Source of the DNA: Nitrospirota bacterium | GTDB taxonomy: Bacteria; Nitrospirota; UBA9217 | Length of the DNA: 64,000 nt | Assembly (NCBI GenBank): GCA_963663225.1 | Contig: OY760142.1 | Span: 1,184,001-1,248,000, forward strand | Direction: 5' to 3' | Shown: positions 1 through 64,000 of the stretch, one piece after another | Layout: every line of letters starts with the position of its first letter | Numbering within the stretch: position 1 is the stretch's first letter | Notes under the pieces: generated by a model | Told to the model about the DNA's origin: nothing | The model's input: only the letters and a program-made list of their open reading frames with translations | The model's database searches: none | Program-made: the position numbers and the translations under genes

Positions 1-195
1 TGTTATTTCAAAAGGCTGTACAAGATTGGGATCTGAAAATGGAACCATTTGCTCTGAAAAGTTGGCGGTTACTTGTCTGACTTTTTTTACCTCACCTTGC
101 GGAGAAAAATGGGACACTGTCTGCTCCGATGCGTAGCCACTGGAGAACAAGAGCGTAATGATTGTACAACCAAATCCCAGCCATGTTCGTCTCAT
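1..195 (-). CDS. N-terminus of a secreted protein, probably bacterial alpha-2-macroglobulin family (runs off window)
   Basis: Not in ORF track. ATG at 195 with GGAG RBS; reads MRRTWLGFGCTIITLLFSSGYASEQTVSHFSPQGEVKKVRQVTANFSEQMVPFSDP, a signal peptide plus an FSPQG..VRQV..FSE.MV motif resembling A2M N-termini. Confidence 0.6.
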   Translation of the reverse strand, partial: MRRTWLGFGCTIITLLFSSGYASEQTVSHFSPQGEVKKVRQVTANFSEQMVPFSDPNLVQPFEIT

Positions 196-562
196 GATTA
201 ACTCCCATAAAATGATATCCGGTTTCTGTTTTTACCTGCAGCCCCTGCGTTTAAACTTTTTCGTCGCAAGAAGGATCTAATTTATCAAGCCGTTATTCTT
301 TTGACCGTGCTGCTCGCTGTGAGGAATTATACTATTTTACAATATGTTCAGGATAAGGAAATTAGTTTTTGCGGCAAGAAGATCTACAGTGTTCTGGAGT
401 GTATACGTTTCTTAAATTCTTAGTCTATTTCTCGATAAAAATTGAGCCTAACACTAATATATACCCTTGTCAACCTTCATAGTATCGTAAATATATGAAG
501 TGAGCATATGGAAATTCCGAAGGGCAAAAAGAATGATTTTTATAGCCGATAGAATTTTTTGG

Positions 563-602
563 TGTAAACTGTTTTTAATGGTTTTGTAACACTCTTGTAA
601 CA
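563..602 (+). promoter_or_regulatory. Pho-box-like (OmpR/PhoB family) direct repeats
   Basis: TGTAAAC(563), TTTAATG(574), TGTAACA(585), TGTAACA(596): exact 11-bp periodicity upstream of the GGDEF gene. Confidence 0.55.
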
Positions 603-656
603 ATTTGGTCGTACAAATATAGTATTCAACTGCTCGAACGAAACGGCGGATCAAGT

Positions 657-1652
657 ATGAATGATCTTTCTTCCATCTCAAAAGAAAATTTTTCAATGCT
701 GGACCTTCAAAATGAAGAAACAACGGCCGGTTCTTTTATCAGACCGGCTTTGAGTGTGCCGCCTGACATGATTGCTTCAAAAATCGCTGATTATTTTTTC
801 CGTTTTCCTAAAGTCGAGGCTCTGGCAGTTGTTGATGAGACGAAGCCGGTTGCTCTGGTGACAAGGCAAAAACTTATGGCTAAACTATTGTACCGGTTTG
901 GGCAGGACCTGTTCGGCAAACATCCCATTATCTCTCTCGCCGACACTTCGCCGCTCATTATCAGTGAATTGGAACGTTTAGATGCCGTTATTGCAAAAGC
1001 AATCGAAAGAGACACCAGCGTGGCGTATGATGACATCATTGTTATTGATGAAGGCGGCCGTTTCAAGGGCCTCCTTTCCATGAAAGAGCTGGTGATACAG
1101 CAAAGCAATATTCTCGCTAAAAAAGTCAGTCAAAATCTGCAAATGATCGAAATGTTGAAGGAACTTGCACATCAGGATCCGCTGACCGGTTTATTCAACA
1201 AGAGGCATTTTTTTGAAATAGGGACAGCTCTTCATAATGCTGCTGTGCGCAATAATTTTAAAGTGGCTGTTTTTGTTGCAGATATTGACAATTTCAAGCA
1301 GGTTAACGATACGTATGGACATGACGCCGGTGACGTTGTTCTCATCAGAACCGCGCAATTGCTAAAAAATATTTTCAGGCGACAGGATGATATCATCGGC
1401 AGATTTGGCGGAGATGAATTTTCCGCGATTGTCCTTTTTAACGATATGTCATTTCTTCAGGCGCTCGCAGACAAATTGCGTCGTCATGTTCAGCAACAAA
1501 GCATTGTATACGGTAGAGAGAGAATTCGTATTACCGTGTCTCTCGGCTGCTGCACAAAAAAATTAAGTACGCTAAAGGACATGATAAAAAATGCGGATGA
1601 TTTGCTTTACGAGGCCAAAAGAGGCGGGAAAAATGCTGCCTGTGTTTTATAA
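657..1652 (+). CDS. CBS-like domain + GGDEF diguanylate cyclase
   Basis: DPLTGLFN, DIDNFKQVNDTYGHDAGD, RQDD I-site, intact GGDEF; N-terminal CBS-like pair. Confidence 0.93.
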   Translation: MNDLSSISKENFSMLDLQNEETTAGSFIRPALSVPPDMIASKIADYFFRFPKVEALAVVDETKPVALVTRQKLMAKLLYRFGQDLFGKHPIISLADTSPLIISELERLDAVIAKAIERDTSVAYDDIIVIDEGGRFKGLLSMKELVIQQSNILAKKVSQNLQMIEMLKELAHQDPLTGLFNKRHFFEIGTALHNAAVRNNFKVAVFVADIDNFKQVNDTYGHDAGDVVLIRTAQLLKNIFRRQDDIIGRFGGDEFSAIVLFNDMSFLQALADKLRRHVQQQSIVYGRERIRITVSLGCCTKKLSTLKDMIKNADDLLYEAKRGGKNAACVL

Positions 1653-1676
1653 ATGTTTTTTCTGCAACAGAACAAA

Positions 1677-1708
1677 AAACAGCTGGCTTCTTCTGAAGCC
1701 AGCTGTTT
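1677..1708. terminator. Bidirectional intrinsic terminator; likely the original tRNA-Asn terminator
   Basis: 14-bp stem AAACAGCTGGCTTC-ttct-GAAGCCAGCTGTTT with A/T tracts on both sides, 8 nt from the att core. Confidence 0.8.
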
Positions 1709-1716
1709 CTATTTTA

Positions 1717-1723
1717 TGGCTCC
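1717..1723. repeat. att core (distal junction)
   Basis: TGGCTCCGCG here vs TGGCTCCCCG at the tRNA end; adjacent to the displaced terminator. Confidence 0.75.
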
Positions 1724-1866
1724 GCGAAGATGATAAAAAAGGGCAATGGCGAGAATTAATCTTGATAAATGAGAACTGAACTGTCAATAACGGGCGATTT
1801 ACCGAGTCGGCGTTAGTGACGATTTGCTCTCAAAGGTGATAGCATGTCTACCCTATTTATTCTGCA

Positions 1867-2853
1867 CTAAGTGAGATTTTCTTCTATTGCTCTTCCTAGT
1901 TGTTTTTCCCAGCCCTTACGATGAACTATTCTCGTAAAGCCACTCATCTTACCGCTGAGAAGATCAATACGGCTCATCTTGCTGAGTTTCGCCCAGTCTT
2001 CAAACATCACATAGATTGCGTTACCATATTCAAGATTCTCGAACGCAACAAGTTTATCGGTAAATTGCGCCCCAAAGTATCTGCGAAAACCATTAGTACC
2101 TCGAATAAAAGCAATTGGGTTAAATTTCAGCAGTAAATCATATCTTGAGGCAATCTTTTTTCTGAGTTCGTCTGAGGAAGATCGAAAACCAGAAAAAATT
2201 TTGCTTATTGTTTCATTTCTTTCACCCGTAGGAAGTATTTCCCATTCGAGATAAATAGTTTTTAAATAATCATCTAAAGTAGCCTCGCTCAGAAAGACGT
2301 CGATAATTCCAACATTTTCCTGTAGGAGATTTAAATTGCAAAGCAATTTTTCTTGATATTTTTTATCTATCTTACTCAAAACCTCGTTGACTATAAATTT
2401 TAACACATAAAACTTTTCACCCTTTATTTCTTCTCCTATTAACTCAATCTTAATTTCGATTAAACCCGGTGCAATATAATCTCGCTGATAGATTTCTTTT
2501 TCGAACTCAACTTCATGAGATCCTTTACTCCAATCTCCAAAATTTGGAGTATAAAAAGAATATTTTTTTGTTCGCATGGGTAAATCTTTTCGTACAACCT
2601 CAATACCATTTATGTTCCTTTTGGAATATTTTCCCACTTCTTCTTTAGGGATTAATGTGCTCGGAAATTGCACTTTACCATCTTTTAATTGGATCGACAG
2701 ATGCTTGTATTTGTTAGCGATAATATCGTTTACCGAAATTTTTTTAACACATGCTACAAGAAAATCTTTATTTGAAAATTTAACAATTTTGGCCATTATC
2801 CAACCCGGTATTTTGCGCAGATTCTGTTTCCAACTAATTTTATTTTTTTTCAT
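1867..2853 (-). CDS. 328-aa hypothetical cargo protein (candidate defence effector/toxin)
   Basis: Long AT-rich ORF with GAGGA RBS; C-terminal FENLEYGNAIYV...DW...SR..LL...RIVH..GW segment; family not recognised. Confidence 0.85.
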   Translation of the reverse strand: MKKNKISWKQNLRKIPGWIMAKIVKFSNKDFLVACVKKISVNDIIANKYKHLSIQLKDGKVQFPSTLIPKEEVGKYSKRNINGIEVVRKDLPMRTKKYSFYTPNFGDWSKGSHEVEFEKEIYQRDYIAPGLIEIKIELIGEEIKGEKFYVLKFIVNEVLSKIDKKYQEKLLCNLNLLQENVGIIDVFLSEATLDDYLKTIYLEWEILPTGERNETISKIFSGFRSSSDELRKKIASRYDLLLKFNPIAFIRGTNGFRRYFGAQFTDKLVAFENLEYGNAIYVMFEDWAKLSKMSRIDLLSGKMSGFTRIVHRKGWEKQLGRAIEENLT

Positions 2854-2896
2854 ATCTTGTCCTCTTGGGTGTTGATTGTTATTTTAATTTGAGCAC

Positions 2897-2933
2897 AAAA
2901 AATAAGGGCAGATTATATGATTATAATCTGCCC
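2897..2933 (-). terminator. Intrinsic terminator between the small ORF and the 328-aa gene
   Basis: Perfect 12-bp stem GGGCAGATTATA/TATAATCTGCCC (2906-2933) followed on the minus strand by TTATTTTTT. Confidence 0.7.
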
Positions 2934-2943
2934 CCACTTGCCA

Positions 2944-3063
2944 CTATTTATGAAGCGGCCATGCTTTGTACCCGTAGTCTCTTGCGTCCATGATCACGCC
3001 GGTTTTCCAATGCTTAAACCGGACAACGAACCTGGCTCTCGGTTTCCGTCTCTTTGTTCGCAT
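2944..3063 (-). CDS. Unannotated 39-aa Arg-rich peptide MRTKRRKPRARFVVRFKHWKTGVIMDARDYGYKAWPLHK
   Basis: ATG 3063, TAG 2944, GGAGG 7 nt upstream; below the ORF-track size cutoff. Confidence 0.75.
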   Translation of the reverse strand: MRTKRRKPRARFVVRFKHWKTGVIMDARDYGYKAWPLHK

Positions 3064-3117
3064 AAGCGGTCCTCCATTTCCGGTAGCCCTTAACAGTAGA
3101 CTGTTTATGCTTTTTTG

Positions 3118-3146
3118 TTGACATGTGATATCGCCGGTGATATCAT
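3118..3146 (+). promoter_or_regulatory. Sigma70 promoter with overlapping palindromic operator
   Basis: TTGACA-17bp-TATCAT; near-perfect palindrome TGATATCGCCGGTGATATCA at 3126-3145. Confidence 0.7.
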
Positions 3147-3151
3147 TTTAT

Positions 3152-3249
3152 AACTAGGTGTCTACTGGTGTCCCGCCGGACTACCTCAATAAGCAGGGCA
3201 CAATCTTTTTAAAGCACCCCGCTGGCTGCAACCAGCGGGTTTTGCTTTT
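3152..3249 (+). ncRNA. Putative ~95-nt small RNA
   Basis: Consensus promoter upstream, hairpin CCCGCTGG/CCAGCGGG + TTTTGCTTTT downstream, no plausible ORF between. Confidence 0.5.
3211..3249 (+). terminator. Intrinsic terminator (better U-tract on + strand)
   Basis: Stem 3218-3225/3232-3239 followed by TTTTGCTTTT. Confidence 0.7.
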
Positions 3250-3750
3250 CTAAGCTGCCTTGTCAAGCTCCTTTACTTTTACCTCAACTTCTTGCACAAG
3301 TTTTCCAATTGATAACATAAATACTACTTGTCCTTGATGGGTTAGTGTATCGATTGCTTTCAGGAACTCGGTATCATCTTTTACAACCTTGACTATTGTT
3401 TTGCCGTAAATTAATAGTCGTGCTGTAAGTGGCATTGTTTCTCCCAACTCTTCATTAAGGTACTCGGCGCTTTTACGAATTTGTTGTATTGACATTCCGC
3501 CTTCAAGCAATGCGTTAATTGTGCTTATTTGAATTAAATCGTTAAAACTGTAAATTCTCGAAGAACCCCTCCCTTCCGAGGTTAGAATTGAAGGTTTTAT
3601 CAAACCAGTTCTAACCCAATAATCTAATTGCCGTGGTGAGATGTTCTTAAAAAGCTTTGTTACAGTTTTATTTGTGAATGCCGCCAGCTTCTTCTCCTCC
3701 TTTGAGTGCTCCATACTAAAACCTCCCTCCTGTCTATGCTGCTCGTTCAT
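3250..3750 (-). CDS. MerR-family HTH regulator (alternative start 3714)
   Basis: ISPRQLDYWVRTGLIKPS...GRGSSRIYSFNDL...LLEGGMSIQQIRK MerR motif; RBSs before both 3750 and 3714. Confidence 0.85.
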   Translation of the reverse strand: MNEQHRQEGGFSMEHSKEEKKLAAFTNKTVTKLFKNISPRQLDYWVRTGLIKPSILTSEGRGSSRIYSFNDLIQISTINALLEGGMSIQQIRKSAEYLNEELGETMPLTARLLIYGKTIVKVVKDDTEFLKAIDTLTHQGQVVFMLSIGKLVQEVEVKVKELDKAA

Positions 3751-3770
3751 AACCTCCTTTCCTAGTAATA

Positions 3771-3804
3771 ATGACAAAATATATTTTTTTTGTCATTTTG
3801 TCAA
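3771..3804 (-). promoter_or_regulatory. Promoter of the MerR-like gene with TGACAAAA operator repeats
   Basis: TTGACA(3804-3799)-17bp-TATTTT; TGACAAAA twice direct and once inverted across the promoter. Confidence 0.6.
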
Positions 3805-3837
3805 GTTTTTTGTTTTAGTACACATATTTAGTATTAT

Positions 3838-3864
3838 AACCCCCGTTTTGGTAACACGGGGGTT
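3838..3864 (+). other. Putative nic/dso hairpin for the Rep_trans/MOBT relaxase
   Basis: AACCCCCG-ttttggTAACA-CGGGGGTT resembles the CCCCC..TAACA.GGGGG nick hairpin of ICEBs1/Tn916 oriT. Confidence 0.6.
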
Positions 3865-3918
3865 CAGAAATACATTTCTGTGATTATAATGGATTACATT
3901 TTTCCCTTCATTTTTTAG

Positions 3919-3966
3919 TTGACAGCAGCTCATGCTAATGCTACTATACCAATAGTAGTATAGTGG
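3919..3966 (+). promoter_or_regulatory. Sigma70 promoter of the RHH-rep-integrase operon with inverted-repeat operator
   Basis: TTGACA(3919)-17bp-TACTAT(3942); CTACTATAC...GTATAGTGG inverted repeat over -10/+1. Confidence 0.7.
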
Positions 3967-4008
3967 TATTTAAGTATAAAATAACTTAAAAAAGAGAAGG
4001 TATAGCTT

Positions 4009-4287
4009 ATGAGAAAAAAAATCACATTATCTCTTGATCCAGACGTTTATGATGCACTGCAGGAATTACCAAGGAAAGTTTCAATTTCAGAGTTTATTTC
4101 GTGGTGTGTAAAAGCAGCGTTTGAAGACATCAAGCGCGGTCACGTTATGAGTGATGAGGAATTTAAAAAATGGCTTGAAAGTTCTCCAGATGCAAAAGAG
4201 TTTCGTGATCGCCTAAAAGAACAATGGGGCCCGACTGTTCGAAAAATTGATGATAAATTGCATCTCCGAAAAAATCAAAATGAATAA
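4009..4287 (+). CDS. Ribbon-helix-helix (CopG-like) DNA-binding protein
   Basis: MRKKITLSLDPDVYDALQEL..SISEFI strand-helix-helix pattern; directly upstream of rep. Confidence 0.65.
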   Translation: MRKKITLSLDPDVYDALQELPRKVSISEFISWCVKAAFEDIKRGHVMSDEEFKKWLESSPDAKEFRDRLKEQWGPTVRKIDDKLHLRKNQNE

Positions 4288-5368
4288 CCGCGATCACAAT
4301 AAACTTTTACTTCATGGGATAGATACTATCCAATGTGCTTACTTTATGCAACGCTTTAAGGAGATCGGGCTCGACTTTCAACTGCTAATATCGCAAAAGG
4401 AAAAGATCTGTCAATCTAAATACAAAAATCCTCTTCCTATTACGCTTGGTAATTCAGAATTTTTACTTCAACCATACGGCACTAGATCAGGATTTCCACT
4501 AGTGATTTCAAATCAAGATTTCAAAATCGAATTCGGCGAATTTAATAATCCTAATTTCTTCGTGACGTTCAGCAGTCAGGCCCTTTGGCGTGAATCCGCG
4601 TTGTTTCTTCATAATAAGTTTCTAGCATGGGCTAGGTCAGTAGGTTACGGGTCATTCAAGCCTGAAAGCTTGTCTCGTGTTGATTTTTCTTTTGATTATC
4701 ATATACAACATATTGACTTTAATGAAGACTCGTTTATCAGCCGTTCATCTAAGGATAGTCAGTATAGAGAAGATGGAAAAATTCAAACTTTCATGTTCGG
4801 CAAAGGTGATATAGTTTTACGCATTTACGATAAGGTTGCAGAAATAAAACAACAAAGCGACAAAGTCTGGTTTTTTCTTTTATGGGGCAGAGACGATGAC
4901 GTTTGGCGTATCGAATGGCAAGTGAGAAAAAATATACTCCGACGATTTGATATTAAGACTTTTGACGATTTAATTAATCAGCAAGGTGATTTGCTTACCT
5001 ATTTGGCTACTGAACATGACACATTGCGTATTCCGACAGACGACAAAAATGCTTCCCGAGATTGGCCGTTACATCCTCTATGGAAAGACTTGCAAGATAG
5101 AATCAAGGAATTAAGTCATCTTGGCATTTATAAGGTTATTGGAGACAGTGCCATTTTGGAAGAACGCACGATGCGCATGATTATATCTATGTATGGCTAT
5201 TTAAAGCGTATTGCCGCTATTAAATGTATCCAATCAAAACAACCCATGCTTTCGCCTGAGAAAGCATTAAATCATTTTGGCAACATGATCAATAAAATTC
5301 ATGAACCTCTTGATTGGGAAAATGACGTATCGAGACGCATCAAGGAAATGCAACTGGGGAAATGGTAA
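4280..5368 (+). CDS. Rep_trans-family replication initiator / MOBT-like relaxase
   Basis: GIDT, SRVDFSFD, FGKG..LRIYDK (catalytic Tyr), WRIEWQ motifs. Confidence 0.85.
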   Translation: MNNRDHNKLLLHGIDTIQCAYFMQRFKEIGLDFQLLISQKEKICQSKYKNPLPITLGNSEFLLQPYGTRSGFPLVISNQDFKIEFGEFNNPNFFVTFSSQALWRESALFLHNKFLAWARSVGYGSFKPESLSRVDFSFDYHIQHIDFNEDSFISRSSKDSQYREDGKIQTFMFGKGDIVLRIYDKVAEIKQQSDKVWFFLLWGRDDDVWRIEWQVRKNILRRFDIKTFDDLINQQGDLLTYLATEHDTLRIPTDDKNASRDWPLHPLWKDLQDRIKELSHLGIYKVIGDSAILEERTMRMIISMYGYLKRIAAIKCIQSKQPMLSPEKALNHFGNMINKIHEPLDWENDVSRRIKEMQLGKW

Positions 5369-5592
5369 CTCTAGATAAAATAGAACAGTTAGTTAAAGTA
5401 CGTCAGAAGAATATTTTGCGCTATATTGAATTATTGGATTTACCGCAAGCGCAGTTTTCTACACTTCGCAAATTACTTTTTGATGAACTGGGTCGGACTG
5501 GACTTATCAAGGAATTAGCTGGGGTTTTAGGTAGTCAGGAACGAAACGGATCGGGCAGGAATATATTGAGCAAAGAAGGCGGTGCACCATGA
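5362..5592 (+). CDS. 76-aa hypothetical element protein
   Basis: Overlaps rep stop; AAGGA RBS. Confidence 0.7.
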   Translation: MVTLDKIEQLVKVRQKNILRYIELLDLPQAQFSTLRKLLFDELGRTGLIKELAGVLGSQERNGSGRNILSKEGGAP

Positions 5593-5745
5593 TTGGGCAA
5601 GACAAAAAACCGTGAAGAACTTATCATTGATGCTAATATTTCTTTGCCGGATGAAATATCAGCGCCGGAAATTAGATTACTGGAATTTTTTTTCCCGGAA
5701 TTGTTAAAAGACGTTTTGATGCAAGTGGAACAAAATAAGGAGTAA
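5593..5745 (+). CDS. Unannotated 50-aa acidic protein upstream of the integrase
   Basis: TTG start right after the previous stop; LGKTKNREELIIDANISLPDEISAPEIRLLEFFFPELLKDVLMQVEQNKE fills the gap exactly. Confidence 0.55.
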   Translation: MGKTKNREELIIDANISLPDEISAPEIRLLEFFFPELLKDVLMQVEQNKE

Positions 5746-5749
5746 AATT

Positions 5750-7418
<1,669 letters not shown>

Positions 7419-7549
7419 ATAGTTTGAAATATGCTAGACTACTAATTTATATTGTCAGGCAGGTATAGATACCACATACAACGGTTTCTGTCAACCAGAT
7501 ATTTTTCTAAAGGAGCAGCATAGGACTAGAGTACACAGCCGTTTTGTTA

Positions 7550-8143
7550 TCAACCTCCCTGTCCTTTTTTCAGCTCCAGAATTACCAATTTTGCGATAGA
7601 TTTAAGGGTATCAAACACTCCCGTGCCTTCAGTTGCTACCGCCTCAAAATCGGGAACTCCGCGCTGATTGAGTGCCATCTTCATTTCACCCAGCGGCACG
7701 ATGTTCGGTAAATCCCGTTTATTGTATTGAATCGTAAATGGCACTTTGTTTAAATCATACCCCTGATCTGCAAGGTTCACCCGCAGGTTTTCTATGCTTT
7801 CTATGTTGGCTTCCATGCGCTCAACCTGGGAATCCGCCACAAAAACAACACCGTCTACACCCTTTAAAATGAGCTTGCGGCTGGCATCATAAAACACCTG
7901 ACCGGGCACGGTGTAAAGATGAAACCTTGTTTTAAAACCCCGTATTTCACCCAGCGCAAGCGGCAAAAAATCGAAAAATAAAGTCCGTTCTGTTTCGGTT
8001 GCAAGGGATATCATCTTGCCCTTGCTGTCAGGGTTGGTTTTTTTATAGATCCATTGCAAATTGGTTGTCTTCCCGCACAAACCGGGACCATAAAAGACTA
8101 TTTTGCAGTTAATTTCTCTCGAGGAATAATTGATAAAGGACAT
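7550..8143 (-). CDS. mglA: Small Ras-like GTPase MglA
   Basis: MSFINYSSREINCKIVFYGPGLCGKTTNL, TVPGQ, NKRD. Confidence 0.97.
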   Translation of the reverse strand: MSFINYSSREINCKIVFYGPGLCGKTTNLQWIYKKTNPDSKGKMISLATETERTLFFDFLPLALGEIRGFKTRFHLYTVPGQVFYDASRKLILKGVDGVVFVADSQVERMEANIESIENLRVNLADQGYDLNKVPFTIQYNKRDLPNIVPLGEMKMALNQRGVPDFEAVATEGTGVFDTLKSIAKLVILELKKGQGG

Positions 8144-8193
8144 GGACCGAAGTTCCTCTCCTTAAGCGTTCAGAAAACTGTGCGGTTGGACGA

Positions 8194-8688
8194 CTACCCA
8201 AAAAGTTTATCAATATCTTCATCAGTTATCTCGGCAAAGGGAGATTCTACACCCTTATCTGCTCCTTTTTCTGATTCTACTTTTTGAAGAAGATGGCCAA
8301 ATATACTGCCGAGCGATTCAGTGGTCTTCTTCACTCGAAGCCGGACAAGCCCGAGTGATGAGCGCTGGTCGAAAATAACCACCAGGATGACGCGCTGGCC
8401 GATGATGGAAATGTGAATGTTATCGCGCTGGCCTTCATGGAAAAGAATCGAAAATTCTTTTTCTCCCAGCAGTTTCGCCATGCCGCCGGTGGCTGCGATA
8501 TTCCCGGCCGTCAGTGATGCAAGAGACGTTGTATCCAGGTTGTCGGTCTCGCCGGTAGCTGCAATGAGCTGGCCGTTCTTATCGACAAGAAAGACAACTT
8601 TAGCGTTCGCTTGCTGAAGAAGACGCTGAAGTTCCGCGTCTATTTGCTTAAATTCTTCTTCGTACATTACCAAATCGGAGCCCAGCAT
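8194..8688 (-). CDS. mglB: Roadblock/LC7 GTPase-activating protein MglB
   Basis: LDTTSLASLTAGNIAATGG, SSLGLVRLRVKK; adjacent to mglA. Confidence 0.96.
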   Translation of the reverse strand: MLGSDLVMYEEEFKQIDAELQRLLQQANAKVVFLVDKNGQLIAATGETDNLDTTSLASLTAGNIAATGGMAKLLGEKEFSILFHEGQRDNIHISIIGQRVILVVIFDQRSSLGLVRLRVKKTTESLGSIFGHLLQKVESEKGADKGVESPFAEITDEDIDKLFG

Positions 8689-8788
8689 GTTTACCTCTCC
8701 TTGTTCAATAATACCTCGGTACCTCTTTGCGGCTGGAGGTAATTAAAGCATACTGCTTACCGGATTTCAAGCTTTATTTGTCGACGGC

Positions 8789-8822
8789 AAAGAAAATAGC
8801 CGGGTGAAAAAGCACCCGGCTA
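8789..8822 (-). terminator. Terminator of the por operon
   Basis: TAGCCGGGTG/CACCCGGCTA stem with T-tract on minus strand. Confidence 0.75.
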
Positions 8823-8848
8823 GATATTCTTTTCTGAAAGAAATTTTA

Positions 8849-9808
8849 TTAGCTTTTGGACATTGTCTGCAGCTTCTGGAGGAATGCCCATTCTTCATCA
8901 ATCATTTTCTGGAAGTCCGTAAGCATTGCCTCGTTTCCGGGGGCAAACATGTTTCTGAACCGGCCCTGGGGCTTCAAGAAGTCAACAAGGGGTTTCTTCT
9001 TATCTTTGGGGTCGTAGTTGATGGTGAACTTTTTGCCCTTGTCTTCCACTTCATACAGCGGCCAGTAGCAGGTATCAACAGCCAGCCGTGACATCATGAT
9101 TGAGTCGTTCAGCTGAGTTCTCCAACCGCGGTTGCAGGGGGAGATGATTCCGATGTACGCCGGGCCGTTGCTTGCGATTGCCTTCCGGACCTTGGTCATG
9201 AGGTCTTTCCAGTTGCTCGGTGACGCCTGCGCTGCATACGCACCGTGTGCTGCCATAATGCGGGTCAGGTCTTTTCTGCGCTGGGGTTTTCCTCTGACAA
9301 TTTCGCCGACCGGGCAGGTGGATGTATCTGCGCCGAAGGGCGTCGCGCTGGAGCGCTGAATACCGGTATTCATGTAGGCGCCGTTGTCATAGCAGATGTA
9401 CAGCAGCTGGTCGCCGCGCTCCATGGCGCCGGAAAGTGACTGGAAACCGATATCATAGGTTCCGCCATCGCCACCCCATGCAATAAACTTTGTATTGCCT
9501 TTGATCTTGCCTTGTTTTTTCAATGAGCGGAACATTGCTTCCATACCGGAGGCAGTCGCTGCCGAGTTCTCGAAAGCGCTGTGCAGCCAGGGCATCTTCC
9601 AGGATGTATAGGGGAAGATGCAGGACGAAACTTCAAGGCAACCCGTAGCATTGGCCGCGATTACCGGCTCATCAATAGCCATCAGGACCTGCCGTACGAT
9701 GGTTGGCGCACCACAACCTGCACACATACGGTGTCCGCTCGCAAATCTTTCCTTCTTTTTTGACAGCGCTTTTAGCGTCAGGGGTGTTTCCTGTGTCTCT
9801 GTGCTCAT
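8849..9808 (-). CDS. porB: Pyruvate:ferredoxin oxidoreductase beta subunit
   Basis: CAGCG, ATGC, GGDG TPP motif, YDNGAYMNTG. Confidence 0.95.
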   Translation of the reverse strand: MSTETQETPLTLKALSKKKERFASGHRMCAGCGAPTIVRQVLMAIDEPVIAANATGCLEVSSCIFPYTSWKMPWLHSAFENSAATASGMEAMFRSLKKQGKIKGNTKFIAWGGDGGTYDIGFQSLSGAMERGDQLLYICYDNGAYMNTGIQRSSATPFGADTSTCPVGEIVRGKPQRRKDLTRIMAAHGAYAAQASPSNWKDLMTKVRKAIASNGPAYIGIISPCNRGWRTQLNDSIMMSRLAVDTCYWPLYEVEDKGKKFTINYDPKDKKKPLVDFLKPQGRFRNMFAPGNEAMLTDFQKMIDEEWAFLQKLQTMSKS

Positions 9809-9880
9809 GTCATTATCTCCTTAGCTTCTTGGACGGGATATCTGGAAGAATAATTCCTCCCGAATCCTGTCAAAAAGAAT

Positions 9881-11071
9881 TTAGTTTCTCACCGTTATGT
9901 AGTCTTTTACGAGTTTAACCTTGCCGGTTTTTGCCACTTCAACCAGTTCATCAAGCACCTGGTCAGCATCATGGGGCATATAATCCCTACCGCCGAGCCC
10001 GTAAATCTTGTTGAAGAGCACGGGGCCTTGACGATGCGGCTGAACAGCCGAAGCAATTTCCATAAAGGTTGGGCCGTAACCGCCATAGGAATCAGCGCGA
10101 TCCAAAACGCAAACCGCCTTAGCATTCTTCAGAGCTTCACCCACTTCTTCGTAAGGGAATGGTCTGAATACGCGAATTTTCATAAGCCCGGCCTTCACGC
10201 CTTTTTCTCTGTATTTGTCGACCTGGTCCTTGGTCGTGCCTGCTGCCGATCCGACGGCAACGATAACCACTTCAGCATCTTCAAGACGATAGCTTTCAAA
10301 CACATCATATTTTCTGCCGGAAATCTTGGCAAAATCAGCAAACACGTCTTTCATGACCTTTTTTGCCTTCATCATGGCTTCCTGCTCAGCGCGTTTATGC
10401 TCAATGTAGTAGTCCTGCAGCACAAGGGCGCCATAGCTTCTGGGATGCTCGACGTCAAGCATCGGCTCCATGCTCTTGTACTCACCCACGAATTTTTTCA
10501 CGACATCATCGGTAAGATACTGCATGGTCATAATGGAATGGCTGGTAATGAAGCCGTCCAGGCCGACCATGATCGGAAGCCGCACTTCTTTATTTTCACC
10601 CATCACAAATGCCATGACGGTGTTGTCATACGCTTCCTGGGCATTCTCTGAATAGAGCTGAATCCATCCGCAATCGCGTGCGCCCATGCCGTCAGAATGG
10701 TCACCGTGAATATTGATGGGACCGGAAAGGGCACGGTTTACGACTGTCAGGAGAATCGGTAGCCTGAAGCCTGATGCGATGTGAAGCATTTCCCACATCA
10801 GGGCCAGACCCTGGGAGCTCGTTGCCGTAGCAACACGGCCGCCTGCTGCTGCTGCACCAATGCAGGCGCTCATGGCGCTGTGTTCGCTCTCCGCGAGGAC
10901 GACTTCAGTGTTCACCTTTCCGTCGGATACAAATTTTGTATACTGCTGCATGATTTCCGTTGACGGAGTGATCGGATATGCTGCCATGACGTCGGGGTTC
11001 AACTGGCGGAGCGCCTCCGCGACGGCAGTGTTGCCTGTAACCGCGACTGTCTTAGTTGATGTTACGGCCAT
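9881..11071 (-). CDS. porA: Pyruvate:ferredoxin oxidoreductase alpha subunit
   Basis: AYPITP, ESEHSA, ATSSQG. Confidence 0.95.
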   Translation of the reverse strand: MAVTSTKTVAVTGNTAVAEALRQLNPDVMAAYPITPSTEIMQQYTKFVSDGKVNTEVVLAESEHSAMSACIGAAAAGGRVATATSSQGLALMWEMLHIASGFRLPILLTVVNRALSGPINIHGDHSDGMGARDCGWIQLYSENAQEAYDNTVMAFVMGENKEVRLPIMVGLDGFITSHSIMTMQYLTDDVVKKFVGEYKSMEPMLDVEHPRSYGALVLQDYYIEHKRAEQEAMMKAKKVMKDVFADFAKISGRKYDVFESYRLEDAEVVIVAVGSAAGTTKDQVDKYREKGVKAGLMKIRVFRPFPYEEVGEALKNAKAVCVLDRADSYGGYGPTFMEIASAVQPHRQGPVLFNKIYGLGGRDYMPHDADQVLDELVEVAKTGKVKLVKDYITVRN

Positions 11072-11072
11072 G

Positions 11073-11366
11073 TTATTTTCCCTCCTCTTCCATGACGATT
11101 GCTTTGTTGCCTTTTTTCCCGGGGCACTCCAGGGCGCATACGCCGCAGCCCTTGCAGTAATTGTAGTTGATGCCGGTCATCTTTTCGTTTTCAACGTTGA
11201 TTGAAAGATCCGGGCAGTACACCCAGCAAAACAGGCACTGAATGCAGTTTTCCTGGATCCAGCGCGGTTTCAGTGTACGCCAGGAACCTGTTTCATATTG
11301 CTCGGAGTTTCCTGCATCCTTGATAACTCCACCCAATGGTAGTTCTTTCCAGTTCATCTGTTTCAT
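11073..11366 (-). CDS. porD: Pyruvate:ferredoxin oxidoreductase delta subunit (2x[4Fe-4S])
   Basis: TGSWR, CIQCLFCWVYCP, CKGCGVCALECP. Confidence 0.95.
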   Translation of the reverse strand: MKQMNWKELPLGGVIKDAGNSEQYETGSWRTLKPRWIQENCIQCLFCWVYCPDLSINVENEKMTGINYNYCKGCGVCALECPGKKGNKAIVMEEEGK

Positions 11367-11938
11367 CCCTGCTTTACCTCCTCAAAACCGCGCTTCGCTG
11401 CGGTGAGATTTGCGTCGATAACCTTCTGCGCAAACTTCTTTCCAAAGCTGCCTTTCACTTCCTCTATCAAGCTGTCAATACCCAGAAGACCCGATGCCTT
11501 GGTAAGCGCGCCGAGCATGGGTGTATTCGGCATGGGCCTGCCGATGGTCTCAACTGATATCTTCGTTGCATCAACCGTGAAAATCTTCTGGGAAGCCTTT
11601 GCTTTGAGTTTCTCCCGGACTTCCTTCGGAGTTTTGGACGTATTGACTACAAAAACAGCGTCGTCCGATGCGCCTTCGGCAACGTTAATTGCATCGAGGA
11701 GCGTTGCGTCTGCCACTGCCACCACGTTTGGGTACAATACCGGACAATGCATCCGGAGCTCACCCGAGCTGATCCGATTATACGCACGAAGCGGTGCACC
11801 TGCGCGCTCCGGGCCATATTCTGGGAATGCCTGCACGTGACGACCGCCGCTCAGACATGCGTCGGCGAACACCTTGGCTGCCGTAACCGTGCCCTGGCCG
11901 CCCCTTCCGTGCCACCTTACTTCTACCATTTCTGCCAT
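11363..11938 (-). CDS. porC: Pyruvate:ferredoxin oxidoreductase gamma subunit
   Basis: HGRGGQG, FPEYGPERAGAP. Confidence 0.95.
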   Translation of the reverse strand: MAEMVEVRWHGRGGQGTVTAAKVFADACLSGGRHVQAFPEYGPERAGAPLRAYNRISSGELRMHCPVLYPNVVAVADATLLDAINVAEGASDDAVFVVNTSKTPKEVREKLKAKASQKIFTVDATKISVETIGRPMPNTPMLGALTKASGLLGIDSLIEEVKGSFGKKFAQKVIDANLTAAKRGFEEVKQG

Positions 11939-12063
11939 TCTGATTACCTCCTCCTCTTCGAATTAATTTAATGTAAAATAAGACAAAATCTGCTGAATAC
12001 AAGCCGGTGCCCAACCCAGCTGCTACTCCGCTGATTCTGTCAGCAAAACGTTTTTATCACGCA

Positions 12064-13146
12064 TTACATCTCCCGCCGTCCTTCAAGCGCCCGCTGTACC
12101 GTATTCTCGTCCGCATATTCAATATCTCCCCCAACCGGGAGGCCGTATGCGATCCGGCTGACGCTGATGCCGAGCGGCTTGATAAGTTTCGACAGGTACA
12201 AGGCCGTCGTTTCCCCTTTTACCGTGGGATTCGTGGCAAGAATAACTTCCTTTACGCCGTTTGTTTTCAGCCGTTCTATAAGACCGGTGATTTTAAGATC
12301 GTCAGGACCGACTCCGTCGAGAGGAGCAATAGCGCCCATAATGGCATGATAGCGTCCCCTGAATATCCCGGTTTTTTCCAGAATAAGAATATTACTCGGC
12401 TCTTCGACTACGCAAATGCGGGTGCTGTCCCGTTTTTCATCACGGCAGATACTGCAAATTTCTTCTTCCGTGATATTATTGCAAACGGAGCAATACCGGC
12501 TGTTGTTCTTCAGATCCTGAATCGCCTGCGCGATCCCGGCAGCATCATCGTACGACATGCTGAGAATGGCAAAGGAAAGCCTCTCTGCGCTTTTTCTGCC
12601 GATGCCGGGGAGCTTCATGAAGGCCTCGACCATTTTACCGAGCGCCTGGCCCGAAACTTCGGCAGCCTGTGTTCCGTGTTGCTTGTGCTCCTGCCGGCCT
12701 TTGTTTGTTGCGACGCTCTTTGTCTTAATGATCATTTTCAGATTAGTTCCCTTGCCGACTTCTGATGAAATATAAAAAAGGTCGGAGTAGTTCTTAATAT
12801 TGCACAACCCCATTCCGGCTCCAAAACCCATGTCTCTGACTTTCTGGGTCGCCGTTGACCATCCAGGCTGCATGGCAAGTTCAATATCTGGAATTCCCGG
12901 TCCTTCATCAATCGCCTCGACCACGATGCGGTCAGGAACAACACAGAGACGAATAATCCCCTTTCGAGCGTAAGAAACAATATTTATTTCAGACTCGTAG
13001 GCTACGAGAACCGCTCTTCGCACCACGTCGTGTGAAAAGCCGTGGTGCCTTAAAACCGTTTTAATATTTCTCGCTGCCTTTCCGGCATGATCAAAATTAT
13101 CGCCGACAACCGCAAATGCGTTTTCGTACAGGGGCCTGTCATTCAC
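12064..13146 (-). CDS. recR: Fusion: anti-sigma-type Ser/Thr kinase (HATPase) domain + RecR
   Basis: aa ~1-140: YESEINIV, IDEGPGI, GWSTA, GFGAGMGLCNIK; aa ~165-360: KLPGIGRKSAERL HhH, C4 Zn finger, Toprim (VVEE, LATNPT, IEYAD). Confidence 0.9.
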   Translation of the reverse strand: MNDRPLYENAFAVVGDNFDHAGKAARNIKTVLRHHGFSHDVVRRAVLVAYESEINIVSYARKGIIRLCVVPDRIVVEAIDEGPGIPDIELAMQPGWSTATQKVRDMGFGAGMGLCNIKNYSDLFYISSEVGKGTNLKMIIKTKSVATNKGRQEHKQHGTQAAEVSGQALGKMVEAFMKLPGIGRKSAERLSFAILSMSYDDAAGIAQAIQDLKNNSRYCSVCNNITEEEICSICRDEKRDSTRICVVEEPSNILILEKTGIFRGRYHAIMGAIAPLDGVGPDDLKITGLIERLKTNGVKEVILATNPTVKGETTALYLSKLIKPLGISVSRIAYGLPVGGDIEYADENTVQRALEGRREM

Positions 13147-13154
13147 GAGAGTGT

Positions 13155-13520
13155 CTATTTACCTTCCACTTTTTCTATGCAGCCGCGGAACCCTTTGCTG
13201 TAAAGCCTTCCACAAATCTCAAAAAGAATATACTTTGTACTGAGAACGGGAATGTTCAATTCCTCCGCCAACTGAAGCGACTCATAGGGAAGTTTTTTAC
13301 CCCTGCCCAGAAGAACAGCCGCAATATCGAGGACATCAGCCGTTCTCAATACCTGCGGATTTGTTAATCCGGTTATCAAAAGAGTGCCGGTCGATGCAAA
13401 CGCAAGCACATCGCTCATAAGATCTGCAACAAATGCGTTTGACACCTCGATGTGATCAAGCCGGTCTTCGCCGACGAGTACTTCCGCGTCAAGAAAATCT
13501 TTAATGTCACGGAGCTTCAC
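13155..13520 (-). CDS. DRTGG-domain protein (hydrogenase accessory)
   Basis: ADLMSDVL, LITGLTNPQVLRTA. Confidence 0.88.
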   Translation of the reverse strand: MKLRDIKDFLDAEVLVGEDRLDHIEVSNAFVADLMSDVLAFASTGTLLITGLTNPQVLRTADVLDIAAVLLGRGKKLPYESLQLAEELNIPVLSTKYILFEICGRLYSKGFRGCIEKVEGK

Positions 13521-13559
13521 CGCACTCTCCTGCCATACATTTCAACGATGTTTTTTCTC

Positions 13560-15356
13560 CTAGTGTCCTGATGCCTTCTTCGGCTCACATCCGCCAAGCA
13601 CGACGTCTTTATGAGGCAGCTCCGTTCCCCGTTCAGTATAATGGGTGTGAAGCAGCTCATGTGACTTGTGGCCCAATGGTTTTTTCAGGAAAACATCGTA
13701 TACTTTTTTGATAGAGGGATTTTCGTGCGACTGACGGTATTTCTGGACCGAACCGTCATCCGCGTACAAACCGCCCGCGCGGCACTGCCTGATTTCGTTG
13801 GTCGTCGGCAGAGGACCGCCGCCGCCGCCGATGCAACCGCCCGGACAGGTCATGACTTCGATAAATGCATAGGGTGATTTTCCCTCCCGCACCTGGTCCA
13901 ACAGCTTGCGGGCGTTCGCCAAACCGTGTGCGACAGCCACAGAAACCGGCCCCAACTCGCCCACAGGAAGCGTTGCCGCTTTAACGCCGTCCAGACCGCG
14001 GACGGGAGTCACATTCAAGTCTTGCAGGTTTTTCCCGGTCACCACGGCATACACGGTGCGAAGGGCGGCTTCCATAACGCCTCCGGTCGTCCCGAAAATG
14101 GTTCCTGCACCAGTGTATTCGCCCATGGGGGCATCGTAGTCTTCGTCTTTGAGATTTACGAAATCGATGCCGGCTTCCTTAATCATCCGTGCAAGTTCGC
14201 GGGTCGTGAGAACATAGTCTACGTCGCGGTATCCGCTGCTGCACATCTCAGGTCTCTTCGCCTCAAACTTTTTGGCAGTGCAGGGCATGATGGAAACGGA
14301 GACAATATTTTTCGGATCGATGCCGGCGGTTTCGGCGTAGTAGGTTTTTACCATGGCGCCGAACATCATCTGCGGAGACTTGCAGGTTGACAGGTGAGGA
14401 AGCAGATCCGGGTAAAAGTGTTCGCAGAACTTGATCCAACCCGGCGAGCAGGAGGTGATCATGGGAAGCTTCCCGCCTTCTTTGACGCGCTGCAGAAGCT
14501 CGTTCCCTTCCTCGATAATAGTAAGGTCCGCGGTAAAATTCGTATCGAACACCTTGTGGAACCCGAGTTTCCTGAGTGCGGCGATCATTTTTCCGGTCAC
14601 CAGCGAACCCGCGGGCATTCCGAATTCCTCGCCCAGCGTGACACGGACGGCCGGTGCTTCCTGAACAACAATATGCTTGGTTGGATCCTGAAGTGCTTTC
14701 CAAACTTCGTTGACATCGTCTTTTTCGTACAGCGCACCGACGGGGCATGCCATTATGCACTGTCCGCAGGCAATACAGTTTGTTTCCAGCAAGGGGAGAT
14801 CAAACGCGGGTATCACCTTGGCGTTGCTTCCTCGAAACGCTGGAGTCAACACGCTCACCGTCTGGACCTTTTCGCAAACGGCAACGCACCGGTGGCAGTT
14901 GATGCACTTTCTGGTGTCGCGTACAATGGAAGGGCTGGATTCGTCAATCGCCCCTTCTTTCGGAAACGCGGGAATATCGAACCTCACATCACGCACGCCC
15001 GTGTATTCCGCGACCTTCTGGAGTTCGCAATTGCCGTTTCTGATGCAGTAGTTGCATTCCGTCGGGTGATTGGCCAGAAGAAGCTCCACCACCATTTTGC
15101 GAGCATTGCGCACCGCTTCGGTTGTCGTTCGCACGACCATTCCTTCGGAAACGGGAAAAACACATGATGCAACATGGCCCCGCTGGCCCTGCACATCCAC
15201 CAGGCAAACACGGCAGGCGCCCGGCGTATGACCGAGTTCTTGTGACGCGCACAGGGTAGGAATCCTGATTCCTGCTTTTTTCGCAGCTTCCAGGATGGTA
15301 GTGCCCGGCTCTACCGCAACTTTGATATTGTCAATGGTTAAGTTAACTAAAGACAT
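13560..15356 (-). CDS. hydA: [FeFe]-hydrogenase catalytic subunit (group A, multimeric)
   Basis: H-cluster motifs TSCSPGW, MPCTAKKFE, EVMTCPGGCIGGGG; N-terminal 2Fe-2S, His-ligated 4Fe-4S, 2x4Fe-4S. Confidence 0.96.
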   Translation of the reverse strand: MSLVNLTIDNIKVAVEPGTTILEAAKKAGIRIPTLCASQELGHTPGACRVCLVDVQGQRGHVASCVFPVSEGMVVRTTTEAVRNARKMVVELLLANHPTECNYCIRNGNCELQKVAEYTGVRDVRFDIPAFPKEGAIDESSPSIVRDTRKCINCHRCVAVCEKVQTVSVLTPAFRGSNAKVIPAFDLPLLETNCIACGQCIMACPVGALYEKDDVNEVWKALQDPTKHIVVQEAPAVRVTLGEEFGMPAGSLVTGKMIAALRKLGFHKVFDTNFTADLTIIEEGNELLQRVKEGGKLPMITSCSPGWIKFCEHFYPDLLPHLSTCKSPQMMFGAMVKTYYAETAGIDPKNIVSVSIMPCTAKKFEAKRPEMCSSGYRDVDYVLTTRELARMIKEAGIDFVNLKDEDYDAPMGEYTGAGTIFGTTGGVMEAALRTVYAVVTGKNLQDLNVTPVRGLDGVKAATLPVGELGPVSVAVAHGLANARKLLDQVREGKSPYAFIEVMTCPGGCIGGGGGPLPTTNEIRQCRAGGLYADDGSVQKYRQSHENPSIKKVYDVFLKKPLGHKSHELLHTHYTERGTELPHKDVVLGGCEPKKASGH

Positions 15357-15432
15357 ACATTCCTCCGTTTTTAGGCGGACGCTGTTTTAAAGCAGCGTCC
15401 GTCGCAATTCAGTAGTGGTAAAAACTAACTCC

Positions 15433-18400
15433 CTAAGCTCCTCCATCGCACCGCATGCAACGGCTTGCTTCCAGGATGGCGACCATCTTTTTATAGCCAA
15501 TCTCAACTTCCTTGAAGTTGTTCTTCCTGTCTGCAACATGCAGTTCGGGCATCTTCGCCTGGGGGGTCTCTTCGGATTCTTCATCAATGACGAACGGAAT
15601 GTCGATCTTTTCCTCCGCCGGCTCCACATATGCCGGTTCACCATTGATTTTCCTGATGTGGCTGTCCATATCGGATGCCGCCTGATGGCCCGCAGCAATG
15701 GCTCCGATAACGGTGTCAGGACCGGTGACCATGTCGCCACCCGTAAAGTATTTCGAATTTGTCGTCTGAGACTTGCATCCTGCGGCCAAACTGCAGGTCG
15801 ACCACTTGCTGACGCTGATTCCGCTGTCCTTCGGAATAAAGGACAGATCCGGCATCTGACCGATGGCCGAGACAATGGTGTCCACGCTTAAGGTGAATTC
15901 TGACCCCGCAATAGCGGTCGGTCTCTTTCTTCCGCTTCTGTCGAAGTCGCTCAGTTTCATGCGTTCACAGACAATACCGTTGACAGCGCCACCCTGCTCA
16001 ACGATCTTGAGCGGGGCAACCAGGTATTCAATCTTAATGCCTTCTTCCTCCGCTGCATGGATTTCCTCCTCAGCAGCCGGCATGTCCTTCCTCTCGCGGC
16101 GGTACAGGATGGTAACATCCGCGCCGAGACGCTTCGCAACGCGGGCGGCATCAATGGCGGAATTTCCGCCGCCGACTACGGCAACCCGGGTACCGAGCTG
16201 TTTTTTGCCCGTCAACCAGGCCTCTTCATTCGTGCAAAAGTCTCTCAAGAATTCCACGCTGCCGAAAACGCCTTTCAGGTTCTCGCCCGGAATGCCCATG
16301 GGCTGGCTCTTGTGCGCGCCGGCAGCCAGATATACATAGTCGAAGTCTTTGTTTACCTGTTCGAAGGAAATTTCTCTGCCTACGCGGGTGTTGCATTTAA
16401 TATCGACGCCCAGCGCCTTTACGTTGTCGTTGATTTCTGCGGCAAGTATGTTTCGGGGAAGCCGGTACGAAGGGATAGCCCAGCGAAGCATACCGCCTGC
16501 TTCCGGCAGTTCTTCGAATATGGTCACTTTGTACCCGCGGAGAGCCAAATCACGCGCAGCAGTAAGGCCGGCGGGGCCCGCTCCGATAACAGCGATTTTT
16601 TCTTTTCTCGTTACGGCAACCGGTGCTGTCTGGGGCCGCGGCGCATTGTCGGTGATGAACCTCTTGAGGAACTTGATGGCAAGCGGCTCATCAAGATTGG
16701 ACCGGCGGCACTTTGACTGGCACTTATGATCGCAAACGCGGCCGCAAACCGAGGGAAGCGGATTTGTTTTGATCATGACCTTATACGCATCGCTGAAGCG
16801 CTCTGCGCGGATAAGTGCAATATATGCCGGAATGTCCATTTCAACCGGGCACGTATGCTGGCACGGCGATTTGAAGAGCGGCGAGCAGACAACGGCTTTG
16901 CACCTTTTGTCCCGGATATGCGCTTCGTATTCATCTCTGAAATACCGGATCGTGCTCAGAACCGGATTCGGGGCGGTCTGGCCAAGACCGCACAGAGACG
17001 AACTTTTGATAACAGCGGCCATTTCCTCGAGAAGCTCTATATCGCCTTCCCTGCCCTTGCCCTGCGTGATGTTCGTCAGGATTTCAAGCATTCTCTTGGT
17101 TCCTTCACGGCAGGGAGTGCACTTTCCGCACGACTCCTCCTGACAGAAGTCCATAAAGAACCGGGCAATATCCACAGCGCACTTGTCTTCGTTCAGTACG
17201 ATCAGCCCGCCGGAACCCATAATGGCTCCCAGTTCCATTACTCGCTCAAAGTCAACCGGCGTATTAAGATATTCAATCGGAATCATGCCGCCGGAGGGGC
17301 CGCCCAGTTGTGCGGCCTTAAATTTTTTCCCGTTGGGAATGCCACCGCCGATATCGTAGACAATCTGGCCGAGCGTTGTTCCCATCGGTACTTCGACAAG
17401 GCCGACGTTGTTCACGTCTCCGGTGAGGGCGAATACCTTGGTTCCCTTGCTCTTCTCTGTTCCGATAGCATTATACCAGGAGGCCCCCTTGAGAATGATC
17501 TGGCCCACACTGGCAAACGTCTCAACATTGTTCAAGACAGACGGCTTGCCCCACAGTCCCGAAACGGCCGGGAAAGGCGGACGCGGACGCGGCATACCGC
17601 GCTTGCCTTCAATGGATGTCATCAGGGCAGTCTCTTCACCGCAGACGAACGCTCCGGCGCCCTGGTAAATTTCTATCTCAAGATCAAATCCCGTGCCCAG
17701 AATGTTCTTTCCCAAAAGTCCATACTCTTTTGCCTGGTTGAGAGCAACCTGCATCCGGTGGATGGCAAGAGGATACTCTGCACGGCAGTAGATATATCCC
17801 TGGTGGGCGCCGATTGCCTTGGCCGCAATAACCATGCCTTCAATGACGGCATGGGGATCGCCTTCGAGCACGCTTCGGTCCATAAACGCACCGGGATCGC
17901 CTTCGTCGGCGTTGCAAAGAATATATTTTACATCCCCGGGGGTCTGCGCACAGAACTTCCACTTAAGGCCGGTGGGAAAACCGCCGCCGCCTCTGCCGCG
18001 CAGGCCCGAATCGAGAACTTCTTTTACAATCTGCTCCGGCGTCATTTCCGTCAGGGCCTTCGCCATTCCGGCGTATGCGTCCCTGGCAATGGCTTCGTCA
18101 ATGTTTTCCGGATCAATTTTGCCTCTGTTTTTCAGCACAATCAGCTTCTGGAGGGCAAAAAACGGAATTTCTTCCATTGTGGGGATGCGCTTTTCCGTCA
18201 CCGGTTCTTTATAGAGAAGCCGCTCCAGCACCCGTCCCTTTACCAGATGCTCTTCAACCAGCTCCGGCACGTCTTCCGGTTTTATCATCATGTAAATAAC
18301 ACCTTCCGGATAGACCACCATGATCGGCCCCTGGGCGCAAAAACCATTGCACCCGGTTTCTACAATCTTTACCTGGTCTGAAAAACCGCGTTTATCAATC

Positions 18401-18492
18401 TCTTCCTGCAATACCTGCTTTGTTTTGATGGACCCGGATGCATGGCAACCGGTTCCTCCACAGATTAAAAAGTGCGAACGAAATGCTTTCAT
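15433..18492 (-). CDS. hydB: NuoF/HydB-like diaphorase fused to a GltD-like FAD/NAD(P)H oxidoreductase
   Basis: GRGGGGFPTG, NADEGDPG, GAGAFVCGEETAL, CGKCTPCREG, then SPCQHTCP, CGRVC, GAGPAG, GGGNSA, YRRER. Confidence 0.9.
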   Translation of the reverse strand: MKAFRSHFLICGGTGCHASGSIKTKQVLQEEIDKRGFSDQVKIVETGCNGFCAQGPIMVVYPEGVIYMMIKPEDVPELVEEHLVKGRVLERLLYKEPVTEKRIPTMEEIPFFALQKLIVLKNRGKIDPENIDEAIARDAYAGMAKALTEMTPEQIVKEVLDSGLRGRGGGGFPTGLKWKFCAQTPGDVKYILCNADEGDPGAFMDRSVLEGDPHAVIEGMVIAAKAIGAHQGYIYCRAEYPLAIHRMQVALNQAKEYGLLGKNILGTGFDLEIEIYQGAGAFVCGEETALMTSIEGKRGMPRPRPPFPAVSGLWGKPSVLNNVETFASVGQIILKGASWYNAIGTEKSKGTKVFALTGDVNNVGLVEVPMGTTLGQIVYDIGGGIPNGKKFKAAQLGGPSGGMIPIEYLNTPVDFERVMELGAIMGSGGLIVLNEDKCAVDIARFFMDFCQEESCGKCTPCREGTKRMLEILTNITQGKGREGDIELLEEMAAVIKSSSLCGLGQTAPNPVLSTIRYFRDEYEAHIRDKRCKAVVCSPLFKSPCQHTCPVEMDIPAYIALIRAERFSDAYKVMIKTNPLPSVCGRVCDHKCQSKCRRSNLDEPLAIKFLKRFITDNAPRPQTAPVAVTRKEKIAVIGAGPAGLTAARDLALRGYKVTIFEELPEAGGMLRWAIPSYRLPRNILAAEINDNVKALGVDIKCNTRVGREISFEQVNKDFDYVYLAAGAHKSQPMGIPGENLKGVFGSVEFLRDFCTNEEAWLTGKKQLGTRVAVVGGGNSAIDAARVAKRLGADVTILYRRERKDMPAAEEEIHAAEEEGIKIEYLVAPLKIVEQGGAVNGIVCERMKLSDFDRSGRKRPTAIAGSEFTLSVDTIVSAIGQMPDLSFIPKDSGISVSKWSTCSLAAGCKSQTTNSKYFTGGDMVTGPDTVIGAIAAGHQAASDMDSHIRKINGEPAYVEPAEEKIDIPFVIDEESEETPQAKMPELHVADRKNNFKEVEIGYKKMVAILEASRCMRCDGGA

Positions 18493-18576
18493 GTGAATAC
18501 CTTCCTCCTTCACGTAATTACCTTTGGATTCTGCAAGAGAGCACGCTCCGCACCCTTGCCGATAATCGCCATGGTC

Positions 18577-18945
18577 CTAGCCCCGTGCAATGGCAAACGT
18601 GGACTGCACCTCTCCCTGAAGAACATGCCGTTTGAACACCTGGCGCATCTTGTTTGCGTCCATATGTCCGTAGACAATCGGCTCTTTTCCGAGAATCTCC
18701 ACCGTAACCATAGGCTCTCTGCTGCACATTCCAGCGCAACCGGATGTCGTCACCATCACATCCGTCGTCTTTGCTTCCGCAATTTCGCTCATCAATGAAT
18801 CCATTACTGCGCGCGCACCTGCGGAAATACCACACGTCCCCATATGCACGGTAACCTTTGCTCTCTGGCCGCCTTCCCGGAGCGCGGTTTCTGTGAGGAC
18901 TCTTTCCTTGATTTTTTTCAAGTCTGCTATTGAAATTTTCGGCAT
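18577..18945 (-). CDS. Thioredoxin-like [2Fe-2S] ferredoxin subunit (HndB/HydD-like)
   Basis: VHMGTCGISAGAR, SGCAGMCSREP. Confidence 0.9.
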   Translation of the reverse strand: MPKISIADLKKIKERVLTETALREGGQRAKVTVHMGTCGISAGARAVMDSLMSEIAEAKTTDVMVTTSGCAGMCSREPMVTVEILGKEPIVYGHMDANKMRQVFKRHVLQGEVQSTFAIARG

Positions 18946-18968
18946 GGCAGTTCCCCTTATTTTTGCGG

Positions 18969-19475
18969 TTAATTATACTTGTTCAGCACTTCTTTAACTT
19001 TTGCTGGTTTCAAGCGTCCGTGAACATTGTCATTAACAAAAATCACCGGCCCCAACCCGCAGGCGCCGATGCAACGAACCGTCTCCAACGTAAAACGCCT
19101 GTCTTCGGTCGTCTCACCCTCTTCTACCTTCAGTTCCTGCTTCAGGTTCTCATACAGGGCCTTGCCACCGCGGACGTAGCAGGCCGTGCCCAGACATACC
19201 CGCACGGTATACTTGCCGCGCGGGCTCATGGTAAAGAACGAATAAAACGTCACCACGCCGTACACCTGGCTCAGGGGGAGATTAAGACCGTTTGCAATTA
19301 TTTTCAGAATAGGCATCGGCAGAAATTCCAGAACCATCTGTGTTTCTTCTAAAACGGGTATCAATGCGCCTGGCTTGTTTTTATACTTTGCTATGATTTC
19401 ATCAACCTTTTTCAGCTGTGCGGGTGTAAATTCCTTCGATATATCAATATCAACATTCTTTACTTTGGCCTTCAT
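18969..19475 (-). CDS. hydC: NuoE-like [2Fe-2S] subunit (HydC/HndA)
   Basis: VTFYSFF, CLGTAC, CIGACGLGP. Confidence 0.93.
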   Translation of the reverse strand: MKAKVKNVDIDISKEFTPAQLKKVDEIIAKYKNKPGALIPVLEETQMVLEFLPMPILKIIANGLNLPLSQVYGVVTFYSFFTMSPRGKYTVRVCLGTACYVRGGKALYENLKQELKVEEGETTEDRRFTLETVRCIGACGLGPVIFVNDNVHGRLKPAKVKEVLNKYN

Positions 19476-19512
19476 GTACCATTTCCTCCTTAAAAGAATA
19501 CCGATTCATGTT

Positions 19513-20061
19513 TCATGCTTCGGCTTCTATTTCCTTCAGGCCCGCTTGTATATGCGCCTTGATGAAGTGCAAAACCTCTGCATGATTAATAGGGACGTTT
19601 TCAATTTCTTTTTTGATGACTCTCGTGTCTAAAAGATACTCCCGGTCATTGTGCTGATGCCGGTAAATAAATTCAACAGTGCTGTTTCCCGCTATCAGCG
19701 AGACCAGGGTGCTTGCTATATCACCAAGCGGTTGACGGTCAAGATGACTCAGTTTAAATTCTGCAGCTACCCGTGTTCCTCTGCCCTTTTGTGACTCGAG
19801 AACGACTCTTCCGCTCGCTTTTTCCGCTGCCTGTAAAAACATCGGAAGCCCAAGCCCGACATGGCGGACTGTTTTGGTTGTGAAAAACGGGTCCGTGGCT
19901 TTTTTAAGAACTGCCTCTGTCATGCCAGAGCCGTCATCTTGTATTTCCAGGGACAATGTATCTCTTGAGGTGTCTTCTCTCAAGGTTATAAAAACTGTTT
20001 TGGCACCGGCCCGGGTGGAGTTTTCCGCAATGTCCAAAATATGCAGGGAAAGCTCAAGCAC
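19513..20061 (-). CDS. Histidine-kinase-like ATPase (hydrogenase accessory)
   Basis: LHILDIAENS, DDGSGM, DPFFTTK, GLGL, HLDRQPLGD. Confidence 0.9.
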   Translation of the reverse strand: MLELSLHILDIAENSTRAGAKTVFITLREDTSRDTLSLEIQDDGSGMTEAVLKKATDPFFTTKTVRHVGLGLPMFLQAAEKASGRVVLESQKGRGTRVAAEFKLSHLDRQPLGDIASTLVSLIAGNSTVEFIYRHQHNDREYLLDTRVIKKEIENVPINHAEVLHFIKAHIQAGLKEIEAEA

Positions 20062-20064
20062 GGA

Positions 20065-20802
20065 TCACTCCTGGACGTATCGTCCGCCTTGGCGCTTAAA
20101 AGCCATCCTTACTTCTTCAAATGTTCCTTGCTCGAGAAACATGGTTGTTATGCCTTGGCCGATGTCCTGAATAAAATGTGCGTCTGAAGACTCAATAAAA
20201 GGAAACCGGCTGAGTTCTGGGTATTGTTGTCGGGCGTCTCTTAGCCCTGTCTGGTGTGTTATTTCAAGTGCATCCAAGGGCATGTCCGGATCTACGAAAC
20301 CAAGCTGGCTGATGACACTAAAAGTTTCCCGATCGATATGTGAGGCGATTGCAAGCCCGTCCAAGCGGTGAATATGATTAATAATTTCAAGCAGCGACAA
20401 TGTAGTCGCCCCGAGAAGAAATTTGTCATTAAAGCCTTCGACCTCGTCAGCCTCGTTGACGATGGCCTGGCAGCCGAATACCTCCTCTCGATTCGTACCG
20501 GAAAGATTACCATAGACAATGTCCTGGATGTTCTTCAGGCGGTTTACGGTATCAAAAAGAGCCAGCAAGTGTACTTCTTCTCTGCTGGTTATTTCCATCC
20601 CAGGAAGCACGATCAGGGGTTTTCCTGAAGCGGACTTTAATACATATGGGACATTCTCTGAAGCATTATGATCGCAAACGGCGATAATATCCAGCCTTTC
20701 AGCCAAGGCTTTAGCAACCACCGCGCGGGGGTACATATCCAATTCTGCGCAGGGTGAAAGGCATGTGTGTATATGAAAATCGCAACGGAAAGCCCTGAGC
20801 AT
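20065..20802 (-). CDS. PHP-domain phosphoesterase
   Basis: DFHIHTCLSPC, DHN, GMEI, SHID, SSDAH. Confidence 0.92.
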   Translation of the reverse strand: MLRAFRCDFHIHTCLSPCAELDMYPRAVVAKALAERLDIIAVCDHNASENVPYVLKSASGKPLIVLPGMEITSREEVHLLALFDTVNRLKNIQDIVYGNLSGTNREEVFGCQAIVNEADEVEGFNDKFLLGATTLSLLEIINHIHRLDGLAIASHIDRETFSVISQLGFVDPDMPLDALEITHQTGLRDARQQYPELSRFPFIESSDAHFIQDIGQGITTMFLEQGTFEEVRMAFKRQGGRYVQE

Positions 20803-20869
20803 ATTTATTTATGTCCGTGCGAAGAAATACGGAAAATGCTTTCTTCCGTTTACGCCATACTTGATGTTC

Positions 20870-21214
20870 TTAGGTACCACTTTTCTTCATCAAGTCGTAT
20901 ATTCTGCCGGTGATCTCAAACGCGGAGAGATCAGATATCATAATTGGAATATCTTCTTGTCTTCCCTTCTCAAGGGTATCCTTTGCCGGCTCACAACCCT
21001 GCACAAGAATAATACCAGCATGGTCTTTCAGGCTGGCAACTGCAACAATATTTTGGTGAACCTGTCTGGTAATCCAGATGTCTCCCTCACGGCTGTTTGC
21101 CATTACATCACTCAGCAAATCGCCGGTATATCCGCCCAGCACCTTTGTTTGCATCTTGTCTTCACCGGACACTATTCTAAGTCCCAAGGTCTTGACGATA
21201 GACTGCAATTCCAC
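20870..21214 (-). CDS. DRTGG-like protein
   Basis: GYTGDLLSDVM, WITRQVHQNIVAVA. Confidence 0.88.
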   Translation of the reverse strand: MELQSIVKTLGLRIVSGEDKMQTKVLGGYTGDLLSDVMANSREGDIWITRQVHQNIVAVASLKDHAGIILVQGCEPAKDTLEKGRQEDIPIMISDLSAFEITGRIYDLMKKSGT

Positions 21215-21316
21215 GTCTTTAGGCTCCTTTGTGGGAAGACAAAATAACGAGAAACCTGATTTCCGCTCAGCAGCTCGGTGCTGCCGGAGACAGCTTATCA
21301 GCTGCCCGCCTTTCTC

Positions 21317-21637
21317 TTACAGCAGCCCCGGCGGAAGACCCATGCCTGCTGTAAGATTCGCCATCTCTTCTTTCATAAGCTCCTGTGATTTACGAAGGGC
21401 TTCATTTACAGCGGCGACAACCAGGTCCTGGAGCATTTCTGTATCATTCGGATCAACCACCGAAGGGTCTATCTTAATTGAAATTATTTCCTGTCGCCCG
21501 TTGGCAACCACAGTAACCATCCCGCCGCCAGCCGACGTCTCAACGGTTTTACCCGCTGCCTCTTCCTGGATTTTTTTTACGCGCTCCTGCATCTGCTGAG
21601 CCTGTTTCATTAAGTTTCCAATAATATTTTTTGACAT
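21317..21637 (-). CDS. ybaB: YbaB/EbfC nucleoid-associated protein
   Basis: LMKQAQQMQ, AGGGMV, EMLQDLVVAAVNEA. Confidence 0.96.
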   Translation of the reverse strand: MSKNIIGNLMKQAQQMQERVKKIQEEAAGKTVETSAGGGMVTVVANGRQEIISIKIDPSVVDPNDTEMLQDLVVAAVNEALRKSQELMKEEMANLTAGMGLPPGLL

Positions 21638-21706
21638 TGTAAGCCGTTCTGCTATATTTTAGATTATTAGAATATTCTAAATCGTAACTATAGAACAAAT
21701 CGTGTT

Positions 21707-21735
21707 ATTATAAAACAAGTCCCTTTATTTTGCAA
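21707..21735 (-). promoter_or_regulatory. Sigma70 promoter for ybaB-hyd-recR
   Basis: TTGCAA-17bp-TATAAT; perfect palindrome TTAGAATATTCTAA at 21667-21680 downstream. Confidence 0.65.
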
Positions 21736-21781
21736 GTTAATTTGCGTTTATAATGGTTACTACTTTTCATTTTGCTATGTG

Positions 21782-21798
21782 AGCAAGGATTGTGCCAG
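21782..21798 (-). promoter_or_regulatory. Sigma54 (-24/-12) promoter
   Basis: CTGGCAC-AATCC-TTGCT matches TGGCAC-N5-TTGC. Confidence 0.75.
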
Positions 21799-22052
21799 AC
21801 TTTTTTCAAAACCAATTCCTCTTGTATTACATACTATTTGTGTTATTATTCAGCTGCAAGCAATATAACAAAACTTATGATTCTCAATCACAAATATGGA
21901 TTTTGCTTGATTTTCATCACGATTGAAGCTGTATAACTAAGATTATGATCTATAATAGAGCTTATTAGAAATTGCGGTTTGGCTGGATAATAGAGGGTGA
22001 GGCGATCACGGTGAGAAAGAAATCATTGTCCGGAGCAGGATTTGGCCGCGTT

Positions 22053-23684
22053 TTACAGGTCCGGTTCATCCGATTGGCTCTGCTCAACTACTTTTCCTTG
22101 CGTAAACACCTGCAATACATCCTGCACAGCTGAATCGAGAACCTCTTTTTTTGCGGTGGTTTTCGTCTTTATTTCAGGATTCGCACTGGGGGTGACCGCT
22201 TGGTTTATGACTTGAATTTTTTTATTAAGAACTTCTTCCGCTACCTGCTCAATATAGCGCCGGTTCTCAGGTTTCTCTGCTTGATCGAGTTGGAAGCTTC
22301 CGGGAATACCGATCACTAATTTCGTATCGGAAATTTCAACCAGTTTGCTCTGTGCAAGAAGCGAAGCAAGATTTGGTTTCTTTTCTTTTATAATACGAAC
22401 AATTTTATTCCATACATCGTCTTGTGCAGAAGCAGTTTCTGCAGATGGCTCAGGAGAGGTGTTCTGATTTTTTTGAAAAGTCGTGTGGGGTTTTTGCCCA
22501 TAGCTGTGGTTTGGCATAGTTGCCGGACGGTCGCAAGCAGCAATATGCATTTCCAGCTCTTTTATGTGCGCAAGCACTTCTGCGAGCGGTTTGAGTTGCG
22601 TGAGATTGCACGCCTTGACGAGGCCGATTTCTAGCGTAAACCGCTGATGCGGCGACCAGCGCATATCCTCAAGTGTTTTGGAAAGGCTGTCAAAAAGCAC
22701 CAGCAGACGGTCTGTTTCTACGCCTGCTCCCTGTTGTTTTATTGCTTCAATATCCACAGATGGAAGCTCAACAATCCGGCCGGGCTCTTTCGCAATCTTT
22801 ACCACCAATATATTCCGAAGATGCTCAACCAGCCCCGACAGAAGTAAACGCAGGTCCTGGCCTTGTTCCAATAACTCATCCACCAGCTTTAAAAGTCCGG
22901 CCGCATCCTGCCTAAAAAGCCCGGCCGTAATTTTTTGGAGGGTTATCTGGGCAATGGAGCCGAGCGTGGTCTGAATATCCGCATCCTGTATTTCCAGGCC
23001 GCTGAAAGACACCGTCTGGTCCAAAAGGCTCTGCGCATCACGCATGCTTCCTTCGGCAGCCCGTGCGATCAGAGAGAGCCCCTGGTCGCTTATCGTAATA
23101 TGTTCGGCATCTGCGACCTGACGGAGCCTGCCAATAAGTTCGTTTAAGGATATCCGCTTGAAGCTATACCGTTGGCAGCGTGAATGTATCGTAGCAGGTA
23201 TCTTCTGGGGCTCGGTTGTAGCAAAGATGAAAATTACGTGCGGTGGCGGTTCTTCAAGCGTCTTGAGTAACGCATTGAATGCTTCATTCGTAAGCATATG
23301 CACTTCGTCGATCACATATACTTTGTATCTGCCGCCCACCGGTGCATACTTCACGGCCTCACGCAGCTCTCTAATGTGTTCAATACCGCGATTTGAAGCA
23401 CCGTCTATCTCTATTACGTCAACGGAATTGCCGGCCGTGGTCTCAAGGCAGGAGTCGCACTTTCCGCACGGAATCGGCGTCGGTCCTTCTGCACAGTTGA
23501 GTGCTTTTGCAAGGATCCGCGCCGTAGTGGTCTTCCCCACTCCCCGAGGGCCTGAAAAAAGAAATGCGTGAGCCAATCGTTTTGAGGCAATTGCATTCTG
23601 GAGTGTGCGGGTAATATGTTCCTGACCTACTACGTCGTCAAATTTCTGTGGCCGCCATTTTCGTGCGAGAACTTGGTAACTCAT
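22053..23684 (-). CDS. dnaX: DNA polymerase III gamma/tau
   Basis: MSYQVLARKWRP, GPRGVGKT, IDEVHML, SRC. Confidence 0.97.
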   Translation of the reverse strand: MSYQVLARKWRPQKFDDVVGQEHITRTLQNAIASKRLAHAFLFSGPRGVGKTTTARILAKALNCAEGPTPIPCGKCDSCLETTAGNSVDVIEIDGASNRGIEHIRELREAVKYAPVGGRYKVYVIDEVHMLTNEAFNALLKTLEEPPPHVIFIFATTEPQKIPATIHSRCQRYSFKRISLNELIGRLRQVADAEHITISDQGLSLIARAAEGSMRDAQSLLDQTVSFSGLEIQDADIQTTLGSIAQITLQKITAGLFRQDAAGLLKLVDELLEQGQDLRLLLSGLVEHLRNILVVKIAKEPGRIVELPSVDIEAIKQQGAGVETDRLLVLFDSLSKTLEDMRWSPHQRFTLEIGLVKACNLTQLKPLAEVLAHIKELEMHIAACDRPATMPNHSYGQKPHTTFQKNQNTSPEPSAETASAQDDVWNKIVRIIKEKKPNLASLLAQSKLVEISDTKLVIGIPGSFQLDQAEKPENRRYIEQVAEEVLNKKIQVINQAVTPSANPEIKTKTTAKKEVLDSAVQDVLQVFTQGKVVEQSQSDEPDL

Positions 23685-23866
23685 GTACCCCTCAATAGTG
23701 TGTCTGTTTAAAAATAGCTGTCGAAAATGAGCGCGGAACAACTATGTTCATGGGACGCAGGCAGAGGTTCCATCAGACGGGTAGCGAGAAGAAATTTATT
23801 GCATAGTCTTCTTCTGCGTCCAGAGGTTTTTGGTCCACGGGAAGTAGCAGAATACAAAAGCTCATA

Positions 23867-23966
23867 AACCCGGGCTTCCCTGCGGCGCACTTGGAACCCG
23901 TTTACCGCTGCTTCCTTCCGGACCTGACGGGATTCACGGGACCATGGTCGCGCAGGACCCGGGCTC
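23867..23966 (-). ncRNA. ffs: Signal recognition particle RNA (small bacterial SRP)
   Basis: GTCAGGTCCGGAAGGAAGCAGC domain IV, long hairpin, upstream of dnaX. Confidence 0.95.
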
Positions 23967-24061
23967 ATGAGCGCTCTTAAAGCAATTCAAAAACCGGCAT
24001 CGGAAAGAGCCGCACCAGAGAGCACGTACGTGCTGATCTTCGATTCCGTATAAAAAATATA

Positions 24062-24149
24062 TGGCGGAGAGGGTGGGATTTGAACCCACGTTAGGTTTCC
24101 CTAAACACGCTTTCCAAGCGTGCGCCTTCAGCCGCTCGGCCACCTCTCC
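24062..24149 (-). tRNA. tRNA-Ser(GGA)
   Basis: CACGC-TT-GGA-AA-GCGTG arm, long variable arm, CCA. Confidence 0.96.
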
Positions 24150-24196
24150 GTACAACTCACTGCTTATGCGGTACTTCTCGTTATGATGCTCTATTT

Positions 24197-24287
24197 TGGC
24201 GGAGAGGGAGGGATTTGAACCCCCGGTGGAGTTACCCCCACAACAGATTTCGAGTCTGCCGCCTTCAGCCAGCTCGGCCACCTCTCC
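24197..24287 (-). tRNA. tRNA-Ser(CGA)
   Basis: GCAGA-CT-CGA-AA-TCTGT arm, long variable arm, CCA. Confidence 0.96.
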
Positions 24288-24302
24288 ATGCGTTTTGGCT
24301 TG

Positions 24303-24779
24303 TCAAACACTCAGCAGTTTTGGTTTTTCCCTTAACGACTTGAAAAACTGCTGAAGCACATCCCGGCATTCTTCTTCTAAAACGCCTGCGGTTATACTAT
24401 ATGTGTGATTCAGCATGCCGTCGCGGCCAACATCATAGACCGACCCGAGGGCACCCGCTTTTTCATCACGGCACCCGTAGACGACCCTGCTGATCCGCGC
24501 GAGCACCATGGCGCCCGCACACATAAGACACGGCTCCAGCGTCACATAAAGCGTGGCATCGGAAAGCCGCCATTTGCCGAGCCGAGCCGATGCTTCGCGG
24601 AGTGCGATGAGTTCCGCGTGTGCCGTCGGATCCTGCCAGGCTTCTCGCATATTGTGGGCAGCGGCAACAACCTGTCCGTTGACGACCACCGCTGCACCAA
24701 TGGGCATCTCAGCCGCTCGTGCCGCTTTCCGAGCCTCGGCCAATGCCAAACTCATAAATTCTTTATCGGTTCTGGGCAT
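24303..24779 (-). CDS. tadA: tRNA adenosine(34) deaminase
   Basis: DPTAHAE, TLEPCLMC. Confidence 0.96.
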   Translation of the reverse strand: MPRTDKEFMSLALAEARKAARAAEMPIGAAVVVNGQVVAAAHNMREAWQDPTAHAELIALREASARLGKWRLSDATLYVTLEPCLMCAGAMVLARISRVVYGCRDEKAGALGSVYDVGRDGMLNHTYSITAGVLEEECRDVLQQFFKSLREKPKLLSV

Positions 24780-24787
24780 TGTAAAAA

Positions 24788-24864
24788 TGGCGCGCCCAAG
24801 AGGATTCGAACCTCTGACCTACGGATTCGTAGTCCGTTGCTCTATCCAACTGAGCTATGGGCGC
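24788..24864 (-). tRNA. tRNA-Arg(ACG)
   Basis: ACGGA-CT-ACG-AA-TCCGT arm, CCA. Confidence 0.96.
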
Positions 24865-24923
24865 TTGGCAATACAGGCTGATATTTTACGCTCTCAAATT
24901 ACCCTGCGTTAACGTCCTGCCGG

Positions 24924-25430
24924 TTATTTAGACACTCCGCCCGCGAACTGGAGGCTAATCTGCTCATGCAGAAAGGGGTGAATGCCGGGATGCATCGCAA
25001 AGAGCCATCCTCTCCACTCTTTCTTTCCGTCTTCGCTCACAAGCAGTTGCACCGCAGGATTATTCGACTTGTTGGAAACGGAGGTAATTGTGCGATCATT
25101 CATGGTAAAGTCCGGCAAAAAAACCAGGACTTTGATCGTCACCTTGCGTTTTGTGTTCGGCACAGTCACGCTTGATCCAATCGGAATTGTATATTCTTGC
25201 GATGCCTGTGTTGTCTTATCTGCAATGACAAGTTTTGCAGCTGTCCACGTCGCCGCAACTTCTTTCGGAACGATGACTGCACGCTCTTTTTTTTGCAAGC
25301 CGGGCATCTCGGCGGGTATGCCCATCTGCAATGTTGAATTATATGCGGGTGACGGCTCTTCTTTTTTTTTGCAACCGGCAAGCCAGAAAATCAGCCCGCC
25401 TGCAAGAAAAACAGAAAGCAGCTTTCTCAA
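24924..25430 (-). CDS. Lipoprotein, DUF2155-like
   Basis: Lipobox LAGC; FLPDF, NNPA, GWLFAMHP. Confidence 0.75.
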   Translation of the reverse strand: MRKLLSVFLAGGLIFWLAGCKKKEEPSPAYNSTLQMGIPAEMPGLQKKERAVIVPKEVAATWTAAKLVIADKTTQASQEYTIPIGSSVTVPNTKRKVTIKVLVFLPDFTMNDRTITSVSNKSNNPAVQLLVSEDGKKEWRGWLFAMHPGIHPFLHEQISLQFAGGVSK

Positions 25431-25521
25431 GATCGCGCTTCCTCCGTTTTTACTTCAGTCCGCTATCCTTATGGTGCGTTCTTGGGGCGGCTTTCAGCCG
25501 TGCGCCTCTATGAAACTAAAA

Positions 25522-25611
25522 TGGCGGAGAGGCCGGGATTCGAACCCGGGGTGGAGTTTCCCCCACAACTGCTTAGCAGGCAGCTGCCTTCAGCCGCTCG
25601 GCCACCTCTCC
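25522..25611 (-). tRNA. tRNA-Ser(GCT)
   Basis: GCTGC-CT-GCT-AA-GCAGT arm, CCA. Confidence 0.96.
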
Positions 25612-25672
25612 GTTCCGTCCTGAACCACTGCTGTTTGAGCCGAAAAAATAGGCTCACTATTCATGTATTGTA

Positions 25673-25758
<86 letters not shown>

Positions 25759-25777
25759 GTTACAGGCTTGTGAGCTG

Positions 25778-27097
<1,320 letters not shown>

Positions 27098-27886
27098 TCA
27101 ATATTTTTTCTTGATAATCCTCGTTTCAAGCGCATGAATCTTGATTTGAATTGCTTCGCGATTAGGATACTCCGGTTCAATTTCTCGGTAAAGAGTAAGT
27201 GCTTCGCTCAGGCTGTCCTCTGCCTCAAGACATCCTGCCAGTGAAAATTTTGCTTTGAGCGCCAGCTCCTTGTCCGTATTATTCTCAAGCGATTTCCGGT
27301 AAAAAGATTTGGCCTTTTCAATATCGCCCTTCGATAAGGCCGCGGTCCCCAGCCTGAAATAGGCTAATCGCGACTGCGGTCCGTTCGGAAACGTCGTTAC
27401 CTGTTGCGTCCAGGTAGAGCGGGCATCCTCAATTTTTCCGACGCGGAACAGGCATTCCGCAAGACCGTACAGACTTTTTTCCTGCACCTCCCGATTTGAG
27501 TAGCCGACTGCTTTTTGATACTCCTCAATGGCCTGTTCGTAGTCATTGTATCCGAGTTCATAAATTTGTGCAATATACCATTGTGCGTGAGGAGCCATGT
27601 CCCGGTTTGGATATCGTTTTAAAAGCAACCGCAGCGTTTGAAGCGCCTTCTCCGTTTCTCCCAAATAGAGGAACTGCGTTACGCCGGCCCAATACAAGGC
27701 GTCATCCGCCTTAGAGCTGTTGGGGTGCTCCTTGACAAGGGTAAAATACATTGAAACCGCGGTCTGATAATCTCCGGCGTTCCACCGTTTGGTTGCCGTT
27801 TCAAATTCATTGATTGCCGCTTTATCGAAAACATCACATCCTGCCAGAATCAGCACCAGCAGGAAACCAATCAGAAGCCTTTTCAT
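27098..27886 (-). CDS. TPR-repeat lipoprotein
   Basis: Lipobox LAGC, repeated TPR helices. Confidence 0.85.
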
Positions 27887-30375
27887 ATCTGGTTTCCATC
27901 CTTGGCGGATGGTGGTTCTTCGATATTCCTTTCCGGGGAGGCCTCTTTTTCATCGTCGCGCTCTACCACTTTAGCAAAGCTGACAACTTTATCTCCTTCA
28001 TCAATATCGAAGAGACGGACCCCCTGCGTGTTTCTTCCCTGCACGGAAATGTCCTTTGCCCGAATGCGAAGCACTTTGCCGTTCGCCGTAATGAGAAGAA
28101 TCTCATCATCCTCCGAAATCTGTGCAATACCGGTCACTCTGCCGTTTTTTTCTGTAATTTTGATGGTAATAATACCTTTCCCGCCCCGCCCCTGGCTCCG
28201 GTAGTCTTCCAGAGTGCTCCGCTTGCCATAACCGTTTTCAGTCACGGTAAGAATGGTGGAGTCGTCACGCACAATTTCCATGCCGACAACCTCATTCTTC
28301 TCGTCAAGCCGGATTCCGATCACTCCTTTGCCGGTCCGTCCGATTTCCCGAACGTCCTTCTCCGAGAATCGAATTGAAAGCCCGTCTCGGGTGCCGAGAA
28401 AAACATCGCGAGAACCGTCCGTTATTTCCGCCGCGATCAACTCATCTTCTTCTTCGAGTGTGATCGCAATAATACCCGACGGTCTCGGGTGACTGTAGGA
28501 TTCCAGTTCCGTTTTTTTGACCGTCCCGTTCTTGGTTGCCATAAGAATAAAGTGCTCCGGTGCAAATTCCCGTATGGGCAGCGCCGCGGTAACCCGTTCA
28601 TCCGGACCAATTTGAATCAGATTCACGATGGCTTTACCCTTGGCCTGCCTGCTTGCTTCCGGAATCTGGTGCACTTTAAGCCAGTACACGCGCCCTTTGT
28701 TGGTGAAGAAAAGAATATAGTTGTGCGCTGTCGCAGTGAAAAGGCGTTCAACAAAATCTTCTTCCTTTGTTTCCATGCCGATTTTGCCCTTGCCGCCCCG
28801 CTTTTGAGCACGGTATGTTGTGAGCGCGTTGCGCTTGATATAGCCTGAGTGGGAGATAGTGATCACCATCTCTTCATCCTTGATCAGGTCTTCAATATCG
28901 ATCTCTGTTGTCGCTGCAACGATTTCTGTCCGTCTTTCGTCGCCATACTCTTGCTTTATCGCGAGAAGTTCTTCTTTGATAATCTTCATGACCAGCGCGT
29001 CAGAAGAAAGAATTTCATTCAGCCGTGCAATTTCCTTCAGCGTTTCTTCATATTCGGCAATGATTTTATCGCGCTCCAGGCCGGTGAGCCGCTGCAGACG
29101 CATGTCGAGGATTGCCTGTGCCTGGATTTCTGAAAGTTTGAATTCGCGGACCAGCCCAGTCTTTGCCTCTTCGGGGCTCGCTGAAGCCTTGATGAGAGCA
29201 ATAACCGCATCAAGGTTCTCAAGCGCAATTTTCAGCCCGAGCAAAATATGGGCGCGTTCTTCGGCTTTTTTGAGATCAAATTTGGTCCTGCGCACGACGA
29301 CTTCTCGTCGGTGCTGGATGAAGTTCCCCAGAAGCCTGCGCAGATTCAGCACCCGGGGCTGGTTGTTTACCAGCGCAAGCATGATCACGCCAAAAGTAGA
29401 TTGCATGGCCGTGTGTTTGTACAGCTGATTTAAAACCACGTGCGAGATCTCGCCTTTTTTGAGATCAATGGCAATGCGCATGCCTTCCCGATCAGACTCG
29501 TCTCGGACTTCTGCTATGCCCATGATTTTCTTTTCCTGGACAAGTTCGGCAATTCGTTCGAGCAGCCGCGCTTTATTTACCTGGTACGGCAGTTCTGTTA
29601 CGATAATGCTTTCACGATCGCCCTTGCCTTCTTCAATCGTCGCGCGGGCGCGCATCTGAATGATACCGCGGCCGGTCATATATGCCTGTCGAAGGCCCTC
29701 GTATCCGTGGATAAAGCCTGCTGTCGGAAAGTCAGGACCCTTAATGGCACTCATAAGCTCCGGGATCGTAACATCGGGATTGTCGATCATCATCAAAAGA
29801 CCGTCAACAACTTCTGACAGGTTGTGCGGAGGAATGTTCGTTGCCATGCCGACGGCGATTCCGGCAGAACCATTAATTAAAAGATTCGGAACCCGTGCCG
29901 GCAACACGGTTGGTTCAGTGGTGGTATCATCAAAATTCGGCACAAAATCAACGGTTTCTTTGTCGATATCCGCCAAAAGTTCTTCCGCAAGTTTCGTAAG
30001 ACGCGCTTCCGTATACCGGTACGCTGCGGCAGGATCGCCGTCCACGGACCCGAAATTACCCTGGCCGTCCACCAGCGGATAGCGCATATTAAAATCCTGC
30101 GCCATTCTGACCATCGTATCGTAGACCGCACTATCTCCGTGCGGATGATATTTCTTCAGAACTTCTCCGACGACGCCTGCGCTTTTTGAATATTTTTTGT
30201 TGTGTAGAATCCCTTCTCGAAACATCGCGTAGAGAATTCTGCGGTGCGCTGGCTTTAGTCCGTCACGAACGTCGGGAAGAGCGCGTCCCACAATTACACT
30301 CATGGAGTAATCGAGATACGCGGTCTTCATTTCCTGTTCAATATTTACCAGAGATTTTATTTCCTGCTGTTCCAT
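27883..30375 (-). CDS. gyrA: DNA gyrase subunit A
   Basis: [14 protein letters not shown], GyrA box QKRGGKG. Confidence 0.98.
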
Positions 30376-30535
30376 GAATAGTATCTTCTCTCTTGTTGTT
30401 CAGCCGTTTTGTGAAGGCCCTCGGCTGCGCCCCTTCCGGCAGGAGCCGGAAGCTTCCTTAACAAATGCGGTCTCCCGCGACGTACTGCATTCCTCCTCCG
30501 GCGAACGGCTTGGTTTTCATGCCGCCGGGACAGCC

Positions 30536-32992
<2,457 letters not shown>

Positions 32993-33200
32993 TTACCCCA
33001 GAAACACCGGAATATGAATGTGTTTCCCGCGCCGCAGGCATAACAAAGCTGGAGTGTCTGCTCTGCGATAAGGTGCGACACCTTCGCACGGTTTCTGCAA
33101 AGTAAAGAGAATGCTTATCTTCACTGCAGCTGCTTGCAAGGCCAAAACCTTGAAGTCTTCCAGCCTGAGCGTTCTGCATTCGTCTTTATGCTGTTTTATC

Positions 33201-34319
33201 CTACACTCTCATGGGCATGACAACACACTTGTAATGCTCATCGCCTTCTTCCATGATAAGGCAAGGGCTGAGCGCATCATTGAATTCGAGAGAAATCGTC
33301 TCCCGGTCGATGGCGGAAAGAGCATCGATCAAGTAGCGGGAATTAAAACCGATAATGATTCCTTCGTTTTTATAGTCTACCGCAAGCTCTTCGTTTGCTT
33401 CGCCCACTTCCGGATTGTTTGTGGAAAGGGCCAGCAGCCCTTTTTCGAGCTGCAATTTTACCGCATTGGTTTTCTCTTTTGACAAGATGGACACTCGTTT
33501 TACCGCATGAGCCAATTCTTCTTTCGGCACCGTAACTTTTTTTGTGCTCTTGACAGGCACGACCTGAAGATAATTAGGATAGTTTCCATCAATAAGTTTC
33601 GACACCATCACCAGGCCGTCTCGCTTGAACAACGCATGGTTTTTACTGAATCCGATCCGAAGCTCCGTATTTGGTGAATCTTCTTCAAGAAGCCTTCGAA
33701 GTTCCATCATGGTTTTTTTAGGAACAATAATGCTTTCTTCTTTATGCTTCGCATCGATTACCCGATCAACCATGGATAACCGGTGGCCATCCGTCCCGAC
33801 CATGCGGATGCTGAGGCCGGCCTTCGTTTGGGTCATATGCACGAAAAGGCCGTTCAATACGTACCGGGCATCGTTTTCACCCACCGCGTAAAGTGTTTTT
33901 TTGATCATGTCCCGCAGCGTATCGCCTTCGATGGCAATCATTCCTTCTTCCTCAACATCCGGAAGTGCGGGATAATCATCTTTTGGAAGCCCTACCAGTT
34001 TAAACTGAGAATGGCCGGATGCAATCTTTACCCAATTAGCATTACCTTCAACGTTTATTTGGATATCTTCCGCAGGAAGTTCTCGTACAATTTCGTACAT
34101 TTTTTTTGCGGAAACGGCCACCGCGCCCGCTTTTTCAACGTCCGCTGTATACCGGCCACGCAGCCCGATTTCCAGGTCGGTGGCGACAATCTCCACCCCG
34201 TTTTCATCTGCTGTGAGAAGCATATTCGAAAGAATCGGCATCGTATTTTTCTTTTCCACGATACCCTGAATTCTCTGCAATCCCTTCAGAATTTCTTCTT
34301 TCTTGATTTTTACTTTCAT
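33201..34319 (-). CDS. dnaN: DNA polymerase III beta clamp
   Basis: ATDLE, TDGHRL, VMPMRV. Confidence 0.97.
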   Translation of the reverse strand: MKVKIKKEEILKGLQRIQGIVEKKNTMPILSNMLLTADENGVEIVATDLEIGLRGRYTADVEKAGAVAVSAKKMYEIVRELPAEDIQINVEGNANWVKIASGHSQFKLVGLPKDDYPALPDVEEEGMIAIEGDTLRDMIKKTLYAVGENDARYVLNGLFVHMTQTKAGLSIRMVGTDGHRLSMVDRVIDAKHKEESIIVPKKTMMELRRLLEEDSPNTELRIGFSKNHALFKRDGLVMVSKLIDGNYPNYLQVVPVKSTKKVTVPKEELAHAVKRVSILSKEKTNAVKLQLEKGLLALSTNNPEVGEANEELAVDYKNEGIIIGFNSRYLIDALSAIDRETISLEFNDALSPCLIMEEGDEHYKCVVMPMRV

Positions 34320-34405
34320 CAGGAAACCTCCTGTCACAGCGTATTGATCGTATCAGAGTTTAGATGAAATTGCAATACATTTTTTTGGATTATTTTTTTA
34401 TTTTT

Positions 34406-35734
34406 TCAAAGCTTTAGCTGTTTAATCAACAGTTCTATTTTTGCCTTCAGTTCCGGATCTTTTTCCTTTTTTTCCTCAATTACCTTGCACGCGTGAATAA
34501 CCGTGCTATGATCCTTGCCGCCAAAAAAGGCGCCCGTCTCCGGCAGCGATGCTCCGGTGATGCTGCGGCAAAGATACATCGCCACTTGGCGCGGCAGAAC
34601 AATCGCCTTTGTTCGTCTCTTTGATTTTAAGTCCGCTGTTTTTATCCCAAAGGCTTCCGCTACGACTTTCTGGACAATCTCTTTCGTGATAACCCGATCT
34701 CTGTTGTCGATGAGATATTTCAGTTCGTTTTTCGCAAGTTCCTGCGTTATTTCAGTATTTGTCAGGGAGGAAACCGCGCCAAGCTTGACGAGTCCGCCTT
34801 CAAGTTCGCGGATGTTGCTTTTCATGATGGAGGCAAGAAATTCCGCGACATCATCCGGAAGTCGAATGCCCCAGAAGTCAGCCTTTTTCTTAAGAATTGC
34901 AATGCGTGTCTCCAGATCCGGGGTCTGTATGTCAGAAATCAAGCCGGATTCAAACCGTGAACGGAGACGTTCTTCAATATCCGGAATTTCTTTGGGCTGG
35001 CGGTCGCTCGTCAGCACGATCTGCTTTTGCGCCTCGTAAAGCGCATTGAACGTATGAAAAAATTCTTCCTGGGTGCGTTCTTTGCCGGCAATAAACTGAA
35101 TATCGTCAATGAGGAGTATGTCCATATTCCGGTACTTCTGCCGAAACTCCTCCATTCGCTGATGACTCATGCGATTTATAAGCTCATTTGTGAATTGTTC
35201 TGAAGAAAGATAAGCTACTTTTGCGCGCGGTGACCGGCTCTGCACATGATGGCCGATGGCGCTGACCAAGTGTGTTTTGCCTAATCCCACTCCGCTGTAG
35301 ATAAACAGCGGATTATATGCTCTGCCCGGGGCATCTGCCACGGCTTTTGCTGCCGCATGTGCAAACTGATTGCTGGGACCGACAACGAAAGTACTGAAGG
35401 TATATTTCTTCTCAAAAAGGCCAATTTTTTCTTCCCGCGTGTTTTTTTGTTCTTCTTTCCCCGGACGTTCCGTTTTTTTAGCCTGTTGCGGCTGGACAAA
35501 AAAATCTATTTCGATGTTGTTGTGCTTTGTAACTTCCTGAATAACGTCTGTAAACGTTTCCCAATGGTGCTCTTTTATCCAGTCACGATGAAACTTGCTG
35601 GGCACCTCAATCTGAAGTTTGTTTCCTGTCATTGAGAGAAGCTTAGACTGGCTGAACCACGTATCGTAAACCTGCTTGGATATTCGGTTTTCTATCAGTA
35701 AAAGAATTTCTTCCCAAACCCGTTCGCGTTCCAT
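34406..35734 (-). CDS. dnaA: Chromosomal replication initiator DnaA
   Basis: YNPLFIY.GVGLGKTHL, IDDIQF, GGKDHSTV. Confidence 0.98.
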   Translation of the reverse strand: MERERVWEEILLLIENRISKQVYDTWFSQSKLLSMTGNKLQIEVPSKFHRDWIKEHHWETFTDVIQEVTKHNNIEIDFFVQPQQAKKTERPGKEEQKNTREEKIGLFEKKYTFSTFVVGPSNQFAHAAAKAVADAPGRAYNPLFIYSGVGLGKTHLVSAIGHHVQSRSPRAKVAYLSSEQFTNELINRMSHQRMEEFRQKYRNMDILLIDDIQFIAGKERTQEEFFHTFNALYEAQKQIVLTSDRQPKEIPDIEERLRSRFESGLISDIQTPDLETRIAILKKKADFWGIRLPDDVAEFLASIMKSNIRELEGGLVKLGAVSSLTNTEITQELAKNELKYLIDNRDRVITKEIVQKVVAEAFGIKTADLKSKRRTKAIVLPRQVAMYLCRSITGASLPETGAFFGGKDHSTVIHACKVIEEKKEKDPELKAKIELLIKQLKL

Positions 35735-35770
35735 AAAAGTCCTTTAAAAACACCTCAGTTACAAACATGC

Positions 35771-35779
35771 TTATCCACA
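35771..35779 (+). promoter_or_regulatory. Perfect DnaA box upstream of dnaA
   Basis: TTATCCACA. Confidence 0.85.
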
Positions 35780-36109
35780 GGTGTTAATAAACAATAAATT
35801 CTTTAATTTTCTGTAGGTTATTGGCTCGTTCGGAGGCTTCTTGTCCGATTTTAGGTACCACATTTTTGCAGGATTTTGCGTGTTCTTGGTAAACAATACA
35901 TAGCATGTATTTTGCATATTATTACTACGCAGGTACCAACATGACTTTTGACTATACCAGAACGTTATATTTCTGGCAAGCTTTTTTATCTGTGTTATTT
36001 TGAGCCTGATTAATTGCACTTTTTGCTCTCAATTTTGAGGAAAACAATTTTTACTTCTTTCTCTGGACATTATTTTTTTTTTATGATAAAAATAGCCTCG
36101 GTGTTAATT

Positions 36110-36430
36110 ATGCAGATACCTGATAACCTTAAATATGACGATAAGGGCTTAATTCCTGCCGTAATACAAGACTGGAAAACAGGAGATGTCCTTATGGTTG
36201 CATATATGAACGACGCTTCTTTGCGCAAAACCGTGGAGTCAAAACTGACGTGGTTCTGGAGCCGGTCCCGTCAAAAATTCTGGCAGAAGGGCGAAACATC
36301 CGGCAACATTCAGCGTGTAAAAGAAATTTTTTATGATTGTGATCTTGATACGCTTCTCATTAAAGTTGAACAAACTGGTCCTGCTTGCCATACCGGCCAA
36401 AGAAGCTGTTTTTATAGACGTTTCTCTTGA
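36110..36430 (+). CDS. hisI: Phosphoribosyl-AMP cyclohydrolase
   Basis: [28 protein letters not shown]. Confidence 0.96.
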
Positions 36431-36453
36431 TTTTTCTGGAGAAAAGTACAAAC

Positions 36454-36801
36454 ATGGATTCATCCTGCATCTTCTGTAATATTGTCGAAAAAAAAATTCC
36501 TGCCAAAATCGTTTATGAAGATGATTTTTCCTTAGCTTTTGAAGACGTTCATCCCCAAGCACCAACCCATATCCTTATTGTTCCCAAAAAACATATTATC
36601 GACATTCACAGTATGGTTGTTTCTGACCGGGAACTTATCGGCCACCTTTTTTTCGTCGCAAAATCTATTGCTGCGCAACAAGGACTCGATGAAGACGGGT
36701 ATCGTCTTGTCATTAATAACGGCAAAAATGCCGGTCAGTCTGTTTTTCATATCCACCTCCATCTTCTGTCTGGCCGCTGGTTTTCCTGGCCTCCCGGATA
36801 A
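36454..36801 (+). CDS. hinT: Histidine triad nucleotide-binding protein
   Basis: CIFC, PQAPTH, HIHLH, WPPG. Confidence 0.95.
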   Translation: MDSSCIFCNIVEKKIPAKIVYEDDFSLAFEDVHPQAPTHILIVPKKHIIDIHSMVVSDRELIGHLFFVAKSIAAQQGLDEDGYRLVINNGKNAGQSVFHIHLHLLSGRWFSWPPG

Positions 36802-36804
36802 TAA

Positions 36805-37010
36805 CATTCCGCTGTGGACTTTTCTGTAATAACCTGTTCGTAAATAGCACAAGGTCTTTATCAACAGTGTTATATACTCCTATACACAAACTGTTGTTCC
36901 TGTTTCTTGTTTTTCTTTTTTCCATCTTTTCAATTATTTTTTTTCGCTGTCAACATATTCACAGGACCTATTACTACTGCTACTATTTTATTTATTTATA
37001 ACAATAGTAT
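36805..37010 (+). other. oriC: Replication origin oriC (DnaA boxes, DnaA-trios, AT-rich unwinding region)
   Basis: TTATCAACA 36858, CTATACACA 36880, tandem CTGTCAACA/ATATTCACA 36947-36963, GGACC, TATTACTACTGCTACTAT trios, AT tract. Confidence 0.8.
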
Positions 37011-37144
37011 TTCTTTCTGACAGCACATTGTTTCTATCCATCGCTCTCTTTCCTCACGAGTAAAAATGATCGTTATTTTACTTGACAATAAAAAGTTTTT
37101 GCTTATAATAACTCTCTATTTTATTATTTTAAGGAGTAGAAGCA

Positions 37145-37282
37145 ATGTCAGAAACCACAGCGCAAAAAAGCAATCTCAAGCAAAAAAGAGCTCAGGGATT
37201 CAGAAAAAGAATGAGCACGGCAGGTGGTAGAAAAGCGATCAATCGCCGGAGAGCAAAGGGCAGAAAACGTCTCGCCGTATAA
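37145..37282 (+). CDS. rpmH: 50S ribosomal protein L34
   Basis: Not in ORF track; [45 protein letters not shown]; AAGGAG RBS. Confidence 0.95.
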
Positions 37283-37304
37283 GTTTTTCAGTAGGATAGC
37301 GTGC

Positions 37305-37643
37305 ATGCCGTATGCATACCGGAAAAGCGAGCGTTTAAGAAAAAATGCTGATTTTTCTTTTGTTATGAAAGGTAAAAGACTGTCTGTTGACGGTCTTTCT
37401 CTTTTTTGTGTCAAAAATACAGTTGGTAATTTTAGAATCGGTATTTCCGTCAGCAAAAAGCTGGCAAACGCAGTAAAACGAAATCGGTTGAAACGACAGA
37501 TCAGGGCGTGTATAACGCAGGCGCTTCACGGCCATACAAAGGGCTATGATGTTGTGTTTATTGCACGTTCTGATTTACTGACGGCTTCATACAAGCAGAT
37601 ATTACAAACGGTTGAACAAGTAGTACACAAAACAGTTCTTTGA
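37305..37643 (+). CDS. rnpA: Ribonuclease P protein component
   Basis: ERLRKNADF, GISVSKK, AVKRNRLKR. Confidence 0.95.
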   Translation: MPYAYRKSERLRKNADFSFVMKGKRLSVDGLSLFCVKNTVGNFRIGISVSKKLANAVKRNRLKRQIRACITQALHGHTKGYDVVFIARSDLLTASYKQILQTVEQVVHKTVL

Positions 37644-37885
37644 TGAAAAAATTACTCGTGTTTACTTATGCATCCGTGAGAAAAATCATACTTTTCATTT
37701 TGAGGTCTTACAAGCGTTTTCTATCACCTTTTTTGCCGCCCGCATGCAGGTTCATTCCTACCTGTTCTGAGTATGCGATTGAGGCGTTCGAAAAAAAAGG
37801 CTTACTAACAGCTGTATGGCTGACGTTAGTACGCCTTGCTAAGTGCCATCCCTTTCATCCAGGCGGATACGATCCTGTACGTTAA
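37643..37885 (+). CDS. yidD: Membrane protein insertion efficiency factor
   Basis: CRFIPTCSEY, CHPFHPGGYDP. Confidence 0.95.
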   Translation: MKKLLVFTYASVRKIILFILRSYKRFLSPFLPPACRFIPTCSEYAIEAFEKKGLLTAVWLTLVRLAKCHPFHPGGYDPVR

Positions 37886-37899
37886 TTTCCGGAGGATTC

Positions 37900-39597
37900 A
37901 TGGAACCCAAAATAGAAACAAAAAATCTATTTTTAGCGATAGCTCTTTCAGTAGTTGTTTTTGTGGTTTATTTGGTTTTTTTTGTTAAACCGCAGCAACC
38001 GACGGCACCCCAAGTTTCAGAAACGCCAAAACAGGAAAAGGTCCAAGTAAAACAAGAGCCGCCCAAAAAAGTGGAAAGTCCATCACCTGCGCCGGCAAGC
38101 ATTAAAACGGCTAAAGGGAAAGAAATCATCGTAGAGACGGATTTATTGAAAGCAATTATTAATACTGCAGGTGGTGTTATTACATCCTGGGAGTTGAAAG
38201 ACTATCGAGAGGCGGATAAGTCAGATGTGGGTTTAACTGCCATCTACAGGCAGGTAATGGGGCAGGCACGAAAAGAGATAAAAACAAAAAAAGAATTGGG
38301 GAATGTACTGCTTACTCCGGACAGAACACTGATTGATACTAAGGATATGGTGTACCCTTTGACAGTTCTTCCGCTTGATAAAACGCGTTTTTCGACTTCG
38401 CAATTTGTTTATCGCGCTAATGTGGAAAATACTGTCAGGCTCTCGAAAGAAAAACCGACAGAAACTATTGTTCTGATTTATCAAGGTCCTGCGGGCATCA
38501 TAATTGAGAAAAGCCTGACCTTTTACAATGCTGATTATAAGGTTGACGTCGGTATCAAAACCGCAGGAATAGATGGCTATACTCTCAGTCTAGGGACGGA
38601 TTTCGGATTAGCGGACAAGGTAAGTTCTGAGGCAAGTGATCGCGTTGGAATATCTGCGCAGACTGACGGAAAACTCGTTTCTGAGAAGATAGAAAAGATA
38701 AAGGGAGAGCAGCAGTATACAGGGATCATCGACTGGTTCGGACACGAGGATAAGTATTTTACGGCGACAATTCTGTATGGGAAGAAAGGCAACATAACCA
38801 GCAAAAAAACGACTGCTCCGCCGGAGATTGGTGACCTGATCACAACAGATCTCACTATTAAAGATAAGCCGGACGTACAAACGTTTACTCTTTTTGCCGG
38901 ACCAAAAAGTTTTTCCTTGCTTGCGGCACAGGGCCACGGTTTAGAGCAACTGGTAGACTATGGTTGGTTCAGCATTCTTGCGAAACCGATGTTCTGGCTT
39001 ATGCAGCGGTTTTATGATTTTACAAAAAACTACGGCATCGCCATTATTCTGCTCACCATTGTAGTAAGAGTTTTGCTGTTTTACCCCTCTCTCAAAAGTT
39101 CTCTTTCCATGGAAGAGATGAAGAAAATTCAGCCGCTCATGGCTGCGGTCAAGGAGCAATATAAAAAGGACCCAAAGCGCATGAACCAGGAGATGATGAA
39201 GTTATACAAAGACCACAAGGTCAATCCTCTCAGCGGTTGTCTGCCGATGCTATTGCAGTTTCCTTTCTTTATTGCACTCTATAATGTTCTTGCGGTGTCT
39301 ATAGAGCTGCGGCAAGCGCCGTTTATTGCTTTCTGGATCAAGGATCTTTCAGCGTACGATCCATACTATATTCTTCCCCTGCTTATGGGTTTGAGCATGA
39401 TCGTGATGATGAAAATGACCGCAACCTCGGATCCTCAGCAAACAAAAATCATGATGATTATGAATGTTGCGTTCATTATATTTTTTGCGTGGCTCCCGGC
39501 GGGACTTTTATTGTACATTACCATAAGCAACATACTGTCCATTGTACAGCAGATGTATGTACACCGAATCATAACAAAAAGAGAGGCAGCAGCGTAA
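37900..39597 (+). CDS. yidC: Membrane protein insertase YidC
   Basis: DYGWF, GIAIILLT, GCLPMLLQ, WIKDLS. Confidence 0.96.
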   Translation: MEPKIETKNLFLAIALSVVVFVVYLVFFVKPQQPTAPQVSETPKQEKVQVKQEPPKKVESPSPAPASIKTAKGKEIIVETDLLKAIINTAGGVITSWELKDYREADKSDVGLTAIYRQVMGQARKEIKTKKELGNVLLTPDRTLIDTKDMVYPLTVLPLDKTRFSTSQFVYRANVENTVRLSKEKPTETIVLIYQGPAGIIIEKSLTFYNADYKVDVGIKTAGIDGYTLSLGTDFGLADKVSSEASDRVGISAQTDGKLVSEKIEKIKGEQQYTGIIDWFGHEDKYFTATILYGKKGNITSKKTTAPPEIGDLITTDLTIKDKPDVQTFTLFAGPKSFSLLAAQGHGLEQLVDYGWFSILAKPMFWLMQRFYDFTKNYGIAIILLTIVVRVLLFYPSLKSSLSMEEMKKIQPLMAAVKEQYKKDPKRMNQEMMKLYKDHKVNPLSGCLPMLLQFPFFIALYNVLAVSIELRQAPFIAFWIKDLSAYDPYYILPLLMGLSMIVMMKMTATSDPQQTKIMMIMNVAFIIFFAWLPAGLLLYITISNILSIVQQMYVHRIITKREAAA

Positions 39598-39611
39598 TAA
39601 TTCTACTGCGC

Positions 39612-40019
39612 TTATTCACGCACCAGGGCTTTTATTTCGAACGAAGGCGGGTGCAAAATAGTTTTTTTAACTGTGCACTGGTCAGCCACTTTTATTAAAG
39701 CATGGTGATATTTCGCAGGAAAATCTTTTGGAACATTAATCGTAATAATAATTTTATCGAGCTGCGTCTTGCCGTCTTCCTTTTTTTTGTGTTCAACCCG
39801 TTGCGTGAGCGTTAGGTTTTCCGTCGGAATGTTTCGCTCTTGGCAGAAACTCAGAACGTAGATTCCTGCGCACGTCCCCAGGGAAGCAAGAAAGTGTATA
39901 AAGGGACTAGGAGCTGTTCCTTCTCCTCCGTCTTTTACTGGTTGATCCGTTTTAATAATCATCCCGTTAATCTCTGCATTCACCTTTTTCCCACCGGGAA
40001 AGGTTACGATGATTTCCAT
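39612..40019 (-). CDS. OsmC-family protein
   Basis: TDQP..GGEG.APSP..FLASLGTC...QCTVK. Confidence 0.9.
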   Translation of the reverse strand: MEIIVTFPGGKKVNAEINGMIIKTDQPVKDGGEGTAPSPFIHFLASLGTCAGIYVLSFCQERNIPTENLTLTQRVEHKKKEDGKTQLDKIIITINVPKDFPAKYHHALIKVADQCTVKKTILHPPSFEIKALVRE

Positions 40020-40129
40020 TGAATCCTCCTTCTTCTTTTTTGCTCGAATACGTTTTTTACTTGCTCTTTACGCCGTAGTATTTCTAGTATATAATAATTT
40101 ACCGATCATCGTGCAGGAGTAGCGGCGAA

Positions 40130-40876
40130 ATGTATAAAACAATCCTTTTGTTTTGTTGTCTGTTGATCCTGTCCTCCTGTTCCACAAAAAAATCGAGCAC
40201 AACCGGGCAATCAGACACGCCGGCAGGCACAAAAGCAACGCAAAGACCGTATACCGTATTTGGGCAGCGCTATGAACCGCTTCAAACGCATGAACGGTTT
40301 GTACAAACCGGGATGGCCAGCTGGTATGGAAAGGATTTTCACGGAAAAAAGACCAGTAATGGCGAAAAATATGATATGTATGCACAAACGGCCGCGCATA
40401 AAACGCTTCCTTTGGGAGTATATGTCAGAGTTTACAATATAAATAACCGCCGCGAAACAGTCGTGCGGATAAATGACCGTGGTCCCTTTGTAAAGGGAAG
40501 AATTATTGACTTATCGTATGCAGCGGCAAAGACCCTTGGAGTTGACATCGCGGGGACGGCTTTTGTCAGAATTGAAGCGTTAGGGTATCGGCAGACTGAT
40601 GTTGCAGATACTGCTTCCATCAAACAACCTGTTTATAATCAGGGAACTTTTACCGTTCAGGTTGGTTCATTCAAGGAGCAGGCAAACGCGCAGCGATTAT
40701 CGGGTGAAATGAAAAAACGCTTCGGCTTTTCAGATATCCGCCTTACCGATGTAAAAGGGGAACTTTTTTACCGCGTTTATGCCGGGCGATATACTACACT
40801 GGAATCTGCCGAGCAGGCAGAGGAAAAATTTACAGAGCTGGGATACGCAGGCAGTTTTGTCGTATCGCTTGACTGA
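40130..40876 (+). CDS. rlpA: Septal ring lytic transglycosylase RlpA (DPBB + SPOR)
   Basis: Lipobox, ASWYG, TAAHKTLP, INDRGPF, SPOR VQVGSF. Confidence 0.93.
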   Translation: MYKTILLFCCLLILSSCSTKKSSTTGQSDTPAGTKATQRPYTVFGQRYEPLQTHERFVQTGMASWYGKDFHGKKTSNGEKYDMYAQTAAHKTLPLGVYVRVYNINNRRETVVRINDRGPFVKGRIIDLSYAAAKTLGVDIAGTAFVRIEALGYRQTDVADTASIKQPVYNQGTFTVQVGSFKEQANAQRLSGEMKKRFGFSDIRLTDVKGELFYRVYAGRYTTLESAEQAEEKFTELGYAGSFVVSLD

Positions 40877-40882
40877 TATCGT

Positions 40883-41056
40883 TTAATCGAGCGGCATAGG
40901 ATTGCAGATATTTTTACTTGAGTCTGCAACCCGGCCGCAGTTAAAACAGATAAATTTCGGATTCTTTGTAAGTTTTTTTATTTCCTCAAAAAGACCTTTG
41001 GTTGCCAGAATGCACAAATGGCAGGAATGGTCTCCGCTGCATGTGTTTTTCACCAT
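40883..41056 (-). CDS. Small Cys/His-rich putative metal-binding protein
   Basis: GAGGGAGG RBS; CSGDHSCHLC...CFNCGR...C. Confidence 0.7.
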   Translation of the reverse strand: MVKNTCSGDHSCHLCILATKGLFEEIKKLTKNPKFICFNCGRVADSSKNICNPMPLD

Positions 41057-41136
41057 GTCGCCCTCCCTCGTATCAGCATGCACACCACAGTATTTAAATT
41101 ATAGCGGACTTCTCGGGTCTGTTGCCGCGGATGTGA

Positions 41137-44100
41137 TCACGTGGTTTTTTTTTCACACCATTCCCGTGCGTTCTGGAACATTCTAAGCCAGGGAGAAGCG
41201 CTCAGCGTTTTTTTGAGTTTTTCCGGCATCCAACCCCACTGCCAGGTGAGTACTGCGCGTTCAGGATGCGGCATCATGGCTAAATGGCGTCCGTCCGGCG
41301 AGCAGAGGCCGGCAATGCCGGCAGGCGAACCGTTCGGATTAAAAGGATATGCTTCGGTGATCTGCGACAGGTCATCAACATAACGAATTGGAGCAAGACC
41401 GAACTCACTTTCGTTGAAAATGCCTTTGTCCGGGAAATAGGCTCTGCCTTCACCGTGGGCCACCCAGATTCCGAGAACAGAGTTCTCCATGCCCTGGAGC
41501 ATGATGGCAGGGCTTCGGAGGATTTTTACCGTCGAAAATCGAGATTCAAACCTGCCTGAAACATTGTGGATGAAACGCGGCTGTAGATCGTCTGCAATTC
41601 CACGCCAGGGTACCCATCCAATGAGAGCCATAAGCTGGCATCCATTGCAGACGCCGAGGCTGAAGGTGTCCGGGCGTTGGTAAAAAGCCTCGAATTGCTG
41701 CCAAACGTTTTTGTTGAAACGGATGCTGGCGGCCCATCCCTTTGCCGAGTCGAACACGTCCGCATAGCTGAAGCCGCCTACGAAGACAACGCCCCTGAAC
41801 TGTTCCAGGGAAATCCGTTCCGAAAGCAGGTCGGTCATGGTGACATCGTACGGATCAAACCCGGCCAGGGAGAAGGAGGAGATCATTTCGCGATCGCCGT
41901 TGCTCCCTTCTTCGCGCAGGACGGCAACCTTATATTTTGAATTGTCCCGAAGGATGCAGGCGTTCGTCGGAGACGGTTCAAAGGGAATGGTATAAGACGG
42001 ACCTTTGCGGTCGTAAATATTGTTCTGTTCGTCGAGAATATTTTTTGGGTTGCGTTGCAGCCGGTCGAGCCGATGGCTTGTTTCTTCCCAGATATTCCTC
42101 AAAACGCACATGTCTTCCGAAAGAACACGGGTATTGTTTATGGAGATGGATATCTTTTTTTCTGTAGTGCTCTTACCGAGAACAGCATATGGCACAGATG
42201 CTTCTTGCAAAACGGCGCAGATCGAAGACTCGTCGGACGGTCGATATTCCACCACGAGGCCCAGTTCTTCGGAAAAAAGCGCGGCTATTGCATCGCCGGT
42301 TTCTGATTCAAGGTTCACGTCGATTCCGCAGTTTCCAGCAAATGCCATTTCAAGCAGCGTTGTTATGAGACCGCCGTCGGATCGGTCGTGGCCGGAAAGA
42401 ATCAACTCCTTAGTGATTAGCGTTTGGATTGCGTTAAACACACGAACCAGCAAATCAGGGTCGTCGAGATCCGGGGTTTGATCGCCGACCTGGCAGAAAA
42501 CGTGCGCGAGGGCGGATCCCCCAAGGTGGTTTCTTCCGTTACCGAGGTCAATGAACAGAAGATTGCTGTTACCCGGTTCTTTGATATCCGGAGTGATCGT
42601 TTTCGTTATATCCGGGCAGGTGACGTAGGCTGAGATGACAAGTGTACCCGGTGACTTCACGGTTTCGCTCGAATTGTCCTTGTTTATAACTTTTGCCGCC
42701 ATGGAGAGGCTGTCTTTGCCGCCGTCAACGGCAATACCGAGTTTTATCATAAGATCTCGCATTGCCACTGCCGCATGATACAGTCTCGCCCCTTCTCCCG
42801 GGAGCTTCGGGGCCCACATCCAATTGGCGGAGCAGCGAATATCTTCGAGCTTGCTCACTTGTGCCCAGACAATATTCGTCAGCGCTTCGCCGACACTCAT
42901 GCGCGCCATTGCGGCAGGGTCAAGGAATTCCTTGATCGGTTGTTCCCCTATGGAGATTGCTGCGCCGGTCAGGCTGAAGTGTGATTGTGCAATAACCGCT
43001 ACGTCGGAGACGGTCAGCTGAAGAGGACCCGCACACTGCTGCCGCGCGATAAGACCGGTTACCGACCTGTCGACTTTGTTTACGAGGAAGCGCTTTGAAC
43101 CCACCGACAGGAGCCGGAGCACGCGGTCCAGCGCCGACCGGACGGTCAGGCCGACCGGCAGGTTGAGGGGCCGGAGGGTGGAGGCTTTTCCATCCAATTT
43201 AAAAACTTTCTGCGGCATATCGCCCAGTACTTTCGAGAGTTCCAGATTTACGGGCGTGGAGCCGTCTGTTTCGTCGAGCAACACAATGTATCCATCGCCG
43301 GTAACCGTTCCGATAAAGGCAACGGGAACTTTCTCCCGGCTGCAGAGCATTTCGAACAACGGCGCATGTTCAGGCCGCAGCAGGAGAGCAACCTGTTCCT
43401 GGTATTCTGCTCCCCATATTTCGAGCACAGAAAGCGTTTCGTCGCCTAAAATGATTTTTTTGACTTCAACTCTGGCGCCCGCAGGGTGGACCAGCTCTTT
43501 TACCACATTGCAGTTGCCACCCGCCCCCTGGTCATGAATGCTGACAATGGGATTTTTGTCTCCGTACTCAACGCACGCCCGGATGATCCGATGGAGCTTC
43601 TGCTCCATTTCCGCATCTCCCCGTTGCACGGCATTGAAGTCGAGCTCTGCTATGTTTTCGCCCTGGATCATGGACGACGCGGCACCCCCGCCCATGCCGA
43701 TGCGGTAGGCGGGACCGCCGACTTTAACAACCAGCATGCCTTTTTCAGGATCGGATTTAGACGTGTGGCGGGCGTCGATCTGGCCGATGCCGGCACTGAA
43801 CATGATGGGTTTGATCCACTCTCTGCGTTCACCGTCGGGCAGCCGAAGCCCGAAGGAGCGCGTGAAACCCTGAATAACCGGCTCACCGAACTTGTTTCCG
43901 TAGTCTGATGCGCCGTTGCTTGCCTCGATTTCGATGGCAAGCGGGGAGGCGAAATTATTCGGATATGAATAATCTGCATCCTCCCAGGGCAGGGAATAGC
44001 CGGGGATGCGAAGATTGCCGACGCAATATGCAGCGGTGCCCGCAACAACAAGGCCACCGGTTCCCGTGCCGAGCACATCACGGATGCGGCCGCCGGTTCC

Positions 44101-45084
44101 GGTTTCGGCGCCGGGAAACGGCGCGACGCCGGACGGAAAATTGTGGGTCTCTGCTGTGAGAATAAAATGATGCGTTTTGGAGGTTTCACGGAACGGGGAG
44201 GGGCCGGAAAGATTTTCCGGCTCAATTGTGGTTATTGCATATCCTTTGATGGCGCTTGAATTATCACAAAATGCTATAACGCTGTTGTTTTTGTTCGCTT
44301 CGTACGTTGATTTGACGAGGCTCATCAGCGTGTCAGGAACTTCTTTTCCGTCGACAATAAGCCGTCCCCGGAAAAACCAGTGGCGCGAGTGTTCGCTGTT
44401 TGACTGCGAAAGATCGAAACACTCGACATTCGTCGGGTTTCGTTTGATTTCCCGCACGAAAAGATTTGTGTAGTAATCAAGGTCCCAATCATCAAGCCCC
44501 AACCCCATCTCGATGTTAATTTTTTCGAGTGCAGCCCGGCCCTCTTCAATAAGTGGAATGATGTAGGTGGGCGCAGGTTTGGCTCCTGTTTCGAACGTCT
44601 GGAGCGTTTCAGAATACGGACATTCCGTCATGCGGTCATGAACAAGCGCGAGAAACGCGGATTTGAGCTCTGCCGATGCCGCTGAACCGTTGTCAAGCGT
44701 GAGCAGATACCGGCGCGATCGTTCGATGCGGGAAATTTTTTTCAGGCCTGCAGAACGGCAGACAGATACGGCGTTTGTTGACCAGGCAGTTGTGAAATTC
44801 AATCGAGGCCCAACCTCCAGAATCACCTGCCGTTTTTCGGTTGTAAGGCGTGAACGCAGAAAGCTTTCATCGGAAAAATTTCCGGGCTCGAACGTTTCTG
44901 CAAGCAGCCAGCGGACCAATCGTTTTTCTTCCTGCACCAGGGGGGCAGAGGCAGCAATGTTGAAACAGAATTCCGTATCGATTCCTTTAATAGCGGTGGA
45001 AACTTTTTTTTGAGCACTACTGAGCAACTCAGCTGTCTGATACGCAGAGAGTGCCGGAGTGCGATAGCAATGAAGAATTATCAT
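41137..45084 (-). CDS. purL: Large single-chain phosphoribosylformylglycinamidine synthase
   Basis: SEHSRH, ETHNFP, HDQGAGG, GGFSYAD, GVCNGCQ, MPHPER. Confidence 0.97.
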   Translation of the reverse strand: MIILHCYRTPALSAYQTAELLSSAQKKVSTAIKGIDTEFCFNIAASAPLVQEEKRLVRWLLAETFEPGNFSDESFLRSRLTTEKRQVILEVGPRLNFTTAWSTNAVSVCRSAGLKKISRIERSRRYLLTLDNGSAASAELKSAFLALVHDRMTECPYSETLQTFETGAKPAPTYIIPLIEEGRAALEKINIEMGLGLDDWDLDYYTNLFVREIKRNPTNVECFDLSQSNSEHSRHWFFRGRLIVDGKEVPDTLMSLVKSTYEANKNNSVIAFCDNSSAIKGYAITTIEPENLSGPSPFRETSKTHHFILTAETHNFPSGVAPFPGAETGTGGRIRDVLGTGTGGLVVAGTAAYCVGNLRIPGYSLPWEDADYSYPNNFASPLAIEIEASNGASDYGNKFGEPVIQGFTRSFGLRLPDGERREWIKPIMFSAGIGQIDARHTSKSDPEKGMLVVKVGGPAYRIGMGGGAASSMIQGENIAELDFNAVQRGDAEMEQKLHRIIRACVEYGDKNPIVSIHDQGAGGNCNVVKELVHPAGARVEVKKIILGDETLSVLEIWGAEYQEQVALLLRPEHAPLFEMLCSREKVPVAFIGTVTGDGYIVLLDETDGSTPVNLELSKVLGDMPQKVFKLDGKASTLRPLNLPVGLTVRSALDRVLRLLSVGSKRFLVNKVDRSVTGLIARQQCAGPLQLTVSDVAVIAQSHFSLTGAAISIGEQPIKEFLDPAAMARMSVGEALTNIVWAQVSKLEDIRCSANWMWAPKLPGEGARLYHAAVAMRDLMIKLGIAVDGGKDSLSMAAKVINKDNSSETVKSPGTLVISAYVTCPDITKTITPDIKEPGNSNLLFIDLGNGRNHLGGSALAHVFCQVGDQTPDLDDPDLLVRVFNAIQTLITKELILSGHDRSDGGLITTLLEMAFAGNCGIDVNLESETGDAIAALFSEELGLVVEYRPSDESSICAVLQEASVPYAVLGKSTTEKKISISINNTRVLSEDMCVLRNIWEETSHRLDRLQRNPKNILDEQNNIYDRKGPSYTIPFEPSPTNACILRDNSKYKVAVLREEGSNGDREMISSFSLAGFDPYDVTMTDLLSERISLEQFRGVVFVGGFSYADVFDSAKGWAASIRFNKNVWQQFEAFYQRPDTFSLGVCNGCQLMALIGWVPWRGIADDLQPRFIHNVSGRFESRFSTVKILRSPAIMLQGMENSVLGIWVAHGEGRAYFPDKGIFNESEFGLAPIRYVDDLSQITEAYPFNPNGSPAGIAGLCSPDGRHLAMMPHPERAVLTWQWGWMPEKLKKTLSASPWLRMFQNAREWCEKKTT

Positions 45085-45219
45085 ATGCAGTAATTGTTCG
45101 CCGTAGTTCAGATTTAGGATTTAATAGATAACGTGCACAATGGTCGAAAGCCTTTTCTTCTCTTCGGAGCAGAGTATGGCTAAACGGAGGCCTGCAGGTG
45201 CACAACTAATTGAAAATGC

Positions 45220-45615
45220 TTAACGGTCTGTTAAAGATACGACCTTTTGCTCAACGGCTTTTTTTTCACCTGCCATTTCGCATTTGCCGTCAAAAGTGAC
45301 CCCTTCTTCAATAATGAGCTTGGGGGTTTTTATGTTGCCTTCTATGTTTCCCGGGGCAAGAATATGCACTTTTTGGCTGGCATTGATGTTGCCGACGATC
45401 CTGCCGCTTGAAATAATTGTTCCGACGGATATTTCACCCTGCAGAAAAGCGCCATCTCCCGCAATGAGCGTGTCTTTGGACACAATTTCGCCATCTACCT
45501 TGCCGTCAACGCGGATCGTTCCTTCAAAGCTGAGAACACCCTTGAACTCCGTGCCCTTTCCAAGGAAGGCGGTGATTTCCGCCTGTTCAGGTGTGCCAGA
45601 TCCCTTTTTAAGCAT
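45220..45615 (-). CDS. Bactofilin (polymer-forming cytoskeletal protein)
   Basis: Beta-helix repeats LGKGTEFKG..IRVDG..IEEGVTFDG. Confidence 0.92.
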   Translation of the reverse strand: MLKKGSGTPEQAEITAFLGKGTEFKGVLSFEGTIRVDGKVDGEIVSKDTLIAGDGAFLQGEISVGTIISSGRIVGNINASQKVHILAPGNIEGNIKTPKLIIEEGVTFDGKCEMAGEKKAVEQKVVSLTDR

Positions 45616-45674
45616 GTAACTCCTCCTGTAAAAAAATGATGCAAATCTTTTCCGAAGTGCTGGTCATTCTTTCG

Positions 45675-46523
45675 CTAGCAGATTTTATCAAGCAAACGAT
45701 CCAGTTCCTCGGATGAATAGTATTCGATCACTATTCTGCCGCCTTTGGGTTTCGGCGATATGCTAACCTTGGTGCCGAGCGCCTTTCTGAGCCGTTCTTC
45801 GACAAAGTTGATTTCCTGGTTCAGAACCGCCTTTTTTTCTTTCGAGGGTTTCCTGAGCCGGGTTGAAAGTGCTTCTGCCTCCCGAACTGAGAGCCCTTTT
45901 TTTATAATCAATGCGCCGGCCAGAATTTGATCACGGGTACGCTCAAGCGACAGGATTGCTTTCGCATGGCCCATGCTGAGCAGACCGGAGGCAATCTCCT
46001 GTTTTACCTCTTTCGGAAGTCCCAGGAGGCGCAGAAAATTTGTAACAGTTGACCGTTCTTTTCCAACTCGCTTTGCGAGGTCATCCTGGGTAAGTTTGAA
46101 TTCATCCTGCAGCCGTTTGTATGCTTCCGCCGCCTCGAGCGGATTGAGATCCTCCCGCTGGACGTTTTCGATCAAAGCCATTTCGAGAAGTTCTCGTTTG
46201 GTTGCTTCCTTAACAATGGCGGGAATGCTTTTGAGCCCAGCAAGTCGCGATGCGCGCCAGCGTCGCTCTCCGGCGATTAATTGATAACCACTGCTGCCGG
46301 CCTTATGAACGATAATGGGCTGTATAACACCTTGCTCTTTTATTGATGCGGCCAGTTCATTCAATTTATCATCATTAAAAGTTTTGCGCGGCTGATACTC
46401 ATTCGGTATTATTTTATCCAGCTCAATTTCAGTAATGCCGAGCGCTTTGCGTTCCTTGTCATCCAGCGTGGACAGATCCGGAATTAGAGCTCCGAGGCCT
46501 TTACCGAGCGCCACTTTTTGCAT
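45675..46523 (-). CDS. parB: Chromosome partition protein ParB
   Basis: [28 protein letters not shown]. Confidence 0.97.
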
Positions 46524-47277
46524 GGGTCAGAACCTCCTTTGCGAGCTCAAGATAGCTTTGGGCGCCTCGGGAACGAATATCGTACAACAAAACAGGCTTA
46601 CCATGGCTTGGAGCTTCGCTTAGTGATACATTCCGGGGAATAATAGTAGTATAAACCTTATTTCCGAAATACTTGCGCACTTCCAGAGCAACCTGTTCAG
46701 CCAGATTGTTTCTGCTGTCGTACATTGTAAGAAGAACGCCCTCAATGATCAGGTTTGGGTTTAGATCCTGTTTGATAAGCTTGATTGTGTTCGTAAGAGC
46801 GGTCAAGCCTTCCAGAGCGTAGTATTCGCATTGTACAGGGATTAGTACGCCGTCGGCGGCAGTAAGGGCGTTGACAGTAAGCAGACCAAGAGAAGGCGGA
46901 CAATCAATAAAAATATAATCATAATTGCTTATATGTGTATCCAGGGCTTTTTTGAGCACCCGTTCACGCGATATCATCTGGATAAGTTCTACTTCAACAC
47001 CGACGAGGTCAATGCCTGCAGGAACAACATCCAGCCAGGGGAAATGAGTTGTTTTTTTTATTTCCTGGAGAGTTTTTTTTCCTGTGAACAGATCATATGT
47101 ACTGCCGTCGATCGCCGTTCTGTCTATACCCATGCCGCTTGTGGAATTGCCCTGTGGATCAGAGTCTATGAGCAAAACCCGTTTTTCAGCTGCGGCAAGT
47201 GATGCGGCGATGTTTACTGTCGTCGTCGTTTTTCCAACACCGCCTTTTTGATTTGCTATAGCTATTATTCTGCCCAT
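46501..47277 (-). CDS. parA: Chromosome partition ATPase ParA/Soj
   Basis: [22 protein letters not shown]. Confidence 0.97.
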
Positions 47278-47436
47278 GATTTTTCAGCGTCTCCTCGTGC
47301 TGCTGAGTCTTAGCCGTACTAATTTACCATAGGATAATAATAAAGGGAAGGAAAAATTAAGAAAATATGCCGTCTGAAATGGCCGCAAGTGAGACATAAG
47401 CGTATGAGGATTTTGTGTTTTATTCCATTTGCAGAT

Positions 47437-47452
47437 TGTTCCACGTGGAACA
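47437..47452. other. parS: parS site
   Basis: TGTTCCACGTGGAACA, within a 26-bp perfect palindrome 47432-47457. Confidence 0.92.
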
Positions 47453-47458
47453 ATCTGT

Positions 47459-48526
47459 CTATAGTAAGCCTAGTTCTTTTCCAGCAGGGCTTACTCGCAG
47501 CGAGCCCAACGACACGTGCCTGACACTAGAAGTATCCCGCAACGGGGTTATTACCCGAATTGACAGCTCTTTTAAGTCTATACTGCGCAGTATTCCAAGG
47601 CCGAGGCAAAAGTTTCGGTCATCACTCAAACCTATGAGCAAATGATCTAACTCGGAATTCTTAAGAATAGAAATTTCCCGAACATTATATTGCTGTTTAG
47701 CAGCAAAAAGCTCATCAGCCAGATAATCTCCCTCAACCAAAATGAACAACCGATCAGCAGCGAGTTCCGCGTGTATAACGATGCTTTGAAGCATTTTTGA
47801 AAGTGCATTGATATCCCGAAATCCAAGACGCTCGCCCGTTCCGAGCCCTGGTCCGTGAACACCAACGTCGTGCAGCATTATTTCCTGAAAGTCGGCCCCT
47901 CTGAAATATTCCTTAAACCGTTGTTCCCGGGCTGATTGGCGGGCCTCACGGGTAGATATTTTAGCGTCAGGAGAAACAGGAAGTCGATGAATAAGAAGTC
48001 CGGCGCGGTGCGAATGAGGAGCTAATAAATGTTCAACCTCGTTTTCCTTTTGGAGCGCGACAATATGGCTGGGCGAAAGCATGTCAATTTCGTGAAACTT
48101 TAAATCGCGGGCCGCCCCTCCGGCAACAAGACCGCACGTATTAATTAAGACAAGCTCAGCAGAAGAAGAAGCGGCAAGTAAACAGAGCTTTTGAATGCCG
48201 GAAACCATCTCCAAAAGCCGTCCGACCGGAGAAGTATTTCCGATGAATACCATAAAAGCAGGGTTTTTTCTTCTGAGCAGATCGTTTGTGTCTTGAAAAA
48301 GGGTAAAGGATATCACTGTAGGTGGTCCGATAAATGGCTGTCCGGGATCCGCATCTATCCAGGCCACTTTTTTGCCCGTCCTGCAGAAGAGGCCTGCAAG
48401 ATAAAGGCAGAAAGTTGTCTTTCCTGATCCAGGTCCGCCTATAACCATTACAGGACCGCGAACTTTTTGAATTTCTGCAGCTAATTCCCGCCACGCTGCT
48501 GGTATGGTAAGCACTGCTTCAAGCAA
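47459..48526 (-). CDS. Clp1/Nol9-family polynucleotide 5'-hydroxyl kinase
   Basis: GGPGSGKTT Walker A, DADPGQPFIGPP, INTCG, R..ARE.RF..YF lid motif. Confidence 0.85.
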   Translation of the reverse strand: MLEAVLTIPAAWRELAAEIQKVRGPVMVIGGPGSGKTTFCLYLAGLFCRTGKKVAWIDADPGQPFIGPPTVISFTLFQDTNDLLRRKNPAFMVFIGNTSPVGRLLEMVSGIQKLCLLAASSSAELVLINTCGLVAGGAARDLKFHEIDMLSPSHIVALQKENEVEHLLAPHSHRAGLLIHRLPVSPDAKISTREARQSAREQRFKEYFRGADFQEIMLHDVGVHGPGLGTGERLGFRDINALSKMLQSIVIHAELAADRLFILVEGDYLADELFAAKQQYNVREISILKNSELDHLLIGLSDDRNFCLGLGILRSIDLKELSIRVITPLRDTSSVRHVSLGSLRVSPAGKELGLL

Positions 48527-48555
48527 AAGAAATTCCTTTTTTACATTCGACTGAT

Positions 48556-49230
48556 TTATGTTCCACGTGGAACATCACGGAGCTTTCTGAAAACCCAAAT
48601 CATTCTTTTATGGTCCGAATAAGGGAGAACAAGGCCAATTCTATTTTCCAGCGCCAAGCCGTACTTTTCCAAGTCCAGACTATCTAATGTTTCCATTGGC
48701 CCTCTGCTCAAAACAATGACTCCATTTTGTTTTAGCAATGGCAACGCGGTAAAAATAGCAACGTTCATATCCGCAAACGCTCTGGCAGTTACAATATCAT
48801 AGGTATTATGCAGCGAACTTGCAAGCTGTTCTGCTCTCTGATCAAGAATCTCTACTGACGACAATTGAAGTGTCCTGATAATGTGCCGGAGAAAAGCAGC
48901 CTTCTTTTTAACAGATTCCACGAGTGTTACAGTTATTTCGGGATGAACAATTTTAATCGGCAATGCTGGAAAACCAGCGCCTGATCCCAAATCGAGCAAC
49001 CGTAGCCCAGGAGACGGAGCAAAACCTTTTATATAGGAAAGAGAATCAAGAGCGTGTTTTATAATGATTCCATGCGCATCAGTAATAGTTGTCAGATTTA
49101 TTTTATTATTCCATTTAATGAGCTCAGCAAAATACATAAAAAAAGAATCAAGATGCGCGGGAGAAAGGGTAATTCCGAGCTCCATTGAACCTGATTTCAG
49201 CAAATCCTGATGGTTTTTATTCGTCTGCAT
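48556..49230 (-). CDS. rsmG: 16S rRNA m7G527 methyltransferase
   Basis: [24 protein letters not shown]. Confidence 0.95.
48559..48574. other. parS: parS site (overlaps last codons of rsmG)
   Basis: TGTTCCACGTGGAACA. Confidence 0.92.
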
Positions 49231-51112
49231 TTTTCGACTTTGCTGAGCGCTTTCTTTTTTCGAGAGCAACCATAATCAGCGAAATGGCTGCGGGAGTTAC
49301 ACCTGATATTCTTGATGCCTGGCCTATTGAAACAGGCCGCACCTGGTTGAGCTTTTGACGGACTTCAGATCCGAGGCCGGTAATTTCATCGAAATTAATA
49401 TCAGGAGGAATTCTTTTTTGCTCCAGGGTGGAAAAGCGTGCAACCTGCTGAATTTGGCGGTTGATATATCCTTCATATTTGACCTGAATTTCAACCTGCT
49501 CAGCTGCATCATCCACAATCGACTTGTCAGCTGGAGAAATAGAAGCGATATCCGAATAATTCAGTTCCGGCCGTTTTAAGAGCTGCTCAAGTGAAGCTTC
49601 CTGGATCAGCTCTGCGGAACCGCGCTTCGAGAGAATTAAATTGACATCCGGACCGGGTTTTATCCATGTTTTTTTAATTCGTGCTGCTTCGAGCTCAATC
49701 TGGTTTTTCTTATCAAGAAATTGTAGGTAGACATCATCAGATACGAGGCCAAGTTCGTGCCCTTTTGACCGCAGTCGAATATCAGCATTGTCCTCTCTCA
49801 GGATAAGCCGATATTCTGCCCGTGAGGTGAACATTCTGTAAGGTTCACTTGTTCCGCGGGTAACCAGGTCGTCAATTAAAACAGCAATGTATGCTTCCGA
49901 ACGCTTAAGGATGAATGGTTGTTTTTGTTGTATTTTAAGTGCCGCGTTTATACCTGCGACTAATCCCTGAGCAGCAGCTTCCTCATATCCAGAGGTACCG
50001 TTGATTTGACCGGCGAAATAGAGTCCTTCAATATGTTTCGTTTCCAATGTATGCTTTATTTGTGTTGGCGGTGCAAAGTCATATTCTATTGCATAGGCCG
50101 GACGCATAATTTCTACTTCCTCAAGGCCTGGTATAGACCTATACATTTGCACCTGAACCTCAAAGGGCAAACTGGTAGATAAGCCGTTTGCATAAAATTC
50201 TTTTGTATCCAAACCTTCTGGCTCAAGAAAAACCTGATGGCGTTCTCTTTCTGAAAAGCGTACAACCTTATCTTCAATGGATGGGCAATAACGAGGTCCG
50301 GTCCCCTTTATAACTCCGGCATAAAGTGGGGAAAGGTTAAGGTTCCGGAGAATAATTTCATGCATACTTGCATTTGTATACGTTAAATAACAGGGTTGTT
50401 GTGGGAGTGGATGCTTCTTTTTGGTAAAAGAAAAAAATGGGGCCGGATCATCACCATACTGGAGTTTCATTTTAGAGAAGTCGATTGTTTTGCCATCCAG
50501 CCGCGCCGGAGTTCCTGTTTTGAGCCGGCCAATTTCGAAGCCAAGACTGCGCAGGCTGTCAGAGAGGCTGATCGAAGGAAACTCCCCTGCTCTGCCGGAA
50601 GGATAATGAACCAATCCAATATGTATTAGTCCCTGCAAAAAAGTGCCGGTGGTTATTATGACAGCAGAGGATTGATACTGGACACCGATGCTCGTCTCGA
50701 TGCCGACCACCAGACCGTTTTCTACAATAAGCCTGCTCGCTTCAGCCTGGTGCACATCGAGAAGTTTTTGATTTTCAATTTTTTCTTTCATCGCAAGCCG
50801 GTAGCGCTGTTTATCTGCCTGAGCGCGTGTTCCCCGTACCGCGGGCCCTTTGCTTCCATTCAAGATTCTGAACTGAATCCCGGTCAGATCAATAATGTTG
50901 GCCATTTCCCCGCCGAGCGCATCAATTTCTTTCACGAGATGACCCTTGGCCAGGCCTCCGATTGCCGGATTGCAAGACATATGCGCGATGGTATCCAGGT
51001 TCATCGTGAGCAAAAGCGTGGAACAGCCCATGCGTGCGGAGGCCAGGGCCGCTTCACATCCTGCATGGCCGGCGCCGACGACAATCACATCATATTTTTT
51101 TGAATAAGCCAT
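49217..51112 (-). CDS. mnmG: tRNA U34 modification enzyme MnmG/GidA
   Basis: [39 protein letters not shown]. Confidence 0.98.
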
Positions 51113-51187
51113 AAATCATCCCAACGCGAGAAAACGAAGCAATACTGCGGGGAACACAAGTTACTTCCGGACAAACTATTCGTATTA

Positions 51188-52564
51188 TTATTTTCCGATG
51201 CAGAAGTTTTCAAAAATTCTATCGAGGATATCTTCCGTATATGTTGCACCGGTAATAATGCCGAGACTGTCCAGGGCGCAGCGAAGATCAAGAGCGATAA
51301 ATTCCGGTGAAGCATTGTCCTTGATCGAGGCGTGCGCTTTGAGCAAGCTTTCACGAGTTTGTTCCAGTGCTGTTTTATGGCGCAGATTTACGGTCCAGGC
51401 ATGGTCACGCGACGGAGCAATCCCTTGTTTTTGCATATTTAAGATGGCACTCTTCAGCTCTTCGAGACCCTCCCCGGTAATACAGGAAATCGACACCTGT
51501 ACCACAGGTTGATTCAGGGCTTCCGCTTCCCTGGGCAAATCGGACTTATTAATCACCGCGACGGCATTTTTTCCGGCTACATACTCCAGCACCAGCCGAT
51601 CCTCCGGCGTAAGCTTTCGGGAGCCATCGAGCACCACCAAAACAATATCCGCAGATTCAATTGCCGCAAGGGTCCTGCGGATGCCTTCTTTTTCCACAAT
51701 ATCGTGTGAATGCCTGATTCCAGCCGTATCGATGATTTTTAAGGGAATTCCTGCAACATTGAGATATTCCTCGAGCAGATCCCTTGTTGTGCCCGGTACG
51801 TCTGTAACAATCGCACGATTCTGCTTAAGAAGGGTGTTCAACAGGGAAGATTTGCCCACATTAGGCCGGCCGACAATGGCCGTCGCGAATCCATCCCGAA
51901 GAATTCTGCCATAGTTGTAAGTAGAAAGCAGGGATTCCACTCCCCCAATCAGCTGCACAACAGTGTCAGCCGGCCGGGAGCCTATACCAAACTCAATGTC
52001 CTCTTCCGGAAAATCTATCCAGGCCTCCACCGCTGCAGTGAACGAAAGCAATTGATTGCGGAGCAAGGCAACCTCGGACGATAATCCGCCGAGCAATTGA
52101 TCGTTCGCCGCGCGATGCGCCAGGGCAGTCTTAGATTTGATGATATCCATAACCGCTTCAGCCTGGGTCAAATCAATTCGTCCGTTTAAAAAAGCACGTT
52201 TTGTAAACTCCCCCGGCTCTGCCTGCCGGGCGCCGGCCGCGATGAGCAGCGACAGGGTGCGCCAGAGCGGCATCATGCCGCCGTGACAATTTATTTCGAC
52301 GACGTCTTCACGCGTGTAGGTGGCTGGCGAGCGCATTACACTTGCCAGGACTTCGTCGACCTGCTCCTGTGTAGCCGGATCGACAATATAACCGTAGTGG
52401 AGAGAATGTGTTGGCGCGGTTTCAAGGCTTCCCGCCTCTGGTCTGCGCAGCCTGAACACTTTATCAGCAATTGCAACAGCCGTTCTGCCGCTGATGCGGA
52501 TAATTCCGATGCCGCCCTCTCCCGGAGGAGTAGAAACCGCACAAATTGTGTCCTGCTCAAACAT
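51188..52564 (-). CDS. mnmE: tRNA modification GTPase MnmE
   Basis: GRPNVGKSS, GTTRD, DTAG, NKSD, FCIGK. Confidence 0.98.
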   Translation of the reverse strand: MFEQDTICAVSTPPGEGGIGIIRISGRTAVAIADKVFRLRRPEAGSLETAPTHSLHYGYIVDPATQEQVDEVLASVMRSPATYTREDVVEINCHGGMMPLWRTLSLLIAAGARQAEPGEFTKRAFLNGRIDLTQAEAVMDIIKSKTALAHRAANDQLLGGLSSEVALLRNQLLSFTAAVEAWIDFPEEDIEFGIGSRPADTVVQLIGGVESLLSTYNYGRILRDGFATAIVGRPNVGKSSLLNTLLKQNRAIVTDVPGTTRDLLEEYLNVAGIPLKIIDTAGIRHSHDIVEKEGIRRTLAAIESADIVLVVLDGSRKLTPEDRLVLEYVAGKNAVAVINKSDLPREAEALNQPVVQVSISCITGEGLEELKSAILNMQKQGIAPSRDHAWTVNLRHKTALEQTRESLLKAHASIKDNASPEFIALDLRCALDSLGIITGATYTEDILDRIFENFCIGK

Positions 52565-52720
52565 AAACCATATATTACCACAATGACGAAGCACGAAAAA
52601 GCCATTTTTAGAGGTTCCTACAGGGCTAAACAAAGAAACCAGACGTATCCGTATGCTTTTTTAGAGTTTTTTACTTGGAACCGCCTTTTTATGATACAAT
52701 AACTCTGAAAATGGTGGCCT

Positions 52721-52981
52721 ATGAAGATACCCGAGTTAAGAAAACTGGTGGAACACTTTTCCTATGAACAAATCGACGCCTGCATTCAGCAGCAGCTTGC
52801 CAAAGGAGAAAATGAATGCAATGTCATAGATAAGACAGATGCCGTTATCGAAGCACTCAGCAAGGCAGGTGTTGTTCGCGAGATGATGGACAGCGGATTG
52901 ACATTCTCGGACGCGCTCCGGGAGCTGGGCAGAAAAATACGCGCTGTGTATGGAAAGGAAAAAGACAATGACAATGACTGA
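52721..52981 (+). CDS. 86-aa conserved hypothetical protein (DUF6952-like)
   Basis: Helical ORF overlapping the pgi start; family assignment from memory only. Confidence 0.65.
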
Positions 52982-54563
52982 TCATGCTCTCTGGGAGCGC
53001 TACAAAAAATATCTCTGTACAAACCAGTTAATCGGCATGACACTTGACATCAGCAGGATCAAGTTCAATGACGATTTCTTTGACCGCATGGAGCCCAAAA
53101 TACAGAAAGCGTATGAAGCAATGGATGCGCTGGAATCAGGGGCCATAGCGAATCCTGACGAAAACCGCATGGTTGGACATTACTGGCTTCGAAAGCCCCA
53201 ATTGGCACCCTCAGCGGAAATTGGCAAAGAAATCGAAACCACGCTGCAGGCAGTCAAAGATTTTACCTTCTCAGTTCACGCGGGAAAAATAATGCCGAAA
53301 AAACGCGCCCGGTTCACGCGTTTTTTATGCATCGGCATCGGTGGTTCTGCTCTCGGCCCGCAATTTATCGCAGATGCCCTCGGATCACAAACCGACAAAA
53401 TGAAGCCGTATTTTCTGGATAATACCGATCCCGACGGAATAGACCGGGTGCTGTCTCAGCTCGGGGATCAGCTGGGCGACACGCTTGTTCTGGTAATATC
53501 CAAGAGCGGCGGCACTGTAGAGACCAGAAATGGGATGCTTGAAACGGCTGCGGCCTACCGAAAAGCGAACCTGTCTTTTGAACGGCATGCGGTCGCGATT
53601 ACTGGAGTGGGAAGCAAGCTTTATGAAATAGCAAAAAAAGGAGGCTGGCTAGCCACCTTCCCGATGTGGGACTGGGTGGGTGGGAGAACATCAGTATTAT
53701 CAGCAGTCGGCCTTCTTCCGGCATCTCTCCAGGGGCTCGATATAAATAGCCTTTTGACCGGTGCCGCCCTCTGCGATGAGGCAACGCGGAGCAAAAAGAC
53801 GCACTCAAACCCCGCGGCCCTTCTGGCCCTTGCCTGGTATCATGCCACAAAAGGCAGCGGTCAGAAAGATATGGTGATACTGCCCTATAAAGACAGGCTG
53901 CAGCTCTTCTCGAAATACCTCCAGCAGCTGGTTATGGAGTCGCTTGGCAAGGAAAAAGATCTTGCGGGTAAAGTTGTGAACCAGGGAATCACTGTTTACG
54001 GTAACAAAGGAACCACAGACCAGCATGCCTATGTTCAACAGCTTCGGGATGGGGTGAACAATTTTTTCGCCACGTTTATACAGGTCCTGCATGACCATGA
54101 CAGCGCGTCGATTGAAATTGAGCCCGGTGTCACCACAGGTGATTATTTAAACGCGTATCTGCAGGGGACACGAAATGCCCTGTATGAAAACGGGCGGGAA
54201 TCCGTTACGATCTCAATCGAAAAACTGGACGCACAGTCCATCGGAGCGCTCATTGCCCTGTATGAACGGGCCGTTGGATTTTACGCGTCGCTGGTGAACA
54301 TCAATGCATATCATCAGCCGGGGGTAGAAGCAGGAAAGAAAATGGCCGACGCCGTGATCACGTTGCAGCGCGACATTCTTGCTTATTTAAAGAAGAACAG
54401 CGGAGCGTCATTTACTGCTGAAGAGATCGCACAGGGTATCAACGCGCAAGACAGTGCAGAATCTATTTTTAAGATTCTTGAGCATGTGAGCGCGAATGCC
54501 GATCATTCGGTGGGCAAGACACCGGGGAACAAGGTGTTTGATGCGAAGTTTCAGGCGTTGTGA
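52968..54563 (+). CDS. pgi: Glucose-6-phosphate isomerase
   Basis: [34 protein letters not shown]. Confidence 0.97.
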
Positions 54564-54628
54564 TAAGATTTTGTCGATTTAAATAAGATCTCATCTTGCT
54601 TCATTACCAGTGGATGCGCCAATATTGA

Positions 54629-54660
54629 CTCCCCTTAGCAAGGGGAGGCAAGGTGGGGTG
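54629..54660. repeat. REP-like palindrome
   Basis: CTCCCCTT-agc-AAGGGGAG followed by a G-rich tail. Confidence 0.45.
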
Positions 54661-54789
54661 GATTACCAAAAAAGAAGAGGCCACATCTTGTTAGTTTTTT
54701 CCGGTTGCCTTTTTCCTTCATCATTGCTTTCACTGGAAGTTTCCCAATGAATTATTCTGGTAGTCCGGCGGCTTTAAGTATAACGTAAG

Positions 54790-54910
54790 GCTGTGTGGAT
54801 TTATATTCCTGGAGTCGGTACACGACATTACATCGGTATGACTGAGCAGCGTTTGTATCGTGCAGATATTGTAGTTCGCCTGCAAGAGGTGTGTCGTAAA
54901 ATCGTCACGG
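54790..54910 (-). pseudogene. Remnant of an integron-integrase/tyrosine recombinase C-terminus
   Basis: FTTHLLQANYNICTIQTLLSHTDV resembles IntI FATHLL..GYDIRTIQELLGH.DV; catalytic Tyr segment lost. Confidence 0.7.
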
Positions 54911-54971
54911 TTCAAACAGCTTATTTTGTCGTTATGTGTTACAAGTACGACTGCGCTCAGGAGGAGGTCGA

Positions 54972-55418
54972 ATGAATAAGAAGCTGTGGTTTTATGTAAG
55001 CAGTTTGGCAGCATTACTGGCTTTCCTAGCAGGCTGTGTGACTCTCAGCCCACAAGCAAAGCAAATTCAAATAGTAAGGAACTCGCAGGAGGTTTCCGCC
55101 TGTCAACGTATAGGCCCGGTGTCAACAAAAACTATGGCGTGTGTCGATCCCTCCACGTGTATGCGTGCTGCCGCAGCAGAAGGTCGCAATCAAGCTGCTG
55201 CGATGGGTGCAACGCATCTGTTGGTCACCTACAACGGCATTACTATTACTCATGGCGTGTTCGATGGTTTCGCATATCGGTGCGCTGAAGATCGAGTAGG
55301 TGTGCAGAGAATGGAACTGATCACACCCAATCCTACAAACAGTTTCATAGGGTGCACAAAAGACATCGAGTGCAAAGGTGACCGGATATGCGTATCAGGT
55401 CAATGCGTCGCGCCATGA
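54972..55418 (+). CDS. Lipoprotein, DUF4156-like with C-terminal Cys-rich motif
   Basis: GGAGG RBS, lipobox LAGC, RNQAAAMGA, CTKDIECKGDRICVSGQC. Confidence 0.75.
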   Translation: MNKKLWFYVSSLAALLAFLAGCVTLSPQAKQIQIVRNSQEVSACQRIGPVSTKTMACVDPSTCMRAAAAEGRNQAAAMGATHLLVTYNGITITHGVFDGFAYRCAEDRVGVQRMELITPNPTNSFIGCTKDIECKGDRICVSGQCVAP

Positions 55419-55547
55419 GAAGTTCTTACACAGCAAATTAGTCACTTTCACTAGGAGTGAGCGTATTCACGTATTTGTGTTTATTCTGGAACTCAGAACA
55501 ATGCGCTTCAACCGTAAATTTCTTCCCGGCACAAACAAAAAACGGCG

Positions 55548-55599
55548 GGAGAACCAGGAGTTAAAGACCGACCATAGCGGCTTAACTGCCGCATTAGAC
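55548..55599 (+). repeat. Degenerate attC-like site
   Basis: AAC-cagga-GTTAAAG...GCGGCTTAAC-tgccgc-ATTAGAC; L-box pairing retained, R boxes mutated. Confidence 0.45.
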
Positions 55600-55631
55600 A
55601 GAACACAACCTAAACAACAGGAGGTATCGCG

Positions 55632-56003
55632 ATGATCCCTGAAAAACTGCTGGAAATTATGAAACAGGATGGGGTTGTTGCCATTGCGACATTGGGAAAA
55701 GATGGACCGCATATGGTCAACACCTGGAATAGCTACCTCAGAATATCATCAGACGGACGATTGTTTATTCCTGCAGGTTACATGCATAAGACAGAAGCTA
55801 ACATTGCTCACAACCCGAATGTGCTGATTACGCTGGGAAGCAGCAAAGTTAAGGGCTTGCATGGACCAGGTGCCGGTTTCTTGATCAAGGGAAAGGCAGC
55901 CTTCATAACATCCGGACCTGATTTTGATTTCATGAAAGCAAAGTTCAATTGGCTGCGAGCCACCCTAGCGGTAACCATCGATTCAGCTACTCAAACCTGG
56001 TAA
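55632..56003 (+). CDS. FMN-binding split-barrel protein (pyridoxamine 5'-phosphate oxidase family)
   Basis: GVVAIAT, PHMVNTWNSY, PAGYMHKTEAN; similar to Desulfovibrio FMN-binding protein. Confidence 0.88.
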   Translation: MIPEKLLEIMKQDGVVAIATLGKDGPHMVNTWNSYLRISSDGRLFIPAGYMHKTEANIAHNPNVLITLGSSKVKGLHGPGAGFLIKGKAAFITSGPDFDFMKAKFNWLRATLAVTIDSATQTW

Positions 56004-56081
56004 AGGGGAGTGGAAAGTCTATACGTTGCAGTTTCGTGTCTTTGGCAAGCGTGTTGACAAAGGAAGGGAAGAGGGTTTTTA

Positions 56082-58154
56082 ATGAAATTCATATTCCGCC
56101 ATGCGGCAGTGTTTCCACTTCTGTTTTTATTCCTTCTGCCCTCCGGATGCAGCAGCAGTAATTCTAATGCGCGATATAACGCGACAATCGTCGAAGGGCG
56201 CGCCGTAGTGCAGGAGGTTATGGCCGAAACCGGCGCCACGTCGGTTTCCGTCGCTTTGGTGGATAACAACGGAGTCATCTGGTCGGAAGCTTTCGGTAGC
56301 GCAGACCGGGAGGCCAGCCGGAGTGCAACCCCCGCGACCCTGTATGCCGCCTGCTCGGTCAGTAAGATGCTGGCTACGATCTCTGTCATGATTCTTGTGG
56401 ATCGGGGAGACGTATCACTGGAAGATCCGGTCACGACGTACATTCCGGTTTTCACGATGCCATTTGACGGGCGTTACCGTGACATTACGGTCAGAATGCT
56501 TTTAAACCACTCGTCCGGACTTCCTGGAAACGACTCGAGAGGGACCCTCACGGTAAATCCCTTTCCCGGCTATGCCGAGCAGATGATGGCCGGATTACAG
56601 TATCAGAGATTGAAGCACAATCCGGGATTATTCAGCGCGTATAACAACGATGGCTTCACAATGGTTGCCAACCTGGTCAAAGCGGTGACCGGACAGAATT
56701 ATCAGGATTTTGTCCGCGAAAAGATTCTGACCCCGCTGGGTATGAATTCCAGCCGGTATCATATTGAACCTCTGCCCGACGGCTCATACGCCCGGGCCTA
56801 CTCCGGCGATACTAAACTTACGCAATATTACGTCAACGTATACAGCTCGGGCGGTCTGTTTACCACCCCCGAAGAATTATCCCGTCTGGCCACCCTGTTC
56901 ATTAATAACGGCGTTTACGGTACTTCCCGGATTCTTACCGCAAGATCCATCGCCGCCATGGCGCAGGACCAGCGGCTGGGATCTTTTAACCCAGTTTCGT
57001 TTGAAGAAAACCGGTTCGGTTTGGGGTGGGATACGGTTGCGCAGCCGGGTCTCTCGGCGGTGGGCTTTACGGCATGGCAAAAAACAGGCGATATGAGCGG
57101 ATTGTATGGAGCCAATATCGCCGTACTGCCCAATGAGAAACTGGGCGTCGTGGTCATGGGCGCATCCAATCAGTTTGCCTCCAGACACGCCGTGAAAATT
57201 TCGGAGCGCATTCTGCTTCGCGCGCTGGTTGAAAGCGGCCAGCTTTCCGCAATGCCGGCGCAGCTGGCCGGCGCCTCGCTTCCAGTGCAAACCGTCACGG
57301 CGGAGGAGAAAAGCACTTACACGGGATTTTATGCTGCTGGAAGCGGCGCATATCGCCTGAGTTTTGGAGCGGATGACTCCCTCTCGGTATCCGAATATCG
57401 AAGCGACTGGACGCCAAAATATGTAAACTTCAAACTGCGCAGCGACGGCTGGTACGCTGCTGATGACGATCCGTTTACCGCACTGCGCCTGCTCACACGG
57501 GGAGGATATCAATATTTAGCCCTCCGTCTGAAACGGGGAATGGGACATTACAGCGTTGCCTTTCTCTTCGCACAACGCTTAGATAACAGAGCGGCAATCT
57601 CCGCCGCCTGGCAGGCACGGATAGGTGAGGCATGGCTTCCGGTCAACGCCGACCCTTGGTATTTTTTGATCTTGAAAGGCAATGCTATCTTCGGGCTCAG
57701 AACGATCACTGACCTGATCGGTTATTTGTTCGGCAACAAGGTTCTGCGCGACATGACCCCGTCTTCCGACAACCGGCTTGATGGAATGTATCTGACACTG
57801 CCGGACAGCGCAACAGACTTGATGGATGCGGGAATTGAAACCTGGAACAGTGAAAACTGGCTTCGAGTTGGCAGTTATCTCTATCGTCCCCTGTCCGGCC
57901 TGCCGCTTCTTACATCGGGTGCCGGCACCGTGGTGATAGGCAGCGACGGATTCTCCGAATGGCGACGCCTGCCGTCCACAGGTTCACTTTCCGTCAGCCA
58001 GGCCGCCTACTGGTTTGTCTATGATGCCGACTTTAATGAGCTGTCGTCCGGAGTTGGAAGCGGTATGGCGTTTTTTTCCGGAGCCGGAGCCAAATACCTG
58101 CTTTTATGTGGCACAGCGGGAACGGAAATAACGCTTAATCTGACGACACCGTAA
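56082..58154 (+). CDS. Serine hydrolase, beta-lactamase class C/PBP family lipoprotein
   Basis: Lipobox PSGC, SVSK, LLNHSSG, YNN, KTG. Confidence 0.9.
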   Translation: MKFIFRHAAVFPLLFLFLLPSGCSSSNSNARYNATIVEGRAVVQEVMAETGATSVSVALVDNNGVIWSEAFGSADREASRSATPATLYAACSVSKMLATISVMILVDRGDVSLEDPVTTYIPVFTMPFDGRYRDITVRMLLNHSSGLPGNDSRGTLTVNPFPGYAEQMMAGLQYQRLKHNPGLFSAYNNDGFTMVANLVKAVTGQNYQDFVREKILTPLGMNSSRYHIEPLPDGSYARAYSGDTKLTQYYVNVYSSGGLFTTPEELSRLATLFINNGVYGTSRILTARSIAAMAQDQRLGSFNPVSFEENRFGLGWDTVAQPGLSAVGFTAWQKTGDMSGLYGANIAVLPNEKLGVVVMGASNQFASRHAVKISERILLRALVESGQLSAMPAQLAGASLPVQTVTAEEKSTYTGFYAAGSGAYRLSFGADDSLSVSEYRSDWTPKYVNFKLRSDGWYAADDDPFTALRLLTRGGYQYLALRLKRGMGHYSVAFLFAQRLDNRAAISAAWQARIGEAWLPVNADPWYFLILKGNAIFGLRTITDLIGYLFGNKVLRDMTPSSDNRLDGMYLTLPDSATDLMDAGIETWNSENWLRVGSYLYRPLSGLPLLTSGAGTVVIGSDGFSEWRRLPSTGSLSVSQAAYWFVYDADFNELSSGVGSGMAFFSGAGAKYLLLCGTAGTEITLNLTTP

Positions 58155-58217
58155 AAAAAAACTTGATCTTGTATATTTCGAGGAAACAAAACAAAGGGGA
58201 CGATGATATTTAAGTAT

Positions 58218-58261
58218 TTCCCAACCAGGCAATACAACCGATCGCTTCGCTCCGGCTGATT
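58218..58261 (+). repeat. Truncated attC-like site
   Basis: TCCCAAC-caggc-AATACAACCG-atcgcttcgctc-CGGCTGATT with extrahelical base; right GTT box missing. Confidence 0.45.
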
Positions 58262-58267
58262 CCTATA

Positions 58268-59425
58268 TTACAGTGCAATCTGGTTCTTTCGAACCAACCG
58301 GTCTATGATTTTAAATAATTGTCTGATCTCGGCTTTGGTATTGTAAAAATGCGGTGATACGCGAAGACCGCCGCCGCGCACATTGACCATGATCCCCGCT
58401 TCCAGCAGCGCATCTTTCATCTGTACAGGGTCGAAATTTCCGGAAAATGTAATACTGCCACCCCGCTCTGTGCGGGTTTGCGGAGTCAGCATTCGGTAGT
58501 TTCTTTTCTCCGCTTCCTTGAAAATCTCATCACCAAGCTCCAGCACGCGTTGCTCAATATTTTCTATTCCCACTTCGAAAAGAAGGTCCAGAGCAGCTCC
58601 GAGACCCAAAATACCCATGAGATTGAGAGACCCTTCCTCGAAACGCAGGGCATCAGATTTGAGGGAAAAAACCGGCTTCTCAAAATCAAAGTCTGTTTTC
58701 ACTGATTTCCAGCCAATAAGCGGCGGCGTCAATTTTTCAGCCAGTGCGGCCCTGCAGAAAAAAATCCCGATGCCTTCAGGGCCAAGGAGCCATTTATGCG
58801 AATCCGCAGAAAGAAAATCGATGCAATAGTTTTTTACATCCATCGGGATTATGCCCAGGCTTTGGATCGCATCGACACAGAAAAGAACCCCCCTGCTTCT
58901 GCAAAGTTCACCGATTTTTTTCAGATCAGCGCGGTATCCGTTCGTAAACTGCACCGAACTCAGGGACACGAGGCGCGTTCCCGCATCCATCCGGCCCTCC
59001 AAGTCCTCAAGACATATGTATCCGTTGCGGGAGGGAATGATCCTGACGTTCACGCCTTTTCGCTGAACGTGCATCCAGGGATACAGATTTGCGGGGAACT
59101 CCCGTTCATAAACGAGAAGGTTGTCTCCAGGCTTCCAGTCGAGACCTTCCGCCACGATTGACAAACCGTGAGAAGTATTTTTTACGAAGGCAATTTCCTG
59201 CTCCTCTGCATTGACCAGCGCCGCGCATGCTTTTCTGACTTCTGTTATTCGTTGAGACCATTGCGGATAGAAGAAGGCTCCGTTTTTCGATGATTCCGCT
59301 AAAAAAGATTGGACAGCTGTTTTTACCCTGAGAGGGATAGGCGACACCCCCGCATGATCGAAGTAGAGGTGTTTTTTCGTAATCGGGAATTCCTGTCGAT
59401 AGGAGGTGAAGTATCGTTCATTCAT
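58268..59425 (-). CDS. Class V PLP-dependent aminotransferase
   Basis: YFDHAG, VDAIQSLG, DSHKWLLGP, RVSPHFYN. Confidence 0.93.
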   Translation of the reverse strand: MNERYFTSYRQEFPITKKHLYFDHAGVSPIPLRVKTAVQSFLAESSKNGAFFYPQWSQRITEVRKACAALVNAEEQEIAFVKNTSHGLSIVAEGLDWKPGDNLLVYEREFPANLYPWMHVQRKGVNVRIIPSRNGYICLEDLEGRMDAGTRLVSLSSVQFTNGYRADLKKIGELCRSRGVLFCVDAIQSLGIIPMDVKNYCIDFLSADSHKWLLGPEGIGIFFCRAALAEKLTPPLIGWKSVKTDFDFEKPVFSLKSDALRFEEGSLNLMGILGLGAALDLLFEVGIENIEQRVLELGDEIFKEAEKRNYRMLTPQTRTERGGSITFSGNFDPVQMKDALLEAGIMVNVRGGGLRVSPHFYNTKAEIRQLFKIIDRLVRKNQIAL

Positions 59426-59684
59426 GATTTTTGATATACAGCTCCTTTTGTTTGCGTGTTAAGGCTTTCATCGCGTATTCCTTCCTTAATGCTTCAGATT
59501 TTCCGCGGCAGGGCTCCTGAAAAAGAATGCGCACAGGCAGGCGGCTCCGGGTGTAGCGTGAAGCGGTTCCCTCCGAATGCTGCTTCAACCGCCGAGCGAG
59601 GTCGTTTGTAATGCCGGTATACAGCGAGCCGTCATGGCATTTAAGGATATATAGAATCCATTGTTTCGAGGTTTTTTTGTTCAT
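59418..59684 (-). CDS. GIY-YIG nuclease (UPF0213 family)
   Basis: YILKC.DGSLYTGITNDL.RRL..H, EALRKE. Confidence 0.92.
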   Translation of the reverse strand: MNKKTSKQWILYILKCHDGSLYTGITNDLARRLKQHSEGTASRYTRSRLPVRILFQEPCRGKSEALRKEYAMKALTRKQKELYIKNHE

Positions 59685-59801
59685 CGCAGCCTGTTGTGAA
59701 TTTTATAGAATTGAAAACGGTATATCAAGAAGAATCTCAGACCACGCAGGAGAGACCGCATTAGTTGAATTGGCTCTGGCGCTATGTTATATTGTTTTCG
59801 C

Positions 59802-62800
59802 ATGAAAAAATTAGCGGACATAATGCTGCCTGTTGTCAATGATATCCAGGCAGAACGGAAAAGAACAGAGGTTAGCGAGCTCTGGGGGGCGTCAAAAGCC
59901 CTTTTTTTGTTCAGTTTTCAGCGCCTGACAGGCCGTCCCATTGTCATCGTAACGGCTAATGAAGAAGAAGCCGTAACCGTGGCAGAAGATCTCGCTTTTT
60001 TTAAACAGTGTCCAATCCTTCCTCTTGACGAGCATTTTCGGAACAAGGAAGAAAACGTAACCGAACCCCGCGCAGACGCCGGAATCTTTCTGTTCCCTTC
60101 CTGGAGCATTCTTCCCTTCGAAACCGATTCGCCTGACAGCAGAACCGTGGGCGAGCGCATGCGATTTCTATACAACCTGATCACCCGCGCTCCGGGTATC
60201 CACGTGGTTCCTGCTCCCGCGCTCATGCAGAAGCTTCCACCCTGGGAACTCTTTGCAGATGCCGTAAAAACCATTGCTCCGGGGACCGAAAGCGACCCGG
60301 ACAGCATTGTGCAGACGCTCGTGTCTGCCGGTTATGAATCCGCCTCGCTTGTTACGCGGACAGGAGAGTTCAGCAGGCGGGGAGGAATTCTGGATTTTTT
60401 TTCGCCGCTGCACGAAAATCCGGTACGGTTGGAATTCGCGGGCGATGTCGTGGAATCAATACGCGAGTTTGACAACGATACGCAGCGTTCTCATGCGGAA
60501 ATCCGCGGCGCCATCATACTGCCCGTGCGGGAGCTCCTGCTCGGACAGGAACACATTGAACGCTTCGCAAACCGGGTTAACAACGAAGCGCTCATCAATC
60601 AGGTCCGGGATGGAAACCTCCCGCAGGGCGTGGAGTTTCTCGCCCCCTTTTTCTATGACATGGGGACCCTGTTCGACTACCTGCCGGAGGAAAGTCTCTT
60701 TGTGCGCATCGAGCCTGACGACATCAAACAGGCGCTGACGGAAAGAATGCTGAAAATAACCGAAGGCCGGCAGGAAGAAGTCAACGAGGGGCGGCTGCTT
60801 CCCGATGTGCAGGAGATGTACCTTGACCCGGACGGCGTCGAGTCCGGCATGGAACGGTTTTCAGGGGTAGATTTGTTACTGCTCGGCAGCAATGCCGGAC
60901 ATCGCATGGATACAAAATCCGCCGCGTGGCTCGGCATGAAGCTTACCAAACCGCTGGATACGGACCGGGATGCGGCAGGACCTCGTGACGGCACGATGAC
61001 GGCGCTGGTTGAAAAGCTGAAACAGCTGCGCCGGACGAACCGAGTCTGGATCGTCTGCGGCACGGATGAAGCAGCTGCCCGGATCAAAAAACTGTTTCAG
61101 GATTATGACCTCGGCATCCTGCTCGGCCCGGCAAGCGACAACCGGGAGGAAGGCCCCTGGACCGTTACGGCGACAAGCGGCAGGCTCTCCGAAGGGTTTT
61201 CGTGGCCGGACCTCGGAATCACGATTATCACCGAAGAGGAAATATTCGGCAAAAAAGTACACCGCATTGCACCCAGGAAATCGCGCATAACGCCGTTTCT
61301 CTCGACGTTCAAAGAGCTCAAGCCCGGAGATTATGTCGTTCACACGGACTACGGCGTCGGTGAATACCAGGGCCTTACGCACATAAACGTGGATGGTTTT
61401 GAGACCGACTTTCTCGTGCTGCGCTATGAACCGGATGCCAAACTCTATGTCCCGCTGTACAGTCTCGACAAGGTCCAGAAGTACATCGGCGTTGATGGGA
61501 TGCAGCCCAGGCTCGACCGGCTCGGGGCGCCCGCATGGGCGAAAACCAAGGAAAAGGTCAAGAAAGACATCCTCGAGATGGCCCAGGAGCTTGTGGCCAT
61601 TTACGCGGCACGCGAGGCAATGCAGCGTACGGCCTTCTCTCCTCCCGACAACCTGTATCGCGAGTTTGAAGGAGCATTTCCTTTCGAGGAAACGCCGGAT
61701 CAGCAGAAGGCCATTGAAGAGGTCCTTGCTGACATGCAGCGTCCGCGACCGATGGACCGGGTCGTTTGCGGGGATGTGGGATACGGTAAGACGGAAGTGG
61801 CGCTCCGGGCCGCATTCAAAGCTGTGGAGGACGGTTTTCAGGCAGCCGTGCTCGTGCCGACAACGCTGCTTGCGGACCAGCACTGCAGAACGTTCTCCGA
61901 ACGGCTCGCGCCGTTTTCGGCCCGGGTGGAGATGCTTTCACGGTTCCGCACAAGAACAGAACTTAAGGAGACCATCGCAGGTCTCAAGCGCGGCAGCGTG
62001 GACATCGTGATTGGGACACATCGTCTGCTTCAAAAGGATGTTTCGTTCAAAAATCTCGGCCTTCTGGTCGTGGACGAAGAACACAAATTCGGAGTGCGCC
62101 ACAAGGAACGCATCAAGGAGTTCAAAAAGCTGGTGGATGTGCTGACGCTTACCGCCACACCGATCCCCCGGACGCTGCACATGTCGCTTGCGGGTCTGCG
62201 GGATCTTTCCATCATTCAAACCCCGCCGTTGGACCGGCAGGCGATCCAGGTCGTGCTGGCGCGTTTCGGCAAACGGGTGATCCGGGAGGCCATTCTGCGC
62301 GAGCTTGAACGGAACGGCCAGGTTTTCTTCGTGCATAACCGCGTACAGGGCATCGAACGAATGGCGGCATTTGTCCAAAACCTTGTACCGGAGGCGAAAG
62401 TCGGAATCGCCCATGGACAAATGGGAGATGAGGAAATCGAGGACGTGATGTCGCGGTTTATTCACGGCGCGCTGAACGTGCTGGTGACCACAACCATCAT
62501 CGAATCCGGCATTGATATTCCGACCGCGAATTCCATAATCATAAACCGCGCTGACCGCTTCGGCCTCGCCGACCTGTACCAGATCAAAGGCAGGGTCGGC
62601 AGAAGCCGGGAAAAGGCCTACGCATACCTGCTTACGCCGTCCGACGAATTGCTTTCGGACACGGCGCGCAAACGGCTCAGGGCAATTCAGGAGCTTTCCG
62701 AACTCGGAGCAGGCTTCCGCATCGCGGCACAGGATCTGGAAACGCGCGGAGCCGGGAATTTGCTCGGCAAGCAGCAGTCGGGCCACATTGCTGCGGTGGG

Positions 62801-63305
62801 GATCGACCTTTACACCCAGATGATGGAAGAGGCCATGGCAGAACAGCGCGGCGAAACGTTCGAAACGAAACCGGACACGCTCATCAACCTGCGCGCATCG
62901 GCGTTTATTCCGGAGGATTACATCAATGATGTCAGCCTGCGGCTTGCCGCTTATAAGGAAATCGCGGGCGAAACGGACGAGTCCGGCCTCGCCGCCATCA
63001 GAGAAGAGCTGCAGGACCGGTACGGCAGACTGCCCGAACCGGTGGAGAACCTAATCGAGATCATGAGCGTCAAATGCATCGCCCGCCGCGCTTCCGTGGC
63101 AAGAATCGACGCTGCGAAAGAGTTCGTCAATATAACCTTTGCCGAGCATGCTGCCGTTGCGCCGGAGAAGGTCATGTCGCTGCTTAAAAAGAACAAAAAC
63201 CGGATCAAATTAATTCCTGAATACACGCTCCAGATTGCACTGCCCGATCAATCGCTTGCAACGGCATCCAACGCCGTGAAAAAGTGCTTGCAGGACCTGT
63301 TGTAA
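59802..63305 (+). CDS. mfd: Transcription-repair coupling factor
   Basis: UvrB-homology, RID, GDVGYGKT, DEEH, TATPIPRT, TRCF domain. Confidence 0.98.
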   Translation: MKKLADIMLPVVNDIQAERKRTEVSELWGASKALFLFSFQRLTGRPIVIVTANEEEAVTVAEDLAFFKQCPILPLDEHFRNKEENVTEPRADAGIFLFPSWSILPFETDSPDSRTVGERMRFLYNLITRAPGIHVVPAPALMQKLPPWELFADAVKTIAPGTESDPDSIVQTLVSAGYESASLVTRTGEFSRRGGILDFFSPLHENPVRLEFAGDVVESIREFDNDTQRSHAEIRGAIILPVRELLLGQEHIERFANRVNNEALINQVRDGNLPQGVEFLAPFFYDMGTLFDYLPEESLFVRIEPDDIKQALTERMLKITEGRQEEVNEGRLLPDVQEMYLDPDGVESGMERFSGVDLLLLGSNAGHRMDTKSAAWLGMKLTKPLDTDRDAAGPRDGTMTALVEKLKQLRRTNRVWIVCGTDEAAARIKKLFQDYDLGILLGPASDNREEGPWTVTATSGRLSEGFSWPDLGITIITEEEIFGKKVHRIAPRKSRITPFLSTFKELKPGDYVVHTDYGVGEYQGLTHINVDGFETDFLVLRYEPDAKLYVPLYSLDKVQKYIGVDGMQPRLDRLGAPAWAKTKEKVKKDILEMAQELVAIYAAREAMQRTAFSPPDNLYREFEGAFPFEETPDQQKAIEEVLADMQRPRPMDRVVCGDVGYGKTEVALRAAFKAVEDGFQAAVLVPTTLLADQHCRTFSERLAPFSARVEMLSRFRTRTELKETIAGLKRGSVDIVIGTHRLLQKDVSFKNLGLLVVDEEHKFGVRHKERIKEFKKLVDVLTLTATPIPRTLHMSLAGLRDLSIIQTPPLDRQAIQVVLARFGKRVIREAILRELERNGQVFFVHNRVQGIERMAAFVQNLVPEAKVGIAHGQMGDEEIEDVMSRFIHGALNVLVTTTIIESGIDIPTANSIIINRADRFGLADLYQIKGRVGRSREKAYAYLLTPSDELLSDTARKRLRAIQELSELGAGFRIAAQDLETRGAGNLLGKQQSGHIAAVGIDLYTQMMEEAMAEQRGETFETKPDTLINLRASAFIPEDYINDVSLRLAAYKEIAGETDESGLAAIREELQDRYGRLPEPVENLIEIMSVKCIARRASVARIDAAKEFVNITFAEHAAVAPEKVMSLLKKNKNRIKLIPEYTLQIALPDQSLATASNAVKKCLQDLL

Positions 63306-63384
63306 GTGTGTTATAAGAACCACACTGCACGATACAGTCATGAAACAAAACCGTGACTATAAAAAGAGTGGAGGATATCGCTAC

Positions 63385-64000
63385 ATGACAACCATTTATA
63401 GAGCATTGAGTGTTTTCGTCATCGCACTGGCCGTTCTGCTGCCGGGCTGCAATAAAGGATCCGACAGTGCCGTCCTGGCGAAAATAAACAGGGAGAAAAT
63501 CACTGTTGCTGATTTCAAAAAACAATATGATGATCTGGCCCCGCAGCTGCAGGAGGCCGTGGCCGCCGACCCCAAAATGCGCAAGGACTATATCGAAGAC
63601 CTTATCGGCATTGAGCTGGTGATCCAGGAAGCAAAAAAGCAGGGACTCGACAAGGACGCGGAATTCGTAAAGAACATGGACGCACGGAAGAAAAAAATCG
63701 AGGAGTTCAAAAAACAGCTTGACCAGCAGAAAAAGCAGCTCGATGAACAGCTGCAAACCGCAACCCGGGACGAGCTCTTTAACAGCATGCTGAAAAAAGA
63801 TCTGAGCGAAAAACTGAACAGCCTGCCGGCGCCGACCGACAAGGAGGCACTGGATTTCTACAACAAGAACAAGGATAAAATCCGCACGCCGGACGGCAAG
63901 CAGATCAGTTTTAAGGACGTAGCGCCGCAGATAAAAATGCGGCTCATCCAGGAGAAACAACGTCCGATCTATATTGAATACACCAAGAATCTGAGAGCCA
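63385..64000 (+). CDS. SurA/PrsA N-terminal-domain lipoprotein (runs off window)
   Basis: Not in ORF track; GGAGG RBS, lipobox LPGC, VLAKINREKIT, LVIQEAKKQGLDK; typical position after mfd. Confidence 0.85.
   Translation, partial: MTTIYRALSVFVIALAVLLPGCNKGSDSAVLAKINREKITVADFKKQYDDLAPQLQEAVAADPKMRKDYIEDLIGIELVIQEAKKQGLDKDAEFVKNMDARKKKIEEFKKQLDQQKKQLDEQLQTATRDELFNSMLKKDLSEKLNSLPAPTDKEALDFYNKNKDKIRTPDGKQISFKDVAPQIKMRLIQEKQRPIYIEYTKNLRA

Follow-up and report, generated by a model that had tools for sequence, protein, structure and literature searches.

A candidate defence gene of a widespread, unnamed protein family behind a MerR-type regulator and a basic 39-residue reading frame on a small integrative element of a Nitrospirota bacterium

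The window analyzed here, a stretch of 64,000 nucleotides from the genome of a Nitrospirota bacterium, contains an integrative element of about 5.7 kb (about positions 1660-7340) with a large serine recombinase, a Rep-like gene and small regulators. None of 30 relatives has a match to positions 1660-7338, and homology resumes at 7339-7343. The backbone of the element (4009..7384, plus strand), delineated from the ORF list and a family scan, comprises a 92-aa RHH-like gene, a 373-aa gene with a weak match to Phage_CRI (Rep), ORFs of 76 and 50 aa, and the gene for the 544-aa large serine recombinase. The latter contains Resolvase (PF00239, E 2.8e-26), Recombinase (PF07508, E 5.3e-17) and Zn_ribbon_recom (PF13408, E 2.5e-17) domains, all in the one protein, and is encoded at the edge of the strain-specific insert. 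A tRNA-Asn (GTT) gene (7343..7418, minus strand) marks the right edge of the element and is overlapped by the 3' end of the recombinase gene; no copy of the 3' part of the tRNA was seen by eye at the left end. The element carries no phage structural genes. Its single cargo unit is encoded on the minus strand and consists, just as the initial annotation had described it, of a MerR-type gene, a 39-aa ORF, a hairpin and a gene for a 328-aa protein. This last gene has a GC content of about 33%, compared with 45-55% in the flanks, and occurs once in the 3.26-Mb genome; its low GC content and the absence of the element from the 30 relatives support, by association only, a classification as foreign cargo.

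The first gene of the unit (3250..3777, minus strand) encodes a MerR-type helix-turn-helix protein of 175 aa when read from a TTG. An ATG at position 3714, located behind GGAGGGAGG, is the likelier start and would give a protein of 154 aa. A promoter-like site, TTGACA-17-TATTTT (3776..3804, minus strand), precedes the gene in the divergent region that faces the 92-aa gene, and this region (3778-4008) holds promoter-like sites on both strands. The regulator had been called MerR-like from the letters alone, and an N-terminal winged helix-turn-helix of this type was indeed found (PF13411, E 2.6e-12, 47.1 bits versus a cut-off of 21.6), with GlnR/TnrA chains as the matches in the PDB. The protein is 39-42% identical to residues 2-139 of MerR-HicB antitoxins of about 210 aa; the alignment ends at residue 139, and the HicB-like domain PF15919, present in six of the seven relatives scanned, is absent from the window protein. 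As judged by these alignments, it is a truncated relative of the MerR-HicB antitoxins that is missing the HicB-like domain. These relatives directly precede genes for HicA or DUF3800 proteins, and a role as regulator of toxic cargo would therefore fit. Relatives of the protein also occur without any other gene of the element, and it could merely be the element's own maintenance repressor. A HicA HMM retrieved nothing from the window at E ≤ 10; a weak tblastn lead to HicA (E 0.021) has a stop inside.

Downstream of the regulator gene, the ORF list and a ribosome-binding site point to a putative Arg/Lys-rich orphan peptide of 39 aa, p39 (2944..3063, minus strand), in which 13 of the 39 residues are lysine or arginine and the net charge is +11. 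Some 9 kb of sequence contain 86 ORFs of at least 30 aa, such that a 39-aa ORF alone is within chance; p39 stands out because of its strong Shine-Dalgarno site (GGAGG, 7 nt before the ATG). When 74 upstream regions were inspected for highly basic short ATG ORFs with strong Shine-Dalgarno sites, two were present on the gene strand (in the window and at homologue locus L058) and none on the opposite strand. L058 shows a promoter, a Shine-Dalgarno site, a 35-aa basic peptide, a hairpin and the homologue of the 328-aa protein, and is the only other locus at which a basic peptide and a hairpin are combined. p39 and the L058 peptide are alike in composition only (1419 of 2000 shuffles reach as good a score). 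A protein search with p39 returned no candidates, homologues of p39 and the MerR-type gene were not found in 80 genome loci and 11 metagenome loci, and p39 was missed by the PDC-S38 and DUF2188 models in scans of its own genome (E ≤ 10). A 36-aa ORF (3014..3124, minus strand) overlaps p39 in another frame, lacks a ribosome-binding site and is probably not a gene. On visual inspection, p39 and the 36-aa frame looked like possible remains of a HicB or HicA gene (tblastn E 2.5, 3.1 and 0.021), but neither Pfam HMMs nor a local HMM (best E 0.46) bore this out.

An intrinsic-terminator-like hairpin with a U-tract (2900..2939, minus strand), recognized by folding and by a terminator scan, separates p39 from the 328-aa gene. 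Its arms (2906-2917 and 2922-2933) are 12 nt long and 100% complementary, enclose a loop of 4 nt and, when G-U pairs are included, form part of a stem of 17-18 pairs that is followed by UUAUUUUUUG. The hairpin folds with a calculated energy of -25.2 kcal/mol (z -5.13), a value reached by none of 200 shuffled sequences. Five terminator-like sites were counted in the 2.7-kb region, compared with 2.1 ± 1.3 in shuffled sequences. The adjoining leader of the 328-aa gene (2854..2899, minus strand) features a ribosome-binding site, AAGAGGA, and a TAAAAT that is not accompanied by a -35 element; a promoter scan from the hairpin to the start of the gene did not find a sigma70-like site. Folding and scan thus agree with the initial annotation, which had read this part as a 39-aa peptide with a strong ribosome-binding site, then a 12-bp hairpin with U-tract, then a stretch with only a TAAAAT and without a good -35 before the large gene. 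Upstream of p39, the promoter scan revealed back-to-back promoter-like sites (3118..3174, both strands), with TTGACA-17-TATCAT including a TG on the plus strand (3118-3146) and GGGACA-18-TAAAAT, facing p39, on the minus strand (3174-3145). A unique palindrome, TGATATC-N6-GATATCA (3126-3145), lies between these sites and is a candidate operator; it is located inside a 17-bp promoter spacer, and a MerR-type dyad operator comes with an over-long spacer of 19-20 bp. The plus-strand site and a further terminator-like hairpin (3218..3239, plus strand, terminator scan) would bound a possible transcript of about 95 nt that is convergent with the MerR-type gene. This possible small RNA (3153-3245) matches no Rfam family, and its duplex with the minus-strand leader is no better than those of shuffled sequences (18 of 100 as good).

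The 328-aa protein (1867..2853, minus strand) is the largest product of the cargo unit. It finds no match in Pfam, NCBIfam, PHROGs or PADLOC, and a known housekeeping family, which the initial annotation had named as evidence against its own proposal, was not encountered there. At E ≤ 0.1, none of the seven scanned proteins of the element matches a family of PADLOC-DB v2.0.0, and the PADLOC check that had been suggested at the outset assigned neither the 328-aa protein nor p39 nor the MerR-type protein to a system model. The 328-aa family itself is large: a search yielded 700 proteins at E ≤ 1e-3 and at least 1081 cluster representatives (50% identity clusters), 223 of the 1081 at E ≤ 1e-30. 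Its members are uniform in length, at about 325 aa, and are scattered over many phyla and plasmids, with 91 confirmed loci among 185,579 species genomes from many phyla, representatives on 16 plasmids and a single weak match in 50,697 phage records. Longer fused forms were not found in a search that rated its own evidence as weak. When 104 members were scanned individually against Pfam, DUF3106 occurred in 11 and every other family only once. A literature search for DUF2188 and the PADLOC PDC candidates, confined to main texts without supplements, did not find a study of the family. The 328-aa protein belongs, as a stand-alone member, to a family that is widespread, moves horizontally and so far lacks a name.

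The AlphaFold2 model of the protein is confident (pLDDT 93.6) and consists of two domains, an N-terminal one of residues 17-200, approximately, and a C-terminal one of residues 204-328. In the Foldseek comparison called for by the initial annotation, neither PDB nor BFVD gave the full model a row at E ≤ 1e-3, i.e., a clear structural match. In a wide VIA structure search with the full model, the best Z score was 5.9, with generic rows of frataxin/YjbR/MotA-CTD-like structures covering residues 204-328; the N-terminal domain alone reached a best Z of 4.8, with no chain at Z ≥ 5, and no Foldseek match. A profile search with the family retrieved no PDB sequences, a profile from a wider alignment retrieved two at chance level (E 0.45 and 1.4), and an enzymatic fold or motif was not recognized in the structure searches of PDB and BFVD. 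The fold comparison extended to these two collections, and a new fold is not claimed as shown. Tyr259, Tyr281, His311, Glu272 and Arg308 are conserved and located on strands of the C-terminal domain; tyrosines are invariant.

In the genetic environment of the homologues, PADLOC matches are present among the two upstream genes at 26 of 72 loci, among the two downstream genes at 19 of 73, and within two genes on either side at 36 of 75, a raw count for family loci only that includes some bare HTH regulators and an ABC transporter (at L024) and whose MAG loci cannot be taken as independent (the near-identical pair L003 and L004 is an example); no such match occurs at the other 39. The neighbouring defence matches include type I and type III restriction-modification, LmuA, PycC, a dGTPase, a TIR effector, GajB-like and PtuB-like proteins and AbiO/Nhi. 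XRE plus M78 genes (CapH/CapP-like) lie upstream of the homologue at 12 loci and a LexA-like S24 repressor at seven. DUF2188/PDC-S16 is encoded directly upstream on the same strand at L001, L008, L022 and L066 according to the scan and at L036 by eye, and PDC-S38 immediately upstream on the same strand at L052, L054 and L079. In L001, the nearest branch with context, DUF2188 occupies the slot that p39 has in the window. One clade of the family (nine loci) always has a gene for a 228-aa partner 7-22 nt upstream, with an invariant RN[VI]LTHR (HEPN-like Rx4H) motif and, as sole Pfam support for HEPN, one sub-threshold match (E 9e-4); hhalign detected no relation between this partner and the 328-aa family. 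Distant homologues on small plasmids adjoin BrnTA and RelE modules. Across the loci, a looser layout of a repressor, a small protein of varying family and the homologue does recur. The stricter expectation that peptide and terminator are kept upstream of homologues did not hold: none of the 91 other loci examined has a p39 homologue, and a terminator-like hairpin is found upstream of seven of 73 homologues and absent from 66. The proposal of anti-phage cargo fared better, insofar as the family keeps the company of known or candidate defence genes, often behind a repressor; this is an association only.

Several described systems resemble parts of this picture. Lau et al. 2022 (bioRxiv 10.1101/2022.04.27.489752) present CapH/CapP operons with DUF2188 and hypothetical proteins as putative defence systems. 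Similarly, capH-like HTH genes (L058, L066, L079) or capP-like M78 peptidase genes (L006, L021) lie within two genes upstream of homologues, and DUF2188 directly precedes the homologue at L008 and L066; the window instead carries a regulator of the MerR type together with an orphan peptide. PDC-S16 (DUF2188) and PDC-S38 are small candidate defence proteins encoded directly upstream of family members, but neither model matches p39, and the 328-aa family has no PADLOC model. The window regulator aligns with the N-terminal part of MerR-HicB antitoxins from HicAB modules; in contrast to these, it stops short of the HicB-like domain, a HicA could not be detected and the downstream gene is unrelated. 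The nine-locus clade with its Rx4H partner is reminiscent of HEPN two-gene conflict systems, whereas the window copy has no HEPN partner.

A regulated cargo from a new family, with a role in defence or as a toxin, is a plausible reading of the unit, and the gene for the 328-aa protein can reasonably be put forward as a new defence gene, although only as an unproven candidate. The joint reading that we favour, tentatively and at somewhat less than an even chance, is that the protein is an effector in anti-phage defence or conflict, or else a sensor-effector, kept at low expression under MerR control with p39 as a possible partner. A defence function would be in keeping with the genomic company of the family, the protein may be toxic, and from the conserved residues of the C-terminal domain we infer that its substrate is a nucleic acid or a nucleotide. 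Expression of the 328-aa gene is probably kept low; most transcripts that begin at the promoter-like site in front of p39 would end at the strong terminator, and the leader of the gene itself offers no more than a weak -10. Most likely, the region is repressed by the MerR-type protein, perhaps via the palindrome at 3126-3145. Located in the slot taken elsewhere by the small proteins DUF2188/PDC-S16 or PDC-S38, p39 may be an analogous small partner, i.e., an inhibitor or modulator. A further-reaching version, in which the family of about 325 aa is a new-fold anti-phage effector that joins a stress-sensing repressor and a small partner in a modular trio, with unrelated small proteins (DUF2188/PDC-S16, PDC-S38 and basic peptides such as p39) as interchangeable inhibitors or trigger sensors, is in our view rather unlikely.

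The unit may instead not be a single module at all. In prophages, accessory genes sit beside repressor genes, as do rexAB beside cI in lambda, and the window cargo likewise lies downstream of, and co-directional with, a repressor-like gene on a small integrated element, albeit one without phage structural genes and without any sequence relation. The MerR-type protein would then be a CI-like maintenance repressor of the element, encoded divergently from its RHH/Rep/integrase operon, p39 a chance or decayed ORF and the 328-aa gene an independent 'moron' that lies behind a terminator and has its own weak promoter. This is unlikely on balance and nonetheless deserves serious consideration: the promoter-like sites on both strands of the divergent region, the failure of every search to find a p39 homologue, the 66 of 73 homologue loci without an upstream hairpin and the MerR relatives found apart from the other element genes all fit, while the strong Shine-Dalgarno site and own promoter-like site of p39, the parallel layout at L058 and the MerR relatives, which control a toxin-type gene right downstream of them and not operons of mobile elements, speak against it. 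An addiction module that stabilizes the element, with the 328-aa protein as toxin and p39 or the MerR-type protein as labile antitoxin, is decidedly improbable. The small basic ORF directly upstream of a larger gene follows the antitoxin-then-toxin order, MerR relatives with a HicB-like antitoxin domain are paired with HicA, distant homologues have BrnTA and RelE next to them, and DUF2188, which takes the same slot elsewhere, is linked to a HicB-like fold in a 2026 paper. However, a strong terminator between p39 and the gene is unusual for a co-translated toxin-antitoxin pair, the window regulator has lost the HicB-like domain, the small partner is not conserved, and the homologues are mostly encoded in apparent defence islands of chromosomes.

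We regard it as very unlikely that the 328-aa protein is an accessory of the element's life cycle (replication, transfer or recombination), such as a Rep-like nuclease. By its language-model features, the homologue P0033 is nearest to clusters that include Phage_CRI/G2P Rep members (scores 0.93-0.95), which is a lead only, the tyrosines are invariant, and relaxases appear among weak Foldseek rows (probability 0.08 or lower). These structure rows are at chance level, however, a Pfam scan of 104 members detected no Rep family, the profile comparison (hhalign) with the Rep-like protein of the element gave a probability of 0.2%, a Rep-like gene is already present on the element, and homologue loci mostly have defence genes in place of integrase or Rep neighbours. 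Even less credible is a lambda-N-like antiterminator function of p39 that would cause read-through of the hairpin into the 328-aa gene; the Arg/Lys-rich N-terminus, the terminator directly downstream and the similar pair at L058 invite the idea, but the two peptides resemble each other in composition only, and a basic character is frequent among peptides and unspecific.

Should the family protect against phage, the defence catalogue would gain a widespread protein with a confident predicted structure and no clear solved match, and the placement of DUF2188/PDC-S16, PDC-S38 and CapH/CapP- or LexA-type repressors before its members would be explained; should the modular trio be real as well, several 'single-gene' PADLOC candidates would acquire a function. 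If it does not protect, the family would be one more unnamed accessory gene on mobile elements. With about 1.9 kb from the MerR-type gene to the end of the 328-aa gene, the window holds a compact natural test cassette.

The 328-aa gene (1867-2853, minus strand) belongs to a gene block located between a chromosomal GGDEF gene (657-1652, plus strand), whose terminator spans 1677-1708, and a tRNA-Asn at the far end of the block (7343-7418, minus strand). In minus-strand order, a MerR-type gene (3250-3777) is followed by the 39-aa ORF p39 (2944-3063), which a 36-aa ORF overlaps in a different frame, by a terminator-like hairpin (2900-2939, minus strand) and by the 328-aa gene. The plus strand encodes a 92-aa RHH-like protein, a 373-aa protein with a Phage_CRI match below threshold (E 0.0064), two small ORFs and, following these, a large serine recombinase of 544 aa that combines Resolvase, Recombinase and Zn_ribbon_recom domains. 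When 30 relatives were searched at the DNA level, window positions 1-1659 were matched by one genome and 7339-9000 by most, with zero matches to 1660-7338. As no relative matches the block and its GC content is low (33-40% vs 45-55% past the tRNA), it is a strain-specific integrative element of ~5.7 kb. The final ~14 codons of the recombinase ORF (5750-7384) are the complement of the 3' part of the tRNA-Asn; a copy of the tRNA end was not seen on the left side. The 328-aa gene occurs once in the 3.26-Mb genome. In run X5, a single contig of low depth connects 7114 with 4207 (2908 bp); it may have arisen in assembly or may hint that part of the element exists in tandem or as a circle. In a same-genus relative (L092, G002:C40), the GGDEF gene and the tRNA-Asn are separated by ~6.9 kb of ordinary genes (histidine kinase, aldehyde dehydrogenase, reductases, AraC regulator), a set that is missing at the same site in the genome studied here.

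The initial annotation had proposed PADLOC and Foldseek comparisons for the 328-aa protein. No match was obtained at E<=0.1 in PADLOC, Pfam, NCBIfam or PHROGs. A word-indexed search retrieved 700 proteins at E<=1e-3, named only 'hypothetical protein' at source, and a search of 50%-identity clusters gave 1081 representatives (223 at E<=1e-30), with lengths almost always between 305 and 350 aa; longer fused forms were not found. The 91 confirmed loci (contigs, one genome per species) stem from Nitrospirota, Planctomycetota, Desulfobacterota, Patescibacteria, Cyanobacteria, Acidobacteriota, Chloroflexota, Alpha- and Gammaproteobacteria, Bacillota, Actinomycetota, Bacteroidota and others. Members were also found on 16 plasmids, whereas phage gave only one weak match. 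Among 104 diverse members, Y259, Y281, H311 and W315 are invariant, and N80, N175, E179, R237, E272, N273, N278, S291, R295 and R308 nearly so. AlphaFold2, run on the 104-member alignment, gave a confident two-part model (pLDDT 93.6, pTM 0.78) with long antiparallel strands in the N-terminal part (~17-200; pLDDT 91.1 when modelled alone) and an alpha/beta C-terminal part (204-328), where most of the conserved polar residues are placed on strands. Neither model has a clear structural relative: Foldseek against PDB and BFVD returned nothing at E<=1e-3 for the full model or the N-domain, and the best VIA Z scores, 5.9 for the C-domain (on frataxin/YjbR/MotA-CTD/TnsE-CTD-like sandwiches) and 4.8 for the N-domain, are below the tool's meaningful level. 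Language-model features placed one homologue near Rep (Phage_CRI) clusters, a kinship to which profile and structure results give no backing. The family and its predicted structure are on file in none of the resources searched; accessory cargo that is controlled by a repressor and placed in a defence-island setting is, as a kind, already known.

Part of the homologues of the 328-aa gene have defence-type neighbours. Crude gene calls were available for 75 of 80 fetched loci, five having been dropped with the homologue itself uncalled, and two genes on either side were scanned with PADLOC (E<=1e-5 upstream, E<=1e-8 downstream). The upstream side had one or more matches at 26 of 72 loci, the downstream side at 19 of 73, and one side or the other at 36 of 75; these are raw counts without a matched background, and they include HTH-regulator-only matches, one ABC transporter and the near-identical loci L003 and L004. 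Matches comprise type I and type III restriction-modification, LmuA, a Pycsar cyclase with E2, dGTPase, TIR effectors, GajB-like helicases, PtuB-like proteins, AbiO/Nhi and several PDC candidates. XRE-M78 pairs scoring as capH/capP are immediate neighbours at 12 loci, and LexA-like S24 repressors are neighbours at seven, mostly in Patescibacteria. DUF2188 (PDC-S16) is encoded immediately upstream on the same strand at L001, L008, L022, L066 and, by eye, L036, and the 57-aa PDC-S38 is an immediate neighbour at L052, L054 and L079. The putative defence systems listed by Lau et al. (2022, bioRxiv 10.1101/2022.04.27.489752) include CapH/CapP operons in which DUF2188 occurs together with hypothetical proteins. 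At nine loci (L026, L028, L033, L038, L047, L048, L050, L057, L059), a gene for a 228-aa protein whose invariant RN[VI]LTHR motif is HEPN-like ends 7-22 nt before the homologue, forming a two-gene unit. In a midpoint-rooted FastTree phylogeny, read without considering branch supports, these nine form one clade and the DUF2188 partners are dispersed; the window gene clusters with L002 and L003/L004 and next with L001, where DUF2188 holds the slot of p39.

The ORFs, the strong ribosome site of p39, the hairpin and the bare leader originally described were all confirmed. GGAGG lies 7 nt 5' of the p39 ATG; the ribosome site of the 328-aa gene reads AAGAGGA. The hairpin core, 12 perfectly paired bp around a 4-nt loop, extends to 17-18 pairs followed by a U-tract, and its free energy (-25.2 kcal/mol, z -5.13) was equalled by 0 of 200 shuffles; the promoter scan called no promoter-like site between it and the 328-aa gene. 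A promoter-like site facing p39 (3174-3145, minus strand, 9/12) stands back to back with a strong one on the plus strand (3118-3146, TTGACA-17-TATCAT with TG, 11/12), whose spacer contains the perfect palindrome TGATATC-N6-GATATCA (3126-3145), the sole exact copy in 64 kb and a candidate operator. Together with a plus-strand terminator ~70 nt further on (3218-3239), the plus-strand site could yield an RNA of ~95 nt, transcribed convergently to the MerR gene; this putative RNA has a fold z of -2.5, no Rfam match and no significant pairing with the p39 leader.

The ATG at 3714, behind GGAGGGAGG, is the likeliest start of the MerR gene. Homologues of the MerR-type protein were detected in 36 of the 401 genomes sampled across the phylum, and eight of their loci that were fetched (L110-L117) contain no other gene of the element. 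These relatives form a fusion family of ~210 aa, with MerR_1 and a C-terminal HicB-like antitoxin domain in six of seven scanned, and the gene directly 3' encodes HicA (L112, L116; a fragment at L111) or DUF3800 (L114, L117), a pairing which suggests that DUF3800 is a toxin-like partner. Unlike them, the window protein lacks the HicB part, since its alignment covers their residues 2-139 and then ends. Judged by this comparison, it comes from a lineage of antitoxin-regulators and is a DNA-binding remnant or variant of them, which fits control of a harmful neighbour; a second possible role is that of the element's own repressor.

Our preferred reading, held tentatively and at slightly less than an even chance, is that the 328-aa protein acts as an effector in conflict or defence and that its level is kept low. 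The MerR-type protein would repress the back-to-back promoters flanking the palindrome; transcripts from the minus-strand promoter would encode p39 and mostly stop at the hairpin, with read-through or a weak -10 yielding little effector and derepression yielding more. The conserved Tyr, His, Glu and Arg of the predicted C-terminal sheet, taken with generic fold neighbours, suggest binding or cleavage of nucleic acids or nucleotides. That the genes are unrelated neighbours and p39 is spurious is somewhat less probable. Neither p39 nor the MerR gene has a homologue at 80 genome and 11 metagenome loci, a p39 protein search gave no candidate, and the trio of MerR gene, p39 and hairpin is not conserved as a specific set. 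As an ORF alone, p39 is not beyond chance, its strong ribosome site being the unusual part. A short, strongly basic ORF with such a site precedes the homologue at two of 74 loci, the window and L058 (0/74 on the opposite strand). In L058, a Scalindua MAG, the layout is repeated: divergent capH/M78 genes are followed by a promoter (TTGACA-17-TATAAT), GGGAGGG, an ORF for 35 aa rich in Lys and Arg, a hairpin of 13-14 bp and the homologue. The similarity of the two peptides is one of composition only. A terminator-like hairpin within 230 nt upstream was found at seven of 73 loci vs 0.9 expected from shuffles.

What recurs is a less strict arrangement in which a repressor gene, a small protein gene and the homologue follow one another, the small proteins differing: DUF2188, a 10-bp hairpin and the homologue follow one another at L022, and a LexA-like gene and a 66-83-aa ORF precede the homologue at L039/L064 and L125/L127. 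By analogy with the small proteins in this slot, p39 might be an inhibitor-type partner, which we consider rather unlikely. The neighbouring HicA genes of the MerR relatives, and the BrnTA or RelE modules found next to some distant homologues on small plasmids, would fit an addiction module, which we consider improbable. It is very improbable that the 328-aa protein serves the life cycle of the element that encodes it. Least probable of all is an N-like antiterminator function of p39, basic as it is and placed before a hairpin.

On plasmid 5 of Lactococcus cremoris SK11 (L093), a distant 303-aa homologue (24.5% identity) lies 18 nt after a 1560-aa DEAD/DEAH helicase gene; on this dairy plasmid the two genes may work as one system. 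The genome studied here also has a true PDC-S38 gene at C1:513757-513927 (L096; E 5e-31), flanked by a 138-aa ORF and a 178-aa membrane-like ORF, which may be another small defence-type locus.

Follow-up and report, generated by a model that had tools for sequence, protein, structure and literature searches.

The window (the whole 64,000-nt stretch of DNA that was analysed) carries, at positions 12064–13146 of the reverse strand, a single uninterrupted frame of 360 codons with a GTG start and a stop at 12064–12066; by the list of open reading frames, Pfam and NCBIfam, this frame joins a HATPase_c_2 domain through a linker to RecR. The ATPase moiety comprises aa 1–149 (12700–13146; delimited by Pfam, alignment with stand-alone proteins and predicted folds), the linker aa 150–170 (12637–12699; delimited by alignment with the N-terminal extensions of RecRs of the family) and the RecR core aa 171–360 (12067–12636; helix-hairpin-helix (HhH), C4 zinc finger, Toprim and C-terminal motif). 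Pfam placed HATPase_c_2 at aa 19–139 (34.3 bits; cut-off, 27.4), RecR_HhH at 171–211, RecR_ZnF at 217–236, Toprim_4 at 243–333 and RecR_C at 335–358, and the NCBIfam recR model (TIGR00615) has a cut-off of 162.55 bits, which both its score on the fusion (253.6) and its score in the genome search (255.1) exceed. No stop codon separates the ATPase from RecR, and the RecR half is not encoded as a stand-alone protein of ~200 aa with a start of its own. In-frame ATGs lie at codons 138, 172 and 177. The ATG of Met138 (12733–12735) may serve as an internal start, from which a RecR of 223 aa would be made; the Shine–Dalgarno-like AAGGGA ~11 nt upstream of it is weak (−5.5 kcal/mol), compared with −6.8 kcal/mol at the GTG start of the fusion and −8 to −13 kcal/mol at the well-equipped genes of the window. 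An earlier note on this DNA held that no ATG with a ribosome-binding site precedes the first RecR helix—Met138 and Met172 are present, which corrects this statement.

The fused frame is the last gene of an [FeFe]-hydrogenase cluster on the same strand. Its GTG start lies 8 nt downstream of the stop of a DRTGG-domain gene (13155–13520, 121 aa; Pfam 35.3 bits, cut-off 25.2), which is preceded by the gene for the hydrogenase HydA (13560–15356, 598 aa; NF040763, group A6, 893 bits, cut-off 765), the sole full-length [FeFe]-hydrogenase catalytic subunit in the genome, and by a HydB-like flavoprotein gene in which NuoF is fused to a GltD-like module (15433–18513, 1026 aa). The front part of the cluster (18577–21214) holds genes for a DRTGG-like protein (20870–21214), a PHP-like protein (20065–20802), a HATPase_c protein of 182 aa (19513–20061), a NuoE-like protein (18969–19475) and a small thioredoxin-like 2Fe–2S protein (18577–18945); the DRTGG-like, PHP-like and 2Fe–2S assignments fall below the Pfam cut-offs. 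The association of this ATPase type with DRTGG and PHP genes of [FeFe]-hydrogenases, which the earlier note had stated, is seen here and also in the clusters of relatives. The cluster is flanked by ybaB (21317–21637), which in relatives lies immediately ahead of recR, and by porG (11363–11938), which follows recR both here and in relatives and serves as the right-hand synteny anchor.

The usual gene order in relatives is dnaX–ybaB–recR–porG: ybaB ends 3–20 nt ahead of recR in the nine relatives whose DNA was read, and recR is followed by porG, porD, porA and porB in those with enough downstream DNA. In the window genome (G000) and in G004, a different species of the same genus, an [FeFe]-hydrogenase cluster of ~8.6 kb lies between ybaB and recR, in the same order in both (DRTGG, PHP, HATPase, NuoE, 2Fe–2S, NuoF::GltD, HydA, DRTGG, HATPase_c_2). 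The flanking genes are 76–92% identical to those of relatives (dnaX, 60–69%), whereas the cluster genes are only 42–66% identical to the relatives' own cluster, which lies beside nuoABCD and has a different layout. Given this low identity, the insert does not appear to be the vertically inherited cluster, and we infer that the cluster between ybaB and recR was separately acquired. Base composition of the insert gave no clear foreign signature. A possible remnant of the first recR codons after ybaB ('EKGGQ') was not significant, its alignment score being reached by at least 63 of 500 shuffles. The two joints of the insertion share a 12-nt near-repeat (11 of 12 bases identical; score reached by 47 of 500 shuffles), which is absent from the metagenome contig L026 and is no more than a lead.

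The same fused frame was recovered from several sources. G004 has it in identical layout, free of indels and differing at 6 of 1068 nt; two contigs of that draft share exactly 55 nt where they adjoin within the ATPase, which indicates a break in the assembly graph and not a rearrangement. L026 carries the end of the DRTGG gene, a 360-codon fusion and porG, and aligns with the window at 74% nucleotide identity with zero indels over all 360 codons. Two Logan contigs from two other studies, X5 (12195–13302) and X6 (12000–13211), span the joint with 0 gaps, and the 90% cluster of P0003 contains four full-length members of 360 aa. On this contig-level support from independent assemblies, the fusion is not an assembly error, and the union of a HATPase domain with a complete RecR in one 360-aa frame, as first noted, was confirmed without indel in G004, L026, X5 and X6. 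None of the raw reads of run X23 mapped to this stretch. Only one contig from an RNA library was found (X20, 12031–12222); it lies far from the joint and may represent DNA carry-over. Nei–Gojobori estimates between the window and L026 gave dN 0.12 and dS 2.6 for the ATPase (dN/dS ~0.05) and dN 0.077 for RecR, for which dS was too saturated to compute; aa 138–170 evolve fast (52% identity, dN 0.345, dS likewise too saturated to compute). These estimates indicate that the ATPase half and the RecR half are both under purifying selection. Judging from the reading frame together with the selection on the ATPase, a two-domain protein of 360 aa must result whenever the ATPase is translated.

The RecR half is the only recR in the 3.26-Mb single-contig genome, as determined by a whole-genome profile search. 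Its zinc-finger cysteines (C219, C222, C231 and C234) are invariant across 19 aligned RecR sequences, its sequence matches the RecR structure 3VDP with an E value of 7e-70, and Foldseek ranked RecR structures first (3VE5/3VDP, E 1e-22, TM 0.82–0.85). RecO is encoded in the genome (144.7 bits, above cut-off); the best match in a search of the genome for RecF reached 28 bits against a cut-off of 172. RecRs of the family measure 221–235 aa and have a polar N-terminal extension that ends in a conserved GKAGAQAAEVSGKALG-like stretch; this extension was not found in RecRs of other families of the phylum.

The ATPase half closely resembles short, stand-alone proteins. A search restricted to proteins of 30–197 aa returned 2145 relatives, the best 120 of which are 141–161 aa long, are 68–75% identical over 91–99% of the query and terminate a few residues beyond a shared MIIKT motif; the six short relatives with organism names belong to Syntrophales, Syntrophaceae or Deltaproteobacteria. 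The stand-alone form normally has 146–149 aa and stops one residue past the equivalent of K149. P0499, an ATPase of 145 aa, aligns without gaps to aa 6–149 of the fusion and stops one residue later, indicating that the ATPase moiety is complete to K149. The ATPase halves of the other fusions are 72–76% identical to it, comparable to the identity with stand-alone relatives (68–75%). Of 50 columns invariant in 52 ATPase homologues, 50, 49 and 49 are retained in three fusions, the window fusion retaining all 50; among the invariant residues are E51/N55, D80-x-G82-x-G84 and G107–G113, which we take to be the ATP-binding N, G1 and G2 motifs. The nearest solved relative by sequence is SpoIIAB (1TIL, E 1e-7), with G1 and G2 aligned, and Foldseek returned SpoIIAB chains (TM 0.64–0.71), RsbW (6M36/6M37) and UsfX (8IH8). 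The SpoIIAB equivalog model TIGR01925 gave 43.2 bits and did not reach its cut-off of 135. No STAS match was found inside the 64-kb window, all four genomic STAS matches lying outside it, and neither a STAS nor a sigma-factor domain was found among the hydrogenase-cluster genes scanned. Two of the four STAS matches adjoin other HATPase_c_2 genes. The JGI names given to the stand-alone HATPase_c_2 proteins are 'anti-sigma regulatory factor' or 'RsbT'. A HATPase_C domain has been noted for group C1 hydrogenases (excerpt of PMC11406978). The open-access full texts searched gave no account of what the ATPase and DRTGG genes of hydrogenase clusters do.

At the joint, the stretch described earlier as a polar linker of ~25 aa is, by alignment, not a new spacer. 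Up to K149 it corresponds to the native ATPase tail, and G150–G170 aligns with the extension of the family RecRs of 221–235 aa, of which it is the rear part. The AF2 model of the fusion (mean pLDDT 81) has a confident RecR (171–360; block pLDDT mostly 91–98), an ATPase that forms its own domain, the lid of which (86–130) is uncertain, and a low-confidence tether (pLDDT below 50 at 145–154; block mean of 49 for 151–160). In this model, RecR apparently carries a folded N-terminal domain of 150 aa.

The architecture is rare. It is present in 2 of 64 genomes of the family (G000 and G004), and 47 of the others encode a CBS::ATPase protein whose ATPase is 43–52% identical. In agreement with the view that RecR normally stands alone, only 3 of the 120 best RecR relatives combine both parts, the ATPase being absent from the other 117; likewise, 3 of the 120 best longer ATPase homologues combine both parts, and the other 117 have different partners, among them CBS pairs, DRTGG and hydrogenase-like sensor domains. 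Among relatives, the architecture is seen in G004, L026 and the P0003 cluster. A search of 1.84 billion representatives was examined down to its best 150, all 8 proteins of at least 290 aa being checked, and no other HATPase::RecR was found there; the 8 long proteins include DnaX::RecR, YbaB::RecR, RecR::TRAM and a doubled RecR. Within the 64 family genomes and these best 150 representatives, the recovered sequences indicate that the fusion architecture is confined to one small clade. The earlier note knew of no description of the fusion, and the open-access full texts searched likewise contained none of a HATPase::RecR fusion.

Traces of the ATPase also occur in shorter RecR sequences. Its last strand (MI[IV]K...) starts or lies within five RecR clusters (P0004, P0010, P0027, P0066 and P0071), and the gene calls of P0004, P0010, P0027 and P0066 begin at the Met138 equivalent. 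P0508 (252 aa), P0509 (240 aa) and P0071 carry, before RecR, a degenerate stub of ATPase residues ~112–143; P0508 aligns to aa 112–360 of the fusion and retains 7 of the 15 invariant ATPase columns of the stub stretch. In these stub-type sequences, conservation resumes at the Met138 equivalent and the preceding residues vary freely. A quick RecR tree, in which 62 of 115 inner branches were without resolution by SH-aLRT support, grouped the five stub-type clusters (P0004, P0010, P0027, P0066 and P0071) with the fusions P0002 and P0003 (SH-aLRT 88) and placed the fusion P0001 not with these two but at the base, in a position that is not settled. We read the stub-type RecRs as descendants that no longer have the ATPase domain and whose RecR starts at or near the Met138 equivalent, although some of these sequences (P0004, P0010, P0027, P0066, P0071, P0508 and P0509) may be clipped gene calls and not decayed fusions. 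The ATPase P0499 (145 aa) and the RecR P0004 (223 aa) are each listed with a contig of 2529 bases.

We consider the fusion to be probably a tolerated by-product of the insertion, in which the two halves are independent and the link is historical and not regulatory. In an ancestor of the small clade, an [FeFe]-hydrogenase cluster of ~8.6 kb would have entered the space between ybaB and recR and taken away the recR start and approximately the first half of the polar N-terminal extension. The sequence shows that the last cluster gene, normally encoding a stand-alone ATPase of ~147 aa, has lost its stop and runs into recR, and that the stop, the spacer, the recR start and about half of the extension are missing at the joint. 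Both halves would go on functioning independently—the ATPase half with its DRTGG neighbour in a poorly understood hydrogenase-associated module, and the RecR half as the RecR of the cell together with RecO. A flexible tether of ~27 aa would hang the ATPase on an N-terminus that already bore a disordered extension, which may be why the additional domain is tolerated. Expression of recR would now depend on transcription of the hydrogenase operon and on the ATPase start codon, and part of the RecR may be produced from Met138. This origin, which the earlier note had offered as one of two possibilities, is favoured by the synteny, by the native ATPase stop at the joint, by the homology of aa 150–170 to the RecR extension, by the stub-type sister sequences P0508, P0509 and P0071, in which the ATPase seems not to be needed for RecR, and by the AF2 model, with its confident RecR, separate ATPase domain and low-confidence tether. 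Against it, an adaptive link would lead one to expect the same purifying selection on the two halves, and at least three lineages have retained the fusion beyond saturation of synonymous sites, which makes it at the least harmless and perhaps useful. In E. coli, C-terminal fluorescent fusions abolished RecR function (excerpt of PMC6451095), and the tolerance of a 170-aa N-terminal addition is thus an assumption.

Among other explanations, it is extremely unlikely that the merger of two genes reflects a mistake in sequencing or assembly, or a pseudogene in decay. The contigs of two draft genomes of the genus do break within the first 22 ATPase codons, but those of G004 overlap by exactly 55 nt, as expected of an assembly-graph break, the same frame, free of indels, was recovered from five independent assemblies whose nucleotide identity ranges from 74% to 99%, and the ATPase dN/dS of ~0.05 and a RecR score far over the curated cut-off do not fit a decaying gene; this explanation is contradicted by the indel-free frame in independent assemblies and by the selection on the ATPase. 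It is rather unlikely, yet deserves consideration, that the working RecR is a separate protein of 223 aa translated from Met138 in the last strand of the ATPase, with the full-length fusion as a side product in which the RecR half would be of little importance. Met138 is in frame, and its AAGGGA (~11 nt upstream) compares at −5.5 kcal/mol with −6.8 at the fusion start (L026, −5.7); four RecR gene calls of the same clade (P0004, P0010, P0027 and P0066) begin exactly at its equivalent; the stub-type sequences are conserved only from this residue onward, with free variation before it; and a promoter-like site (TTAAGA-17-TATATT, 12797–12769) lies upstream. However, Met138 is also conserved in stand-alone ATPases, so that a RecR start is not needed to explain it, and the Shine–Dalgarno-like bases are codons of the conserved GKGT motif. 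The promoter-like sites occur at chance frequency (2, compared with 2.0 by shuffling), and the one before Met138 is weaker in L026, as read from the alignment. Even with a start at Met138, the fusion protein would still be produced.

An adaptive fusion, in which the ATPase would perceive or relay the status of the hydrogenase module (ATP, redox or H2) and gate RecR, thereby tying repair to energy metabolism, appears improbable. It would account for a frame that at least three lineages have preserved beyond saturation of synonymous sites, every ATP-binding motif included; the ATPase domain is a promiscuous signalling module that also occurs with CBS pairs, DRTGG and hydrogenase-like sensor domains; and the fusion holds the only recR of the genome. 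Yet the fusion is very restricted in its occurrence (2 of 64 family genomes and 0 others among the best 150 representatives), the fusion is neither recurrent in the independent lineages searched nor widely kept, the joint is exactly as expected from loss of a stop after insertion, the tether evolves fast (aa 138–170: 52% identity, dN 0.345), the sister sequences seem to have dropped the ATPase and retained RecR, and 117 of the 120 best longer ATPase homologues have other partners. We know of no RecR-type partner for this ATPase family. The specific mechanism that could be envisaged—an ATP- or redox-responsive switch that docks on or releases the RecR ring and tunes RecA loading by RecOR to the H2 or energy state—is highly doubtful, and the earlier suggestion of a link between redox/H2 signalling and recombinational repair is supported by no computed result.

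As a tolerated by-product, the locus would provide a clean, datable natural case in which insertion of an operon beheads a housekeeping gene that is then rescued by the start of the last inserted gene, with the intact fusion and apparent later stages of its decay both present in public data. The recR of these organisms would thereby have been placed under the control of a hydrogenase operon. The apparent tolerance of an N-terminal domain could be useful for the tagging of RecR, given that C-terminal tags destroyed the function of the E. coli protein (excerpt of PMC6451095). A functional link would make this the first case known of a signalling input that is part of RecR itself, and if the switch reading were true, it would tie anaerobic energy metabolism directly to recombinational repair at the protein level. 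For annotation, the gene name should state the fusion and not plain 'RecR' or 'ATP-binding protein'.

The closest known counterparts of the ATPase half are the stand-alone HATPase_c_2 proteins of [FeFe]-hydrogenase clusters (P0388, P0391 and P0499), which are similar to it from end to end (68–75% identity) and have the same place behind a DRTGG gene; they have a stop after MIIKT, whereas here the stop is lost and RecR continues. The anti-sigma-factor serine kinases SpoIIAB, RsbW and RsbT share the fold and the G1 and G2 motifs, but the ATPase half lies below the equivalog score, has a DRTGG protein as neighbour and lacks a STAS partner nearby. The CBS-pair::HATPase_c_2 proteins in the clusters of relatives (~317 aa) contain the same ATPase domain family at 43–52% identity and follow a DRTGG gene; unlike the fusion, they carry the ATPase at the C-terminus and are unconnected with recR, and a search of G000 with this query yielded no counterpart. 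Residues 171–360 reproduce the complete layout of RecR (TIGR00615; solved as 3VDP, 1VDD and 4JCV), from the HhH and the C4 zinc finger to Toprim and the C-terminal motif, and, as regards the RecFOR/RecOR mediator, recR is single-copy here and RecO is present. Compared with the usual RecR, its own start codon is gone and the N-terminus is longer by 170 residues, which comprise a folded ATPase domain; compared with the usual recR, which elsewhere directly follows ybaB, the gene lies at the end of a hydrogenase operon. RecR joined to a gene neighbour is also seen in candidate fusions from public data—YbaB::RecR (P0272), the DnaX N-terminus::RecR (P0243) and RecR::TRAM (P0260)—each of which is represented by one cluster only within the best 150, and in none of which the partner is a HATPase.

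Across the whole family to which the genome of the window belongs, RecR is 221–235 aa long (P0005–P0120; loci L004–L013, L016, L017, L024 and L025) and carries a polar N-terminal extension of 25–45 aa that ends in a conserved GKAGAQAAEVSGKALG-like stretch. RecRs from other families of the phylum are approximately 200 aa long and have no such extension. Both inferred joints of the hydrogenase-cluster insertion between ybaB and recR (approximately 21302–21313 and 12691–12702, minus strand) coincide exactly with copies of a 12-nt near-repeat, which agree at 11 of 12 bases. The first copy directly follows the ybaB stop codon and reads E-K-G-G-Q, resembling the start of the relatives' RecR, and the second corresponds to codons K149–Q152 of the fusion. 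The score of this near-repeat was reached in 47 of 500 shuffles, and the near-repeat was absent in L026, a metagenome contig that also carries the fusion.

P0499, a stand-alone ATPase of 145 aa (C-terminal end ...MIIKTKDNALNKT), and P0004, a RecR of 223 aa (N-terminal start MIIKTKSNALNKG...), are each listed with a single contig of 2529 bases. If the two share that contig, their genes would be separated by a duplication of approximately 12 codons, and the pair could be an intermediate or a fission product of the fusion. Within the ATPase coding region, a candidate internal promoter (sigma-70-like site TTAAGA-17-TATATT; 12769–12797, minus strand) precedes the ATG of Met138 by approximately 35 nt; such sites occur in the region in the number expected from shuffles.

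Contigs of two draft genomes of the genus end at the same nucleotide, approximately 66 nt into the ATPase gene (end of G004:C1, start of G004:C67 and end of G002:C334; loci L018, L019 and L020), and the overlap between the two contigs from G004 measures exactly 55 nt. The shared break probably reflects strain variation that split the assembly graph. In G002 (83% complete), recR was not found.

No RecF above the curated cut-off was found in the genome of the window (best match, 28 bits versus 172) despite the presence of genes for both RecO and RecR, which suggests a RecOR-only pathway. Genes for a roadblock-type protein and a small Ras-like GTPase (7550–8688, minus strand; putatively MglB/MglA-like from a reading of the sequences) follow the por genes in the window and in every relative read, forming a conserved recR–porGDAB–mglBA block. 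Four other unusual RecR architectures, each a single cluster, occurred in the representative library: DnaX N-terminus::RecR, YbaB::RecR, RecR::TRAM and a doubled RecR (P0243, P0272, P0260 and P0239, respectively); in two of these, the fusion partner is a usual operon neighbour of RecR.

Elsewhere in the family, genomes carry a hydrogenase-like cluster directly behind nuoA–D (L014, L015, L021 and L023), in the order DRTGG, CBS::HATPase_c_2 (317 aa), DRTGG, PHP, HATPase, NuoE, 2Fe-2S, NuoF and a 620-aa protein, the match of which to HydA (42% over 212 aa) is confined to the N-terminal Fe-S domains. The hydrogenase flavoprotein subunit of the window (15433–18513, minus strand) is a 1026-aa fusion of a NuoF-like module to a GltD/NfnB-like FAD/NAD(P) module; its counterpart in the relatives comprises 596 aa.
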